A DNA stretch of 64,000 nucleotides from Candidatus Saccharimonadota bacterium (lineage in GTDB: Bacteria > Patescibacteriota > Saccharimonadia > Saccharimonadales > Saccharimonadaceae): contig JAFQXL010000004.1 in assembly GCA_017406985.1 (NCBI GenBank), forward strand, positions 59,708-123,707. The letters are read 5' to 3'. The first letter of the stretch is position 1. Each line of letters begins with the position of its first letter. Below the pieces are notes generated by a model. It ran no database searches. It was given only the letters and a program-made list of their open reading frames with translations, and was not told the origin of the DNA. Both the position numbers and the translations under genes were made by a program. Shown piece after piece: positions 1 to 64,000 of the stretch.

Positions 1-189
1 CCCTTCTTGGGCGAAAGCCGACGCAAGGTTTGCGACGAGGAAAGATTTTCCATCGCCCGATTCTGGCGAAGTCATAAGAATAGTTTTAAAGTCTTTATCG
101 ACCGAAGAGAAAGTAATATTAGTTTTAATTAACTTAATCGCTTCTGCGAAAGACGATTTTGGGTTTGTTGCGACAATTAAATCTTCCAT
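1..189 (-). CDS. CpsD/CapB-family bacterial tyrosine kinase, 5' part (runs off window edge)
   Basis: Manual translation MEDLIVATNPKSSFAEAIKLIKTNITFSSVDKDFKTILMTSPESGDGKSFLVANLASAFAQEG; Walker A variant typical of BY-kinases; starts 2 nt after the cpsC-like stop. Confidence 0.85.
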   Translation of the reverse strand, partial: MEDLIVATNPKSSFAEAIKLIKTNITFSSVDKDFKTILMTSPESGDGKSFLVANLASAFAQEG

Positions 190-190
190 T

Positions 191-859
191 TTAAGCCTCC
201 ACTTTCGGGACAACACCAACAACGGTTAGTCCGAGTTTCTTTTCGACGGTTTCCGTATCTTTAACTGTTTTATCTAACATATATAAAAGCGTTCCGACGC
301 CGATTCCAAGGATTAAGCCGGCGACAATATATATAATAGTTTCTTTTACGACACTAATATTATAAGGACTGTCGCTTTTAACGGCTTTATCGACGATTTG
401 GACGTTATCGATTCCGTAGATGTTTTTAATTTCTTCTTTAAAGACCGAGCCGATTTCGTTCGCGATTAACTCGGCGCGTTCGTTATTTTTATCTGAGACT
501 TTAATCGTAATAAGCTGGGTAGAAGTTACGGAAGAAACAGAAACTTTAGAGGCGAGCGCTTCATAAGACTCGTCGAGTTCGAGGTTTTCTTTAACCTGAT
601 TTAAGACGTTTCTCGATTTAACGATCTCCGAATAAGTTTTAACGAGGTTATTCGAAAGAGTAACGTCGTTATAAGTAATTTGTTTCGTACTAGAGGAATC
701 CGAGATAAGAACGACGTTCGTACTCGAGCTATACATCGGAGTTTTTATGAGGTTTGTATAGACCTCACCCCCAGAGACGACTGCCGCTAAAATAATCAGA
801 ATTAGCCAGATTTTCTGGACTAAATAGAGCGACAGCTCTTTAAAGTTGATTTCTTCCAT
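191..859 (-). CDS. Wzz/CpsC/CapA-type polysaccharide chain-length regulator (BY-kinase membrane activator)
   Basis: Two TM helices flanking an extracellular loop; 'LVKTYSEIVKS' motif; C-terminal 'LGLTVVGVVP'. Confidence 0.85.
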   Translation of the reverse strand: MEEINFKELSLYLVQKIWLILIILAAVVSGGEVYTNLIKTPMYSSSTNVVLISDSSSTKQITYNDVTLSNNLVKTYSEIVKSRNVLNQVKENLELDESYEALASKVSVSSVTSTQLITIKVSDKNNERAELIANEIGSVFKEEIKNIYGIDNVQIVDKAVKSDSPYNISVVKETIIYIVAGLILGIGVGTLLYMLDKTVKDTETVEKKLGLTVVGVVPKVEA

Positions 860-888
860 AATTCTCCCAAATTAGTTAAATTAACTAT

Positions 889-917
889 ATTATAGCACAA
901 ACGGAATAAAAAATCAA
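889..917 (-). promoter_or_regulatory. sigma70 promoter for cpsC-cpsD
   Basis: TTGATT-17 nt-TATAAT with extended TG on the minus strand. Confidence 0.6.
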
Positions 918-941
918 GAGTTAGAACATAAAAGTCTAGGG

Positions 942-970
942 TTGATAAAAAAAGTGTGATTTGATATAAT
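942..970 (+). promoter_or_regulatory. sigma70 promoter of the tRNA-Tyr/Thr pair
   Basis: TTGATA(942-947)-17 nt-TATAAT(965-970). Confidence 0.65.
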
Positions 971-1014
971 TATGAAATCAGAGTGTGGTTGGCGCGAGCC
1001 AAGCTCTCTGATAC

Positions 1015-1099
1015 GCTGGAATCGTCTAGTGGCAATGACAAGAGACTGTAAATCTCTCGCCTTCGGGCTTCGTAGGTTCGAGTCCTACTTCCAGCACCA
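1015..1099 (+). tRNA. tRNA-Tyr(GUA)
   Basis: Cloverleaf: GCTGGAA/TTCCAGC acceptor, AGAGA-CTGTAAA-TCTCT anticodon arm, long variable arm, TTCGAGT T-loop, encoded CCA. Confidence 0.95.
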
Positions 1100-1100
1100 T

Positions 1101-1177
1101 GCCATCTTAGCTCAGTTGGCTAGAGCAGCCGCCTTGTAAGCGGCAGGTCGTCGGTTCAAATCCGACAGATGGCTCCA
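1101..1177 (+). tRNA. tRNA-Thr(UGU)
   Basis: Cloverleaf: GCCGC-CTTGTAA-GCGGC anticodon arm, TTCAAAT T-loop, encoded CCA. Confidence 0.95.
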
Positions 1178-1286
1178 TTTTTTATTTTGCGTTTTTAAGA
1201 AGAAAAGGCGTCTATCCGAACGCGGAAAAACATCGCGAAATCCAGAAGCTCTCGGAAGCAAAATTCGAAATATGAATCTTAAAGAG

Positions 1287-1314
1287 AAAAGACCGCGAAA
1301 AAGCGGTCTTTTTT
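1287..1314 (+). terminator. Intrinsic terminator after the tRNA pair
   Basis: aaaagaccgc-gaaaaa-gcggtctttt hairpin plus T-run. Confidence 0.7.
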
Positions 1315-1324
1315 AAAAAAGCTC

Positions 1325-1353
1325 TTTACAACAAAAGAATTTATGCTTATAAT
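1325..1353 (+). promoter_or_regulatory. sigma70 promoter upstream of the DGR target leader
   Basis: TTTACA(1325-1330)-17 nt-TATAAT(1348-1353). Confidence 0.6.
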
Positions 1354-1358
1354 GGAAT

Positions 1359-1609
1359 TGCAACAACATTTACATAAACGACGTGTTTATTTGATACCTT
1401 GTTTTAGGTATCAGGCAATACGACAGGTTAACGAATATTGCGCAGACATCGGCGTCACGAGAACCCGATAAAGTTCAATATTCGTTAACACGTCTATTGT
1501 TATGTAGATACGGTTGTTGCACTCGTGACGCCGTATTTGTTTACGGGGGATGTTCGTGGAAAGGCTTTCTCCTCTAAACAAACAACACTCATCTAAGGCG
1601 ACGTCACGA
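1359..1609 (+). ncRNA. Candidate structured 5' leader with pseudoknot (unknown family)
   Basis: Nested stems 1359-1387/1487-1521, 1392-1399/1406-1413 and 1427-1440/1476-1489 (perfect 14 bp); loop 1451-1461 is the exact complement of 1522-1532. Confidence 0.55.
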
Positions 1610-1639
1610 CCAAACATAAAATAAGGAGGTAAACTTAAA

Positions 1640-3343
1640 ATGGGTCGGGTGACTACAAAAACTAAACGGAGCGTGGATATTCTGACGATAGTCGGTGTCT
1701 TCTCCGGATTTTTATTATTAACATTATTAGCTGTGTATCTACACTCGCCGGTAATAAAAACCAGCGCGACAGACGAGGCTTCGAGCGCTTCGGTCTATGT
1801 CGAGCCGGTGGCGAGTATCTCGGTTGATCCAACGGTAAGTCTAGACATTACGCCGTCCGGAACGGGCGGAGTTGCCGATTCGGAACAACTCGACGTTAAA
1901 GTTATGACAAACGCGGAAGTCGGCTATGTTCTAAAGATGGCGGCGGAAGGAAGCTCGGCGGAAATGACCAGTCGAACTTCGAGCGATACAATTACTTCGG
2001 CCTTTACAGGCGGACTAACGCTCGAGAATATGTCGCCGAATACTTGGGGGTATTCGACTGATAACTCGACGTTCTATAAAGTTCCAGTAACTGGTAGCGA
2101 AGTTACGCTTGCTTCTCCAAGTAGCTCGACCGCGGAAGCATGGGAAACAACAACGATTTATTTCGGCGCGAAAGTCGACTCTTCGACCGAAGCCGGTTCT
2201 TATTCGAAGAACGTTGTCTTTACCGCAGTCGCGAACCAAAGACCACGAACTTTCTATGATATTACTTATATGCATGAGATGTCCTCGGCTATTTGTTCGA
2301 ACACCCCGACCGCTTCGAGCTATAGCGTAACTGCGACAACTCCAAACAATACCCTCGCAGAAGCGAAGACCGGAAACTATATCGCCCAGACGACTTTAAT
2401 CGACTATCGCGATATGAAGAGTTACCTTGTTCGTAAATATGCCAACGGCGAATGTTGGATGGCGCAGAACCTCGAGCATGATTTCTATTCGGCGGGAGAC
2501 TCTGTTGCGGACGGTTCTAGTAACACTGGAACTTATGCGACGACTTCAACCGGAATTAATACCTCCGCTAAGACAAACGCTGCTTCGACGCTCGGTTCGA
2601 ACAACTTTAGCAAATGGGTAAGTTATTCCGATATTAATAACGAAACCGCCTTTACGGCTTCTACGAACGCTTATGGCGCGGGTAAGTTTTACGCAACTCA
2701 GAACTTCTCTGGAAGCTCATATGGTTGGGCAGATAACGGAACCGACGGCGCGAGAAGCTATTCGACGAACGCGGCGGGCGCGGCGAACTATATTACAAAG
2801 ACTGGCTCGACGGCAGGTGACGGTTATTATACCTTCCAAGAATCGACAACTGGACAACCATATCAGAGAGTTGGTAACTATTATAACTTCGCAGCGGCGA
2901 AAGCCGGTTATCTCGGAACCGCAACTGGCGGTGATGACTCAAGCTCGACTTCGAGCACAACTGAAGTTCCTGATAACTCGATTTGTCCTCGTCACTGGAC
3001 TCTTCCGAAGAGCGGAACACACCTCGCTGGAACCGCTAAGTCCTTTGATAACCTAATTCGTCTTTACTATGGCGCAGACTGGACTAACGGCGCAAATAAT
3101 ACTACACTTTATAACTTCTTAAATGGAGCGCCGCTCGATTTCTGGCGTGCCGGCTTCTACTATCGTAGTTACGGTACGGTCGTCGATCGTACTACCAATG
3201 GCGGCTGGTGGTCTCGTAATGCCTCTTCTACCGCGGGTGCTAACGCCTTGGGTACCCGCATCAATAGTAATACGGGCTACGTCAATGCGCAGTATAGCTA
3301 CTACCGAGGCTACGGCTTGCCTATCCGTTGCGTAGTCCGCTAG
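1640..3343 (+). CDS. DGR target protein: membrane-anchored surface protein with Ig-like stalk and C-terminal Fib_succ_major/CLec-type domain
   Basis: N-terminal hydrophobic segment; 'CWMAQNL', 'GNYYNFAAA', 'ICPRHWTLP' and terminal 'PIRCV' motifs; C-terminus encoded by the VR; SD aaggagg. Confidence 0.85.
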   Translation: MGRVTTKTKRSVDILTIVGVFSGFLLLTLLAVYLHSPVIKTSATDEASSASVYVEPVASISVDPTVSLDITPSGTGGVADSEQLDVKVMTNAEVGYVLKMAAEGSSAEMTSRTSSDTITSAFTGGLTLENMSPNTWGYSTDNSTFYKVPVTGSEVTLASPSSSTAEAWETTTIYFGAKVDSSTEAGSYSKNVVFTAVANQRPRTFYDITYMHEMSSAICSNTPTASSYSVTATTPNNTLAEAKTGNYIAQTTLIDYRDMKSYLVRKYANGECWMAQNLEHDFYSAGDSVADGSSNTGTYATTSTGINTSAKTNAASTLGSNNFSKWVSYSDINNETAFTASTNAYGAGKFYATQNFSGSSYGWADNGTDGARSYSTNAAGAANYITKTGSTAGDGYYTFQESTTGQPYQRVGNYYNFAAAKAGYLGTATGGDDSSSTSSTTEVPDNSICPRHWTLPKSGTHLAGTAKSFDNLIRLYYGADWTNGANNTTLYNFLNGAPLDFWRAGFYYRSYGTVVDRTTNGGWWSRNASSTAGANALGTRINSNTGYVNAQYSYYRGYGLPIRCVVR

Positions 3344-3383
3344 GTCGTCTCCATCGTAGTTTTCCGCTACCAGCAGCTCGCGT
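3139..3383 (+). repeat. DGR variable repeat (VR), including 40 nt past the stop codon
   Basis: 245-bp ungapped match to the reverse complement of 5451-5695; 24 mismatches, 22 at TR adenines. Confidence 0.95.
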
Positions 3384-3432
3384 GAAAACGGAAAAAGGGC
3401 CGAAAAAAGTGGATTAAAACAGAGGAGATAAA

Positions 3433-4269
3433 ATGACGCTAGTCAACGAAAAGAAACCGGATAAGCTCGGAGCGAAACAAATGGTTCGCTCCGAGCGCGA
3501 GCGCTATCGGAAAATTAAAGCTACGATCTATGAAAAAGAACTGACGAACGATCAGCACGTATATGTTTATCGTTCGTCGAAAGAATGGTGGAAAGTCGGG
3601 GGAAACTCGGCGCTCTACTATAAATATATCCTCGGCCCGAGGCTGAAGGTTGCGATAAACCTGAAGCGGGACGAGGATCATTATTCTACCTTCAACTTTG
3701 GGGTTGTCTCGATTCGGGACATAAAAAGTTTCAAAGAGAGAATGAAGAAAGCGGGGATGGTTCCCGGGCCGGAAAACGATAACGCGATAAAGTTTTCGTT
3801 CAAGGAAAAAATTAGCCTCTCGACAATCGACGCAATCAAAGAAGATGTCGAGTTCCAGCACGAGCGGATAAACCGGCTGGTCGAGACGAGGAAGATTGCG
3901 CCGGACATGTTCGTCCTGATTCGCCAGTTCATGAGCGAATTTTGGCACTATTCAAAAAGATATAATAAATATGAAGCGCGGAAAACAATCACGAGCGAAG
4001 TTGTCGTCGAGATGATGAAAATGAAGCGGGCTTACGCCCACATGGCGAACGGAGATGTCGAAATTTTGGACGGGATGCTTGAGATAAAAAGTTGCGCCGA
4101 TTCCCTAATGTCGGATATTTCGTTTCTCGAAGAAGTAAAAGAAATGGGGTTCGACAAGGCGATGAAACTCAGTATGCACCTCGGAGATATAAAGCGAATT
4201 GTTAACCGCGAACTAAAAAAGGTGGTAAAAGAAAATGAGCGGATTAATTCTGACGGAAGATCGGAGTAG
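3433..4269 (+). CDS. DGR accessory protein: putative MutS-domain-I-like N-terminus fused to an Avd-like four-helix bundle
   Basis: Sits between VR and RT and overlaps the RT start by 35 nt; N-terminal pattern resembles MutS domain I; C-terminal ~115 aa helical and Avd-like (judged by eye). Confidence 0.65.
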   Translation: MTLVNEKKPDKLGAKQMVRSERERYRKIKATIYEKELTNDQHVYVYRSSKEWWKVGGNSALYYKYILGPRLKVAINLKRDEDHYSTFNFGVVSIRDIKSFKERMKKAGMVPGPENDNAIKFSFKEKISLSTIDAIKEDVEFQHERINRLVETRKIAPDMFVLIRQFMSEFWHYSKRYNKYEARKTITSEVVVEMMKMKRAYAHMANGDVEILDGMLEIKSCADSLMSDISFLEEVKEMGFDKAMKLSMHLGDIKRIVNRELKKVVKENERINSDGRSE

Positions 4270-5368
4270 GTTTTTTGACTATCTCGAACAGATGCTCTGG
4301 AGGGCGTATTATTGCGCGAGAAAGGGTAAGCGGACGACCGAAGACGAACATAAGTTCGAGATAAACGCGGCGGAGAATATACACCAGCTCGCAATCGACA
4401 TCATGACGCGAAACTATCGCCCGACGGTCGGGATTGCGTTTATAACGAAAGAGCCGGTAATCCGAGAGATTTTCGCGGCGCCGTTTCGAGACCGCGTCGT
4501 TCACCACGTTTTATTTAACGCCTGTAGCGGATGGTGGGACAGGCGACTTATCTATGATTCTTATTCTTGTCGCGTCAATAAGGGGACGCATTTCGGGATT
4601 AGGCGATTACACCACCACATGCAGGCTTGTTCGGAAAACTTTACTGTTCCCTGTACGATTGTTAAATTAGATATACAGGGATTTTTTATGAGCCTAGATA
4701 GAGAGAAGCTACTTAAACGGATTCTCTGGGGGCTAGACCAGCAGTTTAAAGGAAATTATAACGAGCTTTACCACGTTTTAAAGTTTCTTTGGACTTCGGT
4801 CATTATGGACGACCCGGTTCAAGGAGTTCGGCTCCGCGGAAAGCGGTCAGATTGGGACCAGTTACCGACAAATAAGAGCCTGTTTAATCAGCCGGAGGGC
4901 GTCGGAATCGTGATCGGGAACTTAACTTCTCAGCTCGCTTCGAATATTTTTCTCGACCCGCTCGATAGATATGTTATTTCGGATTTAGGGCTTAAACATT
5001 ATGGGCGATATGTCGACGATTTTTATTTTATCGTTCCGGATTCGGAGAAAGAATATGCGCTCGCTTGTATCGATACGATTTCGGAGTTTCTGTCGAAGCT
5101 CGGACTAACTCTACATCCGAAGAAACATTATATCCAGCCGATTTCACACGGCGTGCCGTTTCTCGGGGCGGTCGTTTATCCGCATTGTACCGTCCCTGGG
5201 AAGAGGATAAAGAAAGAGTTTATTCGGGCGGCTTATGAGTTTGCGTCGGGGTATGAGAGTATTGAGTCTTTGATTTCTTATATGGGAATGTTGTCGAATT
5301 TCCAGAGTGCGAAGTTCGAGAAAGAAGTGTTCGAGAGTTTAGGGTGGGATTATTATAGTAAGTTGTAG
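4235..5368 (+). CDS. DGR reverse transcriptase
   Basis: Motifs 'FRDRVVHH', 'KLDIQGFF', 'GIVIGNLTSQLASNIFL' and catalytic 'YGRYVDDF'; 377 aa with no maturase or endonuclease domain. Confidence 0.95.
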   Translation: MSGLILTEDRSRFFDYLEQMLWRAYYCARKGKRTTEDEHKFEINAAENIHQLAIDIMTRNYRPTVGIAFITKEPVIREIFAAPFRDRVVHHVLFNACSGWWDRRLIYDSYSCRVNKGTHFGIRRLHHHMQACSENFTVPCTIVKLDIQGFFMSLDREKLLKRILWGLDQQFKGNYNELYHVLKFLWTSVIMDDPVQGVRLRGKRSDWDQLPTNKSLFNQPEGVGIVIGNLTSQLASNIFLDPLDRYVISDLGLKHYGRYVDDFYFIVPDSEKEYALACIDTISEFLSKLGLTLHPKKHYIQPISHGVPFLGAVVYPHCTVPGKRIKKEFIRAAYEFASGYESIESLISYMGMLSNFQSAKFEKEVFESLGWDYYSKL

Positions 5369-5394
5369 GGGGCGTTTTTTATGCGCTTTTAGAA

Positions 5395-5440
5395 AAAACG
5401 TAGTGCTTAAGTTTCTTGCGATTCTTAAACACTACGTTTT
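5395..5440. terminator. Bidirectional hairpin between the RT 3' end and the TR 3' end
   Basis: aaaacgtagtg-c-ttaag (5395-5411) pairs with cttaa-a-cactacgtttt (5424-5440); A/T runs on both sides. Confidence 0.65.
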
Positions 5441-5450
5441 ATTTTGTTTA

Positions 5451-5695
5451 ACGCGAGCTGCTGGTAGCGGAAAACTACGATGGAGACGACCTAGCGGACT
5501 ACGCAACGGATAGAAAAGCCGTTGCCTCGGTTGTTGCTATTCTGCGCATTGACGTTGCCCGTATTACTATTGATGTTGGTATTCAAGTTGTTAGCATTCG
5601 TGGTAGAAGAGGCATTACGAGACCACCAGTTGCCATTGGTAGTACGATTGATGACCGTACCGTTACTACGATTGTAGTTGCCGGCACGCCAGAAA
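5451..5695 (-). repeat. DGR template repeat (TR), inverted relative to VR and RT
   Basis: Minus-strand copy carries 20 in-frame AAY codons where VR has substituted codons. Confidence 0.95.
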
Positions 5696-6109
5696 AATCC
5701 ACCGCCAAAGAACCGGTTAGTGCAAATGGCTCGAGCCTTATTCTAACGAGCCAAAACTCAGAAGAACAAGAGACCAAAGAGCTGCTTCTTCCCCGGACAC
5801 CCCGTAAAGCGTCCGGGTTCCGACCGGTTCGACTTTTACGTCGTTATCTGCGACTTTTTGAGTCGCTTTTGCGTCGGCTAGACTTCGCGAAAATGAAGTG
5901 AGCTCTCCAGCTCGCGTGGGGACAGCGTAGATTTCAAGTGGATAAGATACGATATTCCCGTAAGGTCCCTTGCACTTTTAAACGCTACGGATATTCCAGC
6001 TTATCATTTAACTTTCCACCTAGCTTCACATCCCCTAGTTATATTATAATGCTTATGGTTTTTTTGTGAGGTTTTGTGTAATATAGGATATTATGTTATA
6101 ATAATTCTA

Positions 6110-8910
<2,801 letters not shown>

Positions 8911-8919
<9 letters not shown>

Positions 8920-8939
8920 AAATAGAAATTTAATATAAT
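8911..8939 (+). promoter_or_regulatory. Near-consensus sigma70 promoter with no downstream + strand ORF
   Basis: TTGACT(8911-8916)-17 nt-TATAAT(8934-8939). Confidence 0.65.
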
Positions 8940-8945
8940 ATAAGC

Positions 8946-9030
8946 ATAAAAGAGAAGCTTCTTCTAGGAAGAAAACCTCTCTTATAACGAGTTGTTTAAC
9001 TCACCGATCGTCTGATCGGTGAGTTTTTTC
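8946..9030 (+). ncRNA. Candidate ~85-nt antisense sRNA
   Basis: Lies between the promoter above and a 12-bp terminator hairpin (8998-9009/9014-9025 plus T-run). Confidence 0.45.
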
Positions 9031-9093
9031 GAAAGTTGCCTTGAATCTTATTAAGTTCCAAAGAAACGAAACGTCTATACTTCTTTTAGTCAT
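9001..9093 (-). CDS. Small ORF, 30 aa (MTKRSIDVSFLWNLIRFKATFEKTHRSDDR)
   Basis: Manual translation; SD GAAAGGAGG at 9102-9110; extended -10 TGcTATACT at 9244-9252 on the minus strand. Confidence 0.5.
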   Translation of the reverse strand: MTKRSIDVSFLWNLIRFKATFEKTHRSDDR

Positions 9094-9258
9094 ATAGAAT
9101 TCCTCCTTTCTAACGAACTCGAACTCTCGGATTACCTAGAACTTCGCTTCTTGATGTTATCTTGAAGAGCGGGTTGAATTCGTTGAGAGATGCCCGTCTG
9201 TATAGAATTCAAACCTTGCTCAAGTTAAACCCCTCGTTTTTTCAGTATAGCATATTTT

Positions 9259-11448
9259 TTAGTTTCCGGCGAGAGAGTCGAACTCTTCGAGTGAAGAGAT
9301 TAAGACGTCGCGCGGTTTATTCCCGTTTTGAGGGCCGATAACGCCGATTTCTTCGAGCCAAATCGCGAGTCCAGAGACGAAGCCGTGTCCTTTTCCGAGG
9401 TAAGTCTGGAGCGAGGCGGTCGAGAACTTACCTTTAGAAAGCGTAATCTCGACGGCTTTTCGAACGACCGGATCATTCGGATCATAGCGACGGCCGAGGT
9501 CGCCGATCGCGCCGCCGTCGGACGGGCCGAGACCTTTAATCTGAACGGCCTGAGAGATGACTTCGTCGTTATATTCCGGAGCGCGCTGTTCTCTTAAGAA
9601 GTTTGTTAGTTTGTCGATGTCGGCGTCAGGAGCGAAAGCGCCCTGGATTCGGCGAGGCTTTCCCATCATTTCGGTTGTCAGCATAAGCATATCACCCTTT
9701 CCGAGCAGTTTTTCGGCGCCGCCCATGTCGAGCATGATGCGTGAGTCGGTATTATTATTAACGGCGAAAGCAATCCGTCCAGGGACGTTCGCCTTGATTA
9801 GACCGGTAATAACTTTAACTTCTGGACGCTGTGTTGCGAGGACGAGGTGCATACCGGCGGCACGACCTTTCTGAGCGATACGGACGATTAGCTGTTCAAG
9901 GTCTTTCCCTGCCTGCATCATTAAATCCGCCATCTCGTCGATAATAATCACGATATAAGGCATCTTTGTTCCGTCTTCAACCTGTTCCTTCGACATTTTA
10001 GTGTTATAGTCTTCGATTTTCTTAACCTTTTGTTCTGCCATCTCGGTATAACGACGTTCCATCTCGTTTACTGCCCACTTCATAGCGGAGAGAGCTTTAT
10101 CGGTCGAGTTTATAATCGGGGTTAAGAGATGCGGAATCGCGTCATATTGAACCATTTCGACCTGTTTTGGATCGACGATAATTAACTTTAAATCGCTCGG
10201 TGCGTTCCTGTAAAGGAGCGAAGATATAAGAGTGTTTGTCATAACGGACTTACCAGAACCGGTAGTTCCGGCAATTAAGAGGTGCGGCATTTTCGCGAGG
10301 TTCGCGACGACAGAGTTACCGGAAATGTCTTTTCCGACAGCGAAAGTTAAAGCGTGATTATCTGGCTTGTTCCACTCTTTACTTTCTAGAATGGCGCGGA
10401 GAGTTACGTCTGCCGGACGGACGTTCGGGATTTCGACGCCGACGCTTCTAGTCCCCGGAATCGGAGCTTCGATACGAACTTTATCAACCGCGAGATTAAG
10501 CGCTAATTCCCTATCGCGCGCGGTAATCTTCGAGAGGTTAACGCCGGCAGGCGGTTTCATTGTATACTGGGTAACGCGCGGGCCGACATTCGCGCCTTCG
10601 ACTTCGACGTCGATTCCGAATTCGGCGAAGGTAGATTTAATGATATAAGCGTTTTGTTGAATATTTCCGCCGTCCGGAGGAGTCTGTTTCTTCGAGAGAA
10701 GCTCGGTCGAAGGCATTTTCCAGTTCGGATCGGAAACGGTCGTAAGAGAGCGCTCCGGCTCTGGAGCCTTTGTCTCTTCGGAAGGTTTCTTAATATTAAG
10801 TTTTCGGTTTTCTTTGTCTGCTTCGATAATCGACGGGGCGTTAATCTTGAGGTCTTTAAGCTTTCCGGTTCCGGCTTCGACATTTGCTTTCTTGGCGATT
10901 TTAGCGTTTTCGCGGTCTTCGCTTTGACGAGTTCCCCTAAAGAGATTTCCAATAAAGCGGAAAACGGAAGCAGGCGAAATCGACAGGATAAAAATCCCCG
11001 TAATAAAGATAAGAACGGCATAAAGGAAGAAAACTACGCCTTTATCGAGAATCTGTGTCGCGACGGAGTTTAGGCTTTCGCCGAGGATTCCGCCAGTCGG
11101 GTTCGGTTCGCCAATCGTCGGGACGCCGAAGATTCCGGCGAGCCAAGCAACCATAATAATGCTCGCAAACCAAGTCGAAAGAGGAAGCTGGTTCGTTTCG
11201 CTTCGGAAAATCATTACTGCAAGATAAACAAGCAAGACAGGGATAAAATAAGAAGCGTAGCCGATTAGATAAAGAGTTCCCTGATGGATATTATTAAGAA
11301 GAGTTCCTCCGCTTCCGAACCAAGTCATAACTAAAGTTACGGCGATGGCGAGAAGAAGAACCGCGCCAACCTGACGCCAGAAACCACCCGGAAGCTCATG
11401 TTCAGGAGCTACATCCCTTGTTTTACTTTTACGTTTTTTCCTAGCCAT
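9259..11448 (-). CDS. ftsK: FtsK/SpoIIIE DNA translocase
   Basis: N-terminal TMs; 'MPHLLIAGTTGSGKS', 'IIIDEMADLM', 'GMHLVLATQRP', gamma domain. Confidence 0.95.
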   Translation of the reverse strand: MARKKRKSKTRDVAPEHELPGGFWRQVGAVLLLAIAVTLVMTWFGSGGTLLNNIHQGTLYLIGYASYFIPVLLVYLAVMIFRSETNQLPLSTWFASIIMVAWLAGIFGVPTIGEPNPTGGILGESLNSVATQILDKGVVFFLYAVLIFITGIFILSISPASVFRFIGNLFRGTRQSEDRENAKIAKKANVEAGTGKLKDLKINAPSIIEADKENRKLNIKKPSEETKAPEPERSLTTVSDPNWKMPSTELLSKKQTPPDGGNIQQNAYIIKSTFAEFGIDVEVEGANVGPRVTQYTMKPPAGVNLSKITARDRELALNLAVDKVRIEAPIPGTRSVGVEIPNVRPADVTLRAILESKEWNKPDNHALTFAVGKDISGNSVVANLAKMPHLLIAGTTGSGKSVMTNTLISSLLYRNAPSDLKLIIVDPKQVEMVQYDAIPHLLTPIINSTDKALSAMKWAVNEMERRYTEMAEQKVKKIEDYNTKMSKEQVEDGTKMPYIVIIIDEMADLMMQAGKDLEQLIVRIAQKGRAAGMHLVLATQRPEVKVITGLIKANVPGRIAFAVNNNTDSRIMLDMGGAEKLLGKGDMLMLTTEMMGKPRRIQGAFAPDADIDKLTNFLREQRAPEYNDEVISQAVQIKGLGPSDGGAIGDLGRRYDPNDPVVRKAVEITLSKGKFSTASLQTYLGKGHGFVSGLAIWLEEIGVIGPQNGNKPRDVLISSLEEFDSLAGN

Positions 11449-11524
11449 ATAGTTATATTATAACATAAGGTTTATGGTTTTTAGTTGAAAAAAAGCAAGC
11501 TTTGCTTGCTGTTTTTTCTTGAAA

Positions 11525-11601
11525 TGGTACCCGTGAAGGGACTCGAACCCCCGACACCTTGTTCCGAAGACAAGTGCTCTAATCCACTGAGCTACACGGG
11601 C
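11525..11601 (-). tRNA. tRNA-Arg(UCG)
   Basis: Cloverleaf with CTTGT-CTTCGGA-ACAAG anticodon arm, TTCGAGT T-loop, encoded CCA. Confidence 0.9.
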
Positions 11602-11624
11602 TTTTCTATATTATAACACATCTA

Positions 11625-12806
11625 TTATTTTTGGTAAAACTTTACGTTTCCGAGTTCTTTCGGGAGATAAGAAGTATTTAAGTGAAAACCGGCTTCCCAT
11701 TTCTGTCCTTTTCCGAAACCTAAATCTTTCATTAACTTCGTCGGGGCGTTTCGAAGCTCAATCGGAACAGGGAGGTTCATTGAGTTCTTCGCGGCTTCTT
11801 TCGCGCGGAGAAAAGCGTCATAAGAAGCGCGACTCTTTTTCGAGAGAGCGAGAGCGGTCGCGACATGAGATAAGATAATCTGACACTCGGGCATTCCGAC
11901 GCGTTCGGTCGCCTCGAAAGCGGCGACAGCGAGATTTAGTCCGCCGTTTCCGGCGAGTCCAATATCTTCCGAAGCAAAAATAACCATTCGGCGAGCAATA
12001 AACTTCGGATCTTCGCCCGCTTCTAGCATTCGCGCGAGGTAATAAAGCGTTGCGTCGACGTCGGAACCACGCATAGATTTTATAAAGGCGGAAATATTAT
12101 CATAATGTTTATCGCCGGCTTTATCATATCCGGGGACTTTTCTCCCCGCCGCTTCTTTAACGACTTCTTCGTCGACTTTTTCAGAAAGACTAAGCGCTAG
12201 TTCTAAATCGCCGAGGGCGCTTCTAGCGTCGCCACCGGAAAGCTCGGCGAGATAATCAATCGCCTTTTTACTAACTCTTTTAGTCGCTTTTTCGGCTTTT
12301 ATCGCGCGTTTTAAAACTTCGATAATCGCGTCTTTACTAAGGAGATTTACGATAACGACGCGAGAGCGAGAAAGAAGCGGAGAGATAACCTCGAAACTCG
12401 GGTTTTCGGTCGTCGCGCCGATTAGGATAATTAAACCACTTTCGACGTGCGGAAGAAAAGCGTCTTGTTGTGCCTTATTAAAACGGTGGATTTCGTCGAC
12501 GAAAAGGACGGTTTTTATCTGTAAGTTCCAGTTTGTTTTTGCGCGTTCGACGACAGTTTCAATATCCTTTTTCCCGGCGGTAACGGCGGAAAGCTCGATA
12601 AAGTCCGCCTCAAACTCTTTTGCGAGAATACGCGCGAGCGTCGTTTTTCCCGTCCCTGGAGGCCCCCAAAAAATTAAGTTAACCGGTTCGCCTTTCTTGA
12701 CGATTTCGGTTAAAATCTTCCCTTCGCCGATTATATCGTCTTGGCCGACGACTTCGTCGAGGCTAGTCGGGCGCATCCGCTCCGCTAAAGGTCTCCGATT
12801 TTCCAT
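11625..12806 (-). CDS. rarA: Replication-associated recombination protein A (RarA/MgsA)
   Basis: 'PLAERMRP', 'WGPPGTGKTT', 'DEIHRFNKAQQD', 'SAFIKSMRGSD'. Confidence 0.95.
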   Translation of the reverse strand: MENRRPLAERMRPTSLDEVVGQDDIIGEGKILTEIVKKGEPVNLIFWGPPGTGKTTLARILAKEFEADFIELSAVTAGKKDIETVVERAKTNWNLQIKTVLFVDEIHRFNKAQQDAFLPHVESGLIILIGATTENPSFEVISPLLSRSRVVIVNLLSKDAIIEVLKRAIKAEKATKRVSKKAIDYLAELSGGDARSALGDLELALSLSEKVDEEVVKEAAGRKVPGYDKAGDKHYDNISAFIKSMRGSDVDATLYYLARMLEAGEDPKFIARRMVIFASEDIGLAGNGGLNLAVAAFEATERVGMPECQIILSHVATALALSKKSRASYDAFLRAKEAAKNSMNLPVPIELRNAPTKLMKDLGFGKGQKWEAGFHLNTSYLPKELGNVKFYQK

Positions 12807-12955
12807 AGTTTTATTATATCATACCGAGAGAGAATTGACTATTATTCCCTTTTGTGGTATAATAGAAGTGAATATGGTTGTTTGGGGGATATAGATGTAA
12901 CTATAGTTAGTCAAACGTTTAGTTTGGCGCCATTGTACCTTTGGAGGTAAGTATT

Positions 12956-13561
12956 ATGCGAAATGTTTATCTTAGAATTGAATCGAAGCCTGGAGAAGAA
13001 CTGCCCGGAAGTATAGCGAACGAGAGCGGGTTAACTCAGCTTCTCGACGACTTATATAACCGACTGCTCGACAACATGGCAATAGAGATTCACATTTATC
13101 GCGAGTACGTTTTAATTGGAACTCGCGAAAAAGGACACGGCGATAAGATGTTGAAGAAATTTATCAACTTCGGATTTTCGCCAAAGAGACACGATAATAA
13201 GTCTGAAGCTTTAACTTATGCGATTCGGAATATCGACGGCGGTGGATTACCGGATTATTGCTACGACGCAATAAATGGTGACCTTCAGGCGTTGAGACTG
13301 ACGACAGAACATTTAGTTAGAGCTTATGACGCCAAAGTTCGGCGAATGAAAGAGAAAGGCAAAACTGCTTCAGAAATTGAAACTTTCGCGCTCCGCCGTG
13401 ATGCAGCAAAGAGGCGTCTTACGCTTGAGGACGAAGATTTTATGGAAGTTTCGGAACCGATAATTATCGAAATCCCGAGAAATCCGGATACTTTCTACTC
13501 AGAAGAGGACGTCTATATAACGAGCCAACTTATAGAGGAGGAAGAGCCGAAAGAGGCTTAA
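12956..13561 (+). CDS. Hypothetical protein
   Basis: ~200-aa ORF with SD ggagg before ATG 12956 and an upstream TTGACT-17-TATAAT promoter; no recognisable family. Confidence 0.65.
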   Translation: MRNVYLRIESKPGEELPGSIANESGLTQLLDDLYNRLLDNMAIEIHIYREYVLIGTREKGHGDKMLKKFINFGFSPKRHDNKSEALTYAIRNIDGGGLPDYCYDAINGDLQALRLTTEHLVRAYDAKVRRMKEKGKTASEIETFALRRDAAKRRLTLEDEDFMEVSEPIIIEIPRNPDTFYSEEDVYITSQLIEEEEPKEA

Positions 13562-13664
13562 TTCTCCGAAAGGAGGAAGCCGATGAAAAAGTTTAAACCC
13601 CATAATACAACCTAAAAAAAGGCCCCGAACGGAATCGAGGTCTTTTTTAAACGAAACGTTTTTT

Positions 13665-14648
13665 CTAATAATTATCGGCGGTCTTTATCGCGGATTCGAT
13701 ATTTCGGCCGAGCTTAACGAGTTCAGACGGATCGGTCGAGCGAGTTAAGACGATTGCGATATAATTTCGCTCGGGGACGGTTTCGCCGTCGTTATTCGTC
13801 GTTTCAGGGAAGTTTAAGAAAGCGGCGTCGGCGTAATAATTCCAATGTCCGTTTCCGTCTCCCCACCAGCCAACTTTATCATAAACTTTTGCGGTAGCGA
13901 AGCCAGACGGGAGACCTTTTCGCCAGTTTTGTTGCATCGCGGAATAAGCGTTTTTCGGAGCGTCTTGATTAATCATACTGTCTTTTATTGCGCCCCAAGA
14001 ATCTTCCGAGAGGTCAGAATGTTTCCAGAACATTTGATAAAGTTTTACGAGGTCGCTCGGAGTCGAAGTAATTCCGGCGATATTCGTCCCAGTAAAGCCT
14101 TTTTCGTCATAGATTTTCTGGAGAGCGTCGTGTCCGATTTTCGCCCAGAGGTTTTCGGCACAAGCCGAGTAAGAATAGCGAACGGCATAGTCGAGACAGA
14201 GCGAATAAGTAAACGGTTTTCCATCGTAGTTATTTCCGAGACCGATGCTAGCCGTACCGTCCCAGATTCCGTGATCGACGCGATAATAACCTTCATAGAC
14301 GACAAACATTTTATAAATCGAAGCGATATACATCGAAGTATCTTCCTGAAAACGCGCGACAACGGCTTCGTTATCGAGGTCATAGATCATTACTTCGGCG
14401 TTCGTTCTCTTCGAGAGCGTGTCGAGCCACTTATCAACGGTTAACTGTAAGTCGATTTTTTCAGGAGTTTTCGGCGTTTCTTCAACTGGCGCGGTAGTCG
14501 TTGTTGTCGCGACCGGCTCGTCCGGTTTTTCAAAGAGTTTCGGAATAAAGACGATTCCGGCAGCAACTGCGACGACGAGAAAGACGACGCCGAGGACGAT
14601 TAAAACTATCTTTTTAATATCGAAAACTTTTTCTTCTTGAGGCCTCAT
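13665..14648 (-). CDS. Membrane-anchored serine hydrolase, class A beta-lactamase/DD-peptidase-like
   Basis: SxxK 'SIYK', SxN-like 'SYS', KTG-like 'KVG'; N-terminal TM. Confidence 0.75.
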   Translation of the reverse strand: MRPQEEKVFDIKKIVLIVLGVVFLVVAVAAGIVFIPKLFEKPDEPVATTTTTAPVEETPKTPEKIDLQLTVDKWLDTLSKRTNAEVMIYDLDNEAVVARFQEDTSMYIASIYKMFVVYEGYYRVDHGIWDGTASIGLGNNYDGKPFTYSLCLDYAVRYSYSACAENLWAKIGHDALQKIYDEKGFTGTNIAGITSTPSDLVKLYQMFWKHSDLSEDSWGAIKDSMINQDAPKNAYSAMQQNWRKGLPSGFATAKVYDKVGWWGDGNGHWNYYADAAFLNFPETTNNDGETVPERNYIAIVLTRSTDPSELVKLGRNIESAIKTADNY

Positions 14649-14649
14649 T

Positions 14650-16248
14650 TTATTTTCCTTTCGGGCTAGACTCGATTAAGCGGGCGATAAACTTTTCAGA
14701 AGTAGCTTCGTCGGTTAAGTAAACCTGATGTTTTTCGTCATAGAAAGTCGGGGAGATACGAGTATTTAAGAGTTTTCCATCTTTAAAATAGTGAGTTAAG
14801 ATATAACCACGTTGTGTCCCCGGCCAATAAGTCTGGTCGAAGAAGAGGTTCCCGAGGCCATAATAAATCGGTTTATCTTCATAATATTCGAAAGTCTGAG
14901 GATGGTGAGCCTGAGTTCCGATAACGACGTCCGCGCCCCAGTCGATAAATTGCCTAAAGAAAGCCTGTTGTCCAGAAATCGGCTTATCACAGCTCGGCAT
15001 CTCGACATAGCCGTCCGGATAACTATAACATTCGGAATATTGAATATCGACGATAATAATTCCGCCACGCTCTTTCGCCGCCTTTATATCGGCTTTAGCT
15101 TTGGTCTCGGAATAGCCGTTTGCGCCCGGGCGAGAGCCGCTCGCGAGTTCGCCGTTTCCGACGGTCGAGGTAGAGTGGTTATAAGCGAGGAAGTTAATTT
15201 TATTTCCCTTTTCGTCGAGTTCGAGGACTTTCGCAGCTTCTTCTTCGTTAATTCCGCCGCCGACAGTCTTCATTCCGAGCTCATGATATTTTTCGATTGT
15301 CTTTATATTCGCTTCGGTTCCGTAGTTATTATTATGGTTTCCGGTTAACTCGACAATGTCGGTTCCGATTGCGGTAATCGTATCAAGAGCGCGCCAGTCC
15401 GCGCAGAGGCTCATTGTTCCGGTCGAGCCTTTACAGCCGTCGATAAAGCTAACTTCGTTCGAGATATGAGTTAAGTCTTTAGAAGCTAGAAAATCTTTAA
15501 TATTATCGGCGAAATAAGAACCGCGACCGCCTGCGCGCCCGTTAAGGGTGATCGTCATAGCGCGAGTTAAAGCGGTTACGCCAGTTTGAGCGAAGCTTAA
15601 GAAGTCGGAAGCTTTCGCCGGGAGTTCGTCGAGAGATTGTCCGTTTCCGACGAGCCAAATCGCGGTATTTTTATCGGAAGAGGTTTCATAGCTAATATAA
15701 GTATATTTAGCGCCGTTTTCAACGCTATCGAAGAAATAATTATTGTCAATCGAGACAACGCGATCTTCAGCCGTGAGTTTTTTATAGTCAACCCAAGAAA
15801 CGACGTCAGTCTTCGATTCGGCAGAAGTAACGTTTAACTCGGAGTCATAAAAATCAACGGTTGGGACTTCGATTTTAACGAGAATATCGTTTTCTTTCGC
15901 CTCAGACATAGAATAGACGACTTTTTCAGAATAGGTAATATCGTAGTTAATTTTATTTCCGCTATTTTTCCAAGCTTCGATATTATTTTCGATAATTGTT
16001 TTATACTCAGAAGAAAGGCTAGAATCGAAAGAGACTTCGCCCGGCTTCATAAACGGGTTATTTTTCTTAAAGAGAATAACTCCGCCGAGAACCCCGCCGG
16101 CAATCAGAATTAAAACGACGAGAACGGCGATTAACTTTCCGTGTCCGCCTTTTTTCTTTTTTGATTTTTCATGAGCGCGACGAAGAAGCTCCTCTCGATA
16201 AATAGCTTCTCTCCGCTCGCGATTTCCTTCGACTCTTCGTCCTTGCAT
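14650..16248 (-). CDS. CapA/PGA_cap-family metallophosphoesterase with N-terminal TM
   Basis: 'GNHNNNYG', 'GADVVIGTQAHHPQ', 'YYGLGNLFFDQ'. Confidence 0.8.
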   Translation of the reverse strand: MQGRRVEGNRERREAIYREELLRRAHEKSKKKKGGHGKLIAVLVVLILIAGGVLGGVILFKKNNPFMKPGEVSFDSSLSSEYKTIIENNIEAWKNSGNKINYDITYSEKVVYSMSEAKENDILVKIEVPTVDFYDSELNVTSAESKTDVVSWVDYKKLTAEDRVVSIDNNYFFDSVENGAKYTYISYETSSDKNTAIWLVGNGQSLDELPAKASDFLSFAQTGVTALTRAMTITLNGRAGGRGSYFADNIKDFLASKDLTHISNEVSFIDGCKGSTGTMSLCADWRALDTITAIGTDIVELTGNHNNNYGTEANIKTIEKYHELGMKTVGGGINEEEAAKVLELDEKGNKINFLAYNHSTSTVGNGELASGSRPGANGYSETKAKADIKAAKERGGIIIVDIQYSECYSYPDGYVEMPSCDKPISGQQAFFRQFIDWGADVVIGTQAHHPQTFEYYEDKPIYYGLGNLFFDQTYWPGTQRGYILTHYFKDGKLLNTRISPTFYDEKHQVYLTDEATSEKFIARLIESSPKGK

Positions 16249-16270
16249 ATAACTCCTTTTTTATATTATA

Positions 16271-18244
16271 CTATGATTTATAAATTCTGACAGCAAAACC
16301 TCCGCCCGGAGCCATCCAAATGTCTAGATAGTCCTGTTTCGAGATTTTTCTAGCTTCAATCGTAATTCCGAGCTGATTATCGCGATAGTGGGCGGTGTCC
16401 GAGTCGCGATAGATTTCGGCAGTATAGAAAGTGTCTTCGTCGAGAAAATCGAGATTTAAGCGGACACGGTGTCCTTCTTCGTTTGTAACGCCGCCGATAT
16501 ACCAGTTATTAGATTCGCGAGCTTGGCGCGCGACGACATAATATTCGCCGATTTTTCCAAGCAAAGGAACGGTTCTTTCCCAACTTACGGGGACGTTTCG
16601 GATAAATTCATAAGCTGCGGGATTTACCTCTTCATAGAATCTCGGACGGTCCGCCGCCATCTGCATCCCAGAATAAATCGTCACATAATAAGCGAGCTGG
16701 CGCGCGAGCGTCGAAGCAAGACGTTTTGCAACGTTCGTCACGTCGAAAATCCCGCTCGTGTAGTCCATTCCGCCGGCGAGAAGCCTTGTAAACGGAATAA
16801 TCGTCGCGTGAGACGGAGACAAGGCTCCGCCCTCATATTCTTGTCCTCTCGCGCCTTCGCGAGTTAAGAGGTTTGGCCAAGTTCGCTCGGTTCCAGTTCC
16901 CTTAATCGGCTCGTGGACGTCGAGACAAATATGATATTTTGCGGCGAGCTCTAAAGCCTTTTGATAATGGCGAACGCCAGCTTGAGAATGATGAAACTCT
17001 TTTCGGCCTTGAATCGTCATCATTGAGCCGGCATAACCAGGTTTAATATAATTTATCCCGAGTTCGCTATAAAACTTATAAGCTTCTTCCATCTGGGCTT
17101 CATAGTTATCGATAAAGCCGACAGTTTCGTGATGTCCGATTAAGCTAATTCCGTTTTCTTTCGCATAGTTTGCGACTTCTTTTAAGTCTAAATCTTCGAC
17201 CGGATGGAGAAAGTCGGTCGAGGCGCCGTTCTGAAGCCAGTCTCCTTCCCAGCCGTTATTCCAGCCTTCCATTAAAACGCCGTCGATATTTAAGCGCTTC
17301 GCAGCGTCGATATATTCTTTAGCGTGTTTAGTCGTTGCGCCGTGACGCTCGCCCGGAGCCCAAGTCCATTCTCCGACGAACATCGCCCACCAAATCCCGA
17401 TAAACTTCAAAGGTTTTACCCAGGAGAAATCTTGTTTCGGGGGGTCGTTTAAGTTTAAAATATCGCGGTTTGTAATTAATTCAATCGGCGAGTCGCCAAT
17501 CATAACAACGCGCCAAGGCGTATTAAACGGCAAATCGACATAAGCACGCATTCCGTCCGAGAGCGGGGTAATATCTGACTGAAGACAATTTCTAGTGTTT
17601 AATTTTAAGGTCATCGAGCCATAGTTATAGAGAGCGGCTTCGTGGATACTAATATAATTTCCAAGCGGAGTTTCAATCGTTAAAGGAGTATGGACGCTCG
17701 AAGCGAGAGCATAAACCGGACGTTTTTCGTAGTTATATTCATAACGGTCAGGCTGATAAGCGGGGATACGCCAAGCGTTCGAGTTACTATCGACATTAAA
17801 CTCGGTCAGCTCGTCCGAGATAATTAACCTCTGGAAGCGAGGTTGAGGCGGGATTTCATAGCGAAAAGCGACGCCGTCGTCAAAAATACGGAAGCGAACG
17901 GTAAACATTCGTCCGTTTTCGGTCGTTTCGGCGAGATAGAAGGCGGTTTCGTTATAATTATTTCGAATAATCCTTTGTTCGCCGACGAGTGTTGTCCAAG
18001 TTTCGTCGAGCTTTTTATCTTGGATTCGGACGATCGAGAGGCCGGTTTTTAGAGGCTGTTCGCCTTGAAGATTTATCCCGAGACCAGAAGTTCTTAAGAT
18101 AATTTTACCGTCTTTTTTAACGGAATAAGTTAGCTCGCCGAGCTTTAACTTTACGCTACAAATAATCCTTCCGTTCGGGGAACGAAGTTCCTGTTCGTGG
18201 TCTAGCTTTGGTTTTAGACCGAAAAGATTACGCCAAAAGCCCAC
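16271..18244 (-). CDS. Glycoside hydrolase family 97 (SusB-like alpha-glucosidase)
   Basis: 'FRIFDDGVAFRY', 'TPWRVVMIG', 'EGWNNGW', 'IGHHET', 'REGARGQEY', 'PFTRLLAGGMDYT'. Confidence 0.9.
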   Translation of the reverse strand: MGFWRNLFGLKPKLDHEQELRSPNGRIICSVKLKLGELTYSVKKDGKIILRTSGLGINLQGEQPLKTGLSIVRIQDKKLDETWTTLVGEQRIIRNNYNETAFYLAETTENGRMFTVRFRIFDDGVAFRYEIPPQPRFQRLIISDELTEFNVDSNSNAWRIPAYQPDRYEYNYEKRPVYALASSVHTPLTIETPLGNYISIHEAALYNYGSMTLKLNTRNCLQSDITPLSDGMRAYVDLPFNTPWRVVMIGDSPIELITNRDILNLNDPPKQDFSWVKPLKFIGIWWAMFVGEWTWAPGERHGATTKHAKEYIDAAKRLNIDGVLMEGWNNGWEGDWLQNGASTDFLHPVEDLDLKEVANYAKENGISLIGHHETVGFIDNYEAQMEEAYKFYSELGINYIKPGYAGSMMTIQGRKEFHHSQAGVRHYQKALELAAKYHICLDVHEPIKGTGTERTWPNLLTREGARGQEYEGGALSPSHATIIPFTRLLAGGMDYTSGIFDVTNVAKRLASTLARQLAYYVTIYSGMQMAADRPRFYEEVNPAAYEFIRNVPVSWERTVPLLGKIGEYYVVARQARESNNWYIGGVTNEEGHRVRLNLDFLDEDTFYTAEIYRDSDTAHYRDNQLGITIEARKISKQDYLDIWMAPGGGFAVRIYKS

Positions 18245-18247
18245 CCT

Positions 18248-18757
18248 TTAAACCTCCTTTGCAGTAACGATAAAGCGGTGAGAGAAGTCCTGACCGCCAA
18301 GCGATTCTCCATAACAAGTCATAAGAACAAGGGTATTTTCTTCAGTTTCAGAGACGATTTCGTTCATGTCGATTACGGATTTTTCGAGGATTTCAATCTT
18401 TTTAACGATATAACTTTTATTATCGAAGTTAAACTTATCGCTAATTTTTATATTATGTAGGTCTTTAAAGATTGTGCTAGAATGTCCGATTATGACGGTT
18501 TTATGAGCCGTCGCGAAATAGGCGCCGGCGATATAGTCCGGAGATTTTAGAGTATTTCCCTGTCGTTCTATATTCTCGACGCGGGCGACAAGACCGATAC
18601 TCGGGATAAACAGACGCTCGTCCGAGCTCGCATCGACCGGTTTCGGAACGAAGAAATAGGTCGTTAAGCCGGCGGCGACAAGAAAATAGATAATACCGAA
18701 AATAATACCAATTTTCGGGCGCTTTAATTTAAAGCTATTATTAACTCTCACTCCCAT
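18248..18757 (-). CDS. Sortase-family protein
   Basis: N-terminal TM; catalytic His ('IIGHS'), 'LMTC' and Arg ('HRFIV'). Confidence 0.8.
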   Translation of the reverse strand: MGVRVNNSFKLKRPKIGIIFGIIYFLVAAGLTTYFFVPKPVDASSDERLFIPSIGLVARVENIERQGNTLKSPDYIAGAYFATAHKTVIIGHSSTIFKDLHNIKISDKFNFDNKSYIVKKIEILEKSVIDMNEIVSETEENTLVLMTCYGESLGGQDFSHRFIVTAKEV

Positions 18758-18808
18758 TTACTTTATTTTATCATAAACGGAATGAAAATGTTAGTGTTTT
18801 TTAGAAAA

Positions 18809-19531
18809 TTATAAGCCAATATAGAGTTTATTTTCGGCGCGGAGCTCTTCGAGCTCGTCGTGGATTACGCCTTTTCCGGCATCGGCGTCTTCTTTCGAGA
18901 GGACAGCTCTAATCGAGTCGAAGATAACGCGGATATCGGTTATAATCGAGTAGCTTTTTACATATTCAAGGTCAAGGTCGATTTTCTGGTGGATAGAGAT
19001 GCCGTTTCGGCCGTTCGCCTGCGCTAGACCAGTAATTCCTGGGCGGACAACCGTCCTCATTCGTTCGCGATAATTCATCGCTTTATAATATTCCGTAATC
19101 CAAGGGCGCGGGCCGATAAAGCTCATTTCGCCTTTTACGATATTAATTAATTGCGGAAGCTCGTCGAGCGAGGTTTTTCGAAGGAAGCTACCGATTTTTG
19201 TATGTTTATCGGCGCAAGATTTATCGTTTACGTCATTTTCGACCGGCATAGTCCTGAACTTATAGATATAAAAGTCTTTACCGTTTCGACCGGTTCGAAG
19301 CTGTTTAAAGATAATCGGATCGCCGTCTTCTTTCTTGATTAAGATAGAGATAATTAGAAAAGCAGGAGAAAGGATGATTAAAGCAAGGAGCGCAAGGCTA
19401 AAATCGAAGACACGTTTAATTCCGGAGTAGATAAGGAAGTTAGAACGATAAACAAAGCGCTTTAGGCTAGAGAAAAGGCTCGGCATTTCGACCGATTCGC
19501 TTAAATAAGCAACACTTTCGACGGCGCTCAA
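18809..19531 (-). CDS. Priming sugar transferase (CpsE/EpsL/WcaJ C-terminal domain type)
   Basis: 'IKRVFD', 'YKFRTM', 'FLRKTSLDELPQL', 'GPRP', 'RPGITGLAQ'; TTG start; TTGACT-17-TATAAT promoter at 19566-19594. Confidence 0.9.
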   Translation of the reverse strand: MSAVESVAYLSESVEMPSLFSSLKRFVYRSNFLIYSGIKRVFDFSLALLALIILSPAFLIISILIKKEDGDPIIFKQLRTGRNGKDFYIYKFRTMPVENDVNDKSCADKHTKIGSFLRKTSLDELPQLINIVKGEMSFIGPRPWITEYYKAMNYRERMRTVVRPGITGLAQANGRNGISIHQKIDLDLEYVKSYSIITDIRVIFDSIRAVLSKEDADAGKGVIHDELEELRAENKLYIGL

Positions 19532-19659
19532 GATAACTCCTTTTACATTAACCTATATTATCTTCATTATAGCACAGATTTCTCTTAAAGTCAATGGAGC
19601 TACCTCTGTTAATGCTTATGGTTATCGTTTGAAATATGTTGTAATATATTTTGCTATAA

Positions 19660-19778
19660 AAAATAAGCTCCTAATTTTCTCGGACTACGTAGTCCCTACC
19701 CCTGTCTTTACGGGGTAGGGCTCCTCTGCCTCAGGCGCTGGCCTTCCGGCAGGTCCTCGAAAACTAGGAGCTTATTTT
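19660..19778 (-). repeat. Structured intergenic element, copy 1 (3' of rpsH)
   Basis: Terminal inverted repeats; conserved cores shared with 36905-37058. Confidence 0.7.
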
Positions 19779-19796
19779 CTTATTAGTGTTATTAGA

Positions 19797-20198
19797 TTAG
19801 TAAACCTTTACTAAGATTTCGCCGCCGAGACGGTTTTTACGAGCTTCTTCGCCGCTCATAATTCCCCTAGAAGTTGAGACGAGGACGATTCCGCGTCCAG
19901 ATTTAACTTTTGGGATTTCGTCTGCCGAAGCGTAAACGCGACGACCCGGTTTTGAAACCTTTGTAATTTCGTTTATCTTAGCGATTTCGCCAAGGTTGTT
20001 AATCGTAATGTGGAGGATTCCGCGAGGTTTCGCGTCTTCAACTTCGACATTAGCGAGATAACCACCTTTTTTCAAACCTTCCGCGACCGCGACTTTTAAT
20101 TTCGAGGTCGGAACACGAATTTCGTTCTTTCCAACGAGAATAGCGTTACGGATGCGGGTGATAAGGTCTGCTACTTGATCGGTTGATTGTAATGACAT
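19797..20198 (-). CDS. rpsH: 30S ribosomal protein S8
   Basis: 'DQVADLITRIRNA', 'SKPGRRVY', 'GGEILVKVY'. Confidence 0.97.
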   Translation of the reverse strand: MSLQSTDQVADLITRIRNAILVGKNEIRVPTSKLKVAVAEGLKKGGYLANVEVEDAKPRGILHITINNLGEIAKINEITKVSKPGRRVYASADEIPKVKSGRGIVLVSTSRGIMSGEEARKNRLGGEILVKVY

Positions 20199-20215
20199 AT
20201 CTTCTCCTTTCTCCT

Positions 20216-20485
20216 TTACCAGCTACTCTTGGTTACACCAGGGATTTCGCCCTTGCTTGCTTTTTCACGGAAGGTAATACGACTCATTCCGAAACGGCGC
20301 ATATAACCACGCGGACGTCCGTCGAGGAGGTCGCGATTTTTAAGGCGCGTCGGGCTAGAGTTTCGAGGGAGTTTCTGTAGGCCCTCGAGATCGCCAGCCG
20401 CTTTAAGCGCAGCGCGTTTCTCTTTATACTGGTCATACATCTTTTGTCGTTTAAGGTCACGGAGGACTGCAGATTTCTTAGCCAT
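20216..20485 (-). CDS. rpsN: 30S ribosomal protein S14 (long, Cys-free form)
   Basis: '[13 protein letters not shown]', '[11 protein letters not shown]'; start revised to MAKKS. Confidence 0.95.
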
Positions 20486-20486
20486 C

Positions 20487-21059
20487 TTATTTCTCCTCCT
20501 TCTCAAACGGCATTCCGAAGAGTTCTAACAATTTAGTACTTCCTTCCTTTGAGCCATTTTTAATAATGAAAGTAACTTCGAGGCCGTGGAGAACGGACGA
20601 ATCTTCGAAAGTAATTTCCGGGAAGACGGTCTGTTCTTTAAGACCTAGTGAATAGTTACCCTGTTTGTCGAACGAATTTTTCGAGACGCCGTGGAAGTCA
20701 CGAACGTGCGGAAGCGCAACGTTAATTAAGCGATCGACAAATTCATACATCTTATCGTTACGAAGGGTAACGAGATAGCCGACTGGGTCGCCCATACCTT
20801 TACGAATTTTAAAGGTAGCGATCGACTTTTTCGCGAGGCGAGAAGTCGGAGCTTGTCCAGTAATCTTCGTAAGAGTTGTATTAACGGTTTCGATAAAGCG
20901 TTTATCTTCACGTTTCTTACCTACGCCACAAGAGATAACGACTTTTTCGAGTTTAGGAAGATTATTAACGTTATCGATTTTAAGTTCCTTCTCGAGAGCC
21001 TTAACATATTCTTTATTGTAGGCTTCTTTTAATCTTGGGACATATTTTTTATCAGCCAT
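20487..21059 (-). CDS. rplE: 50S ribosomal protein L5
   Basis: 'PRLKEAY', '[12 protein letters not shown]', 'RDFHG'. Confidence 0.97.
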
Positions 21060-21061
21060 AA

Positions 21062-21286
21062 TTACTTACCCTCCTTCTTTAAGTTAGAGAGATGGATTCC
21101 GACATGAATATCCTTTTTACCGGCATTGCGGTAAGCGCTTTTTGCGACGTGACGTTCACGAACGCCAATTCCTTCAATAAGCGCGAGGTTATTTTTTCGG
21201 TCCATTTTAACGATTTTTCCGGATTTACCTTTATTTCCACCCGCAATAATCGTTACTTTATCGCCGGATTTTAGATTCTGTGCCAT
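21062..21286 (-). CDS. rplX: 50S ribosomal protein L24 (short)
   Basis: KOW motif 'GDKVTIIAGGNKGKSG'; operon position. Confidence 0.9.
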   Translation of the reverse strand: MAQNLKSGDKVTIIAGGNKGKSGKIVKMDRKNNLALIEGIGVRERHVAKSAYRNAGKKDIHVGIHLSNLKKEGK

Positions 21287-21287
21287 A

Positions 21288-21656
21288 TTAGAGTACCTCC
21301 GGTGCTAAGCTGATAATTTTATTAAAGCCGAGGTCGCGAAGCTCACGCGGGACCGGTCCGAAGACACGAGTTCCACGCGGAGTTTTATCGTCGTTAATTA
21401 AGACGGCGGCGTTGTCGTCGAAACGGATGGTCGAGCCATCTGGACGACGAATCTGACCGCGAGTTCGGACGATAACTGCGCGAACGACTGCTTTTTTCTT
21501 GACGTTTCCGGTCGGGGAAGCGTCTTTAACACTCGCTGTAACGATATCGCCAACGCGAGCATAGCGGGCGCGAGTACCGCCGAGGACACGGATCACTCCA
21601 AGTTCCTTGGCGCCACTGTTATCAGCGACGTGTAATCTAGTTTCCTGCTGTATCAC
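21288..21656 (-). CDS. rplN: 50S ribosomal protein L14
   Basis: '[17 protein letters not shown]...LAPEVL'. Confidence 0.97.
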
Positions 21657-21658
21657 AA

Positions 21659-21982
21659 CTAATTCTCCTTTTCTTCAGCGTCTTCGACCTTTTTAGTGAC
21701 GCCTTCGATTTCATTAACATCTTCTTTAAGCGCGACGATGCCGTGAGACTTCTCGAGGACTTTAACTAATTTATAGCTACAAGTCTTAGAGAACGGACGG
21801 CAGGCCTCAATCTCGACTTTATCGCCAAGCGCGGCCTCATTTTTCTCGTCGTGAGCAGTATATTTTCGCGTATGCGAGAACTGTTTACGATAGAGAGGAT
21901 GAGTTTCGCGAGAGGTAATCGAGACGGTGATAGTCTTATCACGCTTGTCGGAAGTAACGGTACCGATTAATGTCTGTGCCAT
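21659..21982 (-). CDS. rpsQ: 30S ribosomal protein S17
   Basis: '[11 protein letters not shown]', 'HPLY', 'AHDE', 'RPFSK'. Confidence 0.95.
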
Positions 21983-22188
21983 TACTTATCTCCTTTCTCT
22001 TTTGCGGAGTTTTCCGCGGTTAATTTTCGAGCAATCTCTTTACGGATCGCTTTAATATGATGTGGATTCGCTAGAGTTCCGTCGAAGAGACCTTTCTGAG
22101 CGAGGAGAAGGTCAGCTTTTAATTCAGTGACAGTCTTCTTGCTCATGTCGGCTTTCGGAGCTTTCTTTGTAGCTTTTTTATCTGCCAT
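21982..22188 (-). CDS. rpmC: 50S ribosomal protein L29
   Basis: 'NPHHIKAIRKEIAR'; lies between rplP and rpsQ. Confidence 0.9.
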   Translation of the reverse strand: MADKKATKKAPKADMSKKTVTELKADLLLAQKGLFDGTLANPHHIKAIRKEIARKLTAENSAKEKGDK

Positions 22189-22190
22189 AA

Positions 22191-22610
22191 TTAGAACTCC
22201 TCTCTCTTAACGATTTTACAGCGAACTGGAAGTTTGTGTGATGCTAGACGAAGAGCTTCTTTAGCCTGTTCTTCGGTTACGTCCGCGATTTCGAACATAA
22301 TCGTTCCAGCTTTAACTTTAGCGACGAAGAACTGCGGTTCGCCTTTACCACTACCCATCTTAACATCAAGAGGTTTCTTGGTAACAGGGGTGTGCGGGAA
22401 AATACGAATCCAGATTTTACCACCACGCTTAACATAACGGGTAATGGCTTGACGAGCAGCCTCGATTTGTTTCGAGTTAATGCGTTCGTTATCAAGCGAC
22501 ATTAGACCATAATCGCCGAAAGCGACATAATTACAGCGGGTAGCAACGCCTTCGTTTTTACCTTTGCGGACCTTACGGTGAGCGGTTTTCTTTGGAAGTA
22601 GAATAGCCAT
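22191..22610 (-). CDS. rplP: 50S ribosomal protein L16
   Basis: 'QIEAAR', 'WIRIFP', 'MGSGKG'. Confidence 0.97.
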   Translation of the reverse strand: MAILLPKKTAHRKVRKGKNEGVATRCNYVAFGDYGLMSLDNERINSKQIEAARQAITRYVKRGGKIWIRIFPHTPVTKKPLDVKMGSGKGEPQFFVAKVKAGTIMFEIADVTEEQAKEALRLASHKLPVRCKIVKREEF

Positions 22611-23239
22611 TAGTGTTTCTCCCCTTTATAGATCCAAACCTTCACGCCGACGATACCTGCGATTGTAGGTGCGTGATGGCAGTAGAAATCGATATCAGCA
22701 CGAAGAGTATGTAGAGGGACGGAGCCTTCAATAAACTTTTCGCGACGAGACATCTCTGCGCCGTTAAGACGACCAGCAACTTCGATACGAACACCTTTAG
22801 CGCCGGCAGCCATTGTAGACTGGCAAGCCATTTTAACCGCGCGACGGAAGTTCATACGCTTTCCGAGCTGAAAACCGATATTCTCGGCAACGAGTTTAGC
22901 GGAAAGTTCTGGTTTCTTAACCTCTTCAACATTAAGACGAATTGGCTGAGAGACGAATTTCTCAAGTTCTTTCTTTAATTCGTTAATACCGGCGCCCTGT
23001 TTTCCGATTACCGCGCCAGCCTTTGCGGTCTGGATTGTGACGGTTGTAAGGTTATCAGTACGCTCGATATTGATTTTTGCGATAGTTGGGCGAGCCTTGA
23101 AGCGTTCTTCAATTGTCTCGCGAATCTTAATATCTTCAACTAACCATTTTCTAAAATCGGTTTTCTTAGTAAACCACTTCGAAGACCAATCTTTACTAAC
23201 CTGAAGACGATAAGATAATGGATTAACTTTCTGTCCCAT
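22610..23239 (-). CDS. rpsC: 30S ribosomal protein S3
   Basis: 'MGQKVNP', 'GRLNGAEM', 'VPLHTLRADID'. Confidence 0.97.
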   Translation of the reverse strand: MGQKVNPLSYRLQVSKDWSSKWFTKKTDFRKWLVEDIKIRETIEERFKARPTIAKINIERTDNLTTVTIQTAKAGAVIGKQGAGINELKKELEKFVSQPIRLNVEEVKKPELSAKLVAENIGFQLGKRMNFRRAVKMACQSTMAAGAKGVRIEVAGRLNGAEMSRREKFIEGSVPLHTLRADIDFYCHHAPTIAGIVGVKVWIYKGEKH

Positions 23240-23631
23240 TACTTCTCCTCCTTCTCAGCTTTTTTCGTAGTAGCTTTTTTAGCTTTCTCTTCTCCAGCAA
23301 CTTCGACAAAGATGTTGCTAGAAACTTTTTCGAAAGGTAAAGCGCGACCACGCGAAGCTGGAACATAACGACGAATACGAGTTCCGGCGGTAACCGAGAT
23401 ACGAGCAACGCGGATTGTCTTTGGATCAATCGAAGCGCCAGAGTTTAAAAGATTTGCTTTAGCGGATTCGATCGCCTTTTTAACCGGGCGAGCAGCACGG
23501 CGAGGCGTATTCTCCAAAATGACGAGAGCGTCAGCGACGTAACGGTCGCGAGCGAGGCTAGCAACGATGCTAGTTTTTCTCGGCATAACGTCGATTCCTT
23601 TAATATATGCATGAGCAAATTTAGTAGCCAT
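23239..23631 (-). CDS. rplV: 50S ribosomal protein L22
   Basis: 'PRKTSIVA', 'SAKAN', 'PASRGRA'. Confidence 0.93.
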   Translation of the reverse strand: MATKFAHAYIKGIDVMPRKTSIVASLARDRYVADALVILENTPRRAARPVKKAIESAKANLLNSGASIDPKTIRVARISVTAGTRIRRYVPASRGRALPFEKVSSNIFVEVAGEEKAKKATTKKAEKEEK

Positions 23632-23927
23632 TATGCGGTACCTCCTTTTGCTGCGGCAGCTTCAGCGGCTTTTTTACCGCCGTGACGTCTAAACGTCCTA
23701 GTTGGGGCAAACTCGCCGAGTTTATGACCGACCATGTTTTCCGAGATAAGAACCGGAATGTGTTTGCGACCGTTATGAACGGCGATGGTGCGTCCGACCA
23801 TTTCTGGAGAAATTGCCGAGTTACGCGCCCATGTTTTCACAATAGTACGATCTTCGAGCGAGAGAGCCTTGATTTTCTTCTCAAGTTTGTAATCTACAAA
23901 CGGGCCTTTTTTGAGACTTCTACTCAT
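23631..23927 (-). CDS. rpsS: 30S ribosomal protein S19
   Basis: '[10 protein letters not shown]', '[11 protein letters not shown]'. Confidence 0.97.
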
Positions 23928-23930
23928 AGA

Positions 23931-24767
23931 TTATTTCCTCTTTCCTTCGTGTCGACTACGCACGATCATTTTATTAGTTTTCTTATTATGGCGAGTACGG
24001 TAACCAAGGGTTAACTGTCCCCAAGGAGTTCGCGGAGCCTTACCTGAACCGTGACGACCACCGTCACCACCACCGTGTGGGTGATCTGTTGCGTTCATAA
24101 CGACACCACGGACTGTCGGGCGAATACCTTTACGGCGATTACGACCAGCAGCACCCTTTTTAACGTTCTGATGTTGGATATTCGAAACAGTTCCGATACT
24201 AGCTTCGCAAGTTTCGAGAACTTTACGAACTTCGCCAGAAGGCATACGAAGAGTAGCGTAGCCATCTTCTTTAGCCATTAACTGTGCGCTTGCGCCAGCG
24301 GAGCGAACCATCTGCGCGCCACGGCCCGGAGTAAGTTCAATCGCATAAACGACTGTACCGACCGGAATCTGAGCGAGCGGAAGACGATTCGAAGTTTCAA
24401 CTGGAGCTTCGTCGCCAGTTTCAATCTTTGAACCTTTTACCATCTCGGTATTAGCGAGAATGTAATAATAAACACCGTTCTGATCTTTAACGCGAGCGAT
24501 TCGAGCGCTTCGGTTTGGATCATATTCAATCTCTTCGACAGTTAACTTTAAGTTCTTCGGGAGATTATGAGTAAGAAGACGATAGTGGCGTTTTACGCCG
24601 CCGCCACGATGGCGAACGGTAATACGACCTTGGTTGTTCTTACCAGCGTTCTGTTTCTTAGCCTTAAGTAAAGACTTAAGAGGTTTTTTAGTTGTAATTT
24701 GATCGAAATCCTGAGTCGTCTTTTGACGCTGAGCAGGAGTGGTTGGGCGATATGCTTTAATTGCCAT
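23931..24767 (-). CDS. rplB: 50S ribosomal protein L2
   Basis: 'HRGGG', 'EYDPNRSARIA', 'DHPHGGG'. Confidence 0.97.
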   Translation of the reverse strand: MAIKAYRPTTPAQRQKTTQDFDQITTKKPLKSLLKAKKQNAGKNNQGRITVRHRGGGVKRHYRLLTHNLPKNLKLTVEEIEYDPNRSARIARVKDQNGVYYYILANTEMVKGSKIETGDEAPVETSNRLPLAQIPVGTVVYAIELTPGRGAQMVRSAGASAQLMAKEDGYATLRMPSGEVRKVLETCEASIGTVSNIQHQNVKKGAAGRNRRKGIRPTVRGVVMNATDHPHGGGDGGRHGSGKAPRTPWGQLTLGYRTRHNKKTNKMIVRSRHEGKRK

Positions 24768-25180
24768 TACTTCTCTCCTTTCTTCTCAGTTTTCTTAGTT
24801 TCTTTAGTTTCTTTCTTCTTCTGATTCTTCGAATCAGACGCCTCTGCTCTCGTTCGAGACGAAGAACTCTTCGAGCTCTTCTCCTCTCCCTCGTTTGAGT
24901 CGTCGAAGACTTTGATTTTATCTCCATCTTTAAGAGTAACGTAAGCTAATTTCTTATCACGACGGAAAGTTGTTCCTGGATAAGCATGTTTACCCTTAGA
25001 ATAGCGGATAGATTTACCCTTACGGGTTAAGACGCGAATATCTTTAACGGTGACATTGAATTGTTCCTCGACGGCTTTTCTGATAGCTTGTTTCGAGCCA
25101 TTTTCCGGAACGTAGAAGACATACGTGTTTTTTGCCTGCTGCCCATAAGTTTTTTCAGTTGCGCGAGGGATAACTAACAT
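24767..25180 (-). CDS. rplW: 50S ribosomal protein L23 with low-complexity C-terminal tail
   Basis: 'PRATEK', 'KKLAYVTL'; operon position. Confidence 0.9.
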   Translation of the reverse strand: MLVIPRATEKTYGQQAKNTYVFYVPENGSKQAIRKAVEEQFNVTVKDIRVLTRKGKSIRYSKGKHAYPGTTFRRDKKLAYVTLKDGDKIKVFDDSNEGEEKSSKSSSSRTRAEASDSKNQKKKETKETKKTEKKGEK

Positions 25181-25782
25181 TATTTGTTCTCCTTTCCGAG
25201 CAACCAGCTCTCAGTATCTTTCAAACCTTCTCCGCCGAAGACGATAGCATCAGCATTCATAATGTCGAAGACGTTGAGATAAGTTCCACGAACGAGTTTA
25301 ACATTAGGAAGGTTATTAGTCGAGCGAAGGATTTCGTCGGTTTTCTCGTGACAGACGGCGAGAACGTTTTTATTCTCAAGGTCATGTTTCTTTAAAATAG
25401 CGACTGCATCTTTCGTTTTACCTTTAAGTTTTTCAGAACTGTCAAGAACGATAATTGCTTTATCTTTATTCTTGAGGGAGAGAGCCTGCTGTACTGCGAC
25501 TTTCTTAGCGTTTCTAGCGAGATTCTTTGTAAAGTTCTCTTCGCCAGAACGACCGCCAGCGACACCACCATGGCGCCAGATAGGGTTTCTTGTCGAGCCG
25601 AAACGAGCGCGACCGGTTCCTTTCTGTTTCCAAGGTTTCTTACCACCACCGCGGACTTCGCCACGCTTTAGAGTTTTAGCGTGAGAGCTACGGGAGTTAG
25701 CAAGATAGCTATCGTAAGCGACTTTAATTAATTCGTGATTTGTAACTTCGAGATCGAAGATATCTGGATTTAAATCTGCCAT
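25180..25782 (-). CDS. rplD: 50S ribosomal protein L4
   Basis: 'EVRGGGKKPWKQKGTGRAR'. Confidence 0.97.
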   Translation of the reverse strand: MADLNPDIFDLEVTNHELIKVAYDSYLANSRSSHAKTLKRGEVRGGGKKPWKQKGTGRARFGSTRNPIWRHGGVAGGRSGEENFTKNLARNAKKVAVQQALSLKNKDKAIIVLDSSEKLKGKTKDAVAILKKHDLENKNVLAVCHEKTDEILRSTNNLPNVKLVRGTYLNVFDIMNADAIVFGGEGLKDTESWLLGKENK

Positions 25783-25783
25783 A

Positions 25784-26395
25784 TTACTCCTTTCCCTCCA
25801 CAGTTACAATACCTTTTTTCGGTCCAGGGACTGCGCCTTTAAGACCGAGAATGTTATTTTCCTTGTCGATATAAGCGACGACGAGGTTTTTAACAGTAAC
25901 CTGATCGTGGCCCATGCGACCTGGCATCTTTTTACCCTTGAAGACTTTTTGTGGATACATCGAGCCGATCGAACCGACGCGACGAATGTTCCCCTTGAAG
26001 CCGTGGGTATTTCTGGACTCTTCGAAGTTCCAGCGTTTAACGGTACCGGCGAAGCCTTTACCCTTGCTTGTGCCAGTAACCGTAACCTTGTCGCCGATTT
26101 CGAACGCCTCGACAGAGATACTGTCGCCGACTTTCATTTCGGTTTCGGAATCCGTACGAAATTCCTTTAAGATTTTAGGAGTGACACTAGCCGTTTTGAC
26201 GTGGCCAGTAACCGACTTGCTCAGATTCTTACCCTGACCGTAACCGAATTGAACAGCGTTATAACCGTCTTTTTCGACAGTTTTAATCTGAGTCGCTGTA
26301 ATCGGGCCAGCTTGGAGGATAGTTACAGGAGTAACTAAGCCATCTTCGCCGATGATCTGGGTCATACCAACTTTGGTGCCGATGATAACTTTCAT
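25784..26395 (-). CDS. rplC: 50S ribosomal protein L3
   Basis: 'GTKVGMTQ', 'SKGKGFAG', 'KMPGRMG', 'GAVPG'. Confidence 0.97.
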   Translation of the reverse strand: MKVIIGTKVGMTQIIGEDGLVTPVTILQAGPITATQIKTVEKDGYNAVQFGYGQGKNLSKSVTGHVKTASVTPKILKEFRTDSETEMKVGDSISVEAFEIGDKVTVTGTSKGKGFAGTVKRWNFEESRNTHGFKGNIRRVGSIGSMYPQKVFKGKKMPGRMGHDQVTVKNLVVAYIDKENNILGLKGAVPGPKKGIVTVEGKE

Positions 26396-26710
26396 CTTAT
26401 CCTTTCCTTTATGGAGACACTCTTATACCTAGACAATTTGGAGAGTTCCGCTACGATTCGCTGTTTGGCCTTTTTTCTCTGTTATTTTAGAGAAAAATAC
26501 AGTAGGAGCCGTAGGGCTTTTCCTCTTGTCTAGTCACTCAAATGTCACCTTGATAAACTATACTTAATGATTATACTACAGATTTTAAGATTTTACAAGG
26601 GGTAAAATTAGCTTATCTTTACAAAAAGCTTAAAATATGTTATAATGGAATTAGTAACTCGATACCGAGGTGGTTTTTTCGGTATGGCACATCACAGAAG
26701 GAGGTTTCGT

Positions 26711-27298
26711 ATGAAAAGAAACTATTTCAAAAGAAGAGGTAACCTGTTAACCATGGCACTTGTCGTCGCGCTCACTCTTATGAGCGTTTTTCCAAGCCTA
26801 ACGGTCTTCGCTTCAACGACTCAGTATGAAAGATACTGGAACGACGCGGATGACGACGATTGGGACTGGGATGAGGACGAAGATGCCCGCTACAACAAGG
26901 GCGCGAAATACTTAAAACTCGGAAAGACTAATTATTTCTCCGACGTTAAAGGTTCGCGCTATGGCAAGTATGTAAACTGGTGCGCGAAGCACGGCTTACT
27001 GAAGAAAGTTGCTAAGAAAGGCAAGAAGTTCTATCCCGACAAGATTATGACGAAAAAAGAGTTACGCCAGATATTAAAAAACGGTTACGGCTCGGAACTC
27101 TCAATGAAAGTTGGCTCTTCGAAAGCGCCGGTTACACAGAAATATTTCTGTAACCTAACCGCAAAAGCGGCGAAACAGCTTGGCTATAAGCTGAGCTGGA
27201 ACGATATTTCGAAAAGCCAAATGGACCGCGGAATGGTTTGTTATTGCGTCTATCAGATGATAAAAACAAGCCAAGGTGCGATGTATACCATTGATTAA
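26711..27298 (+). CDS. Secreted S-layer homology (SLH) domain protein
   Basis: Signal peptide ending 'VFA'; SLH-like 'FSDVKGSRYGKYVNWCAKHGLL...FYPDKIMTKKEL'; SD aggagg; start revised to 26711. Confidence 0.7.
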   Translation: MKRNYFKRRGNLLTMALVVALTLMSVFPSLTVFASTTQYERYWNDADDDDWDWDEDEDARYNKGAKYLKLGKTNYFSDVKGSRYGKYVNWCAKHGLLKKVAKKGKKFYPDKIMTKKELRQILKNGYGSELSMKVGSSKAPVTQKYFCNLTAKAAKQLGYKLSWNDISKSQMDRGMVCYCVYQMIKTSQGAMYTID

Positions 27299-27406
27299 AA
27301 CCATTGCTATTCTCGCTTCTTGAAAAGTCTTTCAACAAATCCAACTTAGTTCTTTAATTTCTACAAAAAGGGGCTAGTCTTTCGGCTAACCCCTTATTTT
27401 TATGTT

Positions 27407-30400
27407 TTAGGCTTCTTTAACCTCTTCGGCAATTTCTTCCTCAGAGACGCCTTCTTCTCTAGCATCTAATCTCGCCTGAACTTCAGCCGGATCTTCCGCC
27501 GGGATTGGGTCTTTACCTGTTCCTACCGGAATCTTACGTCCGATAATGACGTTTTCCTTTAGACCGTGGAGCTTATCGACGCGTCCGTTAATCGAAGCGT
27601 TAATAAGAACGCGAGTTGTATCCTGGAAGGAAGCCGCCGAGAGGAACGAGTCGCTCCAAATTGAGACTTTCGTAATACCGAGAAGAAGCTGAGTATATTT
27701 CGCCGGAGCTTTCTTCTTTTTCGCGAGTTCTTCGTTTTCAGCGACGACCGCAGCGTTAGAAACAATGTCGCCAACGACAAAGTTTGAATCGCCTTCTTCG
27801 TCGATTACGACGCGCGAGAACATCTGGCGGACGATAATCTCAAGGTGTTTCGCCGAGATTTCGTGACCCTGAGCGGCATAGACCGCGAGGACGTCGTTCA
27901 TAATATAACGAGCAGTTTCTTCTGCGCCTTTATATTTAAGCTGATCTTGAAGGTTAAGAGAACCAGTAGTTAAGCGATCACCAGCGGAGACAGTATCGCC
28001 AGATTTAACGAGCATTTCTGCTTCGACCGGGATTTCAATCTTAACTGGAGAGCCAGCATCGGCAGTAAGGACGATTCCGCCCTCAACGAGCTGAGCAATT
28101 CCGTCGAAGCTTGCGACGATTGGCTCGACGCCTTTATTCTTCGAAGCGATAACATCGCCAGCTTTAACTTTAGCGCCGTCTTTAACCTTCGCGCGACGAC
28201 CTTCAAGCATAACTTTTTCGGTTTTACCAGCGAGCGGAGTAATTTGGACGACGTAGTGATTACCGTCTTCCCAGACTTCGCAGGTTCCGTCGATAGTCGA
28301 AATCCAAGCCTGACCTTTCGGATTTCTAGCCTCGAGAAGCTCCTCAACACGCGGAAGACCGCGAGCAATCGCACCAGAACCCGCAACACCAGAACCGTGT
28401 TTCGTATCGAGGGTAAGCTGGGTACCCGGTTCGCCGAGCGACTGTGCCGCGATAACGCCGACCGGCTGATTTGCGGCGACGAGCGAACGAGTCGACATGT
28501 CGATTCCGTAAGCCTTACGAGGGATACCATTAACGGCCTTAGTCGTAAGAATCGACTGGATTTTAACAGATTCGATATTATCGTCTTCGTCGAGCTGAGC
28601 TGCGATTTCAGGAGTAATTAGTTCGTCAGCTTCGAGATAGCCTGGGATAGGAGCGGCAGTAAAGCGGCCCGAAATCCAAGCGCTAAATTCGACGCCGGCA
28701 TCTCTAACTTCACTCTTAATCACGGTAAAGCCTGGATCTTCAGCTTCTTCGTCGGTCGTAAAGACATCTTGAGCGACATCAACGAGACGACGGGTTAGAT
28801 AACCAGAGTCCGCAGTACGGAGAGCGGTCGAAACCTGTCCCTGACGAGCGCCTCGAGTCGCAATGAAGGATTCGAGAGTGTTAAGACCTTGTTTATAAGA
28901 ACTCTTAACCGGAAGCTCGATTTCGTTGTTGTTAATATCGACCATGATACCGATTTCTGCCGAAGCGAGCTTAATGTTGCTGACGGAACCACGAGCACCA
29001 GAATTTGTCATAACCGCGATGTCGGTATCGAGAGTAGATAACTTGTCCTTAAGGAAGTCGGAAATCTTCTTATCGATATCACGCCAGTTAGCGATTGTAA
29101 GTTTCTGACGTTCTTCTTCAGTAACGAGACCTTGGTTAAACTGATCCTGAATAAGAGCAGTTTTCGAGTCGCCTTCGGCGATGAAATCTTGAATTTCTGG
29201 ATAAGTCGGGTAGTCGTCTTTACAGGTAGAGACAGACGCAACCGTTTCATATTCGAACGCAAGATTCTTGAGAGCATCAGCGGTTTTAACGGTAACTTCT
29301 GGACCATAGTTATCGAAGATGTTCGCCATAACCTTCTTAAGTTGTTTGCTAGTCTGGACATTATTATCGAACGGATAATCTTCAGGGAGAATCTCGTTAA
29401 AGATAACACGACCGAGAGTTGTATTTCGAATCTCTTTTTTCGCGAAGACGCGAATCGGAGTCTGGAGTGCGATATCGCCGTTATCATAAGCCATTTCTGC
29501 TTCATAAATCGAAGAGTAGGCTTTAACGTTTTCAGTATCGGTTCCTGGTTTATCATAGGTTAGATAATAGATACCGAGAACAACGTCCTGATAAATAGCG
29601 AGAACAGGTGCACCATCAGCCGGCTTAAGTAAGTTTTTACCAGCAGACATAAGTTCGCGAGCCTCGGCTTGCGCCTCGTCGGAAAGCGGAAGGTGAACCG
29701 CCATCTGGTCACCATCATAGTCCGCGTTAAAGCCTGAAGCGACGAGCGGATGAAGCTGGATAGCTTTACCGTCGATAAGCTTTGGCTGGAACGCTTGAAT
29801 CGAGAGACGGTGAAGAGACGGAGCACGGTTTAAGAGGACGTAACGGCCTTTAATTACTTCGTCGAGCGCATCCCAAACAACCGATTCGCCAGCTTCAATC
29901 ATTCTTGAAGCGATACGAGGGTTTGTCGCGTGTTCATTAGAAATGAGCCAAGAGACAACGAACGGCTTAAAGAGCTCGAGCGCCATCTGTTTCGGAAGAC
30001 CACATTCGTTAAGCTTCAAATCTGGACCGACAACGATAACCGAACGACCAGAATAGTCGACACGTTTACCGAGAAGGTTCTGGCGGAAGCGTCCCTGTTT
30101 ACCTTTAAGAAGGTCAGAGAGGGATTTAAGTTTCCTACGACCGTTCTGAGAGTTCGCAGCGCGACCATGAGAAGCGTTATTGTCGATAAGAGCATCGACC
30201 GCCTCTTGAAGCATACGCATCTCGTTATGAACGATAACTTCTGGGGCGTTAAGATCTAATAGCTTTTTAAGGCGGTTATTACGGTTAATAACACGACGAT
30301 AGAGGTCGTTTAAGTCCGAAGTCGCGAAACGACCGCCTGGAAGAGCAATCATTGGGCGAAGATCCGGAGGGATAACCGGAATAACAGTTAAGATTAGGTC

Positions 30401-31273
30401 AGAAGGCTTAATTCCTGCCGCTTTCATACCTTCGACAAGTTTAAGGCGCTTAACGATTTTACGTTCTCTTTGGCCTTTAGCCTCTTCAGCTTCTTTAGCT
30501 AAGCTTTCAATCATCTGATCGACGTCAATTTCGTCGAGCATTTTCTTAATCGCGCCAGCGCCCATCTCCGCGGTAATAAACTCTTCATATTCTTCAGGAA
30601 GATTTCTAAAATCAACCTCAGAGATAGTTGCACCTTTTTTGAGACCTTCGAGAATAGATTTATTGTTCTGATATTCAACTTCGAGTTCTTCAGTCTCTTT
30701 AGCCTCTTTTTCAGCGAGCTCTTTAGCGTTTGCGCCTTCAGCTTTAGCCTCTTCTTCATAGCGAATTTTAATCGCCGAGAGAGCAGCTTCATGCTGAGCG
30801 GTTAAATCATTTAAAGTAGTCGCGATTTCGTCGTCTTTCGCATCTACGATAAGATAAGAAGCGAAATAAACAACTTTCTCGATATTCTTAACGGTTAAGT
30901 CAAGAAGTAGAGAGATTGCAGACGGAGTTCCGCGCATAAACCAGACGTGCGCAACTGGCGCTGCAAGTTTAATGTGTCCCATACGCTCGCGACGAACAAT
31001 CGACTTCGTAACGAGATTACCGTCTTTATCGACTGCGGCTTCGCGAGAACGAACACCTTTAAGTTTAGAATCGTGAGGGTTAATGTCTTTTACTGGACCG
31101 AAGATACGTTCACAGAAAAGACCATCACGCTCAGGTTTTTGAGTTCGGTAGTTAATCGTCTCCGGTTTTGTAACTTCACCATAGCTCCAGCTTAAAATAT
31201 CTTCTGGGCTAGCGACGCTAAGGCGAATTGAATCGAAGTCCGAGGCCGAAATATAATTATCCATCCAAGCCAT
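27407..31273 (-). CDS. rpoC: RNA polymerase beta' subunit
   Basis: 'NADYDGD' catalytic motif, 'GKRVDYSGR', 'GEPGTQLT'; start revised to MAWMDN. Confidence 0.98.
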   Translation of the reverse strand: MAWMDNYISASDFDSIRLSVASPEDILSWSYGEVTKPETINYRTQKPERDGLFCERIFGPVKDINPHDSKLKGVRSREAAVDKDGNLVTKSIVRRERMGHIKLAAPVAHVWFMRGTPSAISLLLDLTVKNIEKVVYFASYLIVDAKDDEIATTLNDLTAQHEAALSAIKIRYEEEAKAEGANAKELAEKEAKETEELEVEYQNNKSILEGLKKGATISEVDFRNLPEEYEEFITAEMGAGAIKKMLDEIDVDQMIESLAKEAEEAKGQRERKIVKRLKLVEGMKAAGIKPSDLILTVIPVIPPDLRPMIALPGGRFATSDLNDLYRRVINRNNRLKKLLDLNAPEVIVHNEMRMLQEAVDALIDNNASHGRAANSQNGRRKLKSLSDLLKGKQGRFRQNLLGKRVDYSGRSVIVVGPDLKLNECGLPKQMALELFKPFVVSWLISNEHATNPRIASRMIEAGESVVWDALDEVIKGRYVLLNRAPSLHRLSIQAFQPKLIDGKAIQLHPLVASGFNADYDGDQMAVHLPLSDEAQAEARELMSAGKNLLKPADGAPVLAIYQDVVLGIYYLTYDKPGTDTENVKAYSSIYEAEMAYDNGDIALQTPIRVFAKKEIRNTTLGRVIFNEILPEDYPFDNNVQTSKQLKKVMANIFDNYGPEVTVKTADALKNLAFEYETVASVSTCKDDYPTYPEIQDFIAEGDSKTALIQDQFNQGLVTEEERQKLTIANWRDIDKKISDFLKDKLSTLDTDIAVMTNSGARGSVSNIKLASAEIGIMVDINNNEIELPVKSSYKQGLNTLESFIATRGARQGQVSTALRTADSGYLTRRLVDVAQDVFTTDEEAEDPGFTVIKSEVRDAGVEFSAWISGRFTAAPIPGYLEADELITPEIAAQLDEDDNIESVKIQSILTTKAVNGIPRKAYGIDMSTRSLVAANQPVGVIAAQSLGEPGTQLTLDTKHGSGVAGSGAIARGLPRVEELLEARNPKGQAWISTIDGTCEVWEDGNHYVVQITPLAGKTEKVMLEGRRAKVKDGAKVKAGDVIASKNKGVEPIVASFDGIAQLVEGGIVLTADAGSPVKIEIPVEAEMLVKSGDTVSAGDRLTTGSLNLQDQLKYKGAEETARYIMNDVLAVYAAQGHEISAKHLEIIVRQMFSRVVIDEEGDSNFVVGDIVSNAAVVAENEELAKKKKAPAKYTQLLLGITKVSIWSDSFLSAASFQDTTRVLINASINGRVDKLHGLKENVIIGRKIPVGTGKDPIPAEDPAEVQARLDAREEGVSEEEIAEEVKEA

Positions 31274-31274
31274 A

Positions 31275-34200
31275 TTATAGCTCCTCCTCATCGCCGAAGT
31301 CGACGGTTCCATCTTCGCTTTCTAACTCTTCGTCAGTCGGCTCTTCAATTTCTTCGCCATCTTCGTCGGTTATTGTTATTCCTTCGCTGTCGAGGGCTTC
31401 GCGTGATTCTTCTTCGGTTAAATCAATCGTATCATTTCCCTCTTCAGGCTTATTCTTGTTATAAATTAATTTATCGTCTTGAGCTTTCTCAATTTCGCGA
31501 GAAGTCTGTTCAATTACAGAGTCAGCATCTGCCGATTCGCCGTGATCTAAGAGATCAACTTTAAGACCAAGACCTTGAAGCTCTTTAACGAGGACGTTAA
31601 AGCCTTCAGGAAGCTTTGGACCTTCAATCGGCTCATGTTTAATAATCGACTCATAAGCCTTCGCACGTCCATAGACATCATCAGACTTAATTGTTAGCAT
31701 CTCTTGGAGAGTAGAAGCGGCACCATAAGCCTCGAGCGCCCAAACCTCCATTTCTCCGAAACGCTGACCACCGTTCTGCGCCTTACCGCCGAGAGGCTGT
31801 TGAGTAACCATGGTGTAAGGACCAGTCGAACGAGCGTGAATCTTATCTTCAACCATGTGGTGAAGTTTAATCATGTGCATAACGCCGACCGAAGTCTTTT
31901 CGTTAAACGGTTCGCCAGTAAGACCATCATAGAGCTGGACACGGCCGTTTCGATCGAAGCCGGCTTTTTCGAGCTCGTCAGAGATAGTTTCGTCCGCGAC
32001 ACCGTTAAAGGAAGGGGTGGCGACTTCATATCCTAAGGCTCTTGCCGCCATACCGAGGTGGATTTCAAAGAGCTGTCCGAGGTTCATACGGCTCGGGACG
32101 CCCATCGGAGAAAGAACAACGTCAATCGGAGTTCCGTCTTCCATGAACGGCATATCTTCAACCGGAAGGATTCTCGAGACGACACCTTTGTTACCGTGAC
32201 GACCAGAGAGCTTATCGCCGACTTGAATCTTTCTCATTTCAGCGACAAAGATTTTAATCTGCATAATTACGCCAGCTTTAAGCTCGTGGCCCTGTTCGCG
32301 AGTATAGACACGAACGCCAACGACCTTACCGCTAGAGCTTCCGTTCATACGAACCGAAGTATCGCGAACGTCTTTAGCTTTTTCGCCGAAGATAGCGCGG
32401 AGGAGTCTTTCCTCAGAACTTAATTCTTGTTCGCCTTTCGGGGTAATTTTTCCGACGAGAATATCGCCCGCGGAAACTTCAGAACCAACGGTAACGATAC
32501 CGTCTTCGCCGAGATGTCTTAAGGCGTGTTCAGAAACGTTAGGAATATCTCTTGTAACCTGTTCCGGTCCGAGTTTAGTTTCACGAACTTCAACGTCGAA
32601 ATCTTTAATGTTAATCGAAGTTAAACTATCGTCTTCGACGAGTCTTCTAGAGATAACGATTGCGTCATCCATGTTATAACCACGCCAAGGCATAAAGGCG
32701 ACAACGAGGTTCTGTCCGAGCGCAAGTTCGCCGTTATTAATCGAAGCACCTTCGATTAGAGCGTCGCCCGCTGAGACTTTTTGTCCGCGCGAAACAACGG
32801 TTCTCTGGTTATAACAACGGTCGTCGTTAGTTTTCTCAAAGTGGTTAACTTTATATTCTTTTTCGCCAAGTTTTCCGTCATATTTAACGATAACAGATTC
32901 GCCATCGGCTTTAATAACGGTTCCTTTAGCTTCAGCCATAATAAGCTGGGAAGTATTTTTAGCGACTTCTTTTTCAATTCCGGTTCCAACCGTCGGAGCC
33001 TCAGTGTGGAGTAGAGGCACAGCCTGTTTCTGCATCGCGCAAGCCATGAGCGAGCGGTCAACACGGTTTTTCTCAACAAACGGAATTAAGGAAGCGGAGA
33101 CGCCGAGAATTTCTTTATGAGCGGCGTCGATATGAGTAACACGAGAAGACTCGACTTGAGCCGGCTGTCCGTGAACACGAGCAGAAACCCATTCGTCAAC
33201 GAATTTACCGTTTTTATCGAGCTTAACGGATGTATCCGCGATAATCATATTCTCTTCTTGAGCGGCGTCGACATAGACGACTTCGTCAGTAACTTTACCG
33301 TTTTTAACGACGCGATAAGGTGCTTCGATAAAGCCATATTCGTTAATTCTTGCGTAAGTCGCAAGATTAAGAACGAGACCGACGTTTCCACCTTCTGGAG
33401 TCTCAACGGTACAGATACGACCGTAGTGAGTAGGGTGAGCATCGCGGACATCGAAGCCGGCGCGTTCCCTCGTTAGACCACCAGGTCCCATCGAGCTTAG
33501 ACGGCGCTTATGCGCAAGCTCAGAGAACGGGTTAGTTTCGTCCATGAGCTGTGAAAGCTGGGACGTAGAGAAGAACTCTTTTACTGCCGCCGTAACCGGA
33601 CGCGGATTTAAGAGCTGGCTCGGAGTAACTTCTTCCGGATTAGCCATCGACATACGGTCGAGGATATTTCGCTGTAAGCGAAGCATACCGAGACGGAATT
33701 GTCTCTGGACGAGTTCGCCGACGAGTTTAACACGGCGGTTCGCGAGCGAGTCAATATCGTCTGCCGGTTCTTGAGTATTATTTAAGCGGATAATTTCGCT
33801 AATAATCGCGATAAGATCCTGCATCTGAAGAGTTCGGTGTTTCGAATCGTTCGGAGTATCGAAACCGAGCCTCTGATTCATCTTAAAGCGACCGACCATA
33901 GAATAATCGTAGCGCTTATAATCGAAGAAGGTTCTCTCGACCATTGATTTTGCGTTCTCGACCGTAGCGAGATCGCCCGGACGGAGACGGCGATAAACCT
34001 CAAGAAGCGCCGTCGCTTGAGAGCTCGAAGTATCTTTCGAGAAGGTATCTTCAATATATTTAACTGGACCGTTATCGACTTTCTCGAAGTTTTTCTTAAT
34101 TTCGTCCTCTTTCATACCGAGAGCACGAAGGAAAGTCGTTACCGGAATTTTACGGCGACGGTCGATTTTAACGAAGATTCCGCCAGAGACCGCAGTCTCG

Positions 34201-34706
34201 AACTCGAGCCAAGCACCGCGTCCCGGAATAACCTTTGCGCCATAATAATTTTTACCGTTAACGTTTTCAGCGTTGAAGAAAACGCCCGCCGAACGGATTA
34301 ACTGGGAAACGACAACACGCTCAGTCCCGTTAATAATAAAGGTTGCGCGGTCGGTCATCCAAGGATAATCACCGAAGTAAATATCTTGTTCTTTTTTCTC
34401 GCCAGTTACCTTATTTAAGAGTTCGACCTTAACGTGAAGCGGAGCTTCATAGGTCGTCATATTATATTTAGCTTCTTCGACCGTCATTTTCGGTTCCTTG
34501 AACTCATAGTCGCGGAAGCTAAGGGAGAACTTTTGCCCGGTATAGTCGTCAATCGGGTTTAGTTCAGTAAAGACCTCTCTGAGGCCAGATTTAACGAAGT
34601 CTTCAAAAGAATCCTTCTGGTGAGTCGTTAAATCAGGAATCGGAAGCTCATCGCCCTCTGTAAAAAAGACGCGAGAACCGACTTTATTAGTGGTTTTATC
34701 AGTCAC
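31275..34706 (-). CDS. rpoB: RNA polymerase beta subunit
   Basis: 'GDKLSGRHGNKG', 'GGQRFGEMEVWALEAYGA'. Confidence 0.98.
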   Translation of the reverse strand: MTDKTTNKVGSRVFFTEGDELPIPDLTTHQKDSFEDFVKSGLREVFTELNPIDDYTGQKFSLSFRDYEFKEPKMTVEEAKYNMTTYEAPLHVKVELLNKVTGEKKEQDIYFGDYPWMTDRATFIINGTERVVVSQLIRSAGVFFNAENVNGKNYYGAKVIPGRGAWLEFETAVSGGIFVKIDRRRKIPVTTFLRALGMKEDEIKKNFEKVDNGPVKYIEDTFSKDTSSSQATALLEVYRRLRPGDLATVENAKSMVERTFFDYKRYDYSMVGRFKMNQRLGFDTPNDSKHRTLQMQDLIAIISEIIRLNNTQEPADDIDSLANRRVKLVGELVQRQFRLGMLRLQRNILDRMSMANPEEVTPSQLLNPRPVTAAVKEFFSTSQLSQLMDETNPFSELAHKRRLSSMGPGGLTRERAGFDVRDAHPTHYGRICTVETPEGGNVGLVLNLATYARINEYGFIEAPYRVVKNGKVTDEVVYVDAAQEENMIIADTSVKLDKNGKFVDEWVSARVHGQPAQVESSRVTHIDAAHKEILGVSASLIPFVEKNRVDRSLMACAMQKQAVPLLHTEAPTVGTGIEKEVAKNTSQLIMAEAKGTVIKADGESVIVKYDGKLGEKEYKVNHFEKTNDDRCYNQRTVVSRGQKVSAGDALIEGASINNGELALGQNLVVAFMPWRGYNMDDAIVISRRLVEDDSLTSINIKDFDVEVRETKLGPEQVTRDIPNVSEHALRHLGEDGIVTVGSEVSAGDILVGKITPKGEQELSSEERLLRAIFGEKAKDVRDTSVRMNGSSSGKVVGVRVYTREQGHELKAGVIMQIKIFVAEMRKIQVGDKLSGRHGNKGVVSRILPVEDMPFMEDGTPIDVVLSPMGVPSRMNLGQLFEIHLGMAARALGYEVATPSFNGVADETISDELEKAGFDRNGRVQLYDGLTGEPFNEKTSVGVMHMIKLHHMVEDKIHARSTGPYTMVTQQPLGGKAQNGGQRFGEMEVWALEAYGAASTLQEMLTIKSDDVYGRAKAYESIIKHEPIEGPKLPEGFNVLVKELQGLGLKVDLLDHGESADADSVIEQTSREIEKAQDDKLIYNKNKPEEGNDTIDLTEEESREALDSEGITITDEDGEEIEEPTDEELESEDGTVDFGDEEEL

Positions 34707-34870
34707 TTTTACCCCTGTTTAATTAAGTTATTTAGTTTGATATCTTTGGCTACTTAAAGATACTGTTTCGATTTTACAGAGTGCCGTCGCCAGAGCACCC
34801 CGCTCCACAAAAAATCAAAACAAACTACTTCTGTTTCTATCTTACATTATTTTTAAAAAATTTGCAATAG

Positions 34871-35003
34871 AAAAAACCAAAAAGGCGCCTTTTTCGCTAG
34901 TCTCTCACGCTAGCAAGGCGCGTTTTTAGTCATATAAGCTCTCAACTTATTATTGTATAAGTTAAGCTCGCAGTTTAGTTTAACTTATATCATTTAGAAC
35001 TTA
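34871..35003 (-). ncRNA. Candidate orphan sRNA (~130 nt)
   Basis: TTGACT(35032-35037)-17-TATACT(35009-35014) promoter; internal hairpins; terminator 34885-34921 plus T-run. Confidence 0.45.
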
Positions 35004-35134
35004 TATAAAGTATAAAGCGTAGGCTTTTTAAAGTCAATAGGTTTTTTGAAGATTTTTTAAGTATTTTTTACAACACTTAAGCTTTCTACCTCTGTTTCAG
35101 ATGTGGATAAAATTTAGGTAAATTTTACAACAAA

Positions 35135-35557
35135 TTAAATATCTAAGTCATCTAAATCGGCGAGGTCGGCGCGAGTTTTCTCGGCAAGATCACTTGTCGG
35201 CTCTTCGATTCCGTCGATTTCTTCGTCAGCAACGGTTCTTACCGCGGTCGGCTCGGTATGTTCATAGTCATTTTCGCTATCGTCGCTCGAAATTGTTCCG
35301 ACGCGGTCTCCGTCGGTATTAACGATTTTAAGATTATAGCGAGCATCATTTTTAGTTCCGAGAGCTCGGAGAAGCGTGCGGATACTTTGTGCGGTAGCGC
35401 CGCGACGGCCGATAACTCTTCCGACATCTTCCGGATCAACACTAAGGCTTAAAAGGACACCTTTTTCGTCGATTTTACGTTCAATATCTACTTTGTCTGG
35501 ATTGTTTACGAGGGTTTTTACGATATATTCTACGAATTGCTGGTCAATTGTTGCCAT
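35135..35557 (-). CDS. khpA: KH-domain RNA-binding protein (KhpA)
   Basis: 'DVGRVIGRRGATA'; downstream of rpsP. Confidence 0.9.
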   Translation of the reverse strand: MATIDQQFVEYIVKTLVNNPDKVDIERKIDEKGVLLSLSVDPEDVGRVIGRRGATAQSIRTLLRALGTKNDARYNLKIVNTDGDRVGTISSDDSENDYEHTEPTAVRTVADEEIDGIEEPTSDLAEKTRADLADLDDLDI

Positions 35558-35645
35558 GTCTGGATCTCCAAATTTTTAGTTTTTAATCTAATTTTATTAT
35601 ATCATAACCATTAAAAAATCTCGCGAAATTGCGAGATTTTTTATA

Positions 35646-36011
35646 TTAAGCCTCCGCAGGAGTTTCAGCAGGGGCTTCCGCCGGAGCTTCTTCTTCCTTT
35701 GGCTGATTCTTACGGAGCTTATCGGCGTGTTTTGCTTTGGCATGTTTAACCGGAGCATCTTTAACCCAAGACGGGAGTTTTACGCCGTTTTCCTTAAGAA
35801 CGCGCGCAACGCGAGTACTCGGTTTTGCGCCATTTTTAAGATAAAACTCAACCTTTTCCTTATCAAGGACGGTATTTTTAGTGTGGGGGTTATAATTGCC
35901 GACCTCAGCCACAACGCGTCCCGAAAGAGGGTGACGTTGCGATTCTTGGACGACTATCCGATACACAGGTAAATGTGTTCGGCCATTACGCTGCATTCTA
36001 ATCGCAAGCAT
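35646..36011 (-). CDS. rpsP: 30S ribosomal protein S16
   Basis: 'MLAIRMQRNG', 'YRIVV', 'GNYNP', 'GAKPS'. Confidence 0.95.
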   Translation of the reverse strand: MLAIRMQRNGRTHLPVYRIVVQESQRHPLSGRVVAEVGNYNPHTKNTVLDKEKVEFYLKNGAKPSTRVARVLKENGVKLPSWVKDAPVKHAKAKHADKLRKNQPKEEEAPAEAPAETPAEA

Positions 36012-36102
36012 GGTTTCTCCTTAAAATTAATTAACTTTAATCATAATATCATATTCTTAATAAAAATTCAAGAGAAAAGCCCCAGAGATTTCTGAGGCTA
36101 TA

Positions 36103-36837
36103 TAAGTGATTTAGCTAGGTCCTTTGTTCTTTGGATTCATTCGAGCGGCGCGGTTATTTCGGTCGCGCGCTTTCGCCTTTTCGCGCTTTTTCTTGAAGTT
36201 TACTTTATAGCTTTCGTTTTCTGCGAAAGCTTTTTCCATCTCCCTTATATTTATCGGCTCAACATAGCCGTAAGGATTTTTCTTAAACTTCAAGAGCGCT
36301 TTCTTTACAAACTTATTGCGATAGAACTCGCGGCGACAGGGGCCGTCCCAGTCTTCGCGAGCAAAGGCGCTCATAAAGGTCTTCTTGTATCCTTCCGTAA
36401 TTCTCGGATCGACATTCGCCTCGATAGCGGCTTTTTTGAGAGCTTCGAAAGAGTCTCGATATTCGTCCCATTCTTTCGCCGCCTTACTAAAGAGCTCGTC
36501 TTGGTTATTACAGCCATGCTTATCGGTCATAAGATAGATATGATAATTATAGGCGAGTTCCTTCTCAGGGTTATCTTCAAAGTCTTTCGGCTCGGGAGTG
36601 TCCCGAAGAGCTAAATAAAGGTGCCATGTCTGGGAAAACTTTCCGGATTTATCAAGAAACTCCTTTAATTTTTCCCAATAGCGCCTTGACTGATAAGGTT
36701 TACAGATCTGAATCTTTTCTTCTTTATAAAGCTCCTTCTCACCGTTTAGATTTATATACAGTTGACCAGGAATGCTACTATTTTTTAACTTGCTTGCCAT
36801 TTTACCACCTCCCCTGGTAGAATAGCTAAATCACTTA
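36103..36837. repeat. 15-bp perfect inverted repeats (36103-36117 / 36823-36837) flanking one gene
   Basis: taagtgatttagcta and tagctaaatcactta. Confidence 0.85.
36111..36800 (-). CDS. Hypothetical protein (basic C-terminus)
   Basis: 229-aa ORF with SD ggaggt; no recognisable family. Confidence 0.65.
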   Translation of the reverse strand: MASKLKNSSIPGQLYINLNGEKELYKEEKIQICKPYQSRRYWEKLKEFLDKSGKFSQTWHLYLALRDTPEPKDFEDNPEKELAYNYHIYLMTDKHGCNNQDELFSKAAKEWDEYRDSFEALKKAAIEANVDPRITEGYKKTFMSAFAREDWDGPCRREFYRNKFVKKALLKFKKNPYGYVEPINIREMEKAFAENESYKVNFKKKREKAKARDRNNRAARMNPKNKGPS

Positions 36838-36904
36838 CTTATATTATAGCATAAACGGCTTAAAAAAGCAAGTATTATATAATACAAGCGGGGTTTTGTC
36901 CGGT

Positions 36905-37058
36905 AAAAAAGTAAGTTCCTAATTTTCTCGGACTACGGAGTTCTCCGGCCCGTCTTCACGGGCGGAGCCTCCTCTGCCTGAGCTTCGCTCACGCGTCCCA
37001 AGGGGCGAACGCTAGCTGAGCTCCGGCAGGTCCTCGAAAACTAGGAAACTTACTTTTT
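36905..37058 (-). repeat. Structured intergenic element, copy 2 (3' of rnc)
   Basis: Same conserved cores as 19660-19778, with compensatory changes in the stems. Confidence 0.7.
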
Positions 37059-37086
37059 CTACAAAAGGCGGCGCCACCCCTCGCTT

Positions 37087-37956
37087 TTATAGACTTTTAG
37101 GCGAAAGCCTTCCGTTGTCGATTTGATCAAGGTTCTTCAGCGACTTATAATAGCGAATCGCTTCTTTTGCAGCGAGAGTTTGCGCCTCTTGCTTCGAATG
37201 GCCGGAGCCTTCGCCCCGAACCGTCTTACCGACTTGAACAACAACAGTATAAAATCTATTATGATCTGGGCCTTCTTCGCTAACCGTGCGATAGACCGGA
37301 ATAACCATCTCAGTTTTCTGTGTTAGCTCTTGAAGATAAGACTTCGGATCGCGCCAAGATTCCTCTTCGACCATCTTTTCAGTCTTTGAGAGGATATATT
37401 TATAAATATGTCTTTTCGCGGCTTCATAACCCTGATCGACATAAATCGCGCCGGTAACCGCTTCAAAACAGTCCGCAACAATAGATTGATGGGAGCGCTC
37501 GCCGTTTTTTCCACTCTGTTCGCCTTTCGAGAGGCGAATTAAGTGGACATAGCCGATTTCTTCGCTAGCTGCGGCGATAGACTCCGTTCGGACTAAAGCC
37601 GAGCGCCAAGCGGTCATAATCCCCTCATGTTCGTTAAAATGACGGAAGATAAAATCAGAAGTCACGAGCTCTAAAATCGCGTCGCCGAGAAACTCGAGGC
37701 GTTCGTTATGTTCGATATTAACCTTACGATGTTCATTAACATAACTACGGTGAGTTAAAGCGGTAATAAAAAGGGTAATATCTCTAAACTCAAAACCGAG
37801 ATGTTCTTTTGCAAAATCTTGATATTCCTTGAGAGTCTCTTCAGAAAAAACCTCTTTCGGACGGTTGTCGTCTTTGGCGTCGCCTAAAACGTTAATCTGT
37901 TTTTTTATTCTCTCAATTGAGATTCCGAACTCCGCCGGATTTAAGCCTTCGTTCAT
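37087..37956 (-). CDS. rnc: Ribonuclease III
   Basis: 'HNERLEFLGDAIL', 'ADCFEA', dsRBD 'DPKSYLQE...GEGSGHSKQEA'. Confidence 0.95.
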   Translation of the reverse strand: MNEGLNPAEFGISIERIKKQINVLGDAKDDNRPKEVFSEETLKEYQDFAKEHLGFEFRDITLFITALTHRSYVNEHRKVNIEHNERLEFLGDAILELVTSDFIFRHFNEHEGIMTAWRSALVRTESIAAASEEIGYVHLIRLSKGEQSGKNGERSHQSIVADCFEAVTGAIYVDQGYEAAKRHIYKYILSKTEKMVEEESWRDPKSYLQELTQKTEMVIPVYRTVSEEGPDHNRFYTVVVQVGKTVRGEGSGHSKQEAQTLAAKEAIRYYKSLKNLDQIDNGRLSPKSL

Positions 37957-37958
37957 AA

Positions 37959-38549
37959 TTAAAAATCTCCTGCGCGAATTTTTTTCTTCGCAATCAGCAT
38001 TAGTTTTTCAATATCTTCATATTCAATCGCGTTTAACGCGTCGTTAAACTTGAACCATCTAATTCCGTTCATCCATTTTTCTTTCGTCGGGGTTTCGCTT
38101 TTATCGATTGCGCGGACGAGATAGACTTGAGTCGTCATAAGGACTAGTTTATCTAGCCTACGATATTTAAAATGGATTTTTCCGAGCCAAGTTAAAACTT
38201 GGATATGCTGTAGACCGGCCTCTTCGCCAATTTCGCGAATCGCGGTCATTTTAGCGGTTTCTCCCTGTTCGATATGTCCTTTAGGAATAGTCCAACGGTT
38301 TTTAGAATCTTGAATCAATAAAATCTCAATATCTTTGCCGTCAGGGGTAATCCGAAAGACGATACCGCCAGAGGTTGGCTCGCGGACGATTTCTTGAATC
38401 GCCGGTTTTCGATGAAAAGTTCCTCGATGGATTTTAGAATTAGATGACTCGTCAAATTTTTCAGGCAGGGCTTCGGGAACCTTACGCGTCTGCCTTCTCG
38501 TCGGAGTCGACTTTCGCGTCGGCGTCCTTCGGTTCTTTGGACTTGTCAT
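37959..38549 (-). CDS. NUDIX hydrolase
   Basis: Nudix box '[23 protein letters not shown]'. Confidence 0.9.
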
Positions 38550-38994
38550 TCTTATTTTCTTCCTCTTCTCCTAAACCAAGCTCTTTAAACGCAGTTCCAA
38601 GTACGCCGTTAATAAAGCGCGACGAATTATCCGAGCCGAAGGCTTTCGCTAACTCGACGGCTTCGTTAATCGCGACTTTCGGCGGAACGTTTCTGCTCTC
38701 GAGTTCGTAAAGTCCAATTCGGAGGACGTTTCGATCAATCGCAGCGATTGTATCGATCGGCCATTCCGGCGCAAGCGGGCGAAGTTCTTCGTCAAGTTTC
38801 TGAGTATTATCGACTACGCCTTTTGCGAGACCATAAACAAACTCGGTATCACCAAGAGCCTTAGAATAGGGTTGAATATTTTTTGCGACAATGGTATTTA
38901 TATCGGCTGTGGCGTCGCCCGCCTTAATACGGAACTCGTATTCGTACAAGCTCTGTAACGATATAATTCTGCCTAGGTGCCGATTACTTGCCAT
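38482..38994 (-). CDS. nusB: Transcription antitermination factor NusB
   Basis: 'DRNVLRIG', '[11 protein letters not shown]', 'FINGVLG'. Confidence 0.95.
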
Positions 38995-39230
38995 TATTTA
39001 CCGCTTTTCTTGCAATTTTTACACTTACAATCTTTACAGTCGCACTTTCTACAGTCACAACCACAAGCTTTGCATTTATTAGTTTTTACCTTTAAATTAG
39101 GCGTTTTTTTCGCGGTCTCGAAAGCCTTGACCGGAGATTTCTTGTTAACCATGCGAGCAAGCTTCAAGCGAAGATGGCTTCTTCGAAGGCCAGTCTTTCT
39201 CGGGCTACTCTGTTTTTTAGGTTCAGGCAC
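38994..39230 (-). CDS. rpmF: 50S ribosomal protein L32 with Cys-rich C-terminal extension
   Basis: '[16 protein letters not shown]'; position upstream of nusB; tail [22 protein letters not shown]. Confidence 0.85.
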
Positions 39231-39301
39231 TTTATGCTCCTTTTTTAATACGTAATTTAGACTATAATATCACTTTTTGAAGCGATTTGCAAGGGGTAAA
39301 T

Positions 39302-40282
39302 CTAATATAAAACTACGTCGGGGAGGATTTTATTATCTTTTTCTGAAGTTTTAGGCGCATAATCGCCAATTTTAAACTGGATATAGTCGATTAGATTATC
39401 AAAATGATCTTCGCTATTTCGGACTAATTGCGTCGCGAGAGCGATAGTCGGCTCGAAGAGCTTAGAACCGAAACGAGTTCGACTTTCGTCGAAAGTTCCA
39501 GCGATATTAAAGAGACCGTTAGTTAAAACACCTTCACGGTCGCCCTGGAGACGCCTTAAGCGGGATTTATTATCTTCGCTCGGTTCTTCAATATAGTCTA
39601 TTAGAGCGTTAGAGAAAGCGACTTCAGCGTCTGCCCGACTATTTCCGAGCGTTCTTAAAGTATTTCCGACATAATAGTCGTTTTGGCTTCCGTCGACAGT
39701 AAAGATTTTCGACAAGTCCTCAATCACATCCGCAGACATTCCGCTTCCTTTTAAAACGGCACGACGATAATCATCTTTTAGGTCTTCAATTTTTCGGGCG
39801 CCGTTTTCCAGCTCGTTCGAGAACGGATTAGTTAAAACTCCTTGATTTTCCTGTTTATAAGGGGAAGGGTATCTTGCGTCGACATAGCTCATTAAAGATT
39901 CTAGGACTTCGCGGTTACTATTTTTCGAGAGGTTAGTTAGACTATCGAAAGAATCTTCAACTTTTTTCGCATTCGGGTTATGAAACTGTTTAAAAATCTT
40001 CGAATATTCGTCGCCAGCGTCGAAAAGGTATCTCGCGTCTCTATCAGCGGTATGTTCTAGCTCATAGATTAAGTCTTTTTCTTTCGTCTCATATCGACGT
40101 TCCGCTTCGGATTTTTCTTGTCTAGATTCAGGTATATCATAAGTATTTCGCTCGGCAATTTCTTGTGTTTTTCGGACAAAATCGTCGTCAGAGAATTCGT
40201 CTTTCAAACTATCCCATTCGCTCGCCGGAGACGGAGCTTCTTCGTCCGCCTCAGAAATAGGGATATGATATATTTCGTTCAT
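39302..40282 (-). CDS. Hypothetical acidic helical protein
   Basis: 326-aa ORF with an extended -10 box 6 nt before ATG; no recognisable family. Confidence 0.65.
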   Translation of the reverse strand: MNEIYHIPISEADEEAPSPASEWDSLKDEFSDDDFVRKTQEIAERNTYDIPESRQEKSEAERRYETKEKDLIYELEHTADRDARYLFDAGDEYSKIFKQFHNPNAKKVEDSFDSLTNLSKNSNREVLESLMSYVDARYPSPYKQENQGVLTNPFSNELENGARKIEDLKDDYRRAVLKGSGMSADVIEDLSKIFTVDGSQNDYYVGNTLRTLGNSRADAEVAFSNALIDYIEEPSEDNKSRLRRLQGDREGVLTNGLFNIAGTFDESRTRFGSKLFEPTIALATQLVRNSEDHFDNLIDYIQFKIGDYAPKTSEKDNKILPDVVLY

Positions 40283-40466
40283 GTCTTCATTATACCATAA
40301 GCTTTATAAAAAGTAAGAAAAATAGCGGGGTCCTGTCACCGCCATAAAGTTCCCCGCCGTGCTCAGACGCGGCTTTACCAAGCCTCTCGCGTGTCCGCGA
40401 ATCGGCTTGGATCCGCTTACCTGCGCGCGGCGGGGTCCCCAAGGCGGTGCCACCCCTCGTGCAATC

Positions 40467-42860
40467 CTAAATTACAACGTTAATTAGTTTTGCTTTTGGC
40501 GGGATAATAACTTTTTTCGGCTCGCCGTTTACAAGATATTTTTTGACGTTTTCCTCCGCTAGGGCAAGGCTCGTAAGTTTATCGGTATCGGCAAGATCGT
40601 CAATCGAAACGGAGAGTTTCGCACGGAGTTTTCCGTTAACTTGGACAACGACCTCGACGACGTCGGCGACAAGCGCAGATTCGTCCCAAGTCGGCCATTC
40701 GTCGTCCGCTTTTAACTCTTCAAGCATTTCCGAAGCGAGGTGCGGAGCGAACGGTTTTAAGAGTTTAGAGAGAATAACTAAATCTTCTCTATTTGCTCCG
40801 TTTTTATAAAGCTCGTTTACAAATTCCATTAAAGCCGCGACCGCGGTGTTAAAGCCGGCGCGATGCATATCTTCGGTCACCTTTTTCGCGGTTTTATTTC
40901 GAATTACGAGATTAGTTTTTTCGTCCGCCTCTTTTTCAGGATTAAAGACGAGGTTAAAACAGCGATTTAAGAAGCGATAGACTCCACCGATAGCCTTCGT
41001 TGACCAAGCAGCATCTTCGTTATATGGACCAATAAAGAGTTCGTAAGTTCTTAAGGTATCGGCGCCATAGCCAGAATCGATTACATCGAGCGGATCAATT
41101 ACATTTCCCTTAGACTTAGACATTTTTTTACCGTCCGGGGCGTTAATATAGCCATTATAGAGAAGCCTTTTAATCGGTTCTCTAAACGGAAGATAGCCCT
41201 CGTCCGCAAAGAACTTACACCAGAAACGAATATAGAGAAGATGCGCAACAGCGTGGTCTCCGCCACAATAAATGTCGGTTGGCGCCCAATATTTAATTTC
41301 TTCCGGGTCCCAAGCAGCGGTTTCACAATCTGGCGAAACATAGCGCCAGAGATACCAGCTTGAGCAGGCGTAGCCGTCGAGCGTATCGGTTTCACGAGTC
41401 ATTTCTTCGCCGTCGATTGTCACTTTAAGCCAGTCTTTCGCTTTTGCGAGAGCGGAACGACCGGTCGAATCTGGTTTATAATCTTCAACTTCAGGGTGGA
41501 TTACTGGAAGCTGATATTCTGGGATGGCGTGCGGGTTTCCGTCTTTATCATAAGCAATCGGAATCGGACAGCCCCAATAACGCTGACGAGAAATGAGCCA
41601 GTCGCGCATTTTATAGGTAACTTTCATTTTGCCGATACCCATTTCTTCGAGCCAACTAACAATTCCCTCTCTTGCGTCGGTCGATTCAACACCATTAAAG
41701 CGGTCAGAGTTAATTAGTTTTCCTTCGCCGTGATAACATTTTTCGGTTACGTCGTCCGGTTTTTCGATAACCTCGATAACCGGTAAGTCAAATTTATTCG
41801 CAAATTCAAAGTCGCGCTCGTCATGCGCCGGAACCGCCATAATCGCGCCCTCGCCATAGCCCATTAAGACGTAATCGGAAACCCAAATCGGAATTTTCTT
41901 TCCGGTCGCCGGATTAATCGCGTAAGCGCCGGTAAAGACGCCGGTTTTCTCTTTATTTTCTTGACGCTCAATTTCTGATTTTTTAATCGCGGTTTTACAG
42001 TAGTCGAGGACTTTTTCTTTACAGTCTTCGCTCATAATTTTCGAAATCATCGGATGTTCCGGAGCGAGGACAAGGAAAGTTGCGCCAAAGAGCGTATCGG
42101 GACGGGTAGTAAAGACTTTAATAAACTGATTTTTATCATTTTCAATCTCAAAGCTAATTTCCGCCCCCTCGCTTCGTCCAATCCAGTTTTTCTGAGCAGT
42201 CTTAATTTTTTCTGGCCAATCGAGGCTGTCGATTTCGGAGAGAAGCTCGTCGGCGTAGGCGGTAATCTTAAAGAACCACTGTTTCATTTTCTTCTTCTCG
42301 ACCTCAGTTCCACAGCGCCAACAATGTCCATTCTCGACTTGCTCATTTGCAAGGACGGTCTGATCGACCGGACACCACCACTGATAACTCTCTTTCTGAT
42401 AAGCTAAGCCTTTTTCAAAGAGTTTTAAGAAACACCACTGAGTCCATTTATAATATTTCGGATCGCTTGTGTTAATTTCTCTTGACCAGTCAATCGCAAA
42501 GCCAAGGCGCTTTGCCTGTTTGCGGAAGTTGTCGATATTTTGTTTAGTCGCGACCTCAGGGGAAATTCCGGTTTTAATCGCATAATTTTCCGCCGGAAGG
42601 CCAAAAGTATCATAGCCGAACGGGCGTAAAACGTCGAGACGTTGTTGAGTATAAAAGCGAGTCAAAGCGTCGACGATACTAAAGTTTCGGACGTGGCCAA
42701 CGTGTAATCCGGCGCCAGACGGATATGGAAACATCTCGGCAAGAAACATTTTCTGGACCGGTTTATCAGATTTTTTAGACTTTTTCGCCTTAAATTCCTG
42801 ATTTTCCTCCCAGATTTTCTGCCATTTTTCTTCAATTTTAATTGGATCATATTTTTTCAT
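40467..42860 (-). CDS. leuS: Leucine--tRNA ligase
   Basis: 'MFPYPSG..LHVGH', 'DWLISRQRYWG', 'KMSKSKGN'. Confidence 0.97.
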   Translation of the reverse strand: MKKYDPIKIEEKWQKIWEENQEFKAKKSKKSDKPVQKMFLAEMFPYPSGAGLHVGHVRNFSIVDALTRFYTQQRLDVLRPFGYDTFGLPAENYAIKTGISPEVATKQNIDNFRKQAKRLGFAIDWSREINTSDPKYYKWTQWCFLKLFEKGLAYQKESYQWWCPVDQTVLANEQVENGHCWRCGTEVEKKKMKQWFFKITAYADELLSEIDSLDWPEKIKTAQKNWIGRSEGAEISFEIENDKNQFIKVFTTRPDTLFGATFLVLAPEHPMISKIMSEDCKEKVLDYCKTAIKKSEIERQENKEKTGVFTGAYAINPATGKKIPIWVSDYVLMGYGEGAIMAVPAHDERDFEFANKFDLPVIEVIEKPDDVTEKCYHGEGKLINSDRFNGVESTDAREGIVSWLEEMGIGKMKVTYKMRDWLISRQRYWGCPIPIAYDKDGNPHAIPEYQLPVIHPEVEDYKPDSTGRSALAKAKDWLKVTIDGEEMTRETDTLDGYACSSWYLWRYVSPDCETAAWDPEEIKYWAPTDIYCGGDHAVAHLLYIRFWCKFFADEGYLPFREPIKRLLYNGYINAPDGKKMSKSKGNVIDPLDVIDSGYGADTLRTYELFIGPYNEDAAWSTKAIGGVYRFLNRCFNLVFNPEKEADEKTNLVIRNKTAKKVTEDMHRAGFNTAVAALMEFVNELYKNGANREDLVILSKLLKPFAPHLASEMLEELKADDEWPTWDESALVADVVEVVVQVNGKLRAKLSVSIDDLADTDKLTSLALAEENVKKYLVNGEPKKVIIPPKAKLINVVI

Positions 42861-42869
42861 AATTTCTCC

Positions 42870-43400
42870 CTAACTTTCTTCTGCTAATATTTTATAGAGT
42901 GCGATTCCGGTCGCGACCGAGACGTTAAAGCTTTCTTTTCTTCCTTTCATCGGTATTTCAAGGAAAACGTCGATTAGGTCATATAGGTCTTCTGATATTC
43001 CGTTTACTTCCTCCCCGAGGAGGAGCGCGGTTTTATTTCCGAAAGTTGCGGCTCTTCCCAAAGTCGATTGTAGTTCAGGAGAGTTTAGCTTTTTCTTTCG
43101 CCGGTCTTTAATATTATTTTCAAGACCGATTATCCGATATTTTTCGCTTTTTAGTTCTTCCAAGGCTTCTCTAACGTTATTTGTATATTCAGTTTTTAGA
43201 TAGTCTTCGGCGCCAAGAGCGGTTTTATGAATCGAGTCTTTAATTTTTTCTCTTATATGCGGTAAATAAGTCGGGTTACCAGGACAAGGGGTGTAGCCAC
43301 TAAAAATCACGCGCTCCACGCCAAAGCCTTCGGCGGTACGTAAAATAGCGCCGACGTTATAGAGAGAGCGGATATTATGCACGATAACTACACACTTCAT
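42870..43400 (-). CDS. SpoU/TrmH-family RNA methyltransferase
   Basis: 'HNIRSLYNVGAILRTA', 'GEEVNG', 'IPMKGRKESFNVSVA'. Confidence 0.9.
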   Translation of the reverse strand: MKCVVIVHNIRSLYNVGAILRTAEGFGVERVIFSGYTPCPGNPTYLPHIREKIKDSIHKTALGAEDYLKTEYTNNVREALEELKSEKYRIIGLENNIKDRRKKKLNSPELQSTLGRAATFGNKTALLLGEEVNGISEDLYDLIDVFLEIPMKGRKESFNVSVATGIALYKILAEES

Positions 43401-43430
43401 TATCTTATATTATAACATATAAGAGAAGAA

Positions 43431-44168
43431 TTAGATATGTTTATAGCCGGAGTCATAAATTGATTCGTCGACTTTAACGTGACCGATTTTATTCGCCGCT
43501 TTTACAATATCGTTAATATCGTCCGTCAGTTTAACCAGTTTTAAATCTGAAGCCTTAACCATACCTTCCGCAACCAGCTTCTTTTCCCAGTAACGATAAA
43601 GTGGTTTCCAATAAGCCTTCCCGACTAGAAAAATCGGCATTTTTGGCATTTTATCCTCTTGCATTAAAATCATTACTTCCGACAATTCATCAAGGGTTCC
43701 GAATCCGCCCGGGAAAAGCGCGTATGCTTTCGATGCCATCACAAGCATCACTTTACGCGTAAAGAAGTATCTAAAAGTCATTGTGTCGGTTAGATAAGGG
43801 TTCGGGAATTGTTCATGGTCGAGAGCGATATTTAGCCCGACGCTTCGTCCGCCATACTCAAAGGCACCTCTGTTCGCCGCTTCCATAATCCCCGGACCGC
43901 CACCGGTAATCACGGTATGTCCGTTTTCGGCAAGAAGATTTCCAAGCTTCCTTGCGAGATTATAATATTTACTATCTTCCGGAACGCGAGCGGAACCAAA
44001 AATCGTTACTCCTTGAGAGAAAGTTCGAAGGAGCTTCATGCCTCGACCAAGATCGATCGCATATTTTAGCGCGCGTTTAGCATCTTCTTCATGTAGACCA
44101 TATTGCATAAAGAAAGGAATTTGTTTTTGTAATTCCTCTTCTGTCATTTCCATATTATGATTATTCAT
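43431..44168 (-). CDS. LOG-family protein (TIGR00730-like)
   Basis: 'TIFGSAR', 'TGGGPGIMEAANRGA', 'PGGFGTLDE'. Confidence 0.9.
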   Translation of the reverse strand: MNNHNMEMTEEELQKQIPFFMQYGLHEEDAKRALKYAIDLGRGMKLLRTFSQGVTIFGSARVPEDSKYYNLARKLGNLLAENGHTVITGGGPGIMEAANRGAFEYGGRSVGLNIALDHEQFPNPYLTDTMTFRYFFTRKVMLVMASKAYALFPGGFGTLDELSEVMILMQEDKMPKMPIFLVGKAYWKPLYRYWEKKLVAEGMVKASDLKLVKLTDDINDIVKAANKIGHVKVDESIYDSGYKHI

Positions 44169-44333
44169 ATAGTTATTATAACATAAGCAGTATTTTCAAG
44201 CGAAAAAGCTAAACTTGCAAAAATATGAAAAACGTGTTATTATATAGATATAGGGCTAAATAGCCTAAAGCACACGGAACTGGGGGGGTTAAAACCCCTA
44301 CGACTAGTACATTTCATTAAGGAGGAAGGTTAT

Positions 44334-45053
44334 ATGAAGATTAACCTGAACAAGTTGCATGTAAAGCCTATCACTACGTCTGTTCTGTTTCAGACTCCCC
44401 ACGTCCCCGCGGAGGCATTAAGAGATGCCGACGAGGGAATCAAGATTTTGGAGAGGTTCGTAACAGAGATGCTCGAACACGGATGCCAGCCGGATTCGCT
44501 TCAGATCGAGGAGCTTTCCAATATGATTGGAGCCGATTTGAAGAAAGCGAAGGACAGCATCAAGCACGCCCAGAAGGTAGCGTATCGCTATTATGACGGG
44601 ACGTTCGACAAGCCGGCGCCGGTTTCGCCGGAGAAGTTGCTCTATGTTTTAGGAGCGATTCTGATTGCGGAAGATGGTCGGATGAGCGATGATGTCGTTC
44701 AATATACAGTTCGGACGTCGATGGACATGTATTTCGACCTGTCCGCGCTGGAGACGCCGAGCGACTTTGCTTGTTTCGTTTTCCTGATCGAGTATTTCGA
44801 GACTTGTCTTTCAAGCAAGAGGATTCCGTTTACGCCGTATCTTAGGAAGTATAGTAAGAACAATCCTTTCGTCTCCGATCGTCGGTTAGCGACGTTTCTT
44901 CGGAAGAACTGGTGGTATGGAGACGAAGAAGAGACGTCAGATCTCTTCATGCTAAGTACGACGACGCCGAGTTCAGCTAGTGTCGCAGGAGCGATGCTCG
45001 AGAATCTGAACAGATTTAAAGCAGACACAGAAGAGCAGAACTTTGAGGCTTAA
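44334..45053 (+). CDS. Hypothetical protein
   Basis: 239-aa ORF with SD aaggagg; no recognisable family. Confidence 0.65.
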   Translation: MKINLNKLHVKPITTSVLFQTPHVPAEALRDADEGIKILERFVTEMLEHGCQPDSLQIEELSNMIGADLKKAKDSIKHAQKVAYRYYDGTFDKPAPVSPEKLLYVLGAILIAEDGRMSDDVVQYTVRTSMDMYFDLSALETPSDFACFVFLIEYFETCLSSKRIPFTPYLRKYSKNNPFVSDRRLATFLRKNWWYGDEEETSDLFMLSTTTPSSASVAGAMLENLNRFKADTEEQNFEA

Positions 45054-45126
45054 AGCGCGCAACTTTTCCTCAAAAACCCCGCTACGAAATCTGTAGCGGG
45101 GTATTTTTGTTGCGTTTTTACGCGAA

Positions 45127-45606
45127 TTATGCTCTCGCAAAGTGAGCGAAGGCGCGGTTCGCTTCAGCCATACGATGGCAATCTTCCTTCTTCTTGAAGG
45201 CAGCGCCAGCTTCGTTATAAGCATCGACGATTTCCGCCTGTAAGCGCTTCTCGTAAGGCATTCCCGAGCGAGCACGGGCAGACTGGACTAGCCAAGAAAA
45301 GGCAAAGTGAAGCTGTCTATGTCCCGAAATTGGGAATGGAATCTGGTAGTTCGCACCACCGACACGACGAGATTTAACCTCGAAGTCCGGAGAAACGTTA
45401 GCAATAGCTTTTTCAAGAACCTCGACCGGATTTTCCGATTTAAGCTCTTTTGCGGCGCCTTCAATAGCAGCATAAACCGCACGTTCAGCGACCTGTTTTT
45501 TACCGTCTAGCATCGATTTATTGATTAATCTTTGGACTAAAATCGACTGATATTTACGATCTGGATTAACTTTTCTCTCAAGAGAGGTAGTAGTTTTTCT
45601 AGGCAT
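45127..45606 (-). CDS. rpsG: 30S ribosomal protein S7
   Basis: 'SRRVGGANYQ', 'HRMAEANRAFAH'. Confidence 0.97.
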   Translation of the reverse strand: MPRKTTTSLERKVNPDRKYQSILVQRLINKSMLDGKKQVAERAVYAAIEGAAKELKSENPVEVLEKAIANVSPDFEVKSRRVGGANYQIPFPISGHRQLHFAFSWLVQSARARSGMPYEKRLQAEIVDAYNEAGAAFKKKEDCHRMAEANRAFAHFARA

Positions 45607-46019
45607 TACTTATCCTCCTTCTTAGCACCGTATTTCGAACGGCCCTGTTTACGACCCTGAACACCTTGAAGATCAAGGGTTCCACGGACGATATGGTAGC
45701 GGACACCCGGAAGGTCAGGGACACGACCACCACGAACAAGCACAACTGCGTGTTCCTGAAGGTTATGACCTTCGCCACCGATATAAGCCCAAACTTCCTG
45801 TCCGTTAGTTAAGCGGACGCGAGCAACTTTACGAAGAGCCGAGTTCGGTTTCTTCGGGGTTTTTGTAGTAACTTTAATACAGACACCACGTTTTAGAGGT
45901 GCTGGTTGATCGTAATACTTAGTTTTAAGAGTATTAACAATCGAGCCAAGAGCCGGAGCTTTCGACTTTTTTGCCGCCTTATGACGAGGCTTTCGAATCA
46001 ACTGATTGATTGTTGGCAT
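45606..46019 (-). CDS. rpsL: 30S ribosomal protein S12
   Basis: 'MPTINQL', '[16 protein letters not shown]', 'DLPGVRYH'. Confidence 0.98.
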
Positions 46020-46190
46020 TTATTTTCCTCTTTAATTAACTTTAATAATTGCGAAATGTTCAGATTAAACACTTCGCCCGTTCGACAACTGGATGGGTTG
46101 TCTTTACTAGTTTTCTTACAGCAATAAAAACTAGTTTGAAACTCTTAAGATTATCTTATCATATTCTTCAGAAAAATTCAAGAGAAGCGC

Positions 46191-47000
46191 CTATTTAGTC
46201 GCCTTTTTAAAAGCTTTTTTATAGATATTTTTCGCGATTTGATAGTTTTCTTTTGACTGTCCGCCGAAATAACTTAAGGAAACGGAAGAATTTACCTCTA
46301 AAATCTCTAGACCTAAGTCCGCAGTTTCGACAATGTCGACGCTAGAAAACTCGAGTTTTAAGGCTTTTGTCGCGCGTTTCGCGAGAGCTTCGAGTTTCTG
46401 ATAATTCTTGTCTTTTTCGGTTAAGACTTTCGACTTTGCGCCGAGACAGAGATTATGTCTAAAATCGTCGCTAGTTCTAATTTTATCAAAAATTAGCTCG
46501 ACTTTTCCGCTTAAAACGATTACGCGATATTCATGTTCAATAACACGAAACGGGGATAAAACGACCTCGTCATTACGGATAAAGAGAGTTTTTAATAACT
46601 TTTTTAAGTCACGTTTTCTCGAAACTAACTCGACACCGATTCCGGAAGAGCCTTCCGCCGGCTTAATAACGAGCGGCCAGCCCTCGCGTTTTATAACCGC
46701 GTTTTCTCGTTTTTCATTACGCTTTTTCTGGTCTCCGAAGAAATTATAAGTTTCTGGATTATAAATCCCGAAATGCGGGACGACGGGGAGGTTATTACGC
46801 TTTAAAACAGCATAAGTTTGACCTTTGTTCGAACAGAGCTGGCTAGAGAGAGCCGAGTTTAAACCGAAGTTTCGCCCCCTAAAATAAAGTTTTTTATTTC
46901 CCTTTTTCAGCTCAAAAACATTATCTAAAACGCGAGACAGATTATAGCCGTTTTCTTTAGCGATTTCGGATAACATTTTATAAAAAGAAGCTAATTTCAT
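46191..47000 (-). CDS. RimK-like ATP-grasp protein
   Basis: 'PLVIKPAEGSSGIGV', 'EYRVIV', 'ILEVNS'. Confidence 0.8.
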   Translation of the reverse strand: MKLASFYKMLSEIAKENGYNLSRVLDNVFELKKGNKKLYFRGRNFGLNSALSSQLCSNKGQTYAVLKRNNLPVVPHFGIYNPETYNFFGDQKKRNEKRENAVIKREGWPLVIKPAEGSSGIGVELVSRKRDLKKLLKTLFIRNDEVVLSPFRVIEHEYRVIVLSGKVELIFDKIRTSDDFRHNLCLGAKSKVLTEKDKNYQKLEALAKRATKALKLEFSSVDIVETADLGLEILEVNSSVSLSYFGGQSKENYQIAKNIYKKAFKKATK

Positions 47001-47007
47001 ATTTTCC

Positions 47008-48510
47008 TTAAAGTAGTGGCGCGAAGAGCCTTAAAATTGCTTGCCAAGAAGCCTTGAATATACCGGTTTTAACGTCTTTATCTTCTAAAATCTTACAGTC
47101 TTTAAAAGTATCTTCAAAATCCTTTTTCATAGCCTTAATTTCCGAGACGTTCTCGAGATAAACGCCGTTTTCAAAATGGAGATAGAGACTACGATAATCG
47201 AGGTTGATCGTTCCGACGACGGCGCGTTTATCGTCGACAACAAACATTTTTGCGTGGACAAAGCCTTTTTTATAAATATGAATCTTAACGCCGTTTTTAT
47301 GAAGAACCTCGAAGAAAGAGGTGGTCAGAGTATAGACCAGTTTTTTATCCGGTATTCCGGGGACGACGATATTTACGTCGACACCGCGCTTCGCGGCGCG
47401 AATTAAAGCGTTCTCCATATCTGTATCAACGATTAAATATGGCGTCATAATATAGAGATAATCTTTAGCGGAGTTAATCATGTTTATATAAACATCTTCG
47501 CCGATTAGCTCGTCATAAACCGGAGAGAGACCATAAGGAAGAACGAGTCCGTCTTCAGTATTTACGGTCGATTTTATAAGATATTTTTCATAGCTAGAGT
47601 CGGTTTTTAAATTCGCGTTCCAGAGATTCAAGAACATAACTGTAAGATTTAAAATCGCTCCGCCCTCGATTTTAATCGCGTTATCTTTCCAAGTTCCGAA
47701 ACGGCTAACCTCGTTAATATATTCGTCGGCAAGATTTAGGCCGCCGGAAAAAGCGACTTTTCCGTCGATAATTGTCATTTTCCTGTGGTCGCGATTATTC
47801 ATGAATAACCCCTTAAGCGGACTAATTTTATTAAACGGGATACATTTTATACCGAATTTCCCTAAAACTTTCGGGAAATTTTCCGGAAGCATCGATAAAC
47901 TTCCGACATCGTCATAAATTAAGCGAACCTCGACGCCTTCCTTAGCTTTTTCTTTTAAGATCTCCAGAATCCCGCGCCACATTTTCCCGTCGTCGATAAT
48001 GAAATATTCCATAAAGATAAACTTTTTCGCTTTTTTCAGCTCTTTTAGATATTCTAGATAAAACTTTTCGCCAAAATCATAATAAATGACTTTATTATTC
48101 TTCGTAACGGGATAATTCGTGTTATTAACTAGATAGTTTAAGACGTCGAGATTTTCTCGCTTAATTTCTTTTTTGATTTTTTCGTCTTGAACTAGATAAT
48201 TTTTATTCTTTTTCTCTTCTTTAATAATGTTATTAAAAAGCTGGCTCGTTTTTAGGTTCGACCTAGTGATTAAAAAGAGGACAGTTCCGAAAATCGGAAA
48301 GACGAGAATTAAGATAATCCAGGGGATGTCGTTCGAGAGTTTTCGGCTGTCGCGGATAATATTTAGGACGACGAAAGCGCCGATTATATCGAGGAAGGCC
48401 GAGATTAGCTCGAACTGTTCGTCGAGAAAGAAAAAGACGAATAGCCAGAAGCCGATTTGTAAACCTAACCCAAGCGCCACGATCAACCCGCGGCGAATCG
48501 CCGTATTCAT
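47008..48510 (-). CDS. cls: Cardiolipin synthase
   Basis: Two HKD motifs ('DHRKMTIIDG', 'HAKMFVVD') and N-terminal TMs. Confidence 0.92.
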   Translation of the reverse strand: MNTAIRRGLIVALGLGLQIGFWLFVFFFLDEQFELISAFLDIIGAFVVLNIIRDSRKLSNDIPWIILILVFPIFGTVLFLITRSNLKTSQLFNNIIKEEKKNKNYLVQDEKIKKEIKRENLDVLNYLVNNTNYPVTKNNKVIYYDFGEKFYLEYLKELKKAKKFIFMEYFIIDDGKMWRGILEILKEKAKEGVEVRLIYDDVGSLSMLPENFPKVLGKFGIKCIPFNKISPLKGLFMNNRDHRKMTIIDGKVAFSGGLNLADEYINEVSRFGTWKDNAIKIEGGAILNLTVMFLNLWNANLKTDSSYEKYLIKSTVNTEDGLVLPYGLSPVYDELIGEDVYINMINSAKDYLYIMTPYLIVDTDMENALIRAAKRGVDVNIVVPGIPDKKLVYTLTTSFFEVLHKNGVKIHIYKKGFVHAKMFVVDDKRAVVGTINLDYRSLYLHFENGVYLENVSEIKAMKKDFEDTFKDCKILEDKDVKTGIFKASWQAILRLFAPLL

Positions 48511-48639
48511 AGCTTAATTATAACATAAAAACAAGTTTTTTATTTTTATCGACTTCTACGCCGTCCGAACCCTACGGGTTCTCGTGCCACTCCATCTACG
48601 AAATTAAAAAAGAACCCTTCGGGTTCTGTTTTAATTTCG

Positions 48640-48716
48640 TGGTGAGCTGGGAGGGGCTCGAACCCTCGACACCGGGCTTAAAAGGCCCGTGCTCTAACCA
48701 GCTGAGCTACCAGCCC
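48640..48716 (-). tRNA. tRNA-Lys(UUU)
   Basis: Cloverleaf with CGGGC-CTTTTAA-GCCCG anticodon arm and encoded CCA; long terminator-like hairpin at ~48598-48640. Confidence 0.95.
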
Positions 48717-48780
48717 ACAACGAGCGAGTCAATGTCTCGCACGTTAACTATTATACTCTATTTTTCTCGAAAAATCAACC

Positions 48781-49665
48781 CTAGATTTCGATAAGCTCGT
48801 ATTCGCGTGAGCCGAGGCCGAGTTTTTCGGCGTATGGAAGGATTTCGCGGCCGAGACGAGAATCAATACGCTCCTTTAATTTCTCAGCACCAGAATCTTT
48901 CGAGTTCCAAACCATATCGATAAATGCTTGGTCATTCGCGACCGGATCGAGCGAAGCGACAATACCTAAATCTTCCATCACTGGATCATCTTGGTTCGCG
49001 TCGCAGTCACAAGAAGTCGAAATCGCGTTCATAACCGTAATATAAATAATCTGTTTTCCTTGAGACTTTACATAGTCCGCGACCGCCGTCGCCGCTTCCG
49101 CCATAGATTCAATAAAATCAATTTGTTCATGCTCGTCAGACCAACAAGCGTCTGGATCTTCAGTATGGCCGGCGGAATGGATATAAGCTTTACCATTTCT
49201 TGAAGCGATACCGATTGACTGGTTTTTTAAGTTTGCGCCGAAACCGCCCATCATGTGTCCTTTAGCGTGCGCAAGGTTAATATAAGAATCGTAATTATCC
49301 CAGTTTTTACCGATTAAGTCATACTTTAAGTGTTTACCGTTTTTAACCGGAATCTTTATTTCGCCATCCGCGTCCATAATATCGACATTAGCAAAGCTCA
49401 TAAACCCATGCTCCTCGGCAACTTTAAGGTGATCTGAGGCGGTGTTTCGCGCACCTGGATAAGCAGTATTACATTCTAGAATCGTTCCGTTTAAACTTTT
49501 CACGAACGGGCCAATTAAATCCGCCTTAAGATAGCCCTTTGCGCCTTTTTCACCGGTCGAGACTTTAACGCCGATTTTTCCAGTTAGTTCAATACCGAGC
49601 GCTCGATAAATCTTCTCGAGACCAGCCGGACTAATTTCCCTTGTAAAATAAACTTTTGAGCTCAT
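48781..49665 (-). CDS. DUF362-family protein
   Basis: 'VKVSTGE', 'ECNTAY', 'LAHAKGHMMGGFGANLKN', 'CDC', 'ASLDPVANDQA'. Confidence 0.8.
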   Translation of the reverse strand: MSSKVYFTREISPAGLEKIYRALGIELTGKIGVKVSTGEKGAKGYLKADLIGPFVKSLNGTILECNTAYPGARNTASDHLKVAEEHGFMSFANVDIMDADGEIKIPVKNGKHLKYDLIGKNWDNYDSYINLAHAKGHMMGGFGANLKNQSIGIASRNGKAYIHSAGHTEDPDACWSDEHEQIDFIESMAEAATAVADYVKSQGKQIIYITVMNAISTSCDCDANQDDPVMEDLGIVASLDPVANDQAFIDMVWNSKDSGAEKLKERIDSRLGREILPYAEKLGLGSREYELIEI

Positions 49666-49687
49666 AATTCTCCTTTTCTATATTATA

Positions 49688-51220
49688 TCAGAAATTATGG
49701 AGAAACTTCATCGCGAGAATACAGCTATTGATAAAAATCCCGAAGAGAAAGACATAGTCTACACTTAAAGGTTTTTTGGATTTTTCAGACTTAAGTGGGC
49801 AAAAGATTAAAGGAATTAACCCGACGAGCGGGAGGAAATAGCGCCCTTGAGTTCCCTCGATAATTACTTCGTCGGTTTTAGTATATTGCCACTGTGTAAA
49901 AGAGACGAAATAAATTAAACTAATAACGATAATTGGGATTAGCCAGTAAATATACTTCTCAATTCTTTTTAAAACGATTTTCTCGGAATTACGAACACAG
50001 AGTAAAACAAGAAGAACCAAGGCAAGGTAAAGGTAGATATCAACGAGCGGAACATAATGCCCGTAAGCGAGATTTAAACCTAGCCCAGATTCCGCATAAT
50101 AACCCGGATTCGCGCCGAGCGCAGTTCCGACCATCATAACTAAAAATCTTAAAAGATTCGCGAGAACAAAACTTAAGTTTTCCGTATTGGCACTAACGGA
50201 AGATTCTTGAGTTAACATCCAAGAAAGATTTACGACGAGCGCGAGCGCAAAGCTTAAAGCTAAATGAAGATATTTATGCCATTTTTTCTTAAACTTATTT
50301 GCCGGAATTAAGAAAAACAGCAGAAAGAGCGGAAGATAAATAATCTTTTTACAGATTGAAACGAGTGTCGTTAAAAGATAAATCGAGGCAATCTGTTTTT
50401 TATTTAATTTTTTATCGTCGCCGTAAATATATTTAAAGGCTAAAGCCGTTAAAAGCAGAGCGGAACCGATTAAAAGCCCGTCGGCAGAATAAGCCATTCC
50501 CTGCTGTAACATTTCCGGAAAGAAAGCGAAGAAGACGAAAAATTCTTTAAACTTCGGGACAAGTTTAATCGCGAAGAAGCAGAGAATAAGAAAGACTATA
50601 AGCGCGAAAATCCGCCCGAGATACATTGTTAAGACAATCGGAAGATGTAAAAACTTTCCGACTAAAATCCCCATGACCTGCGGAGCATAGACAACAGGAT
50701 GATAACCGGCGGTATTTGAATAAGACCAACACCAAAGTTCGTCGCTAGTTTTAGAGAGAAAATTATCTTTTAATTTTTTATAATATTCCGAGTCGCCTTG
50801 TGCATTGTTTAGAACTTCCCAATAAGTCCGCGAGATACAAGAGCGATAATCGCCGTTTTCGTCCTTTTCGCCGATTAGTTTTCCTTCGGAAATCGCATAG
50901 GCACGGAAGATATGGCCGATTTCGTCCGGAAGCTGATTCATTGGGGTTAAGAAAACGTGCGCTAACCCGAGAATTCCCGCGAGGGCGAGAAAAATCCTTT
51001 CGATTTTCCAATTTTTCTTTTTTAAGAAATTATATAGAACAACTAGTCCGACTTCGGCGACGATTTGAATTAAAATTAGCGGGATTAGATATTTAGCGTG
51101 TTTTCCGGTATCGACTTTTTCATAGAGAAAATTATAAGCGAGAAGAACCGAATTTAAAGCGATAAGTCCGAGAGAGACTTTCCAATATTTCTTAAAAAAT
51201 GTTTTTAAAACTTCTTTCAT
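49688..51220 (-). CDS. Polytopic membrane protein, DUF2142 / GT-C-like
   Basis: 'PDEIGH', 'YHPVVYAPQ', 'QGRYFLP'; many TM segments. Confidence 0.75.
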   Translation of the reverse strand: MKEVLKTFFKKYWKVSLGLIALNSVLLAYNFLYEKVDTGKHAKYLIPLILIQIVAEVGLVVLYNFLKKKNWKIERIFLALAGILGLAHVFLTPMNQLPDEIGHIFRAYAISEGKLIGEKDENGDYRSCISRTYWEVLNNAQGDSEYYKKLKDNFLSKTSDELWCWSYSNTAGYHPVVYAPQVMGILVGKFLHLPIVLTMYLGRIFALIVFLILCFFAIKLVPKFKEFFVFFAFFPEMLQQGMAYSADGLLIGSALLLTALAFKYIYGDDKKLNKKQIASIYLLTTLVSICKKIIYLPLFLLFFLIPANKFKKKWHKYLHLALSFALALVVNLSWMLTQESSVSANTENLSFVLANLLRFLVMMVGTALGANPGYYAESGLGLNLAYGHYVPLVDIYLYLALVLLVLLCVRNSEKIVLKRIEKYIYWLIPIIVISLIYFVSFTQWQYTKTDEVIIEGTQGRYFLPLVGLIPLIFCPLKSEKSKKPLSVDYVFLFGIFINSCILAMKFLHNF

Positions 51221-51226
51221 TTAACC

Positions 51227-51571
51227 TCACTTTATAATCATTAAGAGAACACCGACTAAAACTAAAAGCGAGCCGGAAATCTTTGAGGCGGTCATAGGCT
51301 CATGGAAGAAGAAGACGGCGGTTAACATCAAGAGGATATAAACTAGACCGACCGTAACCGGAGAAACAAAAGAAAGTTCGAGCCGAGAGAGTAAAACCGT
51401 ATAAAGGACAAAGCTAACGCCATAGCTCAAAATCCCGAAGAGAGTTATAAGCGAGACCGGAAGGTTAATTAAAGGGACAGTAAAAAGCTCTTCGGCGCTT
51501 GCGCCGGCTTTTAAAAGCGTCGAGCCGACAACCGCGAAAACCACATATAAAGCGATATAAACCCAAGTCAT
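51227..51571 (-). CDS. Small 4-TM SMR/EamA-like membrane protein
   Basis: 114 aa with four hydrophobic helices; 'LSRLELSFVSP'. Confidence 0.7.
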   Translation of the reverse strand: MTWVYIALYVVFAVVGSTLLKAGASAEELFTVPLINLPVSLITLFGILSYGVSFVLYTVLLSRLELSFVSPVTVGLVYILLMLTAVFFFHEPMTASKISGSLLVLVGVLLMIIK

Positions 51572-52623
51572 CTTTTATTTCCTTTCTCGACGATTTCGGA
51601 CATTTTCTGAACCGTTTTTAGGCCCATTTCCGCCGATAAATATTTGTTCTCTTTTCTAGTTTCAACTGCCTTGATAAACTCGGCTAAAACCGTTTCGTGT
51701 CCATAAAGCAGGTTCTTTGAAATCATTTTAAAGCCATTTTTAATAAAACCGAGGCGGTATTGGTTTCCGCGCGAAAAATCGTTTTTAAAGACTTCTTTCG
51801 CATAATGTTCGCCGTCGGTCGGGAGATCTACTAAAATATCTTTAAAAAGGTCATAATAAATAATTCGCTTCTTAAAACAAAGACAATAATACCACTCACA
51901 GACTGGCGAATTAAAGTTTAAATACATATGAGTCGGGACTTTTCCGGCAACGAGATTGACCGAGAGGAGGCTCGGAGTATTATCTTCCTTGTCTGCGCCA
52001 TAGAGCGCGTAAGAGTTTTTAATTTCAAGCTCTCCGCCATGTCGCATTAAAAGATAAATAAAATGTGCCGCTTCGTCATAAAATAATCCCATCGGTAGTT
52101 CCTTATACCAGGTCGGGAGACGGCGATCACGATTTGTCAACTGGACTTCGGTTATCGACTGGATTTCGCCATATTTTTTCGTTTCGACGATTTCGTTAAT
52201 CTTTTTCATCCCGCTCGTAAAGTTAAAATTATGGACGACGTTTAAGATTTTATTTTTCTTCTTCGCGAGCGCGATTAACTCTTTTGCTTCTTTTTCGTTC
52301 ATTGTCATCGGTTTTTCGACGAGAACGTCCTTATCTAGAAGCAGGGCCATTTTGGCGAGCGGATAATGCTCCTTCGGGGGAGTTCCAATCGAGACCGCAT
52401 CGACTTCAGAAAACCACTCACATTTTCGGACTTTTTCAATGTCATTTTTCGGATCATTTACAATTAGGCTATTTTTAATTCCCTGTTCTCGACAGGTTCT
52501 CTCGACGTGTTTTTTATTTGAGCCGAGAACGCCGACAATTTCGACATTTTTAAGTTTTCTTAAGGCCGGAATATGGCGCGTATTCGAGATGTTTCCGCCG
52601 CCGATTATACAAACTTTAATCAT
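51568..52623 (-). CDS. Gfo/Idh/MocA-family NAD(P)-dependent oxidoreductase
   Basis: 'IIGGGNIS', 'VLVEKPM'. Confidence 0.88.
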   Translation of the reverse strand: MIKVCIIGGGNISNTRHIPALRKLKNVEIVGVLGSNKKHVERTCREQGIKNSLIVNDPKNDIEKVRKCEWFSEVDAVSIGTPPKEHYPLAKMALLLDKDVLVEKPMTMNEKEAKELIALAKKKNKILNVVHNFNFTSGMKKINEIVETKKYGEIQSITEVQLTNRDRRLPTWYKELPMGLFYDEAAHFIYLLMRHGGELEIKNSYALYGADKEDNTPSLLSVNLVAGKVPTHMYLNFNSPVCEWYYCLCFKKRIIYYDLFKDILVDLPTDGEHYAKEVFKNDFSRGNQYRLGFIKNGFKMISKNLLYGHETVLAEFIKAVETRKENKYLSAEMGLKTVQKMSEIVEKGNKR

Positions 52624-53686
52624 TTTCTAACTCCTTTCTGACTTTTTCTGCTGTTTTTTCTAAAGTAAAGTTTTCGCTAACTTTCTGAAAGATTTTTTCG
52701 CCATATTTTCGGATTTTTTCGGGCTCTTTTAGAAGTTTCTCTAGTTTTTCAGTTAAATCTTCCGCGTTTTCTTTTAAGATAATTCCGGAACTATCGTCAA
52801 TTAACTCGGTTATCCCGCCACGGTCGGTCGCGAGAACCGCGCACTTTTTCGACGCCGCCTCGAGGACAACCGTCGGGAAGCCTTCGGGGTATAAAGTCGG
52901 GTAGAGAAAGATATCGGTTTTTTCGAGTTCTTTTAAGACTTCATCTTTCGAGATAAATCCAGTAAAGTAAACATCTTTATATTCTTCTTTTAAAGAGTTA
53001 TAGAGTGGACCGTCGCCAATAACTATTAGTTCTAGGTCGAATTTATTTTTAAGTTTTCTAAAACTTTTTAGGACGAGCCTTATACCTTTTTCTTCAATCA
53101 GTCTTCCGGCGAAAGCGAGCCTAATTTCGGAGTTTTTCGGCTTTTTAAAATCTTTCACCTTAACGGCATTATAAAAAATCCCTTGAGTCTTTATCCCAAG
53201 CGTCTCGAGCCAGCTCGCGGTTCTTTTCGAGACAGCATAAAACTTCGGATTATATTTTAATATTTTCGGAAGACAAAATCTTTCATAAGGTTTTAAAATA
53301 TAGTCGCTTGAGTGGTCGATAATAATCGGGCGAATATTTTTAAGTTTAGCGAATTTTAATCCTTCGAAAGTCGTATAATAATATCTTGTATTGATAATAA
53401 CATAATCGACTTTTTCGGCTTTAATTCTCTTCATCAAATCCTTATATTCGGCGTTCTTTTTCGGAATCGGAAAACGCTCTTTTAAGAAGTTTTTAACCGG
53501 GAGACGAAAAATCTTAACACCAGCTTTCTCTTCATAGCTTTTAGACTTCGGGACGTTCGAAGTAACGACAATAATATTATAATCTTTCTTTAATTCTTCG
53601 ATTAAAGCGGAAGTATAAGTTTCGACTCCGCCGAGGTGCGGAAGAAAGAAGCCATTAAAGAAGATAATTGTTTTATTTTTTGCCAT
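52616..53686 (-). CDS. GT4-family glycosyltransferase
   Basis: 'GGVE', 'FAGRLIEEKG', 'EGFPTVVLEAA'. Confidence 0.9.
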   Translation of the reverse strand: MAKNKTIIFFNGFFLPHLGGVETYTSALIEELKKDYNIIVVTSNVPKSKSYEEKAGVKIFRLPVKNFLKERFPIPKKNAEYKDLMKRIKAEKVDYVIINTRYYYTTFEGLKFAKLKNIRPIIIDHSSDYILKPYERFCLPKILKYNPKFYAVSKRTASWLETLGIKTQGIFYNAVKVKDFKKPKNSEIRLAFAGRLIEEKGIRLVLKSFRKLKNKFDLELIVIGDGPLYNSLKEEYKDVYFTGFISKDEVLKELEKTDIFLYPTLYPEGFPTVVLEAASKKCAVLATDRGGITELIDDSSGIILKENAEDLTEKLEKLLKEPEKIRKYGEKIFQKVSENFTLEKTAEKVRKELEND

Positions 53687-54008
53687 TTTTCTTCGCCCTT
53701 AAAATATTTAATTCTTCGGTCGTATTAGTTAGTTTTTGTTCAAGCTCGTCGATTTTCTTATCTTGAATAAAACTCATAATAAAGAGAGCAGAAACGCAGA
53801 TAGTTAAAAGCAGGGCCGGAGGATAGCTAATTCCGAGCAGGCTCGCTACCCAGTCGAGAGAATAGGGGAAACAAGCTAAAACTAACATCGCGATACAGAA
53901 AAGAACCCAAGCGAACGAAACCGAAACGCTTAATTTTTCGCGCCGAATCGAAGAGATTATATAGATAATAATTATAATAGCGATAACGATAAAAGGCAGG
54001 TTATTCAT
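53673..54008 (-). CDS. DUF2304-family small membrane protein
   Basis: 'LGISYPPALL', three TMs, coiled-coil tail; follows the GT2; start revised to MNNLPF. Confidence 0.75.
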   Translation of the reverse strand: MNNLPFIVIAIIIIIYIISSIRREKLSVSVSFAWVLFCIAMLVLACFPYSLDWVASLLGISYPPALLLTICVSALFIMSFIQDKKIDELEQKLTNTTEELNILRAKKNGKK

Positions 54009-54723
54009 ATCTTCTCCCGACAAATTTTATAAAAATAATTACGCAAGAATAAAGTTGTTTAATCATATAGCCGACAGGGCTAAAAAATCCGTCATGCATC
54101 GAGGTGCCGTTTTTTCTCTGTTTCATTTTAACCGGAACCTCGATAATTTTATATTTCTTCATCAACATTTCGATAATTAAGCCGGCGTCAGGATATTCCG
54201 GATAGGCGCCGGACTCAGAATAATACTCAATTACACGGCGATTTAGAACTTGAAGTCCGGTCAAGGGGTCTTTTATTGTTTTATGACAGAAAATCCGAAT
54301 TAAGGATTCAAAAAGGCTCGTCCCAGCTCGGCGGAAAAACGGAGATTTATAGCCAGTGTTTTTCTTAAAGCGAGAGCCGAGAACAATATCGGCGTTCTTT
54401 TCTATCGCGGCGTCGAGACATTTTTTCGCCTCGGAGGAGAGATGTTGTCCGTCGGCATCCATCTGAATTACATAGTCATAATTATTTTCTTTCGCATATT
54501 TAATTCCGGTTTGAACCGACATCGCATAGCCCATGTTGTGGACATTGTTGATGTATGTACACCCCTTAACGCAACGAATTCTAGCCTCAGTCCGATCGGT
54601 CGAACAATCATTTATCACAAGGATATCGGCAGTTTTTATTTCCTTTTTAATATCAGAAATAACCGTCTCAATTGTTTCGGCTTCGTTATGAGCCGGAATA
54701 ACAACAATAGTCCTCGCTTTCAT
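54001..54723 (-). CDS. GT2 DPM1-like polyprenol-phosphate glycosyltransferase
   Basis: 'VIPAHNE', 'INDCSTD', 'QMDADGQH', 'VLGSRF'; start revised to MKARTIV. Confidence 0.9.
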   Translation of the reverse strand: MKARTIVVIPAHNEAETIETVISDIKKEIKTADILVINDCSTDRTEARIRCVKGCTYINNVHNMGYAMSVQTGIKYAKENNYDYVIQMDADGQHLSSEAKKCLDAAIEKNADIVLGSRFKKNTGYKSPFFRRAGTSLFESLIRIFCHKTIKDPLTGLQVLNRRVIEYYSESGAYPEYPDAGLIIEMLMKKYKIIEVPVKMKQRKNGTSMHDGFFSPVGYMIKQLYSCVIIFIKFVGRRYE

Positions 54724-54760
54724 TAGATACATTATATCACTTTTTAAGGCTTTCTTAAAG

Positions 54761-55115
54761 AAAAAGCCCTCGAACGATAATCTGTCCGAGGGCATATATG
54801 AAAAACTGAAAGCTAGGACTGTTCGAAAGTTATGCGCCTAAAGCGGCGCGGTTCCAAAATAGAAACTTCTTTCGATCTATGGGGCGGGCCAATGGGCCCA
54901 TGGTGGTGGTTTTCGTCTTCCTTTGCACACTTCGGCGCCCATCTGGCGCCCGTTTTCTCGCACATTTCTTACCGCCAAACGGCGGAGGAGGCAGAACGAA
55001 CAGCCCATAGCTTCAGTTATTCGCCTTAGAGAACAATATGTATTATGGGTGAGGTTCGAACACTTGACTCACACTTGAGATCTGGTTATCCCCTCACCCT
55101 TAGTGAAACATATCC
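54761..55115 (-). ncRNA. Candidate ~350-nt structured orphan RNA
   Basis: Perfect TTGACA-17-TATAAT promoter (55122-55150); ~21-bp closing stem 54804-54825/54997-55018; several GC hairpins; terminator 54766-54793 plus T5. Confidence 0.55.
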
Positions 55116-55127
55116 AATTATATTATA

Positions 55128-55748
55128 CTACTTTTTAGATTTTTTGTCAACAATTTTCGCTTCTTTTGCGTTATCTAAAAGCGATTTGGCGGATTTTTTC
55201 GCCGATTTAAAGTTCTCTTTAACGTCGTCGACGCGAGCCTTAATTGTCATAGCTTCAATTAAACCGGAGATACCATAAATCATCATTAAAACACCCGCGA
55301 TTTGCATAATCATTTCGGTCGATTCTCCCGGATGAACAAAGAGGATAACTCCACAGATTAGCCCGATAATATTTGAAATAATCGTCATTGTGTAGACGGT
55401 AGTATTTCTCATGTTTTGCATGAAGAGGAGCGAAGAAACGCTTGTAATAATCATATAAAGGCCGAGGATAATCATTACGATATTAAGAGTTTCCGGATGC
55501 ATCGCGATTAAAAGTCCTAACATAAAGAAGATAATCCCGACGACAATTCCGGCGGAGCCGTTTCTACTAGCACTTCTTAAAATCATACCGAAGCCGGTCG
55601 TAACCAAAATCGCAACCATAATCCAGCGTAAGACATTTAAAATCGCTCCCGGAAAGATGAAGAATATTAAGCCTAGCGCCGTCAAAATTAAGGTCGAGGC
55701 TATCGTCATTCCGATAAAGCCGTTGATTTTTCGTTCAATTTTCTCCAT
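55128..55748 (-). CDS. DUF308/HdeD-like membrane protein
   Basis: Six hydrophobic segments in repeated hairpins with 'FIFPG', 'MHPE' and 'VHPG' loops. Confidence 0.75.
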   Translation of the reverse strand: MEKIERKINGFIGMTIASTLILTALGLIFFIFPGAILNVLRWIMVAILVTTGFGMILRSASRNGSAGIVVGIIFFMLGLLIAMHPETLNIVMIILGLYMIITSVSSLLFMQNMRNTTVYTMTIISNIIGLICGVILFVHPGESTEMIMQIAGVLMMIYGISGLIEAMTIKARVDDVKENFKSAKKSAKSLLDNAKEAKIVDKKSKK

Positions 55749-55760
55749 TAAAACTCCTTT

Positions 55761-58700
55761 TTAATGTTTTCTTCTTATGATTATTTTATCACAACTTGCG
55801 AGGAGCGCAGGAAGAATTAAGAGAATTAAGATTGCGGCGCAGAGCGTTCCCTCGGAGACGGTAACGCAGATTTTCGAAGCAATCGCCGAACCGTTTTTAT
55901 CGAAGTTTCCAACAATCCAAGTAACGATAACGAGAACCGAAGCGGAAGTTAAAATCGTGTGAATTGACTTATTATAAGAGTCGATAATCGCAGACTTAAT
56001 ATTCTTATAATAAAGTTCCTTCGAGCTATCTTTCTGTTTTTTACGATGTTCAAGATAATAACTTGTATAGAGAATCGCGTAGTCGATCGTCGCGCCCATT
56101 AAGATTGCTTGGACGATAATAAGAGCGATAAAGTAAACGCTTGAGCCGGTAATACTTAAGATGCTCATTGTGATCCAAACGGCGGTCTGGATAATTAAGA
56201 CGAGGATAACCGGAATTAAGACGGATTTAAAGGTAATCGCAACGACGATAAAGATCGAAACCATAGTCAAAATCGTAATTAAAGTCATTTCGTCGTTAAA
56301 GGTTTTACTCATTTCGAGCGCCATCGGCGAAGTTCCGATTACGAAAGTTTCGGCTTTCTTATTATTTAACGCGGACTTTAGAGCTTCGAGGAAGTTGAAA
56401 GTTTCTTCGCCCTCGGATTCTAGGTTCGTATTTAAGATTGCGCGAGAATAGTTTTTTCCGACAAGCATTTTCTTCGCGTCGGCGATTTTTTCTCTTGCGG
56501 TAGAGATTTTCGAGCGCTTTTCGTCGTCGATTTTATTATTAAACCGCGCATCTTTCGCGATATTATCGTCTAGATAATTTACGAATTGTTCGAGCGTAAT
56601 CGTCCAGTCTTCATTATAATCATAGAGAGAACCATGATACATATAGAGCATGTCGAGGAGGTCTTTATTTAGATTACTTGAAAGCGGACTTAAGAGATTA
56701 TAAACGGATTTACTCGTGTAGTTCGTTCCGGCGAGCGAAGAATTCATTAAATCAGTTACGATCGCGAGTTTTTCCTTTTTAGCGTCGCTAAGAGAACCGC
56801 TATATTTACTATTATTTATAATATTTCCGTTAATAAAGTCGACAAGAGCTTTCGGGCTAAGGCTTAAACTTTTTCCGCTTTCGACATAGTTTAGAGAATA
56901 GAGCAGTCGGAGTTGGCTTTCGTCGAGACCGAAAGTTTTCGAGAGTTCTAAGTAGCTAAACTTTTTATCGGCGTTTACCGCGTCCATCACGGTTTTCGCG
57001 AGGTTAAGGCTAGCTAGAGTTCCGCTATCTAAGTTCGAAGCGAGCATTTCGTCGTTCTTATGTTCTAGAATAAAGTTTACAAATTCAAGCGGAGAGTTCG
57101 TGATGCTTGTCGCGTTTTCAGCGACTTCAGCTTCGATTTGAGCAGTATACGCTTCAATTTGAGCCTGAGCTTGAGCCTGGATGTTTGAAATCGCATTAGC
57201 GCCGTCTTCTTCGCTCATTAAACCGGCTTGAACCGCATATTGGACTTGAGAGATTAGGCTCGTAACTTGATTAGCGGCGGCCGTTTTTGTTGCTTCGATT
57301 TCGGCGCCATGTTCAGACATATAACTTAGATAAGCTTCATATTGGAAAACTTTTCCAACTTTTTCAGCCGAAACACCGAGGATTTTCGCGAGGCCGGCGG
57401 CGTTCGTCTTTGTATTTATCGTAGCTTTATTCGAGAGAGGTTCGAGCTGTTTTAATTTTGCTTTAGCTTCGCTCGAAATCTCAGAGGAATAATCTGGATT
57501 TGTTAAGACTTTAGAGTTAATAAAGTTAACAAACTCTGAGAGAGTCATCTTCGAATTTGTAACGGCTCGACCGAGATTAGAGTTTTTCTCGTTATTTCCA
57601 TATAGGACGAAGACTTTTTTAAGCGAGCTTTCGTCCATCTCGAGAATCGAAGCTAGCTCCGAGATTGAGCGCTCTTTGTTCATTTTCGACTTTACGACAA
57701 AGTTCGAAAGACGTTCGATTTGAGAACGAGTAGAAGCGCTAATGTCGCCCGAGAAATTCGGATTATTTTCAATCTCGTTTTGGATAAAGAGGACGAGCTG
57801 TTCTAAGGTCATTGTGTTATCTTCGTCGGGATTATAATAATGATAATAGAGCGTTTTAATTAGATAATCCTCAACCTCAAGGTTCGAGCCAAGTTCCGAG
57901 GCTTTATCTTTCATCTCATTATATTTCTCCGGTTCGCCGATCGTGTTTCCGTAGCAGAGAGCCTGTTTAACATTTTTATTATCTTCATATTCATGACAAA
58001 TTTCAGAAATCGCGCTCTCGTTTTCATTTTTATAGATAACCGCGACTTGGTTCGTTTCTTCGAAAATTTCGCCGATTTTATTATTACTGGCGCCAGTATA
58101 TTCGATTCCGACGTTTCCCTTTAGAATCATAGAACCGACAAGAATAAGCGCGAAAACCGGAAGCGCAAGATGGCGCGCGGCGTTAGCGAATTTACCGAGC
58201 AAGGTCATGTCGAGCTTCGGGGAATGCTTCTTTGCGTTTATAATTGGCTTATCGAAAATTAGAAGGAAAGCCGGAAGCGTCGTAAAGATAGAAACGAGAC
58301 TTAAAAGAACGCCTTTAGATAAGACAAGTCCCATGTCGCGACCGATTGTAAAGCTCATGAAAATCAAGACCGCGAGACCGACAATTGTTGTAACACTCGA
58401 GGCGGAAATCGAAGAGAAAGCATAATTTAAAGCTTTTTTCATCGCTTCGATTTTATTATCTTCTTTCGCGCGCTCTTGGCGATAGCGAGCGGCGAGCATA
58501 ATCGAATAGTCCATAGAAAGCGCAAGCTGAAGAACGGCAGAAATCGAATCGGTAATATGAGAAACGTTCGGGAAGATAATGTTTGTTCCCTTGTTAATTA
58601 TAACGGCGATTAAAATCGAAGTTAGATAGAGCCACGGCTCGATATAACTCTTGCTCATAATCGTAATAATTAAGAGCGCAACTCCGACCGCGAGGATAAT

Positions 58701-59216
58701 AATAACGACGTTTAAGACCGAGCCGTTATCGCTCGCGACATCGCCTTTTTCAAGAAAAGTATATTTTTCTTCCCCGTTTTCGGTTTTAGCATTTTTTAGG
58801 TGTTCGTGGATTTCGTTATAAACCTTACTGGCGTTTTCGGCGTCGGCTTCGCCATTAACCGTAATACTATAAAGTGAATACTGAGCGCCGTCTTTTTCGC
58901 GGTTATATTCTTCACTGTCGTCATAAGCAACTTCTTTAACTCCGTCAACACTCTCGAAATAAGCTTTCATCTCTCCGCGTTCTTCCTCTGGGAGATTTTC
59001 GAACATAACAGTATAGTTCGAAGTCGTTATTTCAGAAAACTCTTCTTCCATAATATCTAGCCCTTGGCTAGTCTCGGAAGACTCCGGCATATATTGCATA
59101 ATGTCGTGGTTAATTTTAACGTTTCCGGAGATAAAAGCCGAAAGCCCGGCGATCAGAATCATTACGGTCAAAACGACCTTGCTATGTTCAGCAATAAAAT
59201 CAGTAAGTTTTTTCAT
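55761..59216 (-). CDS. MMPL/RND-family transporter with large repeated extracellular insert
   Basis: 'LALSMDYSIML', 'MGATIDYAIL', two TM blocks; start revised to MKKLTDF. Confidence 0.88.
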   Translation of the reverse strand: MKKLTDFIAEHSKVVLTVMILIAGLSAFISGNVKINHDIMQYMPESSETSQGLDIMEEEFSEITTSNYTVMFENLPEEERGEMKAYFESVDGVKEVAYDDSEEYNREKDGAQYSLYSITVNGEADAENASKVYNEIHEHLKNAKTENGEEKYTFLEKGDVASDNGSVLNVVIIILAVGVALLIITIMSKSYIEPWLYLTSILIAVIINKGTNIIFPNVSHITDSISAVLQLALSMDYSIMLAARYRQERAKEDNKIEAMKKALNYAFSSISASSVTTIVGLAVLIFMSFTIGRDMGLVLSKGVLLSLVSIFTTLPAFLLIFDKPIINAKKHSPKLDMTLLGKFANAARHLALPVFALILVGSMILKGNVGIEYTGASNNKIGEIFEETNQVAVIYKNENESAISEICHEYEDNKNVKQALCYGNTIGEPEKYNEMKDKASELGSNLEVEDYLIKTLYYHYYNPDEDNTMTLEQLVLFIQNEIENNPNFSGDISASTRSQIERLSNFVVKSKMNKERSISELASILEMDESSLKKVFVLYGNNEKNSNLGRAVTNSKMTLSEFVNFINSKVLTNPDYSSEISSEAKAKLKQLEPLSNKATINTKTNAAGLAKILGVSAEKVGKVFQYEAYLSYMSEHGAEIEATKTAAANQVTSLISQVQYAVQAGLMSEEDGANAISNIQAQAQAQIEAYTAQIEAEVAENATSITNSPLEFVNFILEHKNDEMLASNLDSGTLASLNLAKTVMDAVNADKKFSYLELSKTFGLDESQLRLLYSLNYVESGKSLSLSPKALVDFINGNIINNSKYSGSLSDAKKEKLAIVTDLMNSSLAGTNYTSKSVYNLLSPLSSNLNKDLLDMLYMYHGSLYDYNEDWTITLEQFVNYLDDNIAKDARFNNKIDDEKRSKISTAREKIADAKKMLVGKNYSRAILNTNLESEGEETFNFLEALKSALNNKKAETFVIGTSPMALEMSKTFNDEMTLITILTMVSIFIVVAITFKSVLIPVILVLIIQTAVWITMSILSITGSSVYFIALIIVQAILMGATIDYAILYTSYYLEHRKKQKDSSKELYYKNIKSAIIDSYNKSIHTILTSASVLVIVTWIVGNFDKNGSAIASKICVTVSEGTLCAAILILLILPALLASCDKIIIRRKH

Positions 59217-59337
59217 ATATAACCTTTTCTTTTGGTATATTATAGAGATAGAACAGGGATAAATCAAGAACATTTTAATACATTTTGTCTAATTTTATAC
59301 ACTTGTCCTATATTTTGTGCTATAATAGGAGGTAGAG

Positions 59338-59919
59338 ATGAAAGAAATTAAATATAATTCCAGTAAAAGGACACACGAACGGATTAAACGAACGTTCGCG
59401 GAGCTTTTGTCCGAGAAAAAGACCGTTAATAATATTACGGTTGCGGAGCTAGCAAAACGGGCGGAGATAACGCGCGGAACGTTTTATGCTCATTTTAATA
59501 ATATTAAAGAGGTCTCGGAAGAAGTTGAAAAAGAAGTCGTCGAGCGCCTCCAAGTTTCGAATAATAAAATAGAGAATATCGAAGACTTTCCGATTTTTCT
59601 TCATGAGTTTTTCCAGTTTTTAGCAGAAAACGAAGAGCTTTATCGCCAGATTCTATCGAGCGAAGCGCCGATGGCTTTTGTTAATCGTCTAAACCTCCAG
59701 ATTACGCAAGCGGCGAGGGATGCGCTTAACGCAAACTCCTTTAAACACCCGATTCAAGAACTCGACGTCATGTTCTATATCGACGGAGCGACTTATATGA
59801 TTTTGAAATATTTTCGCGGGGAGATTTCGATGTCTCTTAATGAGATTGAGTGGTATTTAAAGGAGCGCGCGTTTGAGATGTTTCTTAAGGATTTTTCGAC
59901 GGAAACTCCGGAGGAATAA
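59338..59919 (+). CDS. TetR/AcrR-family regulator
   Basis: HTH 'ITVAELAKRAEITRGTFYAHF'; divergent from the MMPL gene. Confidence 0.92.
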   Translation: MKEIKYNSSKRTHERIKRTFAELLSEKKTVNNITVAELAKRAEITRGTFYAHFNNIKEVSEEVEKEVVERLQVSNNKIENIEDFPIFLHEFFQFLAENEELYRQILSSEAPMAFVNRLNLQITQAARDALNANSFKHPIQELDVMFYIDGATYMILKYFRGEISMSLNEIEWYLKERAFEMFLKDFSTETPEE

Positions 59920-60202
59920 CCTTTGGGCGTCTTAAAAAAATCCGTTCTAAAAAGGCCTTAAGACAGCGATGTTTTTTGTAACGACGAAGATATACCAGTT
60001 CTTCCGGCATTAAATCGCCTTTCTCGACATTACAGAATTCATGTGCGAGTTGATAATTCGCGAGGGTATTTTTTCCGCCACGGGTTAGCGGGATAATATG
60101 ATCAACAGTTACGTCGCGACAAGATTTAATTTTCTTGCCACAGATTCCGCAACGCCTTCCATATTGAAAGAGAAGCAAAAACTTCGCCTCTTGGGTTTTC
60201 AT
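59885..60202 (-). CDS. Stand-alone HNH endonuclease
   Basis: 'CGICG...VDHIIPLTRGG...NYQLAHEFCN'. Confidence 0.88.
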   Translation of the reverse strand: MKTQEAKFLLLFQYGRRCGICGKKIKSCRDVTVDHIIPLTRGGKNTLANYQLAHEFCNVEKGDLMPEELVYLRRYKKHRCLKAFLERIFLRRPKVIPPEFPSKNP

Positions 60203-60244
60203 TTTAATCCTTTCTTTTAATTTATAGTCAGGATTTTAGAGGCT

Positions 60245-60928
60245 TTATTTTCCGAAACGACGGTTTCTATTATTAAACTCTTCGATAACTTCGTCAAAAT
60301 CTTTTTCGGTAAAGTCCGGGAAGTATTTTTTAGGGAAAAGAAATTCAGAATAGCTAGCGCGCCAAAGCTGAAAACCAGAGATGCGTTCTTCCCCACTCGT
60401 TCGAACGATTAAGTCGCAGTTCGGAACTTCAGGATGATAAAGATATTGTGCGAAGACTTCCGGCGTGACTTCTTTAACGCCAGCCTCGATTAACTTTTTC
60501 GCGGCATCGGCGATTTCCCATTGTCCGCCATAGTTAAAGCAAACGACAACGGTTCCTCTTTTATTATCTTTAGTCGATTCTTCTAGGTCTTTTAGACTTT
60601 CTAAAATATCTTCCGGAGCCGGCTCGCTTCGTCCGAAGACGACACAACGGATATTCTCCTTAAGAAACTTTTTCTTTAGTCTCTTAATATTATGGCGGAG
60701 TAAGTCCATTAGATAACTTACTTCTTCTTCAGAGCGATTCCAGTTTTCGGTCGAAAAAAGATAGAACGAGACAAATTCACAACCTTGATCAATCGCGTAA
60801 GTCGCGATTTTTTCAACCTGATCAAAGCCCTTACGATGTCCCTCGAGCGTCGGAAGACCTTTTTCTCTCGCCCAACGGCGATTTCCGTCGACGATAAAGC
60901 CGATATGCTTTGGCATTTGATTATTCAT
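60245..60928 (-). CDS. uppS: Undecaprenyl diphosphate synthase
   Basis: 'HIGFIVDGNRRWA', 'FSTENWNRS', 'IVRTSGEERISGF'. Confidence 0.95.
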   Translation of the reverse strand: MNNQMPKHIGFIVDGNRRWAREKGLPTLEGHRKGFDQVEKIATYAIDQGCEFVSFYLFSTENWNRSEEEVSYLMDLLRHNIKRLKKKFLKENIRCVVFGRSEPAPEDILESLKDLEESTKDNKRGTVVVCFNYGGQWEIADAAKKLIEAGVKEVTPEVFAQYLYHPEVPNCDLIVRTSGEERISGFQLWRASYSEFLFPKKYFPDFTEKDFDEVIEEFNNRNRRFGK

Positions 60929-61008
60929 TGCTTATATTATATCATATTTCCGATTTTTTGGCGAGTTCTAGGGATTTATGATATACTAGAGAAAAGTAAA
61001 GGAGTTTT

Positions 61009-61536
61009 ATGGCACAAAAAGCAAACGATTTAGTTCAACGAACTTTAGTTCTCTGTAAGCCGGACGCGGTTCAACGCGGGATTGTTGGCGAGATTTTACA
61101 GAGATTTGAGCGAGTTGGGTTAAAAATCGTCGGAATCAAGATGGTTGCGCCGGACGCAGAGCTTTATGAAAAACATTACGAGGAAATCGGAAAACTAATT
61201 ACTCGCCGCGGCGAACAGACTTTCCGTTATAACCTTAACTACATGTTAACTGGTCCAGTTATCGCAATCTGTCTTGAAGGAATCGAAGCGGTCGAGCTTG
61301 TTCGTAAGATTGTTGGTCCGACCGAGCCAAAATCGGCGCCGATGGGAACAATCCGCGGAGACTATTCACACATGAGCTTTGGATATTCCGACGCGAAAGG
61401 TATCGGCGTTCCTAATCTTGTTCATGCGTCTGGTTCTGTCGACGAGGCGAAAGAAGAAGTTAAACTTTGGTTTACGCCGGAAGAGACATATGATTATGAA
61501 GATCTCTCTGAAAAATATACAAGGGGGAATTTCTAG
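61009..61536 (+). CDS. ndk: Nucleoside diphosphate kinase
   Basis: 'KPDAVQRG', 'GTIRGDY', 'NLVHAS'. Confidence 0.95.
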   Translation: MAQKANDLVQRTLVLCKPDAVQRGIVGEILQRFERVGLKIVGIKMVAPDAELYEKHYEEIGKLITRRGEQTFRYNLNYMLTGPVIAICLEGIEAVELVRKIVGPTEPKSAPMGTIRGDYSHMSFGYSDAKGIGVPNLVHASGSVDEAKEEVKLWFTPEETYDYEDLSEKYTRGNF

Positions 61537-62498
61537 TTAATTTTTTGAATTGGCATTGGGTGGAGATCGGTATCGCCATAAAGGATACCGTTTTTTGCGC
61601 CGAACTTTGAGACGACGGAAGTCGAGTTAGCGGAGCCGAAGATTAGCGCATCTTTAAAGCTTTTTCCGTTAGCTAGCGCTGCGAGGAAGCCAGAGCCAAA
61701 ACCATCTCCCGCGCCGGTCGTATCTCGAACCGGTAAGTCTTCATAAATCCCGAAACGATAAGTTTCTTCTCCATTAGTCGCGATAGCGCCCATCGCGCCA
61801 GTCGTAATAATAACAGTTTTAACGTAGTTTTTTAAATGAGAAAGTAGCTCTTCGAGGATTTTTCCAGGGACGATTTCCGCCGCTTCGACTTTATTCACGA
61901 GTAGGACATCGACATCTTCAAGCAGTCCGAGCAATTTCTTCTTTTCTTTTAGTTCGAGCTTCCCTGGATTAAACATAATTTTACAGCCGATTTCTTTTGC
62001 TTTCTCGAAGAATCGAAGGAGCGTGTCCATATCTCCGCGAAGCGACGTAACATAGAGCCAGTCCGGCTTAATTAAGTCGAGGTCGTCCTCGTTTAGATTA
62101 TCGAAACGCGCCGAAGCGCCGCGACAGGTCAAAATAGTACGCTCGCCGGATTTTGTGTCAAGAAGAATAACCGAAACGCCGGTTTTAATATTTTTAGGAT
62201 GGACAATATAGCTGGTGTCGATTCCCTCGTCGTCGAGCAGAGCTTCGACCGCTTGTCCCGCCGGATCGGTTCCGACGTTCCCGAGAAAGACAACTTCATG
62301 TCCAGAGCGTGCAAAAGTAACCGCGGAGTTAGTTCCGCCGCCACCAACTTCGAAAGAAATCTTATCAATATCGACTTTCGAGCCGACGTCGATTTGTCCT
62401 AATTTTTCGACATTTCCGACTTTAGAGCTAATAAAATCGTCATGGTCGATTAGATAAATGTCTTGAAGAGCGGAGCCGAGAGAAACAATTCTTGCCAT
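61533..62498 (-). CDS. PfkB-family carbohydrate kinase
   Basis: 'GGGGTNSA', 'DTTGAGDGF'. Confidence 0.92.
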   Translation of the reverse strand: MARIVSLGSALQDIYLIDHDDFISSKVGNVEKLGQIDVGSKVDIDKISFEVGGGGTNSAVTFARSGHEVVFLGNVGTDPAGQAVEALLDDEGIDTSYIVHPKNIKTGVSVILLDTKSGERTILTCRGASARFDNLNEDDLDLIKPDWLYVTSLRGDMDTLLRFFEKAKEIGCKIMFNPGKLELKEKKKLLGLLEDVDVLLVNKVEAAEIVPGKILEELLSHLKNYVKTVIITTGAMGAIATNGEETYRFGIYEDLPVRDTTGAGDGFGSGFLAALANGKSFKDALIFGSANSTSVVSKFGAKNGILYGDTDLHPMPIQKIN

Positions 62499-63175
62499 TA
62501 GATTAAAACTCCTCGCTGTGTCGCTTCTTCAGATAAATCTTCAAAAGCTTTTTTCGGATCTTCGGCCTTAATAATCGCCGAACCAACGTTTAAAATATTA
62601 ATGTCGGAATGAGCCAGAGCGCGAACATTCGTCATATCAACTCCGCCGTCCCAGCCAATCTCGACTTCCGGTTTTATCGCGCGGACAAGTTTAACTTTTT
62701 CAATCTGAAGTAAGTCCGCCTCGCCACCGTTTTTTCCGAGCGCACCGGCAAAAATCATAACGTGATCCGCCGCTTCGATATATTGTTTAACGTCGCCCGG
62801 ATAAGTTCTTTGGAGAAGAGCGACGCCGGCTTTAATTCCCGCCGCCTTAAGCTGATCGAAAAAAGGTAAAAGATTTTCGGTCGCTTCGGCGTGAAAAATA
62901 CAGAGATTCGGTTTTAATCTTAAGATATGTTGGATATGTTCGCTCGGGCGCGCCACCATCATATGCATATCGACTAAAATTCCCTGCGGGAGAGCAGTAA
63001 TCGCGGCTTCGGAAATCGTTGTTTGAGGAACAAAACTACCGTCGACAACATCGATTTGCATTCGTTTCGCGAAAGTCGGATAAAGCCCGATAAACTTTGT
63101 AAACTCCGTTGGATCGGAAGTAAGAAGAGTTGGCGAGATTATGACATCGCTTGGGTCGACAGCACTAAAATCCAT
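62498..63175 (-). CDS. rpe: Ribulose-phosphate 3-epimerase
   Basis: 'IDVVDGSFVP', 'DMHMMV', 'WDGGV', 'VGSAI'. Confidence 0.88.
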   Translation of the reverse strand: MDFSAVDPSDVIISPTLLTSDPTEFTKFIGLYPTFAKRMQIDVVDGSFVPQTTISEAAITALPQGILVDMHMMVARPSEHIQHILRLKPNLCIFHAEATENLLPFFDQLKAAGIKAGVALLQRTYPGDVKQYIEAADHVMIFAGALGKNGGEADLLQIEKVKLVRAIKPEVEIGWDGGVDMTNVRALAHSDINILNVGSAIIKAEDPKKAFEDLSEEATQRGVLI

Positions 63176-63183
63176 TTTCCTCC

Positions 63184-63645
63184 TTAATAAATATTATCCT
63201 CGTCAAGTCGAGCATTCCTTCTAATATAGCGCTCCTCCGGTAAAAATTCACACGATAAGAACATCGAAACGGAGCGGTCAATCGTTGTGTCGTCCATAAA
63301 ATCTGAAGACAGACATAAGACATTAGCGTCTTCGTGGAGGCGACCGATATGGACTAGCTCCGGAGTATAGCCACAGATAGCGCGGATACCTTTAAAGCGG
63401 TTAGCTTGAATCGAGATTCCGTGTGCGGAGCCACAGATTAAAATCCCGCGACTCCCCGGATTTTCTCGAACGTTTCTCGCCACATTTATCGCCGCGTCAT
63501 TAAAATCGTCTTCCGGCTTTAAAGTTGTCGGGCCGAGATCGATAATTTCATAAGCGCTTTTTAAATTAGAGCTACCGAGCTGAGCAAGTAAACGCTGTTT
63601 ATCGGCAAAGCCACGGTGATCCGAAGCGATAAAGAGGCGAGGCAT
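63184..63645 (-). CDS. rpiB: Ribose-5-phosphate isomerase B
   Basis: 'ASDHRG', 'ICGSAHG', 'ANRFKGIRA', 'DANVLCL'. Confidence 0.9.
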   Translation of the reverse strand: MPRLFIASDHRGFADKQRLLAQLGSSNLKSAYEIIDLGPTTLKPEDDFNDAAINVARNVRENPGSRGILICGSAHGISIQANRFKGIRAICGYTPELVHIGRLHEDANVLCLSSDFMDDTTIDRSVSMFLSCEFLPEERYIRRNARLDEDNIY

Positions 63646-64000
63646 TTATTTTCTCTTTCCAAAGTCGGCGGTAAGCTCGACGAGGCGGTTTGAATAACCC
63701 CACTCGTTATCATACCAAGCGACGACTTTAATTAAGTTTCCGCCGACGACGTCGGTCAAAGGTAAGTCGACAATACAAGAATGAGAGTTTCCTCGAAAGT
63801 CGCAAGAGACAAGCTCTTCGTTCGTAACGGCGAGAATCCCCTCATAATAAGGCTCTTTCGCGGCTTTTTCGAAGATTTTATTAATTTCTTCTTTTGTTAC
63901 GTCTTTTTTCACGACGGCAGTAATATCAGATAACGAGACAACCGGAGTCGGGACGCGAACCGATAGACCGTTAAACTTATCTTTAAGGCTCGGGATAGTT
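63646..64000 (-). CDS. gap: Glyceraldehyde-3-phosphate dehydrogenase, 3' part (enters from window edge)
   Basis: 'GLSVRVPTPVVS', 'KVVAWYDNEWGYSNR'. Confidence 0.95.
   Translation of the reverse strand, partial: TIPSLKDKFNGLSVRVPTPVVSLSDITAVVKKDVTKEEINKIFEKAAKEPYYEGILAVTNEELVSCDFRGNSHSCIVDLPLTDVVGGNLIKVVAWYDNEWGYSNRLVELTADFGKRK

Follow-up and report, generated by a model that had tools for sequence, protein, structure and literature searches.

A multi-copy antisense-overlapped micropeptide module of Saccharibacteria with the layout of a type I toxin–antitoxin pair

The hok mRNA is controlled by its own folding, and the hok and AapA1 mRNAs both contain long-distance pairing between their 5' and 3' regions. 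In the par locus of the Enterococcus faecalis plasmid pAD1, the Fst mRNA (RNA I) and RNA II are convergent and overlap in the terminator region, and a 5' structure limits translation. The full-length AapA1 mRNA is folded shut and untranslated, and the duplex with its antisense RNA is cut by RNase III (PMC5416894). The bsrG/SR4 pair overlaps convergently at its 3' ends, and its action affects decay as well as translation (PMC3834814); 3'-overlapping type I systems of Bacillus subtilis are also treated in PMC3531473 and PMC5848175. [quoted passage not shown] Our full-text literature search found no paper linking type I TA to Saccharibacteria or Patescibacteria.

Here, we describe a module found in a 64,000-nucleotide stretch (the window) of contig JAFQXL010000004.1 from a Candidatus Saccharimonadota bacterium. 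It is best read as working like a 3'-overlapping type I TA system, but by sequence it belongs to none of the named families. As in bsrG/SR4, txpA/RatA and yonT/SR6, the predicted transcripts are convergent and overlap at their 3' ends, promoter and terminator signals dedicated to the antisense RNA are present, the Shine–Dalgarno sequence (SD) is predicted to be partly sequestered and RNase III cleavage of the duplex is the expected route. Unlike these systems, the module shows no sequence relationship with them (no Pfam or NCBIfam match), its peptide is cationic, 22–30 aa long and without a TM segment (the BsrG, TxpA and YonT toxins are hydrophobic and span 38–59 aa), and the window copy does not lie on a prophage. 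To our knowledge, a 5'–3' lock whose 3' partner sits inside the antisense target is not known in any of the three.

A predicted 5'–3' interaction would close the full-length mRNA, as in hok/sok of plasmid R1 and aapA1/IsoA1 of Helicobacter pylori, which are likewise multi-copy on chromosomes and whose duplexes are cleaved by RNase III, as proposed for the module; AapA1 is also 30 aa long. However, the antisense RNAs of hok/sok and aapA1/IsoA1 overlap the 5' UTR and the translation start, whereas the one predicted for the module overlaps the 3' end of the open reading frame (ORF) and the 3' UTR, and the Hok and AapA1 toxins are membrane peptides, whereas the module peptide has no TM segment. 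With par of pAD1, the module shares a small-peptide mRNA and a small RNA that are predicted to be convergent and to overlap at the terminator region, as well as a 5' structure that would limit translation. par uses one shared bidirectional terminator where the module has two separate hairpins (8998–9025 and 8947–8986), and the 5' direct repeats of par provide complementarity near the start codon, whereas the 5'-UTR motif of the module is identical to a loop of the small RNA (sRNA).

Table 1. Features of the module and its surroundings, in window coordinates
Feature	Position	Strand	Remarks
Intergenic gap, 339 nt, between the convergent yrdC/sua5-like gene and ftsK			Location of the module
yrdC/sua5-like gene	8323-8919	+	Last codons overlapped by the antisense -35
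ftsK	9259-11448	-	Gene end at 9259
Antisense promoter TTGACT-17-TATAAT	8911-8939	+	11/12 matches
Predicted cis-antisense sRNA, ~85 nt (hairpin 1, spacer, terminator)	8946..9030	+	Predicted from sequence
Hairpin 1 of the antisense RNA	8950-8983	+	Apex UUCUAGG
Intrinsic terminator of the antisense RNA	8998-9009/9014-9025, T6 at 9024-9029	+	Inverted repeat I3, -18 kcal/mol
Extended -10 TGcTATACT (TGCTATACT)	9252->9244	-	From sequence; score 9.5 with TG extension
5' arm of the long-distance pairing, AACGAGGGGTTTAACT, with the family G-rich motif GGGGTTT	9238-9223	-	I1, MFE fold
5'-UTR hairpin GGTTTGAATTC...GAATTCAACCC	9171..9215	-	Inverted repeat I7; in MFE fold
5'-UTR motif UUCUAGG	9141-9135	-	Complementary to apical CCUAGAA (8968-8962) of the 3' hairpin
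Shine-Dalgarno GAAAGGAGG	9110->9102	-	Spacing of 8 nt to the ATG
30-codon ORF MTKRSIDVSFLWNLIRFKATFEKTHRSDDR, candidate toxin or micropeptide	9093->9001	-	ATG at 9093
3' arm of the long-distance pairing	9001-8986	-	Directly after the stop codon; I1
mRNA 3' hairpin, apical CCUAGAA at 8968->8962	about 8986->8947	-	Inverted repeat I5, folds; UUUUAUG next

The locus and a second copy in the same genome

A first-pass annotation of this DNA had described, on the minus strand, an extended -10, a leader of ~150 nt, an SD, a 30-aa ORF and a hairpin with a T-run and, on the plus strand, a TTGACT-17-TATAAT promoter driving a short RNA to a 12-bp terminator. We confirm this observation: each of these features is in place (Table 1). 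The long leader is upheld and its length is corrected to about 144 nt, with the predicted mRNA start near 9237. The minus-strand hairpin pairs at 8983->8950 ahead of the UUUUAUG stretch, and we consider it the probable terminator and 3' protector of the mRNA. No -35 can be recognised in the minus-strand promoter, which relies on its extended -10.

On the plus strand, the antisense -35 overlaps the final codons of the yrdC-like gene. The terminator is a perfect 12-bp stem with a GTCT loop and a T6 tract, and it lies within the last 10 codons of the ORF. The ~85-nt RNA folds at -30.6 kcal/mol (z = -4.3) and is predicted to be the full complement of these 10 codons and of the 3' UTR of the peptide mRNA, in agreement with the bsrG/SR4- and txpA/RatA-like layout proposed in the first-pass annotation.

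Taken alone, before comparison with relatives, the signals at the locus are weak. A promoter scan over 2 kb returned 4 promoter-like sites against 1.8 expected, which is not above chance, and the terminator rule of the same scan listed neither plus-strand hairpin. Searching Rfam with both strands at E <= 10 gave sub-threshold chance matches only (best ncr952, with 23.5 bits where the gathering score is 100), and none of 18 same-genus genomes yielded a match at E <= 1e-20 in a synteny search via the yrdC-like gene. The case that the module exceeds chance is built on a paralogue in the same genome and on the recurrence of the layout in ~36 loci.

The paralogue was the sole BLASTN match of the intergenic region, which had none in 60 relatives. 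This second copy (copy 2, W2 or L021; G000:C3:525486-525712, G000 being the genome of the window) is 71% identical over window positions 8908–9146 (E = 1e-18), and the homology begins exactly at the plus-strand -35 and stops about 55 nt upstream of the ATG. Copy 2 retains the SD (GGAAGGAGG) and the ATG, carries an in-frame 3-nt indel and places its stop codon equivalently (MVKTIEISLLWGLICLKHTSKKAYRHIGR). Its antisense promoter, TTTACT-17-TGaTATAAT, is homologous to that of the window copy (W1). The antisense RNA is 71% identical between the copies, with compensatory changes in the terminator stem (GCTTACCGAC...GCCGGTAAGC, followed by a T-run), where the bases differ and pairing is kept. Copy 2 lacks the distal 5' UTR and adjoins tRNA-His, tRNA-Gly and a truncated glutathione-peroxidase-like ORF; the missing leader and the truncated neighbour suggest that it may be a partly decayed copy.

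A family of cationic micropeptides with a conserved antisense layout

We made a profile of the two G000 peptides for six-frame searches and then iterated it. The first round retrieved small SD-preceded ORFs in three genomes of the same genus (G007, G070 and G126), and the iterated profile retrieved 4 copies in G338 and, from other genera within the family, further copies (three each in G234 and G225, two in G281). In total, we count about 36 loci spread over about 30 genomes, all from a single family of gut Saccharibacteria, with 1–6 copies per genome. A genus-wide six-frame search detected the profile in 31 of 369 genomes at E <= 0.002 (about 8%), with up to 6 copies each. Carriers include Candidatus Saccharibacteria / Nanosyncoccus metagenome-assembled genomes (MAGs) whose sources are sheep, roe deer and the like, which fits the Candidate Phyla Radiation (CPR) setting that had been suggested for the module. 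Across 400 genomes of the order, only weak, chance-like matches without an SD or the module layout were found outside the family, and family-pattern scans of IMG/VR viral contigs and of JGI metagenome contigs confirmed no relatives. Matches L024-L027, L029-L034, L036-L041, L045, L046, L050, L051, L053 and L054 and the second match in G007 were set aside as chance or intragenic. Since copy 2 and the G007 locus adjoin tRNAs, we asked whether the module is associated with tRNA genes. The counts do not support this: 4 of about 40 loci have a tRNA nearby against about 7 expected, so there is no enrichment.

The family ORFs comprise 22–30 codons and have a strong ribosome-binding site, with an AAGGAGG-type SD in nearly all members. 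An alignment of 33 sequences defines a consensus core, E-[IL]-x-[LF]-[LF]-[FW]-G-L-[ILF]-x-[IV]-[KR] (E-I-x-L-L-F-G-L-I-K-I-K), followed by a variable basic tail; MKKDLEISLLFGLIKIKKISSIRKKS is a consensus-like member. The window peptide is an outlier, being the only one of the 33 with Asn at the otherwise conserved Gly, and its score against the family profile (77 bits, E = 7e-22) is a match by construction since both G000 copies went into the profile.

Among 12 representatives, mean pairwise identity of the core at codon positions 1, 2 and 3 is 0.56, 0.72 and 0.32, respectively, and the pooled pN/pS is 0.43, with synonymous sites near saturation. One conserved Ser is encoded by TCN in some family members and by AGY in others. 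These three observations constitute a coding signature rather than RNA-structure constraint alone, and this signature indicates that the peptide is under purifying selection.

The peptides examined carry a net charge of +2 to +7, and their best 19-residue Kyte–Doolittle mean is <=1.2, bearing out the view that they lack a full TM helix. The longest apolar run is 5–14 residues (5 in W1, mostly 8 in the others), which is too short to span a membrane. AlphaFold2 returned a single helix in both predictions with moderate confidence (pLDDT 76–79), and the helix is not apolar over TM length. Polar and apolar residues alternate around the conserved Gly, and the hydrophobic moment is higher for beta than for alpha geometry; a beta-hairpin would also suit this pattern, although AlphaFold2 gave a helix instead. 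Five family members had no match in Pfam or NCBIfam at E <= 10, a PDB sequence search with the peptide found none, and exact look-up of five family peptides in a collection of 15 billion proteins found none of them. The family is unannotated, its peptides being missed by gene callers.

The convergent 3'-overlapping layout is conserved throughout the family. We scanned every locus with enough flanking sequence, in two sets of 17 and 19 loci. A hairpin resembling an intrinsic terminator lies on the opposite strand at -35 to +14 of the stop codon in 17/17 and 19/19 loci, so that the position of the antisense terminator is conserved in all 36. An opposite-strand sigma-70-type promoter lies 10–70 nt past the stop codon in 16/17 and 19/19 loci; these 35 antisense promoters mostly read TTGACT (or TTGCAA)-17-TAGAAT/TATAAT, and that of the one remaining locus falls below threshold, with 8/12 matches by eye. 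The terminator stems differ in sequence in nearly every copy and retain their pairing. The predicted antisense gene is therefore conserved in position and not in sequence. We interpret the variability of the peptide C-terminal tail as a result of dual use, because the same DNA encodes the antisense terminator.

Two types can be distinguished. In the short type, the antisense promoter lies at +10 to +30 and the predicted sRNA is about 45–50 nt long; in the long type (W1, W2, G070, L099, L111, L115, G225, G281b and G234), the promoter lies at +51 to +69 and the sRNA, about 85 nt long, has an additional hairpin at its 5' end. A TGn-extended -10 occurs in most family members, situated 52–56 nt (short type) or 97–159 nt (long type) before the start codon. 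The closest long-type relatives of the window copy, L111 and L115, share an extended -10 ~150 nt upstream, which lends weight to the minus-strand promoter and the long leader. Long-type relatives also have a hairpin at a position equivalent to the 5'-UTR hairpin of the window copy, and an equivalent of the mRNA 3' hairpin is present in all long-type members.

Predicted folding of the mRNA and possible mimicry by the antisense RNA

Two arms within the peptide mRNA (9238–9223 and 9001–8986) are complementary at 14 of 16 positions and form the strongest long-range inverted repeat of the region, a pairing reached anywhere in the transcript by only 1 of 200 shuffles. The 5' arm begins at the predicted transcription start, 6–8 nt after the extended -10, so the predicted 5' end itself takes part in the repeat, in further agreement with the minus-strand promoter. 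The plus-strand counterpart of 8986–9001 is a single-stranded spacer in the antisense RNA.

Comparable pairing recurs in the family. When a plain MAFFT alignment of the short subfamily is folded with RNAalifold, a 10-bp helix is predicted between the first nucleotides of the transcript and a 3' segment, in which 70 of 70 cells are paired and none is broken, with double (compensatory) changes at 5 of the 10 positions. All one-sided changes in this helix are G-U wobbles on the mRNA strand, which points to pairing at the RNA rather than the DNA level. In long-type relatives, the G-rich 5' end (GGGTTT) pairs just past the antisense-terminator hairpin. RNAduplex z-scores of single members are mostly not significant alone, so the case rests on consistent position and covariation. 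With this covariation support, the peptide mRNA is predicted to be locked by 5'–3' pairing. The SD is in addition predicted to pair with codons 8–11 in the mRNA fold, and the same pairing of the SD with core codons is predicted in the short subfamily.

A second contact within the mRNA is likely, between the 5'-UTR UUCUAGG motif and the apex of the 3' hairpin. The motif is found at -36 to -51 in W1, W2, G225 and G281 and in the proximal 5' UTR of L111 and L115, and the motif/loop pair covaries (TTCCGAGTAG/TTACTCGGAG in G070 and CCTAGT/ACTAGG in G234). In the window copy, the apical CCUAGAA is partly enclosed in a short inner stem, so that docking would require this stem to open, a point that we count against the TA reading.

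The UUCUAGG motif has the same sequence as the apex of antisense hairpin 1, and the antisense spacer ACGAGUUGUUUAAC resembles the mRNA 5' end ACGAGGGGUUUAAC. Being the complement of the mRNA 3' region, the antisense RNA carries the sequences of both 5' elements of the mRNA and should therefore compete for the same 3' sites. No complementarity between the sRNA and the 5' UTR was found beyond the palindromic CUAG.

These elements can be combined into a proposed mechanism. Transcription of the minus strand would yield a ~290-nt mRNA, running from about 9237 to about 8945 and encoding the cationic peptide of 30 residues. The plus strand would yield a ~85-nt antisense RNA, running from about 8946 to about 9030 and driven by its own near-consensus promoter. 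The full-length mRNA would be stable and poorly translated owing to the 5'–3' lock and the occluded SD; docking of UUCUAGG on the 3'-hairpin apex and pairing of the SD with codons 8–11 would keep it shut. By pairing with the 3' UTR and the final 10 codons, the antisense RNA would displace the mRNA 5' end; RNase III would cut the resulting ~85-bp duplex, leaving no peptide made. Loss of the sRNA would then lead to peptide synthesis. An RNase III gene is present in the same genome (127 bits; window about 37384–37782, minus strand).

Readings of the module and their implications

We consider the module very probably a real antisense-controlled micropeptide gene pair. Whether it is also a true type I TA pair is a closer call, which we answer in the affirmative with slightly more confidence than doubt. 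The TA-like reading draws on the paralogue, the multi-copy family, the layout, the coding signal, the 5'–3' lock, the loop docking, the RNase III gene and the literature parallels. As is typical of type I systems, the module has a small gene (<60 aa) with its own translation signals (the 30-codon ORF and its SD), the sequence signals of a cis-encoded antisense gene overlapping the mRNA of the candidate toxin and, in predicted folds, an mRNA structure that restrains translation (SD sequestration and 5'–3' pairing). Besides the enclosed apical loop, we count against it that (i) the peptide lacks the hydrophobic TM segment typical of type I toxins, (ii) the window peptide is the outlier of its family, with Asn at the conserved Gly, and pN/pS between W1 and W2 is about 1.1, (iii) the minus-strand promoter has no -35, (iv) the module is flanked by housekeeping genes with no obvious mobile element around and (v) the viral contigs yielded no confirmed relatives. 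The first-pass annotation had hedged between a type I TA-like pair and an sRNA-regulated micropeptide in a CPR genome and had called toxicity uncertain for lack of a full TM helix; the family-wide layout, the identity of the relatives and the hydropathy of the peptides support that interpretation.

The module could instead encode an antisense-regulated, non-toxic micropeptide with a physiological role, for example in binding the envelope, nucleic acid or the ribosome, whose level is tuned by the sRNA. We regard this as possible but somewhat unlikely. Purifying selection on a cationic peptide without a TM segment, predicted with moderate confidence as a single helix, would suit such a role, and the RNA architecture would serve it equally well. 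However, the distribution is patchy (about 8% of genus genomes), carriers have anything between 1 and 6 copies, many of them situated at contig ends, and in G234 the antisense part diverges fast between copies whose ORF is identical. A tight mRNA lock is moreover typical of selfish or toxic modules and not of housekeeping small proteins.

A selfish, MITE-like cassette, with inverted repeats that act as DNA and with an incidental or decaying ORF and promoters, is a very unlikely reading. The multiple copies, their occurrence at contig ends, the long-range inverted repeat I1 and the loss of the distal 5' part from copy 2, beside a truncated gene, speak for such a cassette, but the one-sided changes in the 5'–3' helix are all mRNA-strand G-U wobbles, the codon-position signature and the Ser codon-family switches reflect selection on the peptide, promoters and SD are kept in essentially all copies, a transposase is absent and the loci show no enrichment of neighbouring tRNA genes. 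The comparative data effectively refute an artefact, in which the ORF would be spurious, the promoter match due to chance and the plus-strand hairpins nothing more than the end signal of the yrdC-like gene. In its favour, the terminator is 80 nt beyond the stop codon of that gene and the promoter scan alone is not above chance. Against it, the same promoter–hairpin–ORF order is found in about 36 loci whose flanking genes are unrelated, and copy 2 shares the arrangement despite a different upstream gene.

Returning to the type I TA reading, we tentatively put forward a more specific form of it, which we judge unlikely as it stands. The antitoxin RNA would mimic the 5' end and the 5'-UTR loop of the mRNA, compete for its two 3' docking sites and thereby expose the message to nuclease, the toxin, a soluble cationic micropeptide, would hit a non-membrane target, which would make it a new kind of type I toxin in ultra-small epibiotic bacteria, and the whole would represent a Saccharibacteria-specific class.

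The peptide is atypical for a type I toxin in being cationic and without a TM helix. The covarying 5'–3' lock and the antisense copy of the mRNA 5' elements offer an RNA mechanism that is directly testable. If the type I TA reading is true, this conserved, multi-copy family in epibiont genomes of ~0.7 Mb would extend type I TA to the Candidate Phyla Radiation. Such modules could influence genome stability, phage defence or the epibiont–host relationship in organisms that have very few regulators.

Genes around the module in the window

The yrdC/sua5-like gene that adjoins the module had no match at E <= 1e-20 among 18 same-genus genomes but was matched at 30-35% identity in genomes of other families of the order. 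It could be an accessory gene, or one that the window's genome gained recently. A near-consensus promoter-like site (TTGACC-16-TATAAT, 11/12) lies antisense within this gene. The same window encodes RNase III (PF14622, 127 bits).

Coordinates of the module copies and associated features
Feature	Position	Strand
yrdC/sua5-like gene	window 8323-8919	plus
Promoter-like site	window 8498-8525	minus
RNase III gene	window about 37384-37782	minus
tRNA-His/tRNA-Gly	L021 1708-1888	minus
Second module copy	L021 1990-2230 (G000:C3:525486-525712)	
61-aa ORF	L021 2303-2488	
Short open frame	L079 about 1498-1545	
Copies near contig ends (examples)	G1110:C63:70-147; G234:C14:53-97; G948:C36:22-84; G1124:C13:68-121	

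Placement of further copies

The second module copy of this genome (locus L021), which lies outside the window, lacks the distal 5' UTR and is wedged between the two tRNA genes and a 61-aa ORF resembling the C-terminal third of glutathione peroxidase; together, these features suggest a rearrangement or deletion scar. Many of the family copies matched by profile searches of draft assemblies lie within about 150 nt of a contig end, as expected of a repeated element that breaks assemblies.

In a different family of the order, genome G875 carries a short open frame, ELFCLITFKFYPKQN (locus L079), similar to the peptides of G225 and G281 (…LFGLITVKFYPKKN…), two genomes of other genera of the window's family. 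This frame has neither a start codon nor an SD; it could represent either a remnant that has decayed or a match due to chance.

Divergence among the copies of one genome

The three copies in G234, a genome from another genus of the family (L047, L062 and L066), share one and the same sequence between about -55 and the end of the stop codon, but their 3' antisense regions and distal 5' UTRs are wholly different, and each has its own paired stems. Sharing the ORF part but not the antisense and distal 5' parts suggests either modular exchange or fast diversification of sRNA-mRNA specificity.

Follow-up and report, generated by a model that had tools for sequence, protein, structure and literature searches.

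The interval 54761–55115 of the window, as we term the whole 64,000-nt stretch of DNA analysed here, is probably a free-standing gene whose product is a structured non-coding RNA of ∼355 nt; this RNA would belong to a family, undescribed so far, that is confined to a small clade of Candidatus Saccharibacteria from rumen and gut. A gene of this kind had been proposed in the preliminary description of the stretch, and the proposal is borne out by the lack of an Rfam match, the conservation of a promoter and a terminator, the covariation of five helices and the lack of conservation of the ORFs. We infer from the sequence that the RNA is transcribed in its own right, that it is stable and abundant (the abundance being suggested by the promoter) and that it acts in trans. 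Its most likely role is that of a stable trans-acting RNA, possibly a protein-binding scaffold.

The window copy comprises the following elements, the ends of the RNA being set from the positions of the promoter and the terminator:

54761–55115, minus strand: predicted RNA of ∼355 nt, starting ∼7 nt past the −10 box and ending at the terminator T-run.
55122–55150, minus strand: sigma-70 promoter, with the −35 box TTGACA at 55145–55150, a 17-nt spacer and the −10 box TATAAT at 55122–55127.
55047–55099, minus strand: 5' hairpin (hairpin B of the family), G-rich arm GGGUGAGG paired with CCUCACCC in the minimum free energy (MFE) fold.
54997–55018, minus strand: 5' strand of the closing helix in the MFE fold, composed of P1 AACUGAAG and P2 GGGCUGUUCG.
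54972–54994, minus strand: CU-rich tract and hairpin; the tract CUGCCUCCUCC (54984–54994) runs into the hairpin CCGCC-GUUU-GGCGG (54972–54986).
54958–54967, minus strand: RUGUGC motif 1, AAAUGUGCGA.
54934–54951, minus strand: GC hairpin GGGCGCC-AGAU-GGGCGCC between the RUGUGC motifs, subgroup-specific and variable.
54922–54932, minus strand: RUGUGC motif 2, AAGUGUGCAAA.
54902–54917, minus strand: conserved block predicted to be single-stranded, GACGAAAACCACCACC.
54886–54899, minus strand: hairpin P5, GGGCC-CAUU-GGCCC, all five pairs of which change compensatorily across the family.
54823–54875, minus strand: helix P6, UCGAAAG (54869–54875) with CUUUCGA (54823–54829), enclosing the variable hairpins 54851–54866 and 54834–54849.
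54804–54825, minus strand: 3' strand of the closing helix, CGAACAGUCCUAGCUUUCAGUU, holding the family-invariant blocks CGAAC and CAGUU.
54761–54793, minus strand: intrinsic terminator, GCCCUCGGAC-loop-GUUCGAGGGC (54766–54793) followed by UUUUU.

The promoter had been described as perfect, and it does match the consensus at 12 out of 12 positions. Sites of this quality number only 10 in the 731-kb genome, and another of them drives rpmA (L27). The −35 box is embedded in the final codons (ATT GTT GAC AAA, IVDK) of the upstream DUF308 gene. The terminator was also correctly recognised, its 10-bp stem with seven GC pairs being followed by TTTTTCTTT; in the strain variant L013 a G-U pair of this stem is changed to A-U. 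The GT2 gene downstream has, as had been stated, a promoter of its own, with a TG-extended −10 box (54739–54731) 7 nt before the ATG at 54723. The GC content is 0.51–0.535 inside the interval versus ∼0.35–0.44 in the flanks. The MFE fold of the window copy (−132.7 kcal/mol, compared to −103.1 ± 5.2 for shuffled sequences; z = −5.7) contains the helices put forward earlier, namely the 5' hairpin (55047–55054/55092–55099), the closing helix (54804–54825/54997–55018) and the internal GC hairpins.

The RNA had been regarded as an orphan, which it is not. Approximately 14 diverged relatives were found in rumen and gut Candidatus Saccharibacteria, most of them reached via synteny of the upstream gene for the DUF308 membrane protein and the others with a purpose-built covariance model. 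The single-sequence model R1 matches L049, L058 (82.9 bits), L050 (41.2), L056 (23.6) and L059 (13.9), while the family model R2 scores 50.7–177 bits over all 19 copies. According to R2, the RNA occurs as a single copy per genome in 7 of the 369 species of one genus, 98% of which is without it, and ∼397 genomes representing 254 further genera of the order contained none; this narrow distribution argues against an essential housekeeping role. BLAST searches with the RNA against 60 relatives returned no match, nor did R1 in 40 genomes of the genus, each search being either too insensitive or aimed at the wrong species. Distant DUF308 homologues (≤34% identity) in sampled GTDB genomes of the genus do not mark orthologous loci: the next gene follows them at once, with no R2 match. 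BLAST against phage, plasmid and viral collections gave no match, and R2 accepted none of the 57 pattern matches in IMG/VR.

Every complete relative carries a perfect TTGACA-16/17-TATAAT at the equivalent place, while the identity of the DUF308 protein drops to 40–47%, and all of them have a GC-rich terminator hairpin with a U-run at the equivalent place. The length of the RNA varies between ∼300 and ∼390 nt across the family, with a core of ∼230 nt, and the order of the conserved blocks is kept in all relatives: the CU-rich tract, two RUGUGC motifs, AACCACCACC, UCGAAAG / CUUUCGAAC and CCCAGUUU. The covariation analysis across Saccharibacteria that had been advised as a check on the RNA shows five covarying helices among these ∼14 relatives. 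In the model-fitted alignment A6, 93.3% of the cells are paired, 20 of the 33 pairs display compensatory changes and five helices are supported. None of 500 shuffles was as good and slid controls reached 31–46%, albeit the shuffle statistics overstate independence, the family being small (∼14 independent sequences) and including several close relatives. The alignment A4, built with MAFFT only, yielded 89% paired cells and compensatory changes in 15 of the 33 pairs, with slid controls at 32–48%.

In each of P1 and P2, 3–4 pairs vary compensatorily (GC↔AU) among the family members. P6 is paired at 97% and nearly invariant in sequence; in most relatives it encloses a hairpin, P8, all seven pairs of which covary. 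Towards the 5' end, hairpin A (CGCGRG...CYCGCG) is missing from the window copy and present in most relatives, where it covaries in the family alignment; hairpin B is kept as G-rich and C-rich arms, its CCAGAUCUC...UGAGUCAAGU insert being common to the window copy, L050 and L056. The CU-rich tract is found in all family members (CCUCC, CUCCUU or CCCUUC), and the stem of the hairpin that follows it exists in the compensatory variants CCGCC/GGCGG, CCACU/AGUGG, CCCCC/GGGGG and CUCUC/GAGAG. The anti-SD-like CCUCCUCC had been described as exposed; its conservation extends only to its CU-rich character, and a pairing with a purine-rich tract is predicted for it in most relatives. Similarly, the alternative pairing 54878–54884/55004–55010 exists in the window sequence, whereas its UAUGGG partner is absent from the relatives in the family alignment. 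Exactly two RUGUGC motifs, spaced 5–31 nt apart, are present in 18 of the 19 members. GUGC is self-complementary via two G-U pairs, and a helix between the two motifs, P3, is possible; L085 has ACAC as its motif 1, facing GUGC, so that C-G and A-U replace the U-G and G-U pairs. Within the conserved block at 54902–54917, A-C-C-A is invariant in alignment A4. In A6, AACCACCA(CC) occurs in 18 of the 19 members, L085 having AACAACUAC instead, and the relatives hold 1–3 extra copies of ACCACC or AUCACC.

It is highly improbable that the interval encodes a small protein, be it from the 50-aa or the 43-aa sense ORF or from an antisense ORF. As had been claimed, only small ORFs fit, of 32–50 aa on the sense strand and 32–65 aa over both strands, and in the window subgroup a GGNGG tract lies 7–9 nt before the AUG of the AUGUGC motif, as a translated ORF might have it. 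However, the ORF that starts at this conserved AUG ranges from 2 to 50 codons across the family, homologues are separated by indels of 2 and 5 nt, and the invariant nucleotide blocks fall in different frames, CCACC being read in all three or lying outside the ORF. It is base-pairing, not codons, that conservation follows. A conserved coding signature, which would have spoken against an RNA gene, was looked for in the small ORFs and the internal ORFs proved not to be conserved; gene callers leave the gap empty on all contigs.

Least probable of all is a highly diverged universal RNA (6S, SRP, RNase P or tmRNA) that the Rfam models have missed, even if the promoter is very strong and neither 6S nor SRP RNA is detectable anywhere in the genome. 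The Rfam search that had been recommended gave no match for the window copy and none in seven diverged relatives. The region shows no tmRNA, RNase P or SRP signature, in agreement with the earlier observation, and ARAGORN found no tmRNA in the window. RNase P RNA (C4:38991–39327, 224 bits) and tmRNA (C4:42960–43323, 70 bits) sit elsewhere in the genome, on contig C4, and the window RNA is therefore neither. The suggestion that it might be 6S-like found no support: RF00013 gave no match in the region at E ≤ 10, none genome-wide and none in seven relatives. 6S RNA is a rod of ∼180–200 nt consisting of a closing stem, a large central bubble and a terminal stem. The window RNA shares with it a strong promoter, a stable-looking RNA and a long closing helix, in a genome with no recognisable 6S, but is about twice as long and absent from 98% of its own genus, and its consensus fold is not a rod: P1/P2 close a multi-branch core of P3, P5 and P6, with P7–P9 inside P6, to which the 5' hairpins are added.

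As for SRP RNA, the models RF00169 and RF01854 found no match in the region, the genome or 40 relatives. The domain IV hairpin of SRP RNA is characterised by a GNRA tetraloop and conserved AGCA / GG internal-loop motifs. The window RNA has no AGCA and no GNRA loop, the loops of its hairpins being GUUU, AGAU(G), CAUU, UAUUUU and GCUUUA, and relatives have UAYAC or NAUU as P5 loop. An SRP RNA is not to be expected here, because the genome also lacks the GTPase domain of SRP54 type that Ffh and FtsY share: PF00448 matches each of the 14 control genomes but neither this genome nor 19 of 20 relatives, and no ORF with both GxGKTT and DTAGR was found. Pattern scans for SRP domain IV returned only coding-region or chance matches; the candidate at C3:282129 lies inside an ORF whose translation presumably resembles MscL, and the one near window position 5782 has no Rfam SRP match. 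A full-text literature search retrieved nothing on ncRNAs of Saccharibacteria or on SRP in these bacteria, and a paper on the TM7x transcriptome mentions SRP genes only under locus tags that are apparently those of the host. Carried by only 7 of the 369 species of the genus and by none of the 254 other genera of the order that were sampled, the RNA is thus neither a housekeeping RNA of the whole lineage nor 6S or SRP RNA.

The gene neighbourhood bears on explanations in which the element acts in cis. Since there is no terminator between DUF308 and the RNA (none from the DUF308 stop codon to position 54793), the RNA doubles as 3' UTR of the MMPL-DUF308 operon, where it may have a cis role. It is unlikely, however, that it is mainly this 3' UTR, be it as a cis stabiliser or terminator or as a type I 3'-UTR-derived sRNA base-pairing with other mRNAs through its C-rich and CU-rich stretches. 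Such sRNAs act on their mRNA targets through a short conserved seed, usually together with Hfq or ProQ; MicL in cutC and DapZ in dapB, for example, are Hfq-dependent. The location of the −35 box within the 3' end of the upstream coding sequence, the terminator shared with the upstream mRNA and the conserved CU-rich anti-SD-like and ACCACC tracts are all in keeping with this type, as is the presence of MMPL-DUF308 directly upstream in all lineages but one. In the exception (L084, genome G617) UppS and an unknown gene replace the upstream DUF308, MMPL does not lie upstream either, and the RNA nevertheless persists with its core, promoter and terminator; the linkage to DUF308 may reflect no more than the overlap of the promoter with that gene. 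In addition, the perfect consensus promoter of all lineages points to transcription of its own, at least eight conserved helices over ∼230 nt go far beyond what a seed-bearing sRNA or a stabiliser needs, and no Hfq or CsrA homologue was found by tblastn with the E. coli sequences.

Downstream, the adjoining gene is GT2, a reverse-strand 409-aa gene, DUF362, PLD, tRNA-Lys (on either strand) or RimK, depending on the lineage. Since the downstream genes vary, the RNA is not a leader, and a cis-regulatory element (riboswitch, attenuator or T-box-like) controlling them through the 54766–54793 hairpin is close to refuted and very hard to credit. It is true that a terminator directly follows the large structured domain, that weak sub-threshold Rfam matches to His_leader and trpB exist, driven by that terminator, and that the short AUG-UGC ORFs with their Cys codons look like leader peptides. 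But these mini-ORFs vary as widely in length as noted above, the downstream genes have promoters of their own and often lie on the opposite strand (tRNA-Lys, the 409-aa gene), and the consistent same-strand downstream gene, or set of functionally related genes, that marks riboswitches and attenuators is lacking. In the window, moreover, a six-gene glycosyltransferase cassette and DUF362 separate the RNA from tRNA-Lys, which adjoins it in most relatives; we read the cassette as an insertion. The chance that the RNA is a remnant or accessory of a mobile or defence element (retron msr/msd, transposon guide RNA or phage RNA) is equally slight. Its patchy occurrence within the genus, its GC content above that of the flanks and the tRNA gene next to it in many lineages would suit such an origin. 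They are outweighed by the absence of an adjoining reverse transcriptase, transposase or integrase at any locus examined, the single copy per genome in a syntenic place, the lack of a match in phage, plasmid and viral collections, and a divergence of the RNA that parallels that of the neighbouring DUF308 gene.

Two further links were considered and rejected. With the dispersed elements at 19660–19778 and 36905–37058 the RNA shares only a short CU-rich word, and the architecture differs. With the dprA-pth structured RNA of Saccharibacteria it shares no words, the locus is different (DUF308 / tRNA-Lys versus dprA / pth), and the loop motif GGUGCCCACCCCC of that RNA is absent from this genome.

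The stand-alone RNA gene has the properties of the orphan large structured ncRNAs: it is ORF-free and longer than 200 nt, has its own promoter, terminator and covarying helices, and belongs to no described family. Large structured RNAs are seldom discovered, and several of them have proved to be ribozymes, RNP scaffolds or self-assembling cages. Like OLE, ROOL, GOLLD, raiA motif RNA and HEARO, the window RNA combines a promoter and terminator of its own with a length of several hundred nucleotides, many covarying helices and invariant junctions, is lineage-restricted and stands in a gene context that reveals no function. It differs from them in being shorter (∼300–390 nt, core ∼230 nt) and much more narrowly distributed, and none of them is matched in sequence or structure through Rfam. 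A further possible likeness, to OLE with oapA, is the proximity of DUF308, which encodes a small multi-pass membrane protein; RF01071 is nonetheless not matched by the window RNA, and the DUF308 link is broken at the G617 locus.

Transcription would start at the consensus sigma-70 promoter in the final DUF308 codons and end at the strong intrinsic terminator, giving an RNA in which a 5' domain, variable and made up of one or two hairpins, precedes a conserved core. The stacked helices P1 and P2 would close this core, and from the junction would emerge the RUGUGC-repeat helix or motif pair, P5 and the hairpin-bearing P6. The invariant stretches between the helices are predicted to be single-stranded: the CU-rich tract, GAC-AACCACCACC and the 3' tail UUUUUCC; among these, the CU-rich tract is itself predicted to be mostly paired. 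Our preferred mechanism, to which we would give roughly one chance in three, is that this rigid multi-helix scaffold presents repeated motifs (2 × RUGUGC, 1–3 × ACCACC) to a partner protein, the RNA being either part of an RNP or a sequestering agent. The one ground for reading the RNA as protein-binding is that invariant motifs are repeated, and for RUGUGC the repetition may mean no more than that the two copies form a helix with one another. Next after the protein scaffold we would place an action on mRNAs, to which the RNA would base-pair via its C-rich and CU-rich stretches.

Saccharibacteria are ultra-small epibionts; their genomes, at ∼0.7–1 Mb, have lost much of what bacteria normally encode. 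An ORF-free gene of ∼350 nt behind a perfect promoter, one of ten in the genome, and with a fold held by compensatory changes very likely has a useful role. The family is a compact and well-delimited example of a large structured RNA, with a clear core, ∼14 diverged sequences and testable motifs (two RUGUGC, the ACCACC repeats and the CU-rich tract). Being so narrowly distributed, it is of less general importance, and is a candidate marker of host- or niche-specific adaptation in rumen Saccharibacteria. More specifically, but with rather low probability, the RNA could be a subunit of a new ribonucleoprotein, or a ribozyme, particular to this rumen clade. It might, for instance, dock on the Lys-rich C-terminal tail of DUF308, which would be cytoplasmic, in the manner of OLE and OapA; or its (A/U)CACCA / ACCACCA motifs might mimic tRNA 3' ends, of which CUCACCA in the neighbouring tRNA-Lys is an example, and titrate whichever factor recognises such ends when uncharged.

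The predicted structured RNA at positions 54761–55115 of the minus strand is bounded by its own transcription signals, and both the promoter and the terminator claimed in the preliminary description were recovered. The features of the locus are the following:

55128–55748, minus strand: gene for a DUF308 (HdeD-like) membrane protein, upstream of the RNA
55150–55145 and 55127–55122, minus strand: sigma promoter, TTGACA and TATAAT separated by a 17-nt spacer, 12/12 match to the consensus
54793–54766, minus strand: intrinsic terminator, GC-rich stem of 10 bp (7 GC), followed by UUUUUCUUU
within 48640–54723: cell-envelope glycosylation cassette (GT2, DUF2304, GT4, GFO/IDH oxidoreductase, SMR/EamA-like, DUF2142)

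The DUF308 gene is preceded by a gene for an MMPL transporter, and its last codons contain the −35 box of the RNA promoter. Since no terminator lies between the DUF308 gene and the RNA, the latter also constitutes the 3′ UTR of the DUF308 operon, a layout that is the same as that of type I 3′-UTR-derived sRNAs. The C-terminal tail of the DUF308 protein is Lys-rich (3′ gene end, 55128–55250), and the sequence forming the −35 box (ATT GTT GAC AAA) also codes for the final conserved residues of the protein, E-A-x-I-V-D-K-K; constraint on the promoter may partly explain the protein conservation at this end.

The RNA (∼355 nt) has a minimum free energy of −132.7 kcal/mol, compared to −103.1±5.2 kcal/mol for dinucleotide shuffles (z = −5.7; none of the shuffles equalled it), and its GC content (0.51–0.535) exceeds that of the surroundings (∼0.35–0.44). 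The 5′ hairpin, the closing helix of 21 bp and the GC hairpins of the preliminary description are all present in the computed fold.

The whole window was compared to Rfam 15; at gathering thresholds only four tRNAs were matched. In the RNA region, hits at E≤10 were all sub-threshold, three of them (His_leader, sR084 and trpB) overlapping the terminator. Seven diverged relatives of the RNA likewise yielded nothing but the adjoining tRNA. ARAGORN found no tmRNA in the window; RNase P RNA (224 bits) and tmRNA (70 bits) reside on another contig of the same genome, in which neither 6S RNA (RF00013) nor SRP RNA (RF00169, RF01854) was matched. Identification of the RNA as 6S fails on model match, fold and distribution, and identification as SRP RNA fails on the same three grounds and also because Ffh and FtsY are absent. 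RF00169 matched none of 40 relatives (17 genera), and PF00448, the SRP54-type GTPase domain of Ffh and FtsY, matched all 14 control genomes but neither the window's own genome (98% complete) nor 19 of 20 relatives; the single match, in relative G009, came from a bin of 76% completeness and lay on a small contig. GxGKTT and DTAGR did not occur together in any ORF. Judging from these genomes, the signal-recognition-particle pathway looks absent from this bacterium and its relatives.

BLAST and a single-sequence covariance model retrieved no match from GTDB genomes sampled within the genus, and same-species contigs are almost identical. Homologues were reached by searching for DUF308 proteins and fetching their contigs. 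On contigs continuing past the gene, DUF308 homologues (97% to ∼42% identity) are followed by a gene-free gap of ∼390–810 nt, whichever gene stands next downstream, with one exception (L069, see below). In all such gaps a perfect TTGACA-16/17-TATAAT stands first, at the 3′ end of DUF308; then come, always in this order, AACUGGG, GUUCG, a CU-rich tract, two RUGUGC motifs, AACCACCACC, UCGAAAG, CUUUCGAAC and CCCAGUUU, and a GC-rich terminator closes the gap. With about 14 independent sequences sharing these elements, the RNA, previously described as an orphan, is not one. The single-sequence model confirmed the nearer homologues, and a model built from 16 sequences scores every copy at 50.7–177 bits. 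Within the genus, this model matched 7 of 369 species, with a single copy in each genome. Across the order (401 genomes, 255 genera), its sole match was the window's own genome, although weak relatives could have been missed, as the large runs scored the best five candidates per genome. The homologues come from Candidatus Saccharibacteria MAGs, of which one originated in roe-deer rumen; phage, plasmid and viral-contig collections yielded no copy.

Two loci depart from this pattern. In L069 (CAMZAD010000002.1, a Saccharibacteria MAG) a DUF308 homologue of 40% identity is followed by no consensus promoter and no match to the family model; it may mark the edge of the RNA-bearing clade. The metagenome contig L060 (3210–3575) is nearly identical to locus L067 across the promoter, the two 5′ hairpins, P1/P2 and the first RUGUGC; after ∼160 nt it turns into unrelated AT-rich sequence, either because the copy is disrupted or because the assembly is chimeric.

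Among the relatives, P1, P2, P5, P8 and 5′ hairpin A covary. In the model-fitted alignment of 19 sequences, standard pairs occupy 93.3% of cells, versus 78% after column shuffling. Compensatory changes occur at 20 of 33 pairs, and the observed covariation was reached by none of 500 shuffles; sliding the partner columns lowered pairing to 31–46%. The plain MAFFT alignment gave 89% pairing, compensatory changes at 15 of 33 pairs, and 32–48% in slid controls. The principal helices are:

P1 and P2: closing helix of the preliminary description, 3–4 covarying pairs each
P5: 5/5 pairs covary
P6: CGAAAGU/ACUUUCG, nearly invariant
P8: 7/7 pairs covary

Hairpin A is lost in the window copy, and in loci L058 and L084 one or both 5′ hairpins are missing; because of this variability, the core closed by P1 is the defining unit. 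The anti-SD-like tract is conserved as a CU-rich element. The initial reading had it exposed; in most members its predicted state is paired, the partner being a purine-rich tract. Exactly two RUGUGC motifs, 5–31 nt apart, occur in 18 of 19 members. Two GUGC segments can pair with each other if two G-U wobbles are allowed, and in a single sequence, L085, motif 1 is ACAC opposite GUGC, turning both wobble pairs into Watson-Crick pairs, a hint that the two motifs might form a helix.

As stated before, the longest sense-strand ORF in the RNA is 50 aa. The ORF starting at the conserved AUGUGC varies from 2 to 50 codons among family members, the invariant CCACC block lies outside it or is read in all three frames, and homologues differ by 2-nt and 5-nt indels. 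We regard the family as non-coding.

Genes downstream of the RNA vary among lineages and often lie on the opposite strand; the neighbour kept most persistently is tRNA-Lys(UUU), which occurs in both orientations and is followed by RimK-BipA. In the window, the GT2/DUF2304/GT4/oxidoreductase cluster downstream of the RNA belongs to the six-gene cassette, which together with DUF362 separates the RNA terminator from tRNA-Lys(UUU) (48640–48716), beyond which lie PLD and RimK. Since in relatives the RNA is directly followed by DUF362 or tRNA-Lys, the cassette is read as an insertion in the window lineage, and the GT2 gene with its leaderless-type promoter is therefore unrelated to the RNA. In relative G617 (L084), UppS and an unknown gene replace the upstream MMPL-DUF308 pair, and the core, perfect promoter, terminator and tRNA/RimK/BipA side are kept. 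The RNA is evidently not cis-regulatory for the downstream genes.

Most likely the locus encodes a structured RNA that is stable, acts in trans and is driven by a strong constitutive promoter; we infer its transcription, and likewise its ends, abundance and function, from sequence. The conserved multi-helix core would display unpaired, invariant segments together with short motifs that recur, an anatomy that would best fit a protein-binding RNP or a sequestering RNA. A regulator base-pairing through the C-rich stretches comes second, and a ribozyme is possible. Homologues of CsrA and Hfq were not detected in the genome by tblastn at E≤1 (E. coli queries).

Perfect TTGACA-16/18-TATAAT sites number only 10 in the 731-kb genome, and another of them drives rpmA (ribosomal protein L27) via a ∼100-nt leader. 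Examples of such sites are located at 19741–19769 of contig C2, 36005–35977 of C1 and 320223–320195 of C3. Several others precede ORF-free, structured-looking starts.
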